28,199 nucleotides of DNA from an archaeon (GTDB lineage Archaea; Micrarchaeota; Micrarchaeia; Norongarragalinales; UBA97): positions 1-28,199 of the forward strand of contig JAGVFW010000015.1 of assembly GCA_020057405.1 (NCBI GenBank). Reading direction: 5' to 3'. Below, in pieces: positions 1 through 28,199 of the stretch; the stretch's first letter is position 1, and each line of letters starts with the position of its first letter. The position numbers were made by a program, and so were the translations under genes. The notes below the pieces were generated by a model. That model ran no database searches and had not been told where the DNA came from. It was given only the letters and a program-made list of their open reading frames with translations.

Positions 1-1799
1 CAGTAAGCGAATTCGTTCCTGATTTCGGCCAGGCTCGCGACGCTGGTGTCAAGGAGCTTGGCCAGGTCGGAAACATCGCCTTTTCCTAAAAAAATGTAGT
101 CGAAGAATTCTGGAGTCAGCTGCTCGGGCTTCAGGCCTCCCTCGCGGATTCCCTTGATTACGGTGTAGAGGGCCATGTAAATAGTCGAGTCGCTAAGGCT
201 CTCGATAATCCACTCGTTGTTGAAGGGCAGTTGCGTGCCAAGCCCGCGCCTTCGAGCGCAGGGGCGCTTGTCGAGCCAAGCGAAAACATCCCCAAACTGC
301 TTTCGGTACTGGGGCGGGTAGATGAGCATGTCCTTGAGGCACGCGTTTGCCTTTTCCTTCCATCCTGGAGAGTTGTAGTCGATGAACCACTGGCCGGCCA
401 TCACAGCAGCAACCACTTCACCACCGCAGCGGCAAACTGCCGGCCGCGAGACTTCGAAAAAGTCGGCCGCATGGCCCGCCTGCTTTAGCCAGTCGGCAAC
501 CGCATCCTTTGCGTCGACAACGGCCATGCCTGAAAACTGCTTGTTGACCGCCTTCATCTTGCCCTTGTAGAACTCCGCCTTGTAGAGTTCGCCGGTCGCC
601 TTCTCTAGCTTGGGCTTCTCGCGCGTGTTTGCGATTTTGAGGCGCTCGACAAGCTCGGCTGCGGGAAATTCGCCATAGCCTTCAAGAGAAATGAGTGAAA
701 TGGGCACGATTGCGTCAACCGCCGCCTTCAGGCCGGGGTATTTGGCTAGCGTTTTTTCGTCCTTCTTGAGTTCCTCGATTGCGACAAAATCGTATGGCGC
801 GTGGGCTGGCACGGAATGGACAAAACCGGTTGCGTGCGACGAGTCGACAAAAGAGGCGGGCAAAATCGAGAGCGACGCTCCCGTTGCGGGCGCAGTGACG
901 CGCTTGCCTATGAAAAATTCGCCCTTGCTTTGCGCTAGGACTTCGACTTTGGCGCCCTGATGGCCTAGCTTCTCTGCTGCCTTCTTGCTGACCCACCACA
1001 CTTCGCTCCCGTCTCCCTTGCTCACTTTCACCTTTACGTAATCGCCGTCGGGGCGCACGAACATGTTGGTGACTCCGAAAATCGTGTCGGGCCGAAGTGT
1101 TGCGCTTACGAGAAACTCCTTGCTGGAAGCACCTTCAAGAGCGAACTTTACTGCAACGAAGCGCTGGACCTCGACGGGCTCGGTATCAGCGTCCTTGATG
1201 TCGTCCTCGCCGACCGCGTTTCTGTCATTGACGCAATAGAGCAGCGGATAATCTGCCTGCTTTAGGAGGCCGGCGTCCTTGAATTTGTGGAACTGCCACT
1301 CGATGAAGCGATTGTATTCCTTGTCTCCAGTAGTGAACTGGCGCGAGAAATCAAGAGAGTAGCCCATTGCTTGGAAGTCCTGCACTAGCTTGCCGCTAAA
1401 GTAGTTCACAAGCTTCCACGGGTCGGTGAAGCCCTTGACAATCCCACTAACCTTGCTTGGGTCCGCCTCGTAAATGGAAACGTAGTCCTCAAACATCTTG
1501 ACCGTCTGCTCATCGCCTGCGGCAATCTTCCCGCTGATGGCAAGAACAGGAGTGCCGGTGATGTGGAAGGCCATGGGCCAGAGGACATTGAAGCCCGCCA
1601 TGCGCTTGTAGCGCGCGATGACATCGCCATTCGTGTACGTCCTGCCGTGGCCGACGTGAAGCAGGCCCGAAACATAAGGGTACGGCACCGTGAAGAAAAA
1701 CTTCTTGCGGCTTGAGTCGGGCGTCGGCTCGAACGACTCGTGGGAATACCAGAGCTCCTGCCACTTTCGCGCGACTGCGACGAAATCCATTTCGGACAT
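1..1799 (-). CDS. leuS: Leucyl-tRNA synthetase, archaeal type (partial; runs off the left edge)
   Basis: Manual translation from ATG at 1799 gives MSEMDFVAVARKWQELW...FFFTVPYPYVSGLLHVGHGRTY (HIGH-like), WPMAFHITGTP, SATLRPDTIFGVTN, VPAHAPYD and WIIESLSDSTIYMA. Absent from the ORF track because it is truncated. Confidence 0.96.
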   Translation of the reverse strand, partial: MSEMDFVAVARKWQELWYSHESFEPTPDSSRKKFFFTVPYPYVSGLLHVGHGRTYTNGDVIARYKRMAGFNVLWPMAFHITGTPVLAISGKIAAGDEQTVKMFEDYVSIYEADPSKVSGIVKGFTDPWKLVNYFSGKLVQDFQAMGYSLDFSRQFTTGDKEYNRFIEWQFHKFKDAGLLKQADYPLLYCVNDRNAVGEDDIKDADTEPVEVQRFVAVKFALEGASSKEFLVSATLRPDTIFGVTNMFVRPDGDYVKVKVSKGDGSEVWWVSKKAAEKLGHQGAKVEVLAQSKGEFFIGKRVTAPATGASLSILPASFVDSSHATGFVHSVPAHAPYDFVAIEELKKDEKTLAKYPGLKAAVDAIVPISLISLEGYGEFPAAELVERLKIANTREKPKLEKATGELYKAEFYKGKMKAVNKQFSGMAVVDAKDAVADWLKQAGHAADFFEVSRPAVCRCGGEVVAAVMAGQWFIDYNSPGWKEKANACLKDMLIYPPQYRKQFGDVFAWLDKRPCARRRGLGTQLPFNNEWIIESLSDSTIYMALYTVIKGIREGGLKPEQLTPEFFDYIFLGKGDVSDLAKLLDTSVASLAEIRNEFAY

Positions 1800-1825
1800 A
1801 AGGTTATTTCTAGGCCCACCAAAAC

Positions 1826-1832
1826 TATTTAA
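1826..1832. promoter_or_regulatory. Probable shared TATA box for divergent leuS and kae1
   Basis: TATTTAA/TTAAATA lies in the 54-bp gap, about 22-27 nt from both start codons. An AGGTG SD-like motif precedes kae1. Confidence 0.4.
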
Positions 1833-1853
1833 CGCTCCTACAGGTGCTTTGGA

Positions 1854-2867
1854 ATGAAAATCCTTGCAATCGAGTCAACTGCACACACCATCGGCGTCGC
1901 CATAATAGAGTCCAAGGCGAAGTCCGCTACCGCAGTCTCAAAGGCCAATACTAAAGTTCTTTCAAACGAGATTGCGCGCTATCCGGCAAAGCTTGAGGGC
2001 TTCATCCCCCGAAAGCTCGCCGACCACCACGCGAAAGAATATCCCAGGGTGCTGCGTGCGGCGCTCTCGAAGGCGAAAGTGGCGCTTGCCGACATTGACT
2101 ACTTCTCCTACTCGCAGGGTCCCGGCATCGGGCACTGCCTCCGCGTTGGCTTCGTCGGCGCCCGCTCGCTCTCGCTCCTTAACGGCAAGCCGCTCATTCC
2201 AGTCAACCACACTGTCGCGCACGTCGAAGTCGGCAAGTGGGCCTGCGGCTGCGCCGACCCGCTCGTGGTTTACGTCAGCGGCGGGAACACGCAAATCCTG
2301 GCAAAACACGTCGAGCGTGGCGCGAACTACTACCACGTTTTTGGCGAGACGCTTGATGTCGGCATTGGCAACTTCCTTGACGTGATGGGCAGGGAACTGG
2401 CGCTTAGCCCGCCAAACGCAATTGGTTTCCTTGCGCTTGCGGAGAAAGGAAAAGAGTTTTTGCAACTGCCGTACACGGTGAAAGGCAACAACCTCGCCTT
2501 TTCGGGATTGCAGAGCGCTGCCTTGAGGCTCAAGGGCAAGCACCCGTCGGCAGACATTTGCTTTAGTGCGAGTGAAGTGGCCTTCTCCACCCTCGTCGAG
2601 GCAACTGAAAGAGTGCTTTGCCACACCGGCAACAAGGAAATGCTAATCGTCGGCGGGGTCGCGCAGGCAAAGCGCCTGCAGCAAATGTATTCACTCATGG
2701 CGGCCGACCACGGCGTGCGCTTTTCAGTAGTGCCACCCGTTTACGCTGGCGACCAGGCTGCAATGATTGGCATCACAGCAGTCAAGCACGCGCTTTCAAA
2801 GGACATCAGGCGCGATGTTTCTCCCAACCAGAGTATGCGCATCGATAGCCACGCCATCCGCTGGTAA
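1854..2867 (+). CDS. kae1: KEOPS t6A synthase Kae1 (TsaD family)
   Basis: Motifs ILAIESTAHT, SQGPGIG, VNHTVAHVE (HxxxH metal site), YVSGGNTQI, GETLDVGIGNFLD and VGGVA. Confidence 0.96.
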   Translation: MKILAIESTAHTIGVAIIESKAKSATAVSKANTKVLSNEIARYPAKLEGFIPRKLADHHAKEYPRVLRAALSKAKVALADIDYFSYSQGPGIGHCLRVGFVGARSLSLLNGKPLIPVNHTVAHVEVGKWACGCADPLVVYVSGGNTQILAKHVERGANYYHVFGETLDVGIGNFLDVMGRELALSPPNAIGFLALAEKGKEFLQLPYTVKGNNLAFSGLQSAALRLKGKHPSADICFSASEVAFSTLVEATERVLCHTGNKEMLIVGGVAQAKRLQQMYSLMAADHGVRFSVVPPVYAGDQAAMIGITAVKHALSKDIRRDVSPNQSMRIDSHAIRW

Positions 2868-2902
2868 TAAGGCGTATAAACCCGAATGGCTCTAAATAAA
2901 TC

Positions 2903-3556
2903 ATGAAAACCAAGATTTTACGAATCAGCCTGCGCGAGCGGGAAAAGGCCGCCAAGGCAGTCGAGCTTGCCGCAAAAGCCATTCTGGATGGCCAAATCAT
3001 AGCCTATCCAACTGAAACCACCTACGGCCTCGGCGCCGATGCGACAAACGAGGCGGCGGTGAAAAAGATTTTCGAACTCAAGGTCCGCGACGCCGACCGG
3101 GCCATGCCAATCATCGTAAGCGACCTGCGCATGGCAAAGGAATTCGCCGAAGTCGGCCCCGTTGCCGAGCACCTCGCAAACGCGTTCATGCCGGGACCCC
3201 TCACCCTAATCGTTGACAAGAAGAAAGGCATTCCCGACATCGTGAGCAGGCACGGCATCGCATTCCGCATCCCAAGCAACTACATCGCCCGCGGCATCGC
3301 AAGCCAGGCGAACAAGCCCCTCATTGCAACGAGCGCAAACATTTCCGGCCAGCCGCCTGTGGTAAAGGAAGCCGACCTCATCATCCAATTCGACACCAAA
3401 GTCAACCTCATCATCGCAACCGGCGACCTCATTTCAATGCCCCCAAGCACCGTAGTCGACGTGCGCACGCTCCCGCCAAAGCTCTTGCGACAGGGGCCAA
3501 TGCCATTTTCCGAAATCGAGGCGGAACTAAGAAAATTCGCGCCCGCGACGCCGTGA
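2903..3556 (+). CDS. tsaC: L-threonylcarbamoyladenylate synthase, single-domain TsaC/YrdC form of the Sua5 family
   Basis: Motifs AYPTETTYGLGADA, KxR (LKVR), FMPGPLTLI, FRIP and ATSANISG. At 217 aa it lacks a C-terminal SUA5 domain. Confidence 0.93.
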   Translation: MKTKILRISLREREKAAKAVELAAKAILDGQIIAYPTETTYGLGADATNEAAVKKIFELKVRDADRAMPIIVSDLRMAKEFAEVGPVAEHLANAFMPGPLTLIVDKKKGIPDIVSRHGIAFRIPSNYIARGIASQANKPLIATSANISGQPPVVKEADLIIQFDTKVNLIIATGDLISMPPSTVVDVRTLPPKLLRQGPMPFSEIEAELRKFAPATP

Positions 3557-4164
3557 GCACTATGCTTGCCCGCGGAGCCGAGGCCAAAGTCTTTCACACC
3601 ACTTACGACGGCGAGCCCGCACTCGCCAAAAGACGGCTGCCCAAAGCCTACCGGCTGGCTGCACTCGACAACACCATCCGCAAACAGCGCACGCGAAGGG
3701 AAGCCAAAATCCTTCGCGCCGCGAGGGCGGCTGGGGCAAAGTGCGCTGAACTACTAAAAGAAGACGAACAAAACTGCGAGCTCTTACTCAAGGAAGTGGA
3801 AGGAACGCTATTGAGCCGCGAGAAAACCATCGCACCAAAGCAGGCTTTCGAGGCGGGGCTGCAACTGGCGCTGTTGCACGACGCGGGCATCGTGCACGGT
3901 GACTACACCACGAGCAACCTGATTGCAGACGGCAACTTAGTTACAGTAATCGACTTCGGCTTGGGCGAGTTCTCAAACGCGGCCGAGGAAAAGGCGACCG
4001 ACGTGCTGCTCTTTGAGAAAAGCATTGCCGGCAGGGCAAACGAGCCGGCGCTTCGCTCGCACTTTGAGAAAGCCTACCTTTTGCACGCCCGCAACGGCCA
4101 TGCAACCCTAAAGAGGGTAAAGGCAATCTACGCAAGAATGCGCTACGCCAGCCAGAGCCAATGA
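3553..4164 (+). CDS. bud32: KEOPS kinase/ATPase Bud32
   Basis: Motifs ARGAEAKV, KRRLPKAYRLAALDNTIRKQRTRREAKIL, VHGDYTTSNLI and IDFGLG. GTGA overlap with tsaC. Confidence 0.95.
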   Translation: MSTMLARGAEAKVFHTTYDGEPALAKRRLPKAYRLAALDNTIRKQRTRREAKILRAARAAGAKCAELLKEDEQNCELLLKEVEGTLLSREKTIAPKQAFEAGLQLALLHDAGIVHGDYTTSNLIADGNLVTVIDFGLGEFSNAAEEKATDVLLFEKSIAGRANEPALRSHFEKAYLLHARNGHATLKRVKAIYARMRYASQSQ

Positions 4165-4216
4165 TGGCTAGCGCTAGTTGAAAGCGAAATACTCTGATGG
4201 ACCGAAGAACGGGAAC

Positions 4217-4368
4217 TTAAAGTTCGCCAGTTCTTCGCTTCATCTTGCGCTTCAAGCGCTTGCGTCGCTTCTTAATCCATTTCCAGCGCATGTGGCCTGA
4301 AAAGACAGCTTTCCATCAAACGATGAAAACGCGGTTTTCTTTTTCCACTTGCGCGGACGAGCACCCAT
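4217..4368 (-). CDS. rpl41e: Ribosomal protein eL41 (eS32), predicted join(4368..4337, 4298..4217), 37 aa
   Basis: GGAGG SD, then ATG at 4368 encoding MGARPRKWKKK. After a 38-nt insert and in another frame comes GHMRWKWIKKRRKRLKRKMKRRTGEL*. The joined sequence fits the long archaeal eL41 pattern RPRKWKKKGxMRWKWIKKR (recalled from Thermococcales). Confidence 0.9.
4299..4336 (-). other. Putative 38-nt bulge-helix-bulge/BHL-type intron in the eL41 mRNA
   Basis: Insert AACCGCGTTTTCATCGTTTGATGGAAAGCTGTCTTTTC. Central helix AAAG/CUUU with 3-nt bulges AA^A and UC^A. Inner stem AC/GU, GC/GC, UUUUCAUC/GAUGGAAA. Outer exon stem GUGG/CCAC and GCGCA/UGCGC after two A-G mismatches. Canonical cuts restore the frame. 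Confidence 0.8.
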
Positions 4369-5077
4369 TTGCTTTCCTCCGCTTAGTAAGTTCAATAACT
4401 ATCTTATCAACAACTTTTGTAGGGCTTTCCTTTATATCCTTCTCGCTAAAGCGCAGAACTAGCCAGCCATTCTCAGTTAAAACCCGGTTCACACGCACGT
4501 CTTTAACTATTGCCTTTGGAATTGAATGCCAATAATCGCCGTCACAAAACACGGCGATTTTCTCATCCGGAAACGCCTTGTCCGACTGGCAAACGCCAAG
4601 AATGGGCAAATGCTTGTAGTGCCCTATCTCTCGCCTTGAAAGTTCCCCTTCGACAAGCCGCTCAATGCTCGTGTCTTTAGTGGGTCGGGGTACGGCAAGT
4701 ATCTTGAGCCTATGCTCTTCGGATTTCTTCTTTCCGCGCATGGCTTCGGACTTGCTCATTGTCCTTATTCCAAACTCCCTGAAAAGACGGCGCAAAGTTT
4801 GGTGGTGAATGGAGAGTTTAATTGCGAGATTCTTTATCGAAATTCTCTTTTCCAAGTATTCTTCTCGCAGATAATCAGCCGTAATGTGTCCAAGCTTATG
4901 CTTTCGCCGTACTCGCCAAGATTCAAACAAATCACGAGGCCGAATGTCATAGCGCTTCAGAATCTTTGCGATGGTCTTGTAAGAGCAACCAAAATGCTTG
5001 CAAAGCTCGCGAGTGGAGAGTTCGTTCTGAACATACAATTCCTCGAGCTCTTCTCTAGGAATTACAACGTTCTTCAT
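4316..5077 (-). CDS. HTH-repeat + NUMOD3-like + Vsr/DUF559-type endonuclease; free-standing homing-endonuclease-like protein
   Basis: Two HTH-like modules (ELEELYVQNELSTRELCKHFGCSYKTIAKILKRYDI; YLREEYLEKRISIKNLAIKLSIHHQTLRRLFREFGI), a NUMOD3-like MRGKKKSEEHRLKI, and a Vsr-like core TSIE..SD..IAVFCDGDYWH..KD..L.ENGWLVLRFSE. Visibly more AT-rich than its flanks. ATG 5077 preferred over TTG 5116. Confidence 0.85.
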   Translation of the reverse strand: MKNVVIPREELEELYVQNELSTRELCKHFGCSYKTIAKILKRYDIRPRDLFESWRVRRKHKLGHITADYLREEYLEKRISIKNLAIKLSIHHQTLRRLFREFGIRTMSKSEAMRGKKKSEEHRLKILAVPRPTKDTSIERLVEGELSRREIGHYKHLPILGVCQSDKAFPDEKIAVFCDGDYWHSIPKAIVKDVRVNRVLTENGWLVLRFSEKDIKESPTKVVDKIVIELTKRRKANGCSSAQVEKENRVFIV

Positions 5078-5107
5078 TAGAAAACTAGCACTTGGGCAAA
5101 GCAATTG

Positions 5108-5133
5108 GTTTGCCAACGGTGGCTTGCCGGGCT
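5108..5133. repeat. Interspersed repeat, variant B copy 1 (GTTTGCCAACGGTGGCTTGCCGGGCT)
   Basis: Near-identical to 15051-15074 and shares GTGGCTTGCCGGG with 7257-7281 and 7906-7930. Abuts the hel308 stop codon. Confidence 0.7.
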
Positions 5134-7228
5134 AGCCGCCTTCGCCCGCTATCACGCGCTCGGCAACTTTCGCGCCAATCACTTTAGCCAATTTCTCCTT
5201 GCCTGCGGCCCGAAGCTCCTCGCGGTTCGTGATGCCCGCAATAAACAATCGCCTTGCCCTCACTCGGCCAATGCCTCGCACGCGGACGAGGTCGAGGAGC
5301 TCTTCCTTTACCCCGTGCTTGAGGCGGCGCTGCATGTTGCGCGCCTCGAGGCGCACGCTTGAGGCGTTCTTGATGTAGGCAAGTTCCGCAAGCGAGTAAG
5401 TCAGCCACTCGAGGAGCCTCACGCGCGAGTGAAGAATGCCAGGCGGCAAGTCGAATTGCGTGAAAATCGCGTCCTCGCCAGCCTCGTTAATCCAGGCGTT
5501 GGCAATCTTCGCCTGCTTGTACTTGCCCAATGCATCTTCATCAAACTCCCATCGGGAAACGGCATTATCGTCGATTTGCGCGTAAAGCTCTTCCCACAGC
5601 GCCTGCTCCTCGGCGCGGCCGACGCGCGGCAGGGGACGCAGTTCAAGGGCGCCTGCGACTTCAAGCAAGAGTGGAAACGGCCCTGCGACGGGCTTGTCAA
5701 TGTAGTCGATGAAAGCCTTTGCAGTAAGCGGGTCGATGTAAAGCTCGCTCACGCGCTTGCCAACCGGCGTTGCAATGAGCTTGCCGCCCTTCTCGCGCAT
5801 AAAATCGTACTTCATCAGCTCCATGCCCACGCGCTCGACGCGCGAGTTAAGCTGCGCGGAATCGCCGAACTGCTTGGCGAAGAAAGTGTGGCCGAAGAAA
5901 GTGAAGAGCTCCTCGAAGGAATTACAGTGGTTTGTTGCAACGAGTGCCAGGGCGTGCGTGCGAAGCGCCGGCTCGGCGCTGAGTTTTGAGAAAATGTTCT
6001 CAAGCGGGCCAAGGATGTACTTGTCCCTGACTTTACGCAAGTCGCTGGGCCCGCAGCAAATCACGCCGACTCCCTGCTTGTCGTACCTCGGCCTGCCCGC
6101 CCTGCCGAGCATCTGCGCGACTTCGAGGGCGGGAACGAAATCCGAGAAATTGCCGTCGAATCTCTTGACATCGCGAACAATGACCCAACTTGCGGGATAG
6201 TCAATGCCCATGGCAAGCGTAGTCGTTGCCACGATGCACTTGATGCAGCGCGTTTCCTTAAAGCCCCGCTCAATTATCTCGCGCTGGCGGCCTTCGATGC
6301 CGGCGTGGTGGAATGCGACGCCGGACCGCAGGCACTGCGAGAGAAGTTCGCACTGGCCAGTGGGATTCGGCAGCGCCTTGAGTGCTTTTTGCGCAAGCAA
6401 TTCGCACTGCGCCTTGTCTTCGGGTGAGAGGGCGGGACCCGTTGCGGTGATGAGCTCTCGCGCGAGCGCCTCGGCGCTGCGCCGGGTCGAGACGAAAACC
6501 AGCGATTGGCCTTTCCCCGCATTCACTGCCATTGCGCGGCGGACCAAATCGTGAACTGGCTTTTTCTCATCCATTTCAACGGCGCCGTCTTCGGAATAGA
6601 GCTTGCCCGCGCTTGCGACCATCTTGACGAGTTGGGTCGGCCGCCACTCGCTTTCAAAGAGTTTCGCGCCCATCCAGCCGGCCAACTCGCCGGCGTTTGG
6701 GATTGTGGCAGAAAGAGAGAGCACTTGCGCGCCGTTTTGCAGGAATTTCGTGAGCACGACTTCAAGGGTCGCACCCCGGCCGGCGTCATTGAGCAAGTGC
6801 GTCTCGTCGGCGACTACGAGGGACACTTGCTTTAGCCACGGCGCCTTGTGGCGCGTGAGCGAATCCATCTTCTCGCTTGTTGCAATGATGAGGTCGAATG
6901 CGGCGAGGCGGTCGCCCTCGTCGTCAAGGTCGCCCGTGCTAACGCCGACTGAGATGCCGAACTGCGAGAGGATTTGCGAAAACTCTCGGTGCTTTTCGCT
7001 TGCGAGGGCGCGAAGGGGCACGATGTAGACGGCCTTGCCGTTCTTGCGCTTGAAGTTGTCAAGCACGCGCAAGATGGCGAGGAGCGTCTTTCCGCTCGCG
7101 GTGGGTGCGCTGACGACGAAGTTGCCGGGCTCAAGCAAGCCCGCCTTCACCGCGCCCTCCTGCATTGGGTTGAGCTTGACATAGCCTAGACGCGAGAGAG
7201 TGTCCTGCAATTCGGTGATTTGCTCCAC
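5132..7228 (-). CDS. hel308: Ski2-like SF2 DNA helicase Hel308/Hjm
   Basis: APTASGKT (Walker A), IVPLRALASEK, VADETH (DExH), LSAT, VAFHHAG, ATTTLAMGID, QMLGRAGRP and a C-terminal HhH (VRGIGRVRARRL). Confidence 0.95.
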   Translation of the reverse strand: MEQITELQDTLSRLGYVKLNPMQEGAVKAGLLEPGNFVVSAPTASGKTLLAILRVLDNFKRKNGKAVYIVPLRALASEKHREFSQILSQFGISVGVSTGDLDDEGDRLAAFDLIIATSEKMDSLTRHKAPWLKQVSLVVADETHLLNDAGRGATLEVVLTKFLQNGAQVLSLSATIPNAGELAGWMGAKLFESEWRPTQLVKMVASAGKLYSEDGAVEMDEKKPVHDLVRRAMAVNAGKGQSLVFVSTRRSAEALARELITATGPALSPEDKAQCELLAQKALKALPNPTGQCELLSQCLRSGVAFHHAGIEGRQREIIERGFKETRCIKCIVATTTLAMGIDYPASWVIVRDVKRFDGNFSDFVPALEVAQMLGRAGRPRYDKQGVGVICCGPSDLRKVRDKYILGPLENIFSKLSAEPALRTHALALVATNHCNSFEELFTFFGHTFFAKQFGDSAQLNSRVERVGMELMKYDFMREKGGKLIATPVGKRVSELYIDPLTAKAFIDYIDKPVAGPFPLLLEVAGALELRPLPRVGRAEEQALWEELYAQIDDNAVSRWEFDEDALGKYKQAKIANAWINEAGEDAIFTQFDLPPGILHSRVRLLEWLTYSLAELAYIKNASSVRLEARNMQRRLKHGVKEELLDLVRVRGIGRVRARRLFIAGITNREELRAAGKEKLAKVIGAKVAERVIAGEGG

Positions 7229-7256
7229 CCTAGCATTGGGAAGTCAAAAGGATAAG

Positions 7257-7281
7257 AGCTTTCGGCAGTGGCTTGCCGGGG
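7257..7281. repeat. 25-bp direct repeat, left copy (AGCTTTCGGCAGTGGCTTGCCGGGG)
   Basis: Identical to 7906-7930. Contains an internal inverted repeat CGGCA-N6-TGCCG. Confidence 0.9.
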
Positions 7282-7290
7282 TACGGGCAG

Positions 7291-7671
7291 TCAGTAAGTG
7301 ATTACTTCGAGGCCCTTGACTCGCTTGAAGTGCTTGGAATTTCGAGTTAGCACTGGCTCGCCAAGAGTCGAGGCGGTGGCGGCAATCATTGCGTCTGCAG
7401 CGTCAATCTCTTGGCCTGACGCCCTAAGTTGGGCGAATATTGTCCCACCGAGTTCTGCGCTCTCGTCGTTTAGTGGAACCGAAGAGAAAGCCCGGAGGAA
7501 TTCCTTTCGCTTTTCTCCAAGGCCTGCGGGCCAGCCAGATGCAAGCTCAAAGACGCTCACGGAACTAATGAGGAGTTCCTGGCCTCCGCGCTGGAGCTTG
7601 CTTGCGGCTGCAACTGCCGATTGATTGCCGTTGGCCAAGTCAATGAGCACGCTCGTGTCAACTACGGCCAT
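7291..7671 (-). CDS. vapC: VapC PIN-domain toxin (ribonuclease)
   Basis: PIN acidic motifs VVDTSVLID, SSVSVFEL, DAMIAATA and LTRNSKHF; 126 aa. Confidence 0.93.
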   Translation of the reverse strand: MAVVDTSVLIDLANGNQSAVAAASKLQRGGQELLISSVSVFELASGWPAGLGEKRKEFLRAFSSVPLNDESAELGGTIFAQLRASGQEIDAADAMIAATASTLGEPVLTRNSKHFKRVKGLEVITY

Positions 7672-7877
7672 TTCCTCACCTTGAACGCTTTACGCACCAT
7701 CTTTACGCCGGCTTCGAGTTCCTTCGCCTCTTCGTCTGAAAGAATGCCCGCCACATCGGTTATCGAGGGCTTGCTCAACAAGCGCAGCACTTCCTGAGTG
7801 AAGCTCTCGCTCCCGCGCTTGTGCCGCCGGAGGGTTTCGTAAGCCTCGGTTGAGAGGCTGATGTTCTTGTAGGCCAT
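7662..7877 (-). CDS. vapB: VapB antitoxin (archaeal COG1753/DUF217-like)
   Basis: MAYKNISLSTEAYETLRRHKRGSESFTQEVLRLL...AGILSDEEAKEL. Overlaps the vapC start. Alternative start at 7889. Confidence 0.88.
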   Translation of the reverse strand: MAYKNISLSTEAYETLRRHKRGSESFTQEVLRLLSKPSITDVAGILSDEEAKELEAGVKMVRKAFKVRKWP

Positions 7878-7897
7878 ACACAGATACATACACAGAT
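7875..7897 (-). promoter_or_regulatory. Tandem 11-bp direct repeat (ATCTGTGTATG x2) at the vapB start; possible autoregulatory operator
   Basis: Exact copies at 7887-7897 and 7875-7885, between a BRE/TATA-like GAAAGCTTTAAG and the start codon. Confidence 0.5.
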
Positions 7898-7905
7898 CAA
7901 CTTAA

Positions 7906-7930
7906 AGCTTTCGGCAGTGGCTTGCCGGGG
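7906..7930. repeat. 25-bp direct repeat, right copy
   Basis: Identical to 7257-7281; lies 6 nt beyond the AMP phosphorylase stop codon. Confidence 0.9.
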
Positions 7931-7936
7931 ATAGAG

Positions 7937-9448
7937 CTAGACGACTTCGAAGACAACGCGCTGGAGTTCGATGACTTCGGTCTTGCGCGCGGCTTCCTCG
8001 CCTAGTTTGAGCGACTCGGAAGTGCTTGAGTAGAGTTCAAAGAGTTCTTGTCCCGGCATCACGCGCTGGCCTTTTGAGACCTTGATTGCGATGCCTGCGC
8101 GCTTGTCGCGGGGAGAGCCGAGTGCGCGAAGCACGTGGGAAATCGCCTTGTTGTCAATGTGGTTCACCGTGCCTTCCGATTTTGCAAAGAAGGCGGCCTT
8201 GTGCTCGCCGGGTGCCAGGTCGGATTCCTTGACGTCAGGATTGCCGCCCTGTGCTGCGATGATTTGCTTGAACTTTTCGTACGCCTTTCCGTTCTCGAGT
8301 TGGAAACGCGCGATGCGGTTGCCCTCCTCCTGCGTCACGCCGCGGATGAGGTGTAGGAGAACGCCGCAGGCAAAGCAGGCTTTGTCGGAGAGTCGAGCCG
8401 AGCCTTCCTTTCCGCCGCTGGCCAGCGTGCGTATGACTTCGCGCGCCTCGAGAGTCGGGCCGATGTAGGACATGAGCGGCTCGCTGCCGTCTGAAATCAC
8501 TGCAGAGACGCGCAGGCCAAGCCGTGCGGAAAAGACTTCAAACGCCCTGGCGAGTTCACGGGCTTTCTCAAGCGACTCGACTTTGGCGCCCCGTCCGGTT
8601 GGAATGTCGAAGACTACATACTTGGCGCCCTCGGCCTTCTTTTTTGCCAAGATGCTTGAAATGAGGAGCGGCTGGGGGTCAAGGCGAAGCGGATTTCGAA
8701 TCTTGATGAGCTTGTCGTCGGCAGCGGCGATGTTTACCGCCCCGCCCCAGACGATGCAACCGCCCGCCTCCTGCAAAACAGCGTGGATGCGCTTTGAGTC
8801 AAGGGCGACCGGGGCGAGGACTTCCATCACGTCGGCTGTGGCCGCCGCGCTGCTTATCGCGCGGCTGGCGGTCTTTGGCATGCATACGCCGAGCGACGCC
8901 ATGATTGGCACGATGAGCATGCTTGCCCTTCCGCCTGCAACGCCGCCAATGCTGTGCTCGCTTGCGGCTGGTTCAAAGGGAGGCTTTAGCACTTCCCCGC
9001 TTGCGATAATCGCTTCAGTCAAGGACGCAGTCTCATCCGTGCTAAGGCCGTTGATGTAGACTGACGAAATGAAGCTGGCTAGCTCGGCACTTGAAAGCCG
9101 CTGTGCCATCAAGTCGTTGATGATTGCGCTAATCTCGTGGCCGGTTAGCACGCCACCGTCAAGCTTCTTGCGCACGTAGTCAAGGCTCGCGGGCCGCCGA
9201 GTCGGCTCGACCTCGACAGCGTGGCCGTCCTCCACCTGCAAAACTTCGGCAATCTCGTGGAACAAGCCTATTTCGCCGGGCTTGAGGTAAGTCGCGGACT
9301 GGTCGACGATGGCTTGGGCCACAAAACCGTTTGCCTTAAGCTGGAGCCTGTCGCCGACGGCAAAATCCATCGCCTGGGCCTGGACGCTGTTAAGCACCAC
9401 TTCGTTGTGGCCCTGTTCTATGTCAATGACTTTTGCAAGGAGCTTCAA
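7937..9448 (-). CDS. AMP phosphorylase (thymidine phosphorylase family with archaeal N-terminal extension)
   Basis: 503 aa. Motifs SLDYVRKKLDG, HSIGGV, PKTASRAISSAAATADVMEVL, WGGAVNIAAADDKLIKI, SSILAKKKAEG and DIPTGRGAKV. Confidence 0.9.
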   Translation of the reverse strand: MKLLAKVIDIEQGHNEVVLNSVQAQAMDFAVGDRLQLKANGFVAQAIVDQSATYLKPGEIGLFHEIAEVLQVEDGHAVEVEPTRRPASLDYVRKKLDGGVLTGHEISAIINDLMAQRLSSAELASFISSVYINGLSTDETASLTEAIIASGEVLKPPFEPAASEHSIGGVAGGRASMLIVPIMASLGVCMPKTASRAISSAAATADVMEVLAPVALDSKRIHAVLQEAGGCIVWGGAVNIAAADDKLIKIRNPLRLDPQPLLISSILAKKKAEGAKYVVFDIPTGRGAKVESLEKARELARAFEVFSARLGLRVSAVISDGSEPLMSYIGPTLEAREVIRTLASGGKEGSARLSDKACFACGVLLHLIRGVTQEEGNRIARFQLENGKAYEKFKQIIAAQGGNPDVKESDLAPGEHKAAFFAKSEGTVNHIDNKAISHVLRALGSPRDKRAGIAIKVSKGQRVMPGQELFELYSSTSESLKLGEEAARKTEVIELQRVVFEVV

Positions 9449-9596
9449 ATCAACCGCAGGGGTTTATTAAACGACGGGGCAATAAATGTTTGTAATTAAC
9501 CCCGCCTAGCTGCGGGCAGGTGGAAGGGCTTCAGGAGCGTCGGGACGCAAGCGCTTTTATACGCTATCCGGGCCTAAGAAACTACAGTGATTGATT

Positions 9597-10703
9597 ATGG
9601 CAAACGATTTTGACAACGCAATTGAGTCTCGCTTGGGAAGCGGCGGTTACGGCGCGAACCAGGAAAGGCAACAGCAGATTAGCGAAGAGGACAAGGAACT
9701 GGCAGAGTTCCTAAAGGAAAGCCTGCCCAAGATTTTCGTAGTCGGAAGCGGGGGAAGCGGCTGCAACACTATTAACCGCATGGTTGATGTCGGCATCTAC
9801 GGCGCCAAGCTCGTTGCGATGAACACTGACGCGCAACACCTGCTGAAGAGCCACGCTGAAAAGAAGATTCTCCTTGGGCGAAAGACCACCCGCGGCCTAG
9901 GTGCAGGCAGCAACCCGTCGGTCGGGGAACAGGCTGCACTAGAGAGCGAGGCTGAGCTCAAGACCCTCTTTGAAGGGGCCGACCTGGTCTTCGTCACCTG
10001 CGGCATGGGCGGCGGCACCGGCACAGGAAGCGCCCACGTGATTGCAAAGGCGGCAAAGGACGCGGGCGCACTAGTCGTCGGCGTTTGCACAACTCCATTT
10101 ACTAGCGAAGGCAAGCGACGCAAGGAAAACTCCAACATCGGCCTTGAGAAGCTGCGGCGCATTGCAGACACGACGATTGCAATTCCTAACGACAAGCTCC
10201 TTTACTTCGTCCCCGACCTGCCCCTAAACGCGGCGTTTAAGGCAAGCGACCTCGTGCTGACGAATGCAGTCAAGGGCATCACCGAACTCGTGACCAAGCC
10301 CGGCCTAGTCAACCTCGACTTTGCAGACCTTCGCACCATCCTTGAAAAGAGCGGCAGCGCGATGATTGGCCTCGGGGAAACCCAAGGTTCCGACACAAAG
10401 GACCGCGTCATCGCCGCGGCAGAAAAGGCACTCAACTCCCCGCTCCTTGACGTCGACGTTCACGAGGCCGACAGGGCACTCATCAACATCATCGGCGGCG
10501 AGGACATGACCCTTGGCGAGGCAGAGGCCGCAGTAAACGCGATTTCGAGCCGCATTTCGCCCAACAGCCACGTGATTTGGGGCGCGACGCTTGATGACAA
10601 CCTCGAGAACAAGAGCGTGCGCGTCTTGGCAGTCCTCGCAGGCGTAAAGAACATTGACACTGAGAAAGTCGAGGAAGAAATCGACCTTGACTTTGTCGCG
10701 TAA
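9597..10703 (+). CDS. ftsZ: Cell division protein FtsZ (FtsZ1-type by gene context)
   Basis: Motifs VVGSGGSGCNTINRM, NTDAQHL, GMGGGTGTG and VNLDFAD. Lies upstream of secE-spt5. Confidence 0.97.
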   Translation: MANDFDNAIESRLGSGGYGANQERQQQISEEDKELAEFLKESLPKIFVVGSGGSGCNTINRMVDVGIYGAKLVAMNTDAQHLLKSHAEKKILLGRKTTRGLGAGSNPSVGEQAALESEAELKTLFEGADLVFVTCGMGGGTGTGSAHVIAKAAKDAGALVVGVCTTPFTSEGKRRKENSNIGLEKLRRIADTTIAIPNDKLLYFVPDLPLNAAFKASDLVLTNAVKGITELVTKPGLVNLDFADLRTILEKSGSAMIGLGETQGSDTKDRVIAAAEKALNSPLLDVDVHEADRALINIIGGEDMTLGEAEAAVNAISSRISPNSHVIWGATLDDNLENKSVRVLAVLAGVKNIDTEKVEEEIDLDFVA

Positions 10704-10717
10704 TTACTGGTGAAAAA

Positions 10718-10921
10718 ATGGTTTCATTTGACCCCAACGCACAGATAATCGAGCCGGTCCAGAACTTCATCAAGCAGTCCGAGCGCGTGATTAACGTCAC
10801 GCACAAGCCCCGCGGCGCCGAGTTCTGGCAGATTGCCTACATTACCGCAATCGGAATGGCCGTAATCGGCGTCATCGGATTCGCGATTTCAATGACATCT
10901 GATTTCTTAAGACACATGTAG
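10718..10921 (+). CDS. secE: Protein translocase subunit SecE/Sec61-gamma
   Basis: FIKQSERVINVTHKPRGAEFWQIAYITAIGMAVIGVIGFAI; conserved position. Confidence 0.93.
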   Translation: MVSFDPNAQIIEPVQNFIKQSERVINVTHKPRGAEFWQIAYITAIGMAVIGVIGFAISMTSDFLRHM

Positions 10922-10931
10922 GTGGTTGGAA

Positions 10932-11366
10932 ATGTTATTTGCTTATAGAGTAACTGCAGGACAGGAAGCCATCGTAGCCGATTTGCTCTACGAAAAAATC
11001 AAGAAGATGCACGCACCAGTCGCCGCCCTCATCACGAGCCCGCGGCTGCGCGGCTACGTCATTGCCGAGGCAAGCGACGAGCTTGAAGCCAAGCGCGTCA
11101 TCACGAACGTCCCCCACGTAAAGGGCGTGCTGCACCGCTCAATGCTCATCGGCGACATCCGGGAACTCCTCGAGAGCAAGCCCGCCGAAATCAAGCTTGA
11201 AAAAGACCAGCTCGTTGAAATCATCTCGGGCCCGTTCAAGGGCGAGAAGGCAAAAGTCGTGCGCGTCAACGCCGAGAAAGAAGAAGTGACCGTCGAGCTC
11301 ATCGAAGTGGCAGTGCCAATCCCCGTCACAATCAAGATGGGAATCCTGAAGGCAATAACGAATTAA
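10932..11366 (+). CDS. spt5: Transcription elongation factor Spt5/NusG
   Basis: NGN domain (RVTAGQE, LRGYVIAEA) and KOW domain (VEIISGPFKGEKAKV, VELIEVAVPIPVT). AGGTGG SD upstream. Confidence 0.95.
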   Translation: MLFAYRVTAGQEAIVADLLYEKIKKMHAPVAALITSPRLRGYVIAEASDELEAKRVITNVPHVKGVLHRSMLIGDIRELLESKPAEIKLEKDQLVEIISGPFKGEKAKVVRVNAEKEEVTVELIEVAVPIPVTIKMGILKAITN

Positions 11367-11380
11367 GCCGCTTTTGCGGC
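11367..11380. terminator. Small perfect hairpin between convergent genes
   Basis: GCCGC-TTTT-GCGGC directly after the spt5 stop, followed by a T-rich tract on the plus strand. Confidence 0.5.
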
Positions 11381-11382
11381 AC

Positions 11383-12114
11383 TTATTTTTTCTTTTCCCT
11401 AGTGTCCAAGGGCTTCGAGAGCAGACAGAGGAAGGTCTCTTTCCTTTCGGGGTGCGCCATTATGAACCTGCCGCGCAGCTCACTGGAAGGCTGCTTTGAA
11501 ATGAGCTCGGCAAGGTCCTGTTTCTGTGCGAGGTCTAGTGCCGCGGGCTTGAGGCCTAGAAGGTACTTGCCTTCAAACATACCGCCCGATTCGGCCTCTG
11601 CTTTCGTTATGTCCTCCATTGAGCCAAAGTAATCGCGGATTACTTTCGGGATTGGCCGCCCGTCGTCGGCAAGGGAGTGCGTGAGAATCGGGTGGACGGT
11701 CAGGATGTGGTACTTGCTTTCAGTCAGGTAAGATGGGCCCAACTTAGCAAAACTTGAAAGGACGAAATCTCTTGGAAGAGCGTGACTGTCGTGAGACTCG
11801 CCGTGGACGGCAGGGTGGTCTGAAAAAAATTGTTCGAGAAACCAGCAGTCGATGCGGCCCTTGTGCAGACGCAGCACGTACCCTTCAGTCATCAGCTCGG
11901 CGGCGTTAGGGACGGCAACGCTAAGACCGCGGGGAGTCCGAAAGTCATAGATAACGCCCGGAACCTCACCTAGGACTTCCCCCTCGGGATTCAGGTGAGT
12001 CAAACGGCTGCCGACAGGCTTCAATAAACCAGACAAAAGCCTGTGAACAGCATCAGAGTGCTTCCACAGCCGGTCGTAGGCAATTGTAGCTAACGTCTTG
12101 CGGGCAGTCATCAA
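11383..12114 (-). CDS. Hypothetical protein (243 aa)
   Basis: Long ORF filling the gap, with a TATA-like TTTTTATA just upstream. No family recognised. Confidence 0.7.
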   Translation of the reverse strand: MMTARKTLATIAYDRLWKHSDAVHRLLSGLLKPVGSRLTHLNPEGEVLGEVPGVIYDFRTPRGLSVAVPNAAELMTEGYVLRLHKGRIDCWFLEQFFSDHPAVHGESHDSHALPRDFVLSSFAKLGPSYLTESKYHILTVHPILTHSLADDGRPIPKVIRDYFGSMEDITKAEAESGGMFEGKYLLGLKPAALDLAQKQDLAELISKQPSSELRGRFIMAHPERKETFLCLLSKPLDTREKKK

Positions 12115-12162
12115 ATACCAAAAAGTGTTGCGATACTATAAAAACAATCCGCGAAACCGCGA

Positions 12163-12402
12163 TTACTTGATTTTGAAAACTCTTCGGGCTTGGTCCAAGT
12201 GGTTCTGAGCCAAAGGCCGACCGTGGCTTATTGCGGTTTCGAAGTGAGCTAACAAGTCGGCGTGATGAGCAGGACTTCCCTTGAATGTTTTTGCGTCAAT
12301 ATGTTTCACTATCAGACCGGCGTTTGCCCGCAGTGGAGCTGGGACGTGAGTTTGACTAACAAGTATACTGCGAATCTTGATGATTTCTTGAGTTTTGTTC
12401 AC
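12163..12402 (-). CDS. Hypothetical protein (79 aa)
   Basis: GTG start preceded by a strong GAGGTGA SD; fills the gap downstream of scpB. Confidence 0.65.
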   Translation of the reverse strand: MNKTQEIIKIRSILVSQTHVPAPLRANAGLIVKHIDAKTFKGSPAHHADLLAHFETAISHGRPLAQNHLDQARRVFKIK

Positions 12403-12431
12403 AAATCACACCTCAGTTTTAGTAATCACGC

Positions 12432-13085
12432 CTACGTCGCGCCCATCTGGAAGCTTTCCTTGAACTTTTCGGTCGGCTTTAGCAGGCGCGTGGCGCCGTG
12501 CTTGTCGGAAGTGATGTAGCCGCGGTCCTTCAGCTCGTGAATGTAAGCGTAGATTTCTCCGCGGAAGTAGCGCTTGAGCTCGCTTTGAAGCATATGGCCT
12601 TTCTTCGCGATGAGGGAAAGCATTTTCGTTCCCTTGCGCGAGAGGTCTACTTCCTTGCTCAGGTGGGAGACCGGCGAAAGGTAGTCGGACTTGACTTGCA
12701 GAGCCACGCCGTCGGAACTTATGACGACTTCAAGGGAACCGCCGCGCGAGGCGTACTCGGCTCTAAGCTTCTCGGCCAGGTCCCGCGCCTTCTTCACGCT
12801 CGTCTTTGCGACTAAAGCTAGCTCGGGATACGCAAGCGACTTGTTGCCCAGAAAAAGTGCCGCTTCCATCACGCGAAGCGGGTCGAACTTCTTTTCGGGC
12901 AGAACGGGTTTTCCCTCAAACGGCAGGCTGCCTTCGGGCAATTCAGGCTCATCGTCCGGACCGTCGTCCTTTAGGGGATTGCCTTCGATGGTGTTCTCGC
13001 CAACTTGCTCCTGTTCCTCTAGGGGAACGGGAACGTCCTCACCCGGGCCTTCGGGAATCTCGTCATCGTCAAGGTCTTCAGGCAT
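12432..13085 (-). CDS. scpB: SMC-Scp complex subunit ScpB with acidic N-terminal extension
   Basis: RVMEAALFLGNKSL, L..EYASRGGSLEV, LQVKSDY, LSLIAKK..MLQSEL..RG..Y.YIHEL..RGYI and TEKFKESF match the ScpB tandem winged-helix pattern. ATG 13085 preferred over GTG 13115. Confidence 0.88.
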   Translation of the reverse strand: MPEDLDDDEIPEGPGEDVPVPLEEQEQVGENTIEGNPLKDDGPDDEPELPEGSLPFEGKPVLPEKKFDPLRVMEAALFLGNKSLAYPELALVAKTSVKKARDLAEKLRAEYASRGGSLEVVISSDGVALQVKSDYLSPVSHLSKEVDLSRKGTKMLSLIAKKGHMLQSELKRYFRGEIYAYIHELKDRGYITSDKHGATRLLKPTEKFKESFQMGAT

Positions 13086-13123
13086 GAGTGGGTTGCACCG
13101 CAGTTTTGTTGCCACCGCAGGTT

Positions 13124-13131
13124 TTTATAAA
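13124..13131. promoter_or_regulatory. Palindromic TATA box (TTTATAAA) between divergent scpB and rps2
   Basis: Clearest TATA-like element in the gap; readable on both strands. Confidence 0.5.
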
Positions 13132-13245
13132 CTCCGCCGGCCATACTATGTTTGGCTCTGGCGCCTAATTTCATTGCTCCGGAGACTAACCGCCCACCGT
13201 AGGCCCATTTGGCGCATGGTGGCTTGAATAGAGTTGATTGAGTAC

Positions 13246-13971
13246 ATGACAGAATTCCTCATCCCCCAGGAAAAGTATCTAGAGGCAGGCGCGCACATCG
13301 GCACCAAGATGAAGCAGGGCCGAATGAAAGAGTTCATCTACAAGACCCGCGAAGACGGGCTAAACGTGCTTGACCTCAAGAAGACCGACGAGCGCATCCG
13401 CGCAACCGCAAGACTGATTTCCAAGTACGAGGCGGAAACCGTCTTCATCGTCGGCAATAAAGACAATGCCCAAAAGCCAATTGACGAGTTCTGCAAGCTC
13501 ACCGGCTGCAAGTCGCTTAGCGGAAGGTTCACGCCAGGGCGGTTCACCAACCCCGAGCGCGACGACTTTGTCGAGCCGGCACTAGTGCTCGTGACTGACC
13601 CGGGTGTTGACCGACAGGCCGTGCGCGAGGCATTCGACCTCGGCATTCCAGTCATCGCCATTACCGATACGAACAACAGCTTCCGCTACATCGACATGGC
13701 CATTCCCGCAAACAACAAGGGACGAAAGGCCCTCGCGCTCGTCTACTGGCTTTTGGCACGACAGGTGCTAAAAGAACGCGGCTCGATTTCCACAGACGAG
13801 GAATTCCCCGCCAAGCTCGAGGACTTCGAGAGCGACGCACCCGCAATGCCCGCGCCCGAAGAGCGCAGGTCGCGATTCGGAGATCGGGGTGGCAGCGGAC
13901 GCGGCGGATACGGCGACCGCGGAGATCGCGGTGACCGTGGCGGCGGACGCGGTGGCGGAAGCAGGTACTAA
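13246..13971 (+). CDS. rps2: 30S ribosomal protein uS2 with a G/R/D-rich C-terminal tail
   Basis: Motifs YLEAGAHIGTK, GRFTPGRFTNP, DRQAVREA and IPANNKGRKALALVYWLLARQV. Confidence 0.96.
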   Translation: MTEFLIPQEKYLEAGAHIGTKMKQGRMKEFIYKTREDGLNVLDLKKTDERIRATARLISKYEAETVFIVGNKDNAQKPIDEFCKLTGCKSLSGRFTPGRFTNPERDDFVEPALVLVTDPGVDRQAVREAFDLGIPVIAITDTNNSFRYIDMAIPANNKGRKALALVYWLLARQVLKERGSISTDEEFPAKLEDFESDAPAMPAPEERRSRFGDRGGSGRGGYGDRGDRGDRGGGRGGGSRY

Positions 13972-14993
13972 ACCTGCCTTTCGACCACGTAGTCAATAAG
14001 TAGTTTGATTGCGCGCTTGCCGTCGTTTTCGGCAACGTGCGCGAATTTCTTTTCAAAAATGGCTTTCGCCTCTTTGGCGAAGGCAGTCATTTTCTCACGA
14101 GCGTAGTCGATGCTTCCCTTTTCCTTCATCTTGGTTAGCACGAGCTGCACGTCCTCCTCAGTCTTTTCGCTTCGAGGCTTGTTCATGATGGAGACGAGCG
14201 CCTCGCGTTCTTTTGCATTGCACTTGCGGAACAAATGAATGAGCGGCAGGGTGCGCTTGCCCTCGTAAATGTCGCCCGCGATTTCCTTCCCGTACTTGCC
14301 CTCCTCGCCAACGAGGTTGAGCAAGTCGTCCTGGATTTGAAAGGCCGTGCCGAACGGCTTGCCAAAGGCGTTGAAGGCCTTGATGTCCTTTGCCGGCGCC
14401 CCTGCAACGATAGCGCCGATGCGAAGAGGGTAAGTAGTCGTGTAGTGGGCCGTCTTTAGCTCGACGAGCTTGTAGTAGTCAACCTCACTTAAGTCCCACC
14501 GGCCTTTTCGCACTAGGCCCATCTCGAGGGCCTGGCCCTCGACAGTGTAGTTGCAGATTTCGGCAAACTCCTTGAAGATGCGCAGCGTCTTAGTCGCGCC
14601 AATGAGCTTGCGGTTGGCGTTGAGCGTCGACCACGTGCGCGCGAAGAGACCATCGCCTGCGTTGATTGCGCTGCCTTCTCCGTAAATCTTGTGGAGCGTG
14701 GGCTTGCCGCGCCTAAGCTCGCTTGCGTCCTGGATGTCGTCGTGGACGAGGAGGAAATTGTGCATGAGCTCAAGGGCGACTGCAGACGGGATTGCCTTTG
14801 AGGAATCGCCTCCGAACATTTCGCACGAGAAGAACACAAGGGCCGGCCTCAGGCGCTTGCCGCCGCGCAAGTTGTAGTCCCAAAGCATTTCGTAGTAGTC
14901 GTTGATTTCGGCGTAGGCACTTGAGCCGCGCGGGGGGAGAAAGTCCTTTAGGGACGCGTCAATGACATCTGATTTGCGTTTGAGGAGCGCCAT
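13968..14993 (-). CDS. idsA: Short-chain polyprenyl diphosphate (GGPP) synthase
   Basis: GGKRLRP; FARM HNFLLVHDDIQD..ELRRGKPT with bulky Phe at -5 (short chain); GQALE; KT; SARM FQIQDDLLN. Start is ATG 14993 or TTG 15011. Confidence 0.93.
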   Translation of the reverse strand: MALLKRKSDVIDASLKDFLPPRGSSAYAEINDYYEMLWDYNLRGGKRLRPALVFFSCEMFGGDSSKAIPSAVALELMHNFLLVHDDIQDASELRRGKPTLHKIYGEGSAINAGDGLFARTWSTLNANRKLIGATKTLRIFKEFAEICNYTVEGQALEMGLVRKGRWDLSEVDYYKLVELKTAHYTTTYPLRIGAIVAGAPAKDIKAFNAFGKPFGTAFQIQDDLLNLVGEEGKYGKEIAGDIYEGKRTLPLIHLFRKCNAKEREALVSIMNKPRSEKTEEDVQLVLTKMKEKGSIDYAREKMTAFAKEAKAIFEKKFAHVAENDGKRAIKLLIDYVVERQV

Positions 14994-15027
14994 CAGTTCT
15001 TCAGAATTCAACGCTAACACCGACAAA

Positions 15028-15492
15028 TTACTTCTTGGAAGAAGTGGATTGTTTGCCAACCGGCTTGCCGGGCTTTGAGGCGGCTGCCGCATTGCGCACG
15101 ACCTTGAACTTGTAGCCGTAGGCGATTGCGCCCTGCTTGCCGTCTTCGGAAATCTTGCGGAACACCATCTTGACTGGCGAATTGATTTGGATTGCCTCCG
15201 AGTCAGAATCCACAATCTGCGAAAGCAGGTGCACGCCATTCTTGAGTTCAACTATTGCCAAGTGGTAGGGTGCCTCAAGCTCAAACCCGGCAGGGGCTGC
15301 GTGAACGAGAGTGTGGCTGAAAATTTTTCCTTCTCGCGGCATGAGCTTCTGGACGATTTTCCCCTTGCGTCGGCAGGTGGGGCAAATCGGCCGCTGCGGG
15401 AAGTAGTCTTTGCCGCAGTTCTCGCAGTGGCTGCCTAAAAGCGAGTAGCGCTCCGGAATGTGGCGCCAAACCGAGGGGAGGAGTTGAGCCAT
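15028..15492 (-). CDS. DUF35 family Zn-ribbon/OB-fold protein (thiolase-HMG-CoA synthase scaffold)
   Basis: WRHIPERYSLLGSHCENCGKDYFPQRPICPTC, VKMVFRKISEDG and YGYKF; directly downstream of the thiolase. Confidence 0.92.
   Translation of the reverse strand: MAQLLPSVWRHIPERYSLLGSHCENCGKDYFPQRPICPTCRRKGKIVQKLMPREGKIFSHTLVHAAPAGFELEAPYHLAIVELKNGVHLLSQIVDSDSEAIQINSPVKMVFRKISEDGKQGAIAYGYKFKVVRNAAAASKPGKPVGKQSTSSKK
15051..15074. repeat. Interspersed repeat, variant B copy 2, inside the DUF35 C-terminal tail
   Basis: GTTTGCCAACCGGCTTGCCGGGCT, near-identical to 5108-5133; translated as KPGKPVGKQ. Confidence 0.65.
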
Positions 15493-15493
15493 T

Positions 15494-16657
15494 TTAGTCG
15501 CCCCTTGCAAAGAGATGAACGGCAACTGTCGCGCCGCTTCCGCCCACGTTGTGAGTCATGAAGTTCTTCAAATTGCTGACCTGGCGTTTGCCGGCCTCGC
15601 CGCGAAGCTGCACCGTCGCTTCGACAGCTTGCTTGACGCCGGTCGCCCCGACAGGATGGCCGCAGGCCTTAAGCCCGCCGCTCGGGTTGATCGAAAGTTT
15701 TGAGTTCAGCGCAGTCTCGCCGTTTGCAGAAACCTTGCCGCCGGTGCCCTTCTTGAAGAAGCCCAGGTCCTCAATTGCCATCACTTCGGCAATTGAAAAG
15801 CAATCGTGCACTTCGGCAGCCTGGATGTCTTTTTGTGACAGACCGGCCTGCTTGAGCGCCTTCTCGCCTGCCACTTTGGTTGCTCGGATTTCGGTAAGCG
15901 AACCGCGGTGAGCAAGTGCGAGCGTGTCTGACGCTTGGCTGCTTGCAAGAATGCTGATTGGAAGGTCCGTGTACTTTCGCGCCTTTTCAGTTGCACACAA
16001 TATGACGGCGGAGGCGCCGTCGGTGATTGGAGAGCAGTCAAGGAGCTTTAGCGGGTCGGCGACGTAGCCGGATTTCATCACGTCATCAATTGTAATCGCG
16101 CGCTGGAACTGCGCGTAGGGGTTGTGAACCGCGTTGGCGTGGTTTTTCACCGAGCAAGCTGCCATCTGCTCTTCGGTCGTGCCGTAATCGTGCATGTGGC
16201 GCTTTGCCATCAGCGCGTAGAGTGCCGGAAAAGTGGCGCCCATGAAAAGCTCCCACTCCTGGTCGCCTGCCCCGCCAAGGATGACGCCAGTCTGTTCGGT
16301 AGTCACTTCAGTCATCTTCTCGACGCCACCGACTGCGACAATGTCGTAAGCTCCGCTTGCGATAGCTAGGTAAGCGTTTCGAAGCGCGAGGCCGCCGCTT
16401 GCGCAGGCGGCTTCAACGCGCGTTGAAGGGATTGGGTTCATGCCAAGCTGGTCTGCAATGAGTGCACCCACGTGCTCCTGGCCTGCGAAGAGGCCGGGCG
16501 CCATGCAACCGCCGTAAATCGCCTCGATTTCGCCACCGTCAAGCTTGGCGTCGGCGACTGCCTTTACTGCAGCTTCGGTGACCAAATCGCGCAGGCTCTT
16601 TTCCCAGTGCTCGCCAAACTTCGTCATTCCAGCGCCAATAATGGAAACTTGCCTCAT
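15494..16657 (-). CDS. Acetoacetyl-CoA thiolase (archaeal type)
   Basis: Motifs IIGAGMTKFGE, VEAACASGG (catalytic Cys), DCSPITDGA, EVHDCF and GGLKACGHPVGATG. Confidence 0.95.
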   Translation of the reverse strand: MRQVSIIGAGMTKFGEHWEKSLRDLVTEAAVKAVADAKLDGGEIEAIYGGCMAPGLFAGQEHVGALIADQLGMNPIPSTRVEAACASGGLALRNAYLAIASGAYDIVAVGGVEKMTEVTTEQTGVILGGAGDQEWELFMGATFPALYALMAKRHMHDYGTTEEQMAACSVKNHANAVHNPYAQFQRAITIDDVMKSGYVADPLKLLDCSPITDGASAVILCATEKARKYTDLPISILASSQASDTLALAHRGSLTEIRATKVAGEKALKQAGLSQKDIQAAEVHDCFSIAEVMAIEDLGFFKKGTGGKVSANGETALNSKLSINPSGGLKACGHPVGATGVKQAVEATVQLRGEAGKRQVSNLKNFMTHNVGGSGATVAVHLFARGD

Positions 16658-17046
16658 GGTTTTTTCCTCAATCCGTAAATAATTCCCTTCAGAGCCATCA
16701 CTGGAGGCCGTCCAGTTGACGAAAACACGAAAACAAACTTGTTACCGCTTGACTTTTTCAAAAAAATGTGGTTTTCGGCAGTCACGGGAAAATAAGCGCC
16801 GAGGACATTTGCGAAAACACCAATCGGCCGTACAACCTCGTCAAGCGCGGGGTGAGTAACCAGGTTGCCTACGTCCTCGCCAGTCAGGGCTGAGACTTCC
16901 TTTTCAAAAGTGAATCCACCCGGCTCCCTTTTGGTTAACCGGCCAATAAGTGCATGGCCGGGCTTTATCCTAACGTGCTCCAAAACGCGGGCGTGCTCAG
17001 CCGAGTGCTTCAAAAGTGCGTCGTGAACGGTAAACTGCTTTGCCAT
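16654..17046 (-). CDS. Hypothetical protein (130 aa)
   Basis: Exactly fills the gap between HMG-CoA synthase and thiolase, with an ATGA stop/start overlap onto the thiolase. Confidence 0.75.
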   Translation of the reverse strand: MAKQFTVHDALLKHSAEHARVLEHVRIKPGHALIGRLTKREPGGFTFEKEVSALTGEDVGNLVTHPALDEVVRPIGVFANVLGAYFPVTAENHIFLKKSSGNKFVFVFSSTGRPPVMALKGIIYGLRKKP

Positions 17047-17053
17047 AGACTCA

Positions 17054-18106
17054 TCACAAACTCTTTATCTTGCGCCGGTGTTTTGCGTAAGTCGCGTAGT
17101 CGACATTGACTTTGTCTTTTAGCATCTCGAAGACGCTTTCGGGCTGGCGTCTGCCTTCCTCTTCAATTTTGTCAGTGACAGTAAACCAGAAGGAATCGCT
17201 GCCCGCACCGCTGCCGTAGCTCGTCATCAAAATGCGTTCGCCTGCCTTTGCCACATCAAGGACGCTTGCGAGGCCTACCATCGAGCTTGCGGAATAAGTG
17301 TTGCCAAGAATTGGAGTGATGAGACCCTGCTTGATTTTCTCGTCGGGGACGCCTAGGATCTTCGCGGCCCTGCCGGGAAACTTGCCGTTGGGCTGGTGGA
17401 ATACGACGAAGTCAAAGTCGCCGATTTTCATGCCCGTCTTCTCAAGCAGGCCCCTAGTCGCGCTGACAACGTGCTTGAAGTAGGCGGGCTCTGCGGTAAA
17501 TCGGCCGCCGTGCTCGGGAAATTCCTCGTGTTGCCTGCGCCAGAAGTCGGGAGTGTCTGTCGTAAAGCTGTAAGTGTCTTCGATGACTGCGATGCTCTCG
17601 GCGGGCTTGCCGATGACATAGGCGGCTGCACCTCCGCCTGCGGAATACTCAAGCGCGTCGCCCGGCTTTCCTTGGGCAGTGTCGCTGCCGATTGCGAGAC
17701 CGTATTCAATCATGCCGCTTGCAACCATGCCCATGCACGCCTGGATTGCGGCCGTGCCAGCTTTACAGGCAAACTCTAAGTCAGCTGCAGTCATGTGAAC
17801 GGACGCGCCTACTGCCTGGGCAACGACGGTTGCAGTTGGCTTAACCGCATAGGGCTTGCTCTCGCTTCCGACAAACACCGCGCCGATTTTCTGCGGGTTA
17901 ATCTTGCCGGCCTCGACTGCAACCCGGGCCGCCTCGACTGCGAGGGTGGCGCTGTCCTCGTCAAGGGCTGGAACGCTCTTTTCAATGATGCCAAGGCCGG
18001 AGGAAACGCGCTCGCCATCCTTTCCCCACACTTTGGCAATCTCGCCAACCTTGATGCGCATGCGGGGGACTGAAGTGCCGTAGCCGACTATGCCTGACCT
18101 GTTCAT
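17054..18106 (-). CDS. Hydroxymethylglutaryl-CoA synthase (archaeal type)
   Basis: Motifs [62 protein letters not shown] and SYGSGAGSD. Confidence 0.96.
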
Positions 18107-18151
18107 CGCAAAGTCTTTTTGAACACCGCAATTTAAAAGCACGGCAGGAGA

Positions 18152-18190
18152 CTAACCCGATTTCGTTAGACAACGAAGTAGGCGGGTTGG
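18152..18190. promoter_or_regulatory. Imperfect 39-nt inverted repeat between the divergent mevalonate operons
   Basis: CTAACCCG-ATTTCGTT-AGAC-AACGAAGT-AGG-CGGGTTGG, with a perfect core TTCGTT-N4-AACGAA. Confidence 0.45.
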
Positions 18191-18243
18191 GGGAAAGGCC
18201 ATAAAAGCCCGCAAGCGCCTTCAAGCTATCAGGTGCATCGCTA

Positions 18244-19530
18244 ATGGTTGACTTTACCGGATTCTACAAAAAAAACGTTTCCGAACGAGTCGCGATAGTC
18301 AAGGAATTCGCGGGCCTCACGGACGAGGAAGCGGCGCTTTTACTCAAGGAAGGCGCACTTGAACTGGCAACCGCCGACAGGATGATTGAAAGCGTTGCCG
18401 GCACCATGCCACTGCCCTTAGGCTTTGCGACAAACTTCCAAATCAACGGCAAGGAATACTTAGTGCCGATGGCGGTCGAGGAGGCAAGCGTGGTAGCCGC
18501 CGCAAGCTACGCCGCAAAGCTTGCAAAAGCCGCGGGCGGCTTTTCTGCCGATGCGGATGAGCCAATCATGATTGGCCAAGTGCAGTTGGTTGGAGTCAAG
18601 GACGCTGACGCTTCGGCAAAGGCCGTGCTTTTCCAAAAAGACGCGCTTATCAAGTACGCTAATGAAGTTGACCCTGCAGTGCTAGTCAAGTACGGCGGGG
18701 GGTTGCGCAACATTGAAGCCCGGCCGCTTCAAACCAAGCGCGGCCCTATGCTCGTCATTCACTTGCTTGTCGACTGCCGCGATGCAATGGGTGCAAACGC
18801 GGTGAATACTCTTTGCGAAACGCTTGCGCCGAAGCTAGAAGAGCTAAGCGGCGGAAAAGCGCGGCTCAAAATCATCACCAATCTGGCAGTCTATCGAAAA
18901 GTCCGCGCCCGCGCGGTCTGGAAGAAAGAAGACCTCGAGGAGAGCACGAAAGGAACGATAAAGGGCGCAGATGTCGTCGAGAGCATCCTTGACGCTTTCG
19001 CTTTTGCAGACGCAGACGAATACCGCTGCACGACGCACAACAAGGGCATCATGAATGGCATTGACGCGGTCGTCATCGCAACAGGCAACGACTGGCGGGC
19101 AATCGAGGCAGGCGCGCACTCTTTCGCAGCCATCGGCGGGCGCTACAAGCCCCTCACGCGCTACTCGAAAAACGCAAACGGCGATCTCGTCGGCGAGATT
19201 GAACTGCCTTGTGCGGTTGGTCTTATCGGAGGCGCAACCAAGACGCATCCCGTTGCAAAAATTGCGGTAAAAGTTCTTGGCGTAAAGAGCGCGGCTGAGC
19301 TCTCGCAAGTGATTGCAAGCGTCGGGCTTGCACAAAACTTTGCCGCAATGCGGGCGCTTGCGACTGAAGGAATCCAGAAAGGACATCTTAGATTACATTC
19401 GAAGAACATCGCAATAATGGCAGGCGCAGTAGGGGCCGAAATCGAGGCCATTGCGCTAAAGATGGCAAACGAAGGGAAAGTGCGCGTCGACTACGCCAAG
19501 CAATTGCTTGAGGAACTGCGAAAGAAATGA
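18244..19530 (+). CDS. mvaA: HMG-CoA reductase, class II
   Basis: Motifs VPMAVEEASVVAAAS, DAMGANAVNT, THNKGIMNGIDAVVIATGNDWRAIEAGAH and GLAQNFAAMRALATEGIQKGH. Confidence 0.95.
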   Translation: MVDFTGFYKKNVSERVAIVKEFAGLTDEEAALLLKEGALELATADRMIESVAGTMPLPLGFATNFQINGKEYLVPMAVEEASVVAAASYAAKLAKAAGGFSADADEPIMIGQVQLVGVKDADASAKAVLFQKDALIKYANEVDPAVLVKYGGGLRNIEARPLQTKRGPMLVIHLLVDCRDAMGANAVNTLCETLAPKLEELSGGKARLKIITNLAVYRKVRARAVWKKEDLEESTKGTIKGADVVESILDAFAFADADEYRCTTHNKGIMNGIDAVVIATGNDWRAIEAGAHSFAAIGGRYKPLTRYSKNANGDLVGEIELPCAVGLIGGATKTHPVAKIAVKVLGVKSAAELSQVIASVGLAQNFAAMRALATEGIQKGHLRLHSKNIAIMAGAVGAEIEAIALKMANEGKVRVDYAKQLLEELRKK

Positions 19531-20621
19531 AGCTCATTGCGCGCGCAAGCGCGCCCGTTAAAGTAATTCTTAGCGGCGAGCACGGCGTCGTGCACGGCAC
19601 TCCCGCAATCACACTCACTCTTGAGCCTCTCAACGTTGTCGAGCTGTTTGAGGAAGATGGCGTACCGGCACTTGTTGTTGAAAGCAAGTTGGGCCGTTTC
19701 ACACTTGGAGCAAACGGCGAGATAATCGAGGGCGAGAACGGCCACTACGAGCGCTCACTTGCGGCAATGGTACGGCACATGATGGAAAGCCACGGTTTTA
19801 CGCCGAAAAAGCGACTTGTTGCAAAAATCAAGATTACGGGGGCGCCAAAGGGAATGGGCTCAAGCTCCAGTATCGCGGCTGCCCTAGCTTCGACGCTCTT
19901 TCACGCCATGGGCAAAAAACCAAAGCGCGGCAAGATGCCGGAGCAAGACGAATTGTGGCTTGCTGTTCAGTCCTGCGACGAGGTCGCACACGGGGGCAGG
20001 CCAAGCGGAATTGACGCGTATAGCGTGTGCTACGGCCCCACCAAGCTCCAGAAGCTAATTGTTGGCGACCGGTCAACGTGGAAGTTTGAGGAAAAAAACG
20101 CGCAACTGCCTGCGGGCACAAAACTAGTCGTCGTGGACACGTTTAAGGGCGAGCGCGCTGCGACGGGCGACATGATACGGACTTTTGCGAAAGCCAATGG
20201 CTTGCTAAACCGCAAGGGCGACGTCAAGGCGCTCCTAGACCTTGACGCGCAAGACAAGAAAAAACTCGCGCGGTTCGAAAAAGCGTTTGACGAGGTACTC
20301 AAGCACTTAAACAAAAAAGGCGACGCGCGAGCCCTTGGACAAGCGATGAAGGAAAACCACTTGCTGCTCTCGCAGTCGGGAGTGAGCACCAAGGAAATTG
20401 ATGAAGTGATGGCGATTTCTGAAAAGACCGGCGCGTATGGCGCGAAACTCACTGGCGCGGGAGGCAAGGGCGGAGCGGTAATCATCCTTGCGCCCGAAAA
20501 AGACGAGCAATTGCTCAAAGCACTTAAAAGCGCGGGCTACGAAGTCTTCTCCGCAAGGCCGTCGGCCCGCGGAGCAAAGCTGGAGCACGCTGGAATCATC
20601 GCAGAGAGGCACTCGAAATGA
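19527..20621 (+). CDS. mvk: Mevalonate kinase (GHMP)
   Basis: Motifs APVKVILSGEHGVVHG, GMGSSSS, AHGGRPSGID and AKLTGAGG. Confidence 0.9.
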   Translation: MKLIARASAPVKVILSGEHGVVHGTPAITLTLEPLNVVELFEEDGVPALVVESKLGRFTLGANGEIIEGENGHYERSLAAMVRHMMESHGFTPKKRLVAKIKITGAPKGMGSSSSIAAALASTLFHAMGKKPKRGKMPEQDELWLAVQSCDEVAHGGRPSGIDAYSVCYGPTKLQKLIVGDRSTWKFEEKNAQLPAGTKLVVVDTFKGERAATGDMIRTFAKANGLLNRKGDVKALLDLDAQDKKKLARFEKAFDEVLKHLNKKGDARALGQAMKENHLLLSQSGVSTKEIDEVMAISEKTGAYGAKLTGAGGKGGAVIILAPEKDEQLLKALKSAGYEVFSARPSARGAKLEHAGIIAERHSK

Positions 20622-21667
20622 AAATGCACGCAACTTGGGAAACGTCCCCGAACAATGCGCTCATCAAATACTGGGGAAAGCGCGATGAGATGCTTTTCCT
20701 CCCGACTAACGGCAGCGTGAGCGTGTGCATGGACGACTCATTAACGACGCGGACGACCGTAGTCTTTTCAGACGATTTCACAACCGACGAGCTGTGGCTT
20801 GACGGCACCAAAGTCGGCGAAAAAGAGGCGGCGGAGTTAAGCCGCGTGCTTGACTTGCTGCGCGCAAAAGCAAAGACGCGCACCCGCGCCAAAGTTGCAT
20901 CCGAAAACAACTTCCCGACTGCTGCAGGTTTCGCCTCATCCGCAAGCGGCCTGGCGGCACTCACGCTCGCATCCGCCGACGCCCTAGGGCTCAAGCTTAA
21001 AACGCGCGAGCTAAGCATCATCGCGCGCCAGGGCAGCGGAAGCGCAAGCCGGTCGGTCTTTGGGGGATTTGTCGAATGGAAGCGCGGAGTGCAAAAAAGC
21101 GGCATCGACAGCTTTGCAATGCAGGTTGCGCCCCCGGAACACTGGCCGCAATTCAAGTGCGTCATCGCGATTGTCGAGCGCGAGAAGAAGGCAGTTTCAA
21201 GCCGCGCGGGAATGAGGCAGACGCTGCAGACGAGCTCGCTCTTCCAGGAACGCTTGCGGGGAATGGAAGCGAAGATAGAGGAATGCAAGCGGTTCATCCT
21301 CGAGCGCAATGCACCCGCGCTTTTCGAGCTCGTGATGCGCGACGCGATGAGCATGCACGCCTGCATGATGGACACTTACCCGCCAATCATCTACTTAAAC
21401 GACGCGAGCCGGCGCGTGATTGCCGCAGTGCATAAGCACAACGAAGCGGCCGGTGCAATCGAGTGCGGGTACACTTTTGACGCGGGCCCCAATGCCCACG
21501 TTTACTGCCTTGAAAAAAACGTTGCAAGCGTCAGAAAAATGCTTGAATCCGTGCAGGGCGTGCAAGAGACTATGGTAAGCAGCGTCGGGAGCGGGCCACG
21601 AAAGTCTGCGGCGCACTTGCTTGACGAGAAGGGCAACCCGACTAAAATCTTTGGCAAGATAAAATGA
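20618..21667 (+). CDS. mvaD: Diphosphomevalonate decarboxylase
   Basis: Motifs NALIKYWGKRD, NNFPTAAGFASSASG, ARQGSGSASRSVFGGF and YTFDAGPNAH. The adjacent PMK supports a diphosphate substrate. Confidence 0.93.
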   Translation: MKMHATWETSPNNALIKYWGKRDEMLFLPTNGSVSVCMDDSLTTRTTVVFSDDFTTDELWLDGTKVGEKEAAELSRVLDLLRAKAKTRTRAKVASENNFPTAAGFASSASGLAALTLASADALGLKLKTRELSIIARQGSGSASRSVFGGFVEWKRGVQKSGIDSFAMQVAPPEHWPQFKCVIAIVEREKKAVSSRAGMRQTLQTSSLFQERLRGMEAKIEECKRFILERNAPALFELVMRDAMSMHACMMDTYPPIIYLNDASRRVIAAVHKHNEAAGAIECGYTFDAGPNAHVYCLEKNVASVRKMLESVQGVQETMVSSVGSGPRKSAAHLLDEKGNPTKIFGKIK

Positions 21668-22818
21668 AGGCGACGGCAAGCGCGCCGGGCAAAATCTTGT
21701 GGCTCGGCGGCTATTCAGTACTGGAAAAAGGCAAGCTCGCCTATGTCACTTCAGTCGGGCCCCGCTGCTACGCGACAGTCGAACCGGCTGCAACCGAGCC
21801 AGTAGTCATTAGCGCGCCACAGCTAAACTCAACTACGGAGTACTGGCTGCACGACGGGAAGCTCAAGCATGCTAGCCACACGCCTGAGGCCGCGGTTCAG
21901 TCAACAAAATTCGTCGGCAACGCCGCGAGTGCGGCAATGTCTTACCTCGCCGCAAAGGGCTACAAGCTGCACGCGGGTTTGCGGATTGAGACGCGAAGCG
22001 ATGGTGCGTTTGCCTCTGGCGCTGGGAAAAGCGGGCTTGGGGCAAGCGCGGCGATGACGGTTGCAACAGTCGCCGCGGTTATTGGCGCCCACGAAGTAGT
22101 GGTTGAAGAAACGACGATACACAACATCGCCCAGTACGCCCACTCGGCGGCGCAGGGAAAAATCGGAAGCGGATTTGATGTTGCCGCAGCGGCTTTCGGC
22201 AGCTGCATCTACTCGCGCTACTCGCCCGAAACTATCGAGAAGGCGACGCCGGCGGACTTTGACCGCAAGTGGAACTACACTGTCGAGAAACTCGAGCTCC
22301 CAAAAATTCTGGTGCCGGCTTTTGCAAACATCGCTGGCGAAAGCACGAGCACGACTGAAATGGTGCGAAAAGTCAAGGCGTGGCAGGCGGCCAACGACGG
22401 CGACTACCGCACGATTATCGCGCGGCTTGACAGTGTGAATCGCAAGGCCATCGAAACGCTCAAGAAAATCGCAGACAACCAGCCGTTGTTTGAGGAATTC
22501 AAGCGGCACTTCGGGGAGAGCAGGGCGATTACGCGCGAGCTTGGCGAACTTGCAGGCGCACAAATAGAGCCGCTGGCCCTCGGCCGAGCACTTGACGCCA
22601 GTGAAGCAAACGGCGCGCTTTGCGCCAAGCTTCCAGGCGCGGGCGGTGGCGATGCAATTGCAGCCATTTGCATGGGCGCGGCCAACAAGGAAAAGCTCAC
22701 TGGCTTCTGGCGCCAGTATACCGGAAAAAAACTCGAACCGATTGAAGTTGGCGGGACCAAGGGCGGCGTGCGGCTCGAGCCGGCAACTCAGGCGGGATTA
22801 AAAACTCAAGGCAGGTAA
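21664..22818 (+). CDS. Phosphomevalonate kinase (ERG8/Sulfolobales-type GHMP kinase)
   Basis: Motifs SAPGKILWLGGYSVLE, KSGLGASAA, AHSAAQGKIGSGFDVAAAAFGS.IY.RY and PGAGGGDAI. Confidence 0.9.
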   Translation: MKATASAPGKILWLGGYSVLEKGKLAYVTSVGPRCYATVEPAATEPVVISAPQLNSTTEYWLHDGKLKHASHTPEAAVQSTKFVGNAASAAMSYLAAKGYKLHAGLRIETRSDGAFASGAGKSGLGASAAMTVATVAAVIGAHEVVVEETTIHNIAQYAHSAAQGKIGSGFDVAAAAFGSCIYSRYSPETIEKATPADFDRKWNYTVEKLELPKILVPAFANIAGESTSTTEMVRKVKAWQAANDGDYRTIIARLDSVNRKAIETLKKIADNQPLFEEFKRHFGESRAITRELGELAGAQIEPLALGRALDASEANGALCAKLPGAGGGDAIAAICMGAANKEKLTGFWRQYTGKKLEPIEVGGTKGGVRLEPATQAGLKTQGR

Positions 22819-22826
22819 TTTGTTCC

Positions 22827-23873
22827 ATGGCAAAAGCAAGAAATGCAAGCGACTCGCCCGGGGGCGGCATCGAGCGGCGAAAGCTCGAGCACGTCGAGAT
22901 TGTGTTAAACAAGCAAGTCGAGGCGCGGGAAAAGACAACCGGCTTTGAGCTAATGGAATTCGAGCACTGCGCTCTCCCCGAAATAGATTTTGACGCAATT
23001 GATTTGTCAACTGAATTTCTTGGCCACAAGCTGCAAGCGCCACTCATGGTCACGGGCATGACGGGCGGCTACGGGGCAGCTGAAGAAATTAACTGCGACA
23101 TTGCAGCTGCCGCTGACAAGGAAGGAATTGCTTTTGGCGTAGGCAGCATGCGCGCGATTTTCGAGCAACCCCAGCTCGCGGGCACTTACAAAGTGCGGAA
23201 GGTCGCGAAAAACGTCTTTCTTGCCGGCAACATTGGCGGCTTCCAGCTAAAGCACTTCACAACCGACAGGATTAACCGCGTGCTATCGGATGTCGGCTGC
23301 GACGCGCTCTGCGTGCACCTCAATCCCATGCACGAGGCAGTGCAGAAGGAAGGCGACCTCGACTGGACGGGCGTCCTTGACGCAATACGCGCGCTTTGCA
23401 GGGATTCGAAAGTGCCAATTATAGCAAAGGAAGTCGGCAGCGGCATCAGCGGCACCCTTGCCAGGCAACTGCAGTCAGTTGGAGTAAAGGCAATTGATGT
23501 TAGCGGCGCTGGGGGAACCAGCTGGTCGGGCGGAGTTGAGAGCTACCGCGGCGGCAGGCCGCAAGCACAGCTGTTCTGGGACTGGGGCATCCCGACCGCA
23601 ATTGCAGTGCGCGACGTCTCGACCGCAGTGCGCGTGCCCGTGATTGCAAGCGGGGGCGTGCGAAACGGGCTTGAATCGGCGAAAGCCATTCGCCTTGGAG
23701 CGACTCTTGCAGGCGCGGCATCACCCTTCCTAAAGGCGCAAGCCAAGGGCGGAGAGAAAGCCGTTCGCGAGACAATAAGCCGCTGGAAGCGCGAACTTAG
23801 GATGGCGTGCTTCGGCACCGGCTCAAAGGACCTGGCGGCACTAAGGAAGGCAAGACTGTACAAGTCGATTTAA
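22827..23873 (+). CDS. fni: Type 2 isopentenyl-diphosphate isomerase (FMN-dependent)
   Basis: Motifs RRKLEHV, MTGG, GVGSMR, HLNPMHEAVQKEGD, KEVGSG, GAGGTSW, DWGIPT and ASGGVRNG. Confidence 0.95.
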   Translation: MAKARNASDSPGGGIERRKLEHVEIVLNKQVEAREKTTGFELMEFEHCALPEIDFDAIDLSTEFLGHKLQAPLMVTGMTGGYGAAEEINCDIAAAADKEGIAFGVGSMRAIFEQPQLAGTYKVRKVAKNVFLAGNIGGFQLKHFTTDRINRVLSDVGCDALCVHLNPMHEAVQKEGDLDWTGVLDAIRALCRDSKVPIIAKEVGSGISGTLARQLQSVGVKAIDVSGAGGTSWSGGVESYRGGRPQAQLFWDWGIPTAIAVRDVSTAVRVPVIASGGVRNGLESAKAIRLGATLAGAASPFLKAQAKGGEKAVRETISRWKRELRMACFGTGSKDLAALRKARLYKSI

Positions 23874-23874
23874 A

Positions 23875-24390
23875 ATGCCAGAGCACGTTCCCGGAATAAG
23901 GCTCGCCTACAGCCGGCGAGAAAAGACTAGGGAAATTCTTCACCACAGTTATGGAATTAATTTTGGGTTTTTCGATAAGCCGCACTTCACCCACCCGGAA
24001 TTAACAAACGCGCTTACTAAACTCGCGAAAGGCCGGGGACTCGTCGAGTTGACTGCGTTCCACGGTACCAAAACCATTTCAATTGACATGAACCCCTACC
24101 CTACGGAACAACACCGCGAAGCGCTCAAGCAGAATGGCATTGCCTCGGCAATAGAATATATCGTGCTCAAGCATTTTTCTACCAAAGTCGACAAGAATTA
24201 CACAATAACTCACAGCACTACTGGCGACCGCCCAGACCACCAACTCCCAAAAACTGGGAGATACGGGGGAATGACGGTTAGGGAAGAGCTTGCAGCCTTG
24301 GAAAGCTACCTGCGAAACAAGGGATTGCTAAAGTACATCAAGAGCACCCGGATAGCACTAGACGACCTATTCGACTTCAACCGCGATTAA
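23875..24390 (+). CDS. Hypothetical protein (171 aa); possibly degenerate GNAT-like
   Basis: Starts 1 nt after the fni stop and fills the gap before gltX. LKQNGIASAIE weakly resembles GNAT motif A. Confidence 0.75.
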   Translation: MPEHVPGIRLAYSRREKTREILHHSYGINFGFFDKPHFTHPELTNALTKLAKGRGLVELTAFHGTKTISIDMNPYPTEQHREALKQNGIASAIEYIVLKHFSTKVDKNYTITHSTTGDRPDHQLPKTGRYGGMTVREELAALESYLRNKGLLKYIKSTRIALDDLFDFNRD

Positions 24391-24431
24391 GGCGGTTTAT
24401 TAATTTCTTTGCCTTCCCCACTAATTCTGCA

Positions 24432-26147
24432 ATGGATCTCTTCGAAACCGCGCGCAAGCACGCGCTGCGCAACGCACTTTTGCACGGCAGCGCAAGCGCG
24501 GGAGCCGTGATGGGCAAGGTAGTTGCCGAAGCGCCGGACGCGAAGAAGGACATGAAGGTGCTTGGCGAACAGGTTGCAAAGGCGATTGCCGAAGTCAACG
24601 CGCTGTCGTCGGAGCAAATCGCACGGGAGGCCGCGGCTTATCCCGAAGAGGAAAAGCCGGCCGAAGGGCCGCATAAGCTGCGCTTGCAGAATGCAGTCGA
24701 AGGCAAAGTGGTAACGCGATTTTTGCCCGAGCCGAACGGCTTTTTGCACATCGGCCACGCCAAGGCCGCTTGGCTTTCAAGGCAGGCTGCTGACGACTGG
24801 AATGGCAGGTGCCTTTTGCGATTTGATGACACTAACCCCGAGAAGGAAGAACAGGAGTACGTTGACGCGATTGCCTCCGACGCAGAGTGGCTTGGACTCG
24901 AGTTTGATGCCAAGCCGACTTTCACCAGCGACTTGATGCCGCAGCTCTACAAGTACGCCGAGAAGCTCGTGTCTGAAGGAAACGCCTACCTTTGCACTTG
25001 CATAGTCGAGACCGTGCGCGCTAACCGCGAGAGCCAAAAGGAATGCGCCTGCCGCGGCAAGGACGCGAGCGCGAATCTCGACGCTTGGCAGAAGATGAAG
25101 ACCGGCGGGTTTGATGAAGGCCAAGCAATACTGCGCCTCAAGGGCGACATGAAGTCGCTAAACAGCGTGATGCGCGACCCGACCCTCTTCCGCATCATCG
25201 GTGCAAAACACTACCTGCAGGGAGATAAGTACCATGCGTGGCCGACTTACGATTTTGAAGTCAGCATATCGGACTCCCTTAACGGCGTGACGCACGCGCT
25301 TCGCTCAAAGGAGTACGAATTGCGCGACGAGCTATACTACCGCATCATCGAGCTTGCGGGACTGGCCAAACCGTTTGTCTACGACTTCGCGCGGCTCAAC
25401 ATCAAGGGAACGGTGCTTAGCAAGCGTTTCCTCAAGCCACTCATCGATGAAGGGAAAGTGATGGGCTGGGACGATCCGCGACTACCGACAATCCGCGGCC
25501 TGCGCCGCAGGGGAATCCTGCCCGCGGCAATCAAGAAATTTGCCTTGAGCCAGGGACTTGGGAAAGTCGAGAGCGAACCGACTTGGGAGACTCTACTCGT
25601 TGACAATCGAAGAATGCTTGACGCGGTTGCCGAGCGGTACTTCTTTGTCTCAAGTCCGGTCGAGGTTATTGTCGAGGGCGTGCCCGCCAATTACACTCGC
25701 GTGGTGGAATTGCCAAAGCACCCGAAGGAAGAGAAGGGCAAGCGCAACATCCGCGCCGGCACGGTGTTCTTCATCTCCGGTGCCGATGCCAAGGAAATGG
25801 AAGCGGGCACCGTTTTTCGCCTCAAGGAGCTCTACAACGTCAAAGTCAAGCAAAGGAGCGGCGAAAAAATCGTCGCCGAGTTTGCCGGCGTGGAACTATT
25901 GCCTAACACGAGGAAACTCCAGTGGGTGCCCGGCGAGAAGAACGAGCACCTCGCGTGCAAGCTTTTGGTGCCCGGTGACTTGCTAAAGGAAGACGGTTCG
26001 TTTAACGAAGACAGCTTAAAGACGATTTCTGGCTACTGCGAGAAGGATTGCGGCAGGCTCAAGGAAGGCAGTGTCGTGCAGCTCGAGCGGACTGGGTTTG
26101 CGCGCCTTGATGACGAAAAGACGATGACTTTCGTGCTGGGCTGCTGA
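24432..26147 (+). CDS. gltX: Glutamyl-tRNA synthetase
   Basis: Motifs RFLPEPNGFLHIGH, RFDDTNPEKE, THALRSKEY (Glu-specific Arg), VLSKR and GWDDPRLPT. Confidence 0.95.
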   Translation: MDLFETARKHALRNALLHGSASAGAVMGKVVAEAPDAKKDMKVLGEQVAKAIAEVNALSSEQIAREAAAYPEEEKPAEGPHKLRLQNAVEGKVVTRFLPEPNGFLHIGHAKAAWLSRQAADDWNGRCLLRFDDTNPEKEEQEYVDAIASDAEWLGLEFDAKPTFTSDLMPQLYKYAEKLVSEGNAYLCTCIVETVRANRESQKECACRGKDASANLDAWQKMKTGGFDEGQAILRLKGDMKSLNSVMRDPTLFRIIGAKHYLQGDKYHAWPTYDFEVSISDSLNGVTHALRSKEYELRDELYYRIIELAGLAKPFVYDFARLNIKGTVLSKRFLKPLIDEGKVMGWDDPRLPTIRGLRRRGILPAAIKKFALSQGLGKVESEPTWETLLVDNRRMLDAVAERYFFVSSPVEVIVEGVPANYTRVVELPKHPKEEKGKRNIRAGTVFFISGADAKEMEAGTVFRLKELYNVKVKQRSGEKIVAEFAGVELLPNTRKLQWVPGEKNEHLACKLLVPGDLLKEDGSFNEDSLKTISGYCEKDCGRLKEGSVVQLERTGFARLDDEKTMTFVLGC

Positions 26148-26158
26148 CTCGCAAGGGA

Positions 26159-26275
26159 TTTAAATCCTCTCCCACCTAATTGAATTCGCTGTTTTTCCGT
26201 ATTAGGAAAACGCTGGATTTGTGAAAGCGTCTGTCATTAATTGGCGACGTGAAGAGACCATTGAGGTGGTTTTAG
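26159..26275 (+). promoter_or_regulatory. Promoter and structured 5' leader of the rpl7ae operon
   Basis: TTTAAA at 26159-26164. Hairpins TTTTCC/GGAAAA, ACGCT/AGCGT and AGACCA/TGGTTT, the last covering the GAGGTG SD. Confidence 0.5.
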
Positions 26276-26797
26276 ATGGCCAAGGCATATGTTAAGTTCG
26301 AAGTTCCTTCTGCACTGCAGGAGAAGACTCTCGAAGCACTAGAACTCGCTAAAGGTAGCGGGCAGATTCGCAAGGGCACCAACGAAGCCACTAAAGCCGT
26401 CGAGCGCGGCGAGGCAAAACTCGTCGTCATCGCAGGCGATGTCGACCCAGAGGAAATCGTGATGCACCTCCCCATCCTCTGCGGCGAGAAGAGCATTCCC
26501 TACACCTACGTTTCGGAAAAGGCACTTTTGGGCAAGGCCGCTGGCCTTGGCGTCGGCACTTCAGCCGTCGCGATTACCAAGGCGGGCGCTTCTGAGGAGC
26601 AGCTTCGCGAAGTGATTACCAAGTTGCGCGAGCTGACCGGCGGCACTTCAACGCCAGGCACGGCTGCAGCTGACAAGAAGGAAGAGAAAGCGAAAGCCGC
26701 TGCCGACAAGAAGGAAGAGAAGGCAAAGGCAGCCGCGGCGGCCAAGAAGGCCCCGGCAAAGAAGAAGGAAGCCCCAGCCGAGAAGGCTGCTGAGTAA
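26276..26797 (+). CDS. rpl7ae: Ribosomal protein eL8/L7Ae with an A/K/E-rich C-terminal extension
   Basis: AYVKFEVP and [39 protein letters not shown]. Confidence 0.97.
26663..26728 (+). repeat. 33-bp tandem duplication encoding [11 protein letters not shown] twice
   Basis: The two units encode identical peptides and differ only at synonymous positions. Confidence 0.85.
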
Positions 26798-26811
26798 GAC
26801 GGTGAGTTGAC

Positions 26812-27099
26812 ATGGGCGGCGCCAAAAAAGTAACCAAGAAAGAACCCGAGCAGCAAGCCGGCAAGGACGAGAAGTCCTCCGGCCCAGTGCAGATGACCGG
26901 CTTTAAGGCCGAAGTCCTCGAAGTAAGCGGAAGGACGGGAGTCATCGGCGAGGTAAAGCAGGTGCTCGCGAAAGTTCTCGAAGGCCGCGACCGCGGTCGA
27001 GTCATCCGCCGCAACGTCAAGGGTCCAATCAAGAAAGGCGACTTCCTGATTTTGCTTGAGACCGAACGCGAGGCCAAACCCATTAAGGGCAAAGGGTAA
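26812..27099 (+). CDS. rps28e: Ribosomal protein eS28 with an N-terminal extension
   Basis: [56 protein letters not shown]; GGTGA SD upstream. Confidence 0.96.
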
Positions 27100-27104
27100 A
27101 CAAA

Positions 27105-27272
27105 ATGCACGAATGCACTTTCTGCGCAAAACCGTACGACGAGGCCAGGGGCGGCTTCACCATCTTTTCCCGCGATGGTACCGCCAAGCACTTCTGCTCA
27201 AGAAAGTGCCTGCGCCACGTTATTATGAAGCGCAAGGCCCGCAAGCTCAAGTGGACTGACAAGAAGAAGTAA
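27105..27272 (+). CDS. rpl24e: Ribosomal protein eL24 (55 aa)
   Basis: Manual translation MHECTFCAKPYDEARGGFTIFSRDGTAKHFCSRKCLRHVIMKRKARKLKWTDKKK*, with a CxFC...FCSxKC zinc motif and conserved gene order. Confidence 0.94.
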   Translation: MHECTFCAKPYDEARGGFTIFSRDGTAKHFCSRKCLRHVIMKRKARKLKWTDKKK

Positions 27273-27299
27273 GAGCCCAAATTCGGGGCGGCGCGTCAA

Positions 27300-28199
27300 A
27301 TGCTCGGCAAACTCGATTTTAAGGCAATCGAGGCAAAACTCCACTCCCAGTGGGAACTGGAGGGACTCCACAAGTTTAGGGATGACGACCTTACTAGCGA
27401 AACCTTCGTAATTGACTCGCCCCCGCCGTTTACTAGCGGCGCTTTGCACATGGGCCACATGCTCTCCTACTCTTACTTTGACTTCGCTGCCCGCTACAAG
27501 CGCATGGCCGGCTACAACGTCCTTTACCCCCAGGGGTGGGACTGCCAGGGTTTTCCAACCGAAATCAAGGTCGAGAAAAAATACGGCCGCGACCTTCCCC
27601 GAAAAGAGTTTTTGGCAAAGGCCCGCGAGTTCACGGTTGAAAACATCGACGCCATGAAGCGGCAGATGAACCAGATGGGCTTCTCCCCCGACTGGCGGTT
27701 TGAATACCGCACGATGGACGACGACTACCACAGAAAGGTCCAGCACTCTTTGCTAAAGATGTTCGAAAGGGGCGAAGTCTACCGCGCGGGCCACCCCGTG
27801 CTATTCTGCACGAGCTGCCGAAGTGCGATTGCGAAGGCGGAAACAGATGACTTGGAGCGCGAGACGCTCCTTAATTTCGTCAAGTTCGAGGCGGAAGACG
27901 GTGGCGAAGGCCTCACGATTGCGACAACTCGGCCCGAGTATCTGCACGCCTGCCAAGCCGTTCTTGTTCACCCCGATGACGCCAAACTAAAGAAGTGGGT
28001 CGGCAAGCGCGTGAAAATCCCGCTTTTCGGAAGGAGCGTCGAAGTCAAGGCAGACAAGGATGTCGAGAAGGACTTCGGCAGCGGGGCGCTAATGGTGTGC
28101 ACTTACGGCGACAAGATGGATGTGCAGTGGGTCTACCGCCACAACCTGCCCGTCGTGGATGCATTAACTGGGGGCGGCAAGATGCAAAACGCCGGCCCC
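27300..28199 (+). CDS. valS: Valyl-tRNA synthetase, archaeal type (partial; runs off the right edge)
   Basis: Manual translation MLGKLDFKAIEAK...FVIDSPPPFTSGALHMGH, YPQGWDCQGFPTE, IATTRPEYLHAC and FGSGALMVCTYGD. Confidence 0.95.
   Translation, partial: MLGKLDFKAIEAKLHSQWELEGLHKFRDDDLTSETFVIDSPPPFTSGALHMGHMLSYSYFDFAARYKRMAGYNVLYPQGWDCQGFPTEIKVEKKYGRDLPRKEFLAKAREFTVENIDAMKRQMNQMGFSPDWRFEYRTMDDDYHRKVQHSLLKMFERGEVYRAGHPVLFCTSCRSAIAKAETDDLERETLLNFVKFEAEDGGEGLTIATTRPEYLHACQAVLVHPDDAKLKKWVGKRVKIPLFGRSVEVKADKDVEKDFGSGALMVCTYGDKMDVQWVYRHNLPVVDALTGGGKMQNAGP

What the first reader, a model, noticed from the sequence alone, without database searches (positions are those of the whole stretch)
4217..5133. 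Free-standing Vsr-like homing endonuclease next to the mini-intron: possible collaborative-homing system
Seen: a lower-GC gene with two HTH modules, a NUMOD3-like motif and an apparently intact E..D..DGxYWH..D Vsr-like nuclease lies between hel308 and eL41 and overlaps eL41 exon 1. Established: NUMOD/HTH plus Vsr-like (EDxHD) nuclease is a homing endonuclease architecture (e.g. I-Bth0305I). In phages, free-standing endonucleases can pair with ORF-less introns that interrupt their target site. Inference: the nuclease cuts intron-less eL41 alleles around AAGAAAGGCCACATG, the 38-nt intron protects the host allele, and both spread together. I know of no description of this with an EndA-type intron in an archaeal protein gene, but cannot search.
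Basis: partly seen in the sequence, partly recalled or inferred. Interest (0 to 1): 0.85.

Follow-up and report, generated by a model that had tools for sequence, protein, structure and literature searches.

The report
Homing nuclease paired with eL41 mini-intron
A selfish DNA-cutting enzyme gene sits directly in front of a tiny ribosomal protein gene in some Micrarchaeota and nearly always travels with a 31-42-base intron in that gene, which suggests how protein-free archaeal introns could be spread.

Summary
Window 4316-5077 (-) encodes a 253-aa protein with two HTH modules and a Vsr-fold nuclease. Its best solved relative is the homing endonuclease I-Bth0305I, and E139, D166, H184 and D193 are invariant. 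Its 3' end overlaps eL41 exon 1, and its stop codon lies inside a 38-nt insert.

The insert behaves as a bulge-helix-bulge intron. In 17 of 17 loci tested, a splice that restores the 37-aa protein fits the motif. Covariation is strong. The genome encodes a splicing endonuclease and RtcB.

In the order, 65 of 68 genomes have eL41. Eighteen carry an interrupted allele, and 13 of those have the nuclease or a remnant directly upstream. Of 45 genomes with only intact eL41, one has the nuclease.

A same-genus genome has neither nuclease nor intron. A close metagenomic relative keeps the intron but only 56 codons of the nuclease. One MAG holds both filled and empty alleles.

Best reading (about 0.6): a free-standing EDxHD homing endonuclease and an ORF-less archaeal intron form one mobile cassette, as in phage collaborative homing or the T4 MobA-bypass element. 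Cleavage, protection and splicing are untested.

The parts
4316..5077 (-). Free-standing EDxHD-type (I-Bth0305I-like) homing endonuclease gene, 253 aa plus TGA stop.
   Evidence: ORF and translation. Start supported by alignment of 21 homologues. Best solved relative by sequence is 3r3p at E 4.4e-8. Best by fold is 3r3p at TM 0.74-0.75 on the target.
4952..5056 (-). HTH module 1 (residues 8-42).
   Evidence: Pfam HTH_23 at 32 bits over its cut-off and HTH_28 at 28.2 bits. Helices at 8-17, 22-29 and 33-42 in the model.
4772..4879 (-). HTH module 2 (residues 67-102).
   Evidence: Helices at 67-76, 81-87 and 92-102 in the model. Weak HTH_Tnp_1 hit at E 0.0017.
4700..4738 (-). It is absent from the short-form relatives.
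   Evidence: Alignment columns 150-210 are gapped in P0009, P0015, P0018 and P0020. HMM positions 110-148 are missing in G285. PF07460 was not detected.
4370..4681 (-). Vsr-fold nuclease domain (residues 133-236) carrying E139, D166, D179, H184 and D193.
   Evidence: Invariant columns. Residue-by-residue alignment to I-Bth0305I and Vsr. Fold search.
4376..4380 (-). GGAGG Shine-Dalgarno-like motif 7 nt upstream of the eL41 start codon, inside the nuclease ORF.
   Evidence: Read from the sequence. Similar AGGAGG or AGGTG motifs stand before exon 1 in the other interrupted loci.
4337..4368 (-). eL41 exon 1 (32 nt; MGARPRKWKK plus two bases of codon 11).
   Evidence: Sequence. Splice position from the BHB geometry and the 37-aa product.
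4299..4336 (-). 38-nt bulge-helix-bulge mini-intron. It holds the nuclease stop codon at 4316-4318.
   Evidence: H helix 4/4, 3-nt bulges and an in-frame product. Covariation across 10 related introns. Intron-less relatives stop matching at 4298 and continue with exon 1 sequence (table 7).
4217..4298 (-). eL41 exon 2 (last base of codon 11, then GHMRWKWIKKRRKRLKRKMKRRTGEL and stop).
   Evidence: Sequence. Matches residues 8-37 of an uninterrupted eL41.
5132..7228 (-). Hel308-type helicase gene, the upstream border of the insertion.
   Evidence: Pfam hits. In same-genus G417 the helicase stop is followed after 46 nt by an uninterrupted eL41.

Best explanation
The gene encodes a free-standing homing endonuclease of the EDxHD family. 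It has two HTH DNA-binding modules and a Vsr-fold nuclease domain, like I-Bth0305I. It has settled immediately upstream of eL41 in a subset of Micrarchaeota.

Together with eL41 exon 1 and a 31-42-nt ORF-less bulge-helix-bulge intron, it forms one mobile cassette.

Proposed cycle:
1. The nuclease cuts cassette-free eL41 alleles near codons 9-15.
2. The break is repaired from a cassette-bearing allele, which copies in the nuclease gene, exon 1 and the intron together.
3. The intron splits the recognition site, so the carrier is not cut.
4. The host splicing endonuclease and RtcB remove the intron from the mRNA, so eL41 is still made.
5. After fixation the nuclease decays, and the intron stays behind.

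Shown here:
- family and fold of the nuclease, with intact catalytic residues;
- constant position next to eL41;
- strong co-occurrence with the intron;
- presence/absence polymorphism within genera and within one MAG;
- decayed nuclease copies;
- BHB geometry and covariation of the intron.

Inferred, not shown:
- the cut site;
- protection by the intron;
- gene conversion as the means of spread;
- splicing in vivo.
For: **Family**
- A profile of 21 homologues hits the I-Bth0305I catalytic domain (3r3p) best, at E 4.4e-8, ahead of 3hrl and Vsr 1cw0.
- Foldseek's top two hits are 3r3p chains (E 5e-4, TM 0.74-0.75 on the target).
- E139, D166, H184 and D193 are invariant. In the alignment, D166 and H184 stand opposite alanines of the 3r3p chain; the crystallised construct carried D196A and H213A (PMC3239194, passages).
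- Full-length weak homologues in Vibrio phages are annotated as homing endonucleases.

**Position**
- In the order, 11 of 11 nuclease genes lie directly upstream of eL41.
- By my reading of the alignment, 15 of 20 database homologues end in a tail that is eL41 exon 1 read in the nuclease frame. Three more are partial and two are not.

**Co-occurrence** (order survey: 68 genomes, 65 with eL41)
- 18 genomes have an interrupted allele, 45 have only uninterrupted alleles, and 2 are cut by contig ends.
- Among the 18: 8 have an intact nuclease, 1 is cut by a contig end, 1 is broken by TAA, 3 have C-terminal remnants, and 5 have none.
- Among the 45: 1 has the nuclease (G285).

**Mobility**
- Same-genus G417 has hel308, 46 nt, then an intact eL41.
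- Metagenome contig L109 is 80-83% identical in DNA to the window. It keeps the intron, but only the last 56 nuclease codons.
- G153 holds two alleles whose flanks are 127/130 and 141/141 identical. One allele is empty; the other carries the cassette.
- The G153 mismatches cluster next to the cassette: 4 in 28 nt of exon 1 and 5 in the first 31 nt of exon 2. The next 99 nt have none.
- Nuclease GC is lower than the flanks in 10 of 10 loci.
- Within a genus, nucleases are 47-59% identical. The large flanking genes are 75-86% identical.
- pN is 0.27-0.38 against a saturated pS of 0.79-0.94, so the protein is under constraint.

**Intron**
- In 17 of 17 loci, a splice that gives the 37-aa eL41 fits the BHB rule: a 4-bp helix flanked by 3-nt bulges, cut after the second bulge base.
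- The H helix is 4/4 in 14 loci, and h' is at least 3/4 in 16. In 10 loci none of the 1575 alternative pairs scores higher.
- On 10 related introns, 91% of cells pair, against 39-54% when partners are slid by 1-3 columns. Fourteen of 27 pairs change on both sides, and 0 of 500 shuffles reach the covariation score.
- The central 4-bp helix itself covaries (GC:6, AU:4).
- The genome has a 407-aa splicing endonuclease ORF with two PF01974 matches, and RtcB.

**Precedents**
- Collaborative and trans homing in phages (PMC2790892, passages).
- The MobA-bypass cassette: a short insert in the neighbouring gene blocks self-cutting, and the nuclease is often lost while the insert stays (bioRxiv 10.1101/2022.08.31.505936, passages).
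Against: - No cleavage data, no RNA data and no target-site mapping exist.
- G285, L090 (nearly the same locus) and, by its tail, P0018 have a nuclease directly upstream of an uninterrupted eL41. So the intron is not always needed. These nucleases are the short form that lacks the linker, and they may be inactive or differently targeted; that is a guess.
- Five interrupted genomes of the order show no nuclease trace: G277, G148, G147, G324 and G225.
- Two genomes of another order (G081 and G053, family f11) have a 30-nt insert with no nuclease nearby. Introns can therefore persist, and perhaps arise, without the nuclease.
- Kin are not independent. Intron position largely follows family: exon 1 is 26 nt in f2 and 32 nt in most others. 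Part of the association is shared descent.
- Tree tests do not show horizontal transfer. Holding the two same-genus nucleases together is not rejected (p-AU 0.30). Holding the three f3 nucleases together gives p-AU 0.032, but I named that group after seeing the tree.
- The G153 alleles also differ by RadC-like and HxlR-like genes and by a 78-nt indel. That exchange was larger than a simple homing tract.
Confidence: 0.6

Rival explanations
1. The nuclease is a free-standing homing endonuclease that homes to the hel308-eL41 junction. The intron is only a hitch-hiker with no protective role. It is carried along because it lies within the co-conversion tract, as in trans homing by T4 MobE. Immunity of carriers comes from other changes in the target sequence.
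For: - Nuclease-bearing loci with an uninterrupted eL41 exist: G285, L090, and by its tail P0018.
- In G153, exon 1 and the start of exon 2 differ between the filled and empty alleles at 9 positions. Such polymorphisms could give immunity.
Against: - 10 of 11 nuclease-bearing loci have the intron.
- Introns occur at four or five different positions within about 7 nt (exon 1 lengths of 26, 27, 28, 29 and 32 nt).
- G225 has a second intron 12 nt further on.
- This clustering in one very short stretch is easier to explain if interrupting that stretch is selected.
Confidence: 0.2
2. The gene is vertically inherited and serves the host, for example as an HTH regulator of the eL41 operon or as a repair nuclease. 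Its patchy distribution reflects repeated loss. The link with the intron is shared ancestry only.
For: - The protein is under purifying selection (pN 0.27-0.38 against pS 0.79-0.94).
- Intron position and nuclease subtype largely follow taxonomic family.
- AU tests do not clearly reject vertical descent.
Against: - It is found in 11 of 68 genomes of the order.
- It is absent from a same-genus genome with the same synteny.
- It is decayed to a stop-broken gene or short remnants in at least 6 loci: G145, G196, G407, G385, L101 and L109.
- It is polymorphic within one MAG.
- Its GC is lower than the flanks in 10 of 10 loci.
- It evolves much faster than its large neighbours.
- Its nearest characterised relatives are homing endonucleases.
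Confidence: 0.1
3. The 31-42-nt insert is not spliced from the RNA. Either ribosomes bypass it, as with the 50-nt gap of T4 gene 60 next to mobA, or eL41 is simply made from the internal Met14 and exon 1 is a relic. The cassette logic (nuclease plus protective insert) would still hold.
For: - The MobA-bypass cassette is a close formal parallel. In some metagenomic sequences MobA is replaced by a VSR-type endonuclease (bioRxiv 10.1101/2022.08.31.505936, passages).
- From recall, not from a call: a product starting at Met14 (24 aa) would be about the length of eukaryotic eL41.
- No RNA data are available.
Against: - The BHB geometry fits in 17 of 17 loci and predicts in-frame junctions.
- The helix between exon 1 and the 3' end of the insert covaries.
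- Exon 1 keeps MG[ASY]RPRKW across 22 interrupted alleles despite many synonymous differences. It also keeps a Shine-Dalgarno-like motif, and none precedes Met14.
- In the window, the triplet before exon 2 (TCA) does not match the last exon 1 codons (AAG, AAA), so there is no take-off/landing pair.
- The genome has the splicing endonuclease and RtcB.
Confidence: 0.06
4. It is a true very-short-patch repair (Vsr) endonuclease that nicks T:G mismatches.
For: Weak matches to Vsr models: PF03852 at E 5.8e-4 and TIGR00632 at E 1.6e-7. Vsr structures appear among the fold hits.
Against: - Scores are far below the curated cut-offs: 31.6 against 97.85 bits, and 20.1 against 27 bits.
- About 130 N-terminal residues form HTH modules. 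From recall, not from a call: Vsr itself has no such modules.
- I-Bth0305I is a better match than Vsr by both sequence and fold.
- The gene is locus-bound and patchy.
Confidence: 0.02

Closest known systems
I-Bth0305I and the EDxHD (Vsr-like) homing endonuclease family (Taylor et al. 2011, PMC3239194, passages read; Dassa et al. 2009, PMC2677866, listing and start of abstract only)
   Same: - N-terminal HTH-type DNA-binding modules followed by a C-terminal Vsr-fold nuclease.
- The conserved E, D, H and D residues are present.
- It is the best match by profile (E 4.4e-8) and by fold.
   Different: - I-Bth0305I is encoded inside a group I intron of a phage recA gene. The Dassa set lies between split-intein halves.
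- This gene is free-standing, in a cellular archaeal chromosome, next to an enzyme-spliced intron.
- NUMOD motifs are not detected by Pfam here.
- Identity to the 3r3p domain is 24-25%.
Collaborative homing (F-CphI with the psbA intron of cyanophages; Zeng et al. 2009 and Bonocora & Shub 2009, seen only as cited in PMC2790892) and trans homing by T4 MobE (PMC2790892, passages read)
   Same: - A free-standing endonuclease gene lies next to a gene that carries an ORF-less intron.
- The two are inherited together.
- The intron persists without a nuclease of its own.
   Different: - Those introns are self-splicing group I introns in phage genomes, and cleavage and co-inheritance were shown experimentally.
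- Here the intron is a 31-42-nt BHB intron that needs the host's splicing endonuclease and ligase.
- The host is a cellular archaeon and the target is a ribosomal protein gene.
- Nothing has been shown at the bench.
T4-type MobA-gene 60 bypass cassette (bioRxiv 10.1101/2022.08.31.505936, passages read)
   Same: - A nuclease gene is followed by an element-borne copy of the start of the target gene, then a short (about 50 nt) non-coding insert.
- The insert disrupts the nuclease site and is neutralised during gene expression.
- The nuclease is often pseudogenised or lost while the insert remains.
- The insertion point varies by a few bases.
   Different: - There the insert is skipped by the ribosome. 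Here it has the structure of an RNA-spliced BHB intron.
- MobA is an HNH enzyme, although VSR-type replacements are reported in metagenomes.
- That system is in phages, not in an archaeal chromosome.
BHB introns in archaeal protein-coding genes (cbf5 of Crenarchaeota; PMC2738675, listing and start of abstract only) and BHB introns of rRNA genes that encode homing endonucleases (PMC4496867, listing only)
   Same: - Enzyme-spliced bulge-helix-bulge introns inside genes.
- Gain-and-loss polymorphism among relatives.
   Different: - The listing and abstract start of the cbf5 paper do not mention a nuclease partner.
- From recall, not from a call: rRNA introns carry their LAGLIDADG gene inside the intron.
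- Here the nuclease is of another family and lies outside the intron, upstream of exon 1.
- The host is a DPANN archaeon.

Membership tests
EDxHD (I-Bth0305I-like) homing endonucleases | C-terminal nuclease domain with the Vsr fold | tested here: met
   AlphaFold model with mean pLDDT 86. Foldseek's top hits are 3r3p chains B and A (TM 0.74-0.75 on the target), followed by Vsr 1cw0/1vsr and 3hrl.
EDxHD (I-Bth0305I-like) homing endonucleases | Conserved E, D, H and D active-site residues | tested here: met
   E139, D166, H184 and D193 are invariant in 21 sequences. In the alignment, D166 and H184 stand opposite alanines of the 3r3p chain; the crystallised construct carried D196A and H213A. An additional invariant D179 lies two residues from the acidic position noted for I-Bth0305I.
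EDxHD (I-Bth0305I-like) homing endonucleases | N-terminal NUMOD/HTH DNA-binding region | tested here: inconclusive
   Two HTH modules are supported. NUMOD1 scores only E 0.051, and NUMOD3 was not detected.
EDxHD (I-Bth0305I-like) homing endonucleases | Site-specific cleavage of the allele that lacks the element | not testable with these tools
   This needs purified protein and DNA substrates.
Vsr mismatch endonuclease (TIGR00632 / PF03852) | Score over the curated family cut-off | tested here: not met
   TIGR00632 31.6 bits against 97.85. PF03852 20.1 bits against 27.
DUF559 (PF04480) | Score over the Pfam gathering cut-off | tested here: met
   25.9 bits against 20.6. All 21 aligned members match.
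NUMOD3 (PF07460) | Match to the Pfam model | tested here: not met
   Not among the hits shown for P0001 at E<=1 (25 of 31 shown). Not among the 25 of 50 families shown for the 21 members. Present in the distant relatives P0025-P0027.
Collaborative or trans homing system | A free-standing endonuclease gene beside a gene that carries an ORF-less intron, with the two co-distributed | tested here: met
   10 of 11 nuclease loci have the intron. 13 of 18 interrupted genomes have the nuclease or a remnant, against 1 of 45 uninterrupted ones.
Collaborative or trans homing system | The endonuclease cuts intron-less alleles at or near the intron insertion site, and repair copies nuclease and intron together | not testable with these tools
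   There is only an indirect hint. In the G153 allele pair the mismatches cluster next to the cassette.
Archaeal bulge-helix-bulge intron | Two 3-nt bulges separated by a 4-bp helix, with cleavage positions that restore the reading frame | tested here: met
   This holds in 17 of 17 loci; H is 4/4 in 14, 3/4 in 2 and 2/4 in 1. Covariation includes the central helix. The outer helix h is interrupted by a 2x2 mismatch in the window, so the motif is relaxed rather than strictly canonical (and hand reading).
Archaeal bulge-helix-bulge intron | Splicing endonuclease and RNA ligase present in the genome | tested here: met
   PF01974 matches twice in one 407-aa frame (72.8 bits, and 40.2 bits with its neighbours). 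RtcB scores 576.8 bits.
Archaeal bulge-helix-bulge intron | Spliced RNA observed | not testable with these tools
   No RNA run is listed for this sequence.

The most novel reading that the evidence does not exclude
ORF-less bulge-helix-bulge introns in archaeal protein genes can be gained and spread at the DNA level through a trans-acting, free-standing homing endonuclease.

The eL41 mini-introns arose or were fixed as immunity insertions that split the nuclease's target. Repeated rounds of this conflict would explain why four or five intron positions, plus a second intron, crowd into about 20 nt of a 114-nt gene.

This would be the first mechanism for mobility of protein-free archaeal introns. 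It would also be an archaeal chromosomal counterpart of the phage MobA-bypass and collaborative-homing cassettes.
Probability: 0.5. Interest if true: 0.9.

Novelty: new variant of a known kind. Interest (0 to 1): 0.8.

Why it matters
How archaeal BHB introns, which have neither a ribozyme nor an ORF, enter and move between genes is an open question. This locus offers a concrete, testable answer: a neighbouring homing endonuclease does the DNA work, and the host tRNA-splicing machinery does the RNA work.

It would also:
- extend the EDxHD homing endonuclease family to cellular archaea (DPANN);
- add a ribosomal protein gene to the few archaeal protein genes known to carry introns;
- supply natural series of filled, decayed and empty alleles suitable for bench tests;
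- matter for annotation, because eL41 is miscalled or missed in these genomes and the nuclease ORFs are given false C-terminal tails made of eL41 exon 1.

Tried and rejected
**RNA evidence.** No RNA holder is listed for window 3900-5400.

**Public DNA runs.** I laid Logan contigs of four DNA runs. They hold only small shares. They show relatives both with and without the insert: loose ends at 4298 continue with exon 1 sequence. I use this only to mark the intron's 3' border.

**First BHB scan.** The first scan was too permissive on this A/U-rich sequence, giving up to 39 candidates in a locus. I replaced it with a ranking of the homology-consistent splice against all 1575 position pairs.

**dN/dS.** It could not be computed because synonymous sites are saturated. 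Only pN and pS are given.

**Trees.**
- In the 25-row tree, the G410 row was cut in the wrong frame by my script and must be ignored. The G136 row is only 37% filled.
- In the corrected 10-row tree, AU tests are inconclusive: p 0.30 for the same-genus pair and p 0.032 for the three f3 rows. I named the f3 group after seeing the tree.
- That tree left out the partial G136 row and all database-only proteins.

**Exon-exon complementarity.** The comparison of intron-bearing and intron-less alleles (23 against 49 rows, p 0.033) is confounded. The helix register applies only to the 32-nt type. L177 and L178 are the same locus, the right-hand segment of L070 includes its second intron, and kin are not independent. 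I draw no conclusion from it.

**Transposon reading.** There are no convincing terminal repeats around the gene. The best flanking inverted pair has 11-nt arms, one among 15 short pairs. There is no transposase catalytic domain; the IS481/IS630 matches cover only the HTH part.

**Metagenome scan.**
- 77 of 80 loci have no eL41 downstream.
- The nine I examined are more distant relatives at other sites: upstream of gatB, or in phage-like contexts.
- I did not annotate those neighbours with a family search.

**Survey outside the order.**
- The phylum-wide eL41 search lists only 150 matches; 237 more are hidden.
- I flagged possible interruptions by weak E-value and checked 5 genomes. Two are interrupted, one is cut by a contig end, and two are intact. 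Others may have been missed.
- The counts include two unpublished genomes (G197, G029). I use them only as having a full-length eL41 match.

**Tools and files not used.** I did not ask for supplementary files. The supplements of PMC3239194 and PMC2677866 and File S5 of the bypass preprint list family members and could show archaeal or eL41-linked members that I did not see.

**Literature.** Searches returned no paper, by title or start of abstract, on an eL41 intron or on a nuclease paired with a BHB intron. I read only listings for those searches.
Full report
**What is at the coordinates**

On the minus strand, window 4316-5077 encodes a 253-aa protein, P0001. The ATG at 5077 matches the start of its homologues.

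- Upstream lies a Hel308-type helicase gene at 5132-7228, identified by DEAD, Helicase_C, archaeal helicase domain 4 and HHH_5.
- Downstream, and overlapping, lies eL41.
  - Its ATG is at 4368-4366, preceded by GGAGG at 4380-4376.
  - Exon 1 encodes MGARPRKWKK plus two bases of codon 11 (4368-4337).
  - A 38-nt insert follows (4336-4299).
  - Exon 2 runs to the stop at 4217.
- The nuclease frame reads through exon 1 in another frame and stops at a TGA inside the insert.
- GC drops to 0.43-0.49 across the gene, against 0.55-0.63 on both sides.

**What the protein is**

- Pfam gives HTH_23 and HTH_28 at residues 14-44. DUF559 scores over its cut-off. MTES_1575 and Vsr score under theirs. NCBIfam's Vsr model scores 31.6 bits against a cut-off of 97.85.
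- A model built on 21 homologues has mean pLDDT 86. It shows two three-helix modules (8-42 and 67-102), a poorly ordered linker, and an alpha/beta domain from about residue 133.
- By sequence profile, the best solved relative is the I-Bth0305I catalytic domain (3r3p, E 4.4e-8). Next come 3hrl and E. coli Vsr.
- By fold, the two 3r3p chains are again first, with TM 0.74-0.75 on the target.
- E139, D166, D179, H184 and D193 are invariant in the family. In the alignment, D166 and H184 stand opposite alanines of the 3r3p chain; the crystallised construct carried D196A and H213A (PMC3239194, passages).
- The architecture, HTH modules followed by a Vsr-fold nuclease, is that of the EDxHD family described in that paper.
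- The NUMOD3 resemblance of residues 114-126 is not supported by Pfam.
- The wider superfamily is large: 32,168 representatives at E<=0.001. Only four 50%-identity representatives match full-length with E below 1e-90.
- In 5.8 billion proteins there are 28 hits. Those that carry a name are from Micrarchaeota MAGs.

**Where its relatives sit**

- Strong homologues occur in about ten of 401 genomes sampled from the phylum.
- In every one that belongs to the window's order, eL41 follows directly. These are G153, G275, G141, G018, G131, G136, G145 and G285, plus G403 and G410 found later.
- By my reading, 15 of 20 database homologues end in eL41 exon 1 read in the nuclease's frame. Three more are cut short and two differ.
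- More distant relatives sit at other sites:
  - directly upstream of gatB (by my reading of its first residues);
  - between what look by eye like two sulfate-activation genes;
  - in phage-like regions.
- That scatter is what one expects of a family of free-standing homing endonucleases.
- Vibrio phage homologues that cover 96% of the protein are annotated as homing endonucleases.

**The insert in eL41 is a BHB intron**

- Seventeen interrupted loci of the order carry inserts of 31-41 nt. Metagenome contigs L101 (42 nt) and L109 (38 nt) are interrupted too. The sequences differ, but each has a central hairpin.
- I asked which splice restores a 37-aa eL41. I then scored that splice against the BHB rule: a 4-bp helix flanked by 3-nt bulges, cut after the second bulge base.
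  - All 17 loci fit. H is 4/4 in 14 loci, and h' is at least 3/4 in 16.
  - In 10 loci, none of 1575 alternative position pairs scores higher.
- For ten introns of the window's type, I counted pairs for a structure with the outer exon-exon helix, the central helix and the inner hairpin.
  - 91% of cells pair, against 39-54% when partners are slid by 1-3 columns.
  - 14 of 27 pairs change on both sides.
  - 0 of 500 shuffles reach the covariation score.
  - The central helix covaries between exon 1 codons and the 3' end of the intron.
- Between the window and its close relative L109, the C-G pair at intron positions 2 and 30 becomes U-A (hand reading).
- Exon 1 keeps its amino acids through many synonymous changes, and it keeps a ribosome-binding motif.
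- The genome encodes a splicing endonuclease (two PF01974 matches in one 407-aa frame) and RtcB.
- ARMAN-type epsilon2 endonucleases are reported to have broad substrate range (PMC5829648 and PMC12397907, starts of abstracts).
- I have no RNA evidence.

**Co-distribution**

Of 68 genomes of the order, 65 have eL41.

- 45 have only an uninterrupted gene.
- 18 have an interrupted allele.
- 2 are cut by contig ends (G406, G242).

Among the 18 with an interrupted allele:

| Nuclease state directly upstream | Genomes |
|---|---|
| Intact | G000, G153, G275, G141, G018, G131, G403, G410 |
| Cut by a contig end | G136 |
| Broken by a TAA | G145 |
| Only the last 25-40 codons left | G196, G407, G385 (the last weak, E 0.006) |
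| No trace | G277, G148, G147, G324, G225 |

Among the 45 with only uninterrupted eL41, G285 alone has the nuclease. It is a short form that lacks the linker.

Three metagenome loci add to this:

- L090 is like G285.
- L101 has the intron and a nuclease split into two frames.
- L109 has the intron and a 56-codon remnant.

So loss of the nuclease with the intron kept is common. A nuclease with no intron is rare. That asymmetry is what protection by the intron predicts. Kin are not independent, however, and part of the pattern is shared descent.

**Signs of mobility**

- The same-genus genome G417 has hel308, 46 nt, then an intact eL41, in the same synteny with bud32 and sua5.
- L109 is 80-83% identical to the window over 3 kb. 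The first 200 or so nuclease codons are replaced by 228 unrelated bases, and the intron is kept.
- Filled and empty states coexist within genera g1, g8, g13, g17 and g23.
- In G153, a 2.7-kb contig with the cassette and the end of a longer contig without it share flanks of 127/130 and 141/141 identical bases.
  - Mismatches cluster in exon 1 (4 of 28) and in the first 31 nt of exon 2 (5).
  - The next 99 nt are identical.
  - This is the pattern of a co-conversion tract.
  - The filled allele also carries RadC-like and HxlR-like genes and a 78-nt indel, so the event was not a minimal one.
- Nuclease GC is lower than the flanks in 10 of 10 loci.
- Within a genus, the nucleases are 47-59% identical while large neighbours are 75-86% identical.
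- The protein is still constrained: pN is 0.27-0.38 with saturated pS.
- Tree tests for horizontal transfer are inconclusive.

**Intron positions**

- By the BHB rule, exon 1 is 26 nt long in family f2, 27 nt in genus g17, 28 nt in G136, 29 nt in G196, and 32 nt in the window and seven others.
- G225 has a second insert of about 42 nt, 12 nt after the first, and no nuclease.
- Two genomes of another order have a 30-nt insert near position 26-28 and no nuclease.
- Several separate interruptions thus fall within about 20 nt of a 114-nt gene. This is odd in itself and fits selection for breaking up that stretch.

**Mechanism and rivals**

I favour, at about 0.6, a composite mobile cassette:

- The nuclease cuts empty alleles near codons 9-15.
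- Repair copies in the nuclease gene, exon 1 and the intron.
- The intron protects the carrier.
- The host splicing enzymes restore the mRNA.
- The nuclease then decays.

The closest formal parallels are phage collaborative and trans homing (PMC2790892) and the MobA-bypass cassette (bioRxiv 10.1101/2022.08.31.505936).

The rivals are:

- a hitch-hiking intron with no protective role (0.2);
- a host-serving, vertically inherited gene (0.1);
- an insert that is bypassed or ignored rather than spliced (0.06);
- true Vsr repair (0.02).

**Novelty**

- I searched the held library with the term sets.
- Judged by titles and starts of abstracts, no paper describes an eL41 intron, or a homing endonuclease paired with a BHB intron.
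- I rate this a new variant of a known kind. The logic is known from phages. The intron type, the host and the target gene are new.

Noticed in passing
L070:3445-3559 (G225, same family as the window): eL41 carries two mini-inserts. One of 37 nt lies at the usual site in codon 11. A second of about 42 nt, with its own hairpin, lies in codon 15, only 12 nt downstream. No nuclease homologue was found in the 3.4 kb upstream.
   Followed up: partly
L176:1564-1629 (G081) and L177:1564-1629 (G053), another order of the same class: A 30-nt hairpin-bearing insert with an in-frame TGA interrupts eL41 near codon 9-10. An ordinary promoter-like region lies upstream and there is no nuclease homologue in the locus.
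   Followed up: partly
L003 (G153 contig C44) against L044 (G153 contig C3): The cassette-bearing allele also holds a RadC-like JAB gene and an HxlR-like HTH gene between hel308 and the nuclease. It has a 78-nt indel about 100 nt downstream of eL41. In this locus the nuclease frame is the same as the eL41 exon 1 frame, so a spliced transcript could encode a nuclease-eL41 fusion.
   Followed up: partly
G103:C1:352615-352992, 378604-378981, 404593-404970 and 1137310-1137654: Four copies of a more distant nuclease homologue, each with in-frame TGA stop(s): one in the three spaced copies, two in the fourth. Three copies are spaced exactly 25,989 nt apart, which suggests a tandem 26-kb repeat or an assembly artefact.
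   Followed up: no
L096:2033-4745, L103:2021-4769, L092:2558-4699 (low-GC metagenome contigs): Full-length but distant homologues (31-33% identity, about 400 aa; the representative search also found relatives with several repeats of the HTH-region match) lie directly upstream of gatB. In L092 only the C-terminal two thirds of gatB follow, so the gene may be split. The gene names are by my reading, not from a family search.
   Followed up: no
L091, L094, L102, L106 (metagenome contigs, GC about 0.55): Nuclease-domain relatives sit in phage-like regions, next to long tape-measure-like and capsid-like ORFs. L091 also has a LAGLIDADG-like ORF at 3821-4474. The names are by eye only.
   Followed up: no
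G000:C6:129521-130000 (L170): The genome's splicing endonuclease is one 407-aa frame with two matches to the catalytic-domain family PF01974. This may correspond to the multi-unit epsilon2 type reported for ARMAN archaea (type assignment not tested).
   Followed up: no
window 1854-4164 (+) and 7291-7889 (-): Three genes for what look like Kae1, Sua5 and Bud32 (t6A synthesis) stand in a row, converging on eL41. A small pair at 7291-7889 looks like a PIN-domain toxin with its antitoxin. Only the Bud32-like ORF was scanned, and it matched the APH kinase family. The other names are from recall.
   Followed up: no
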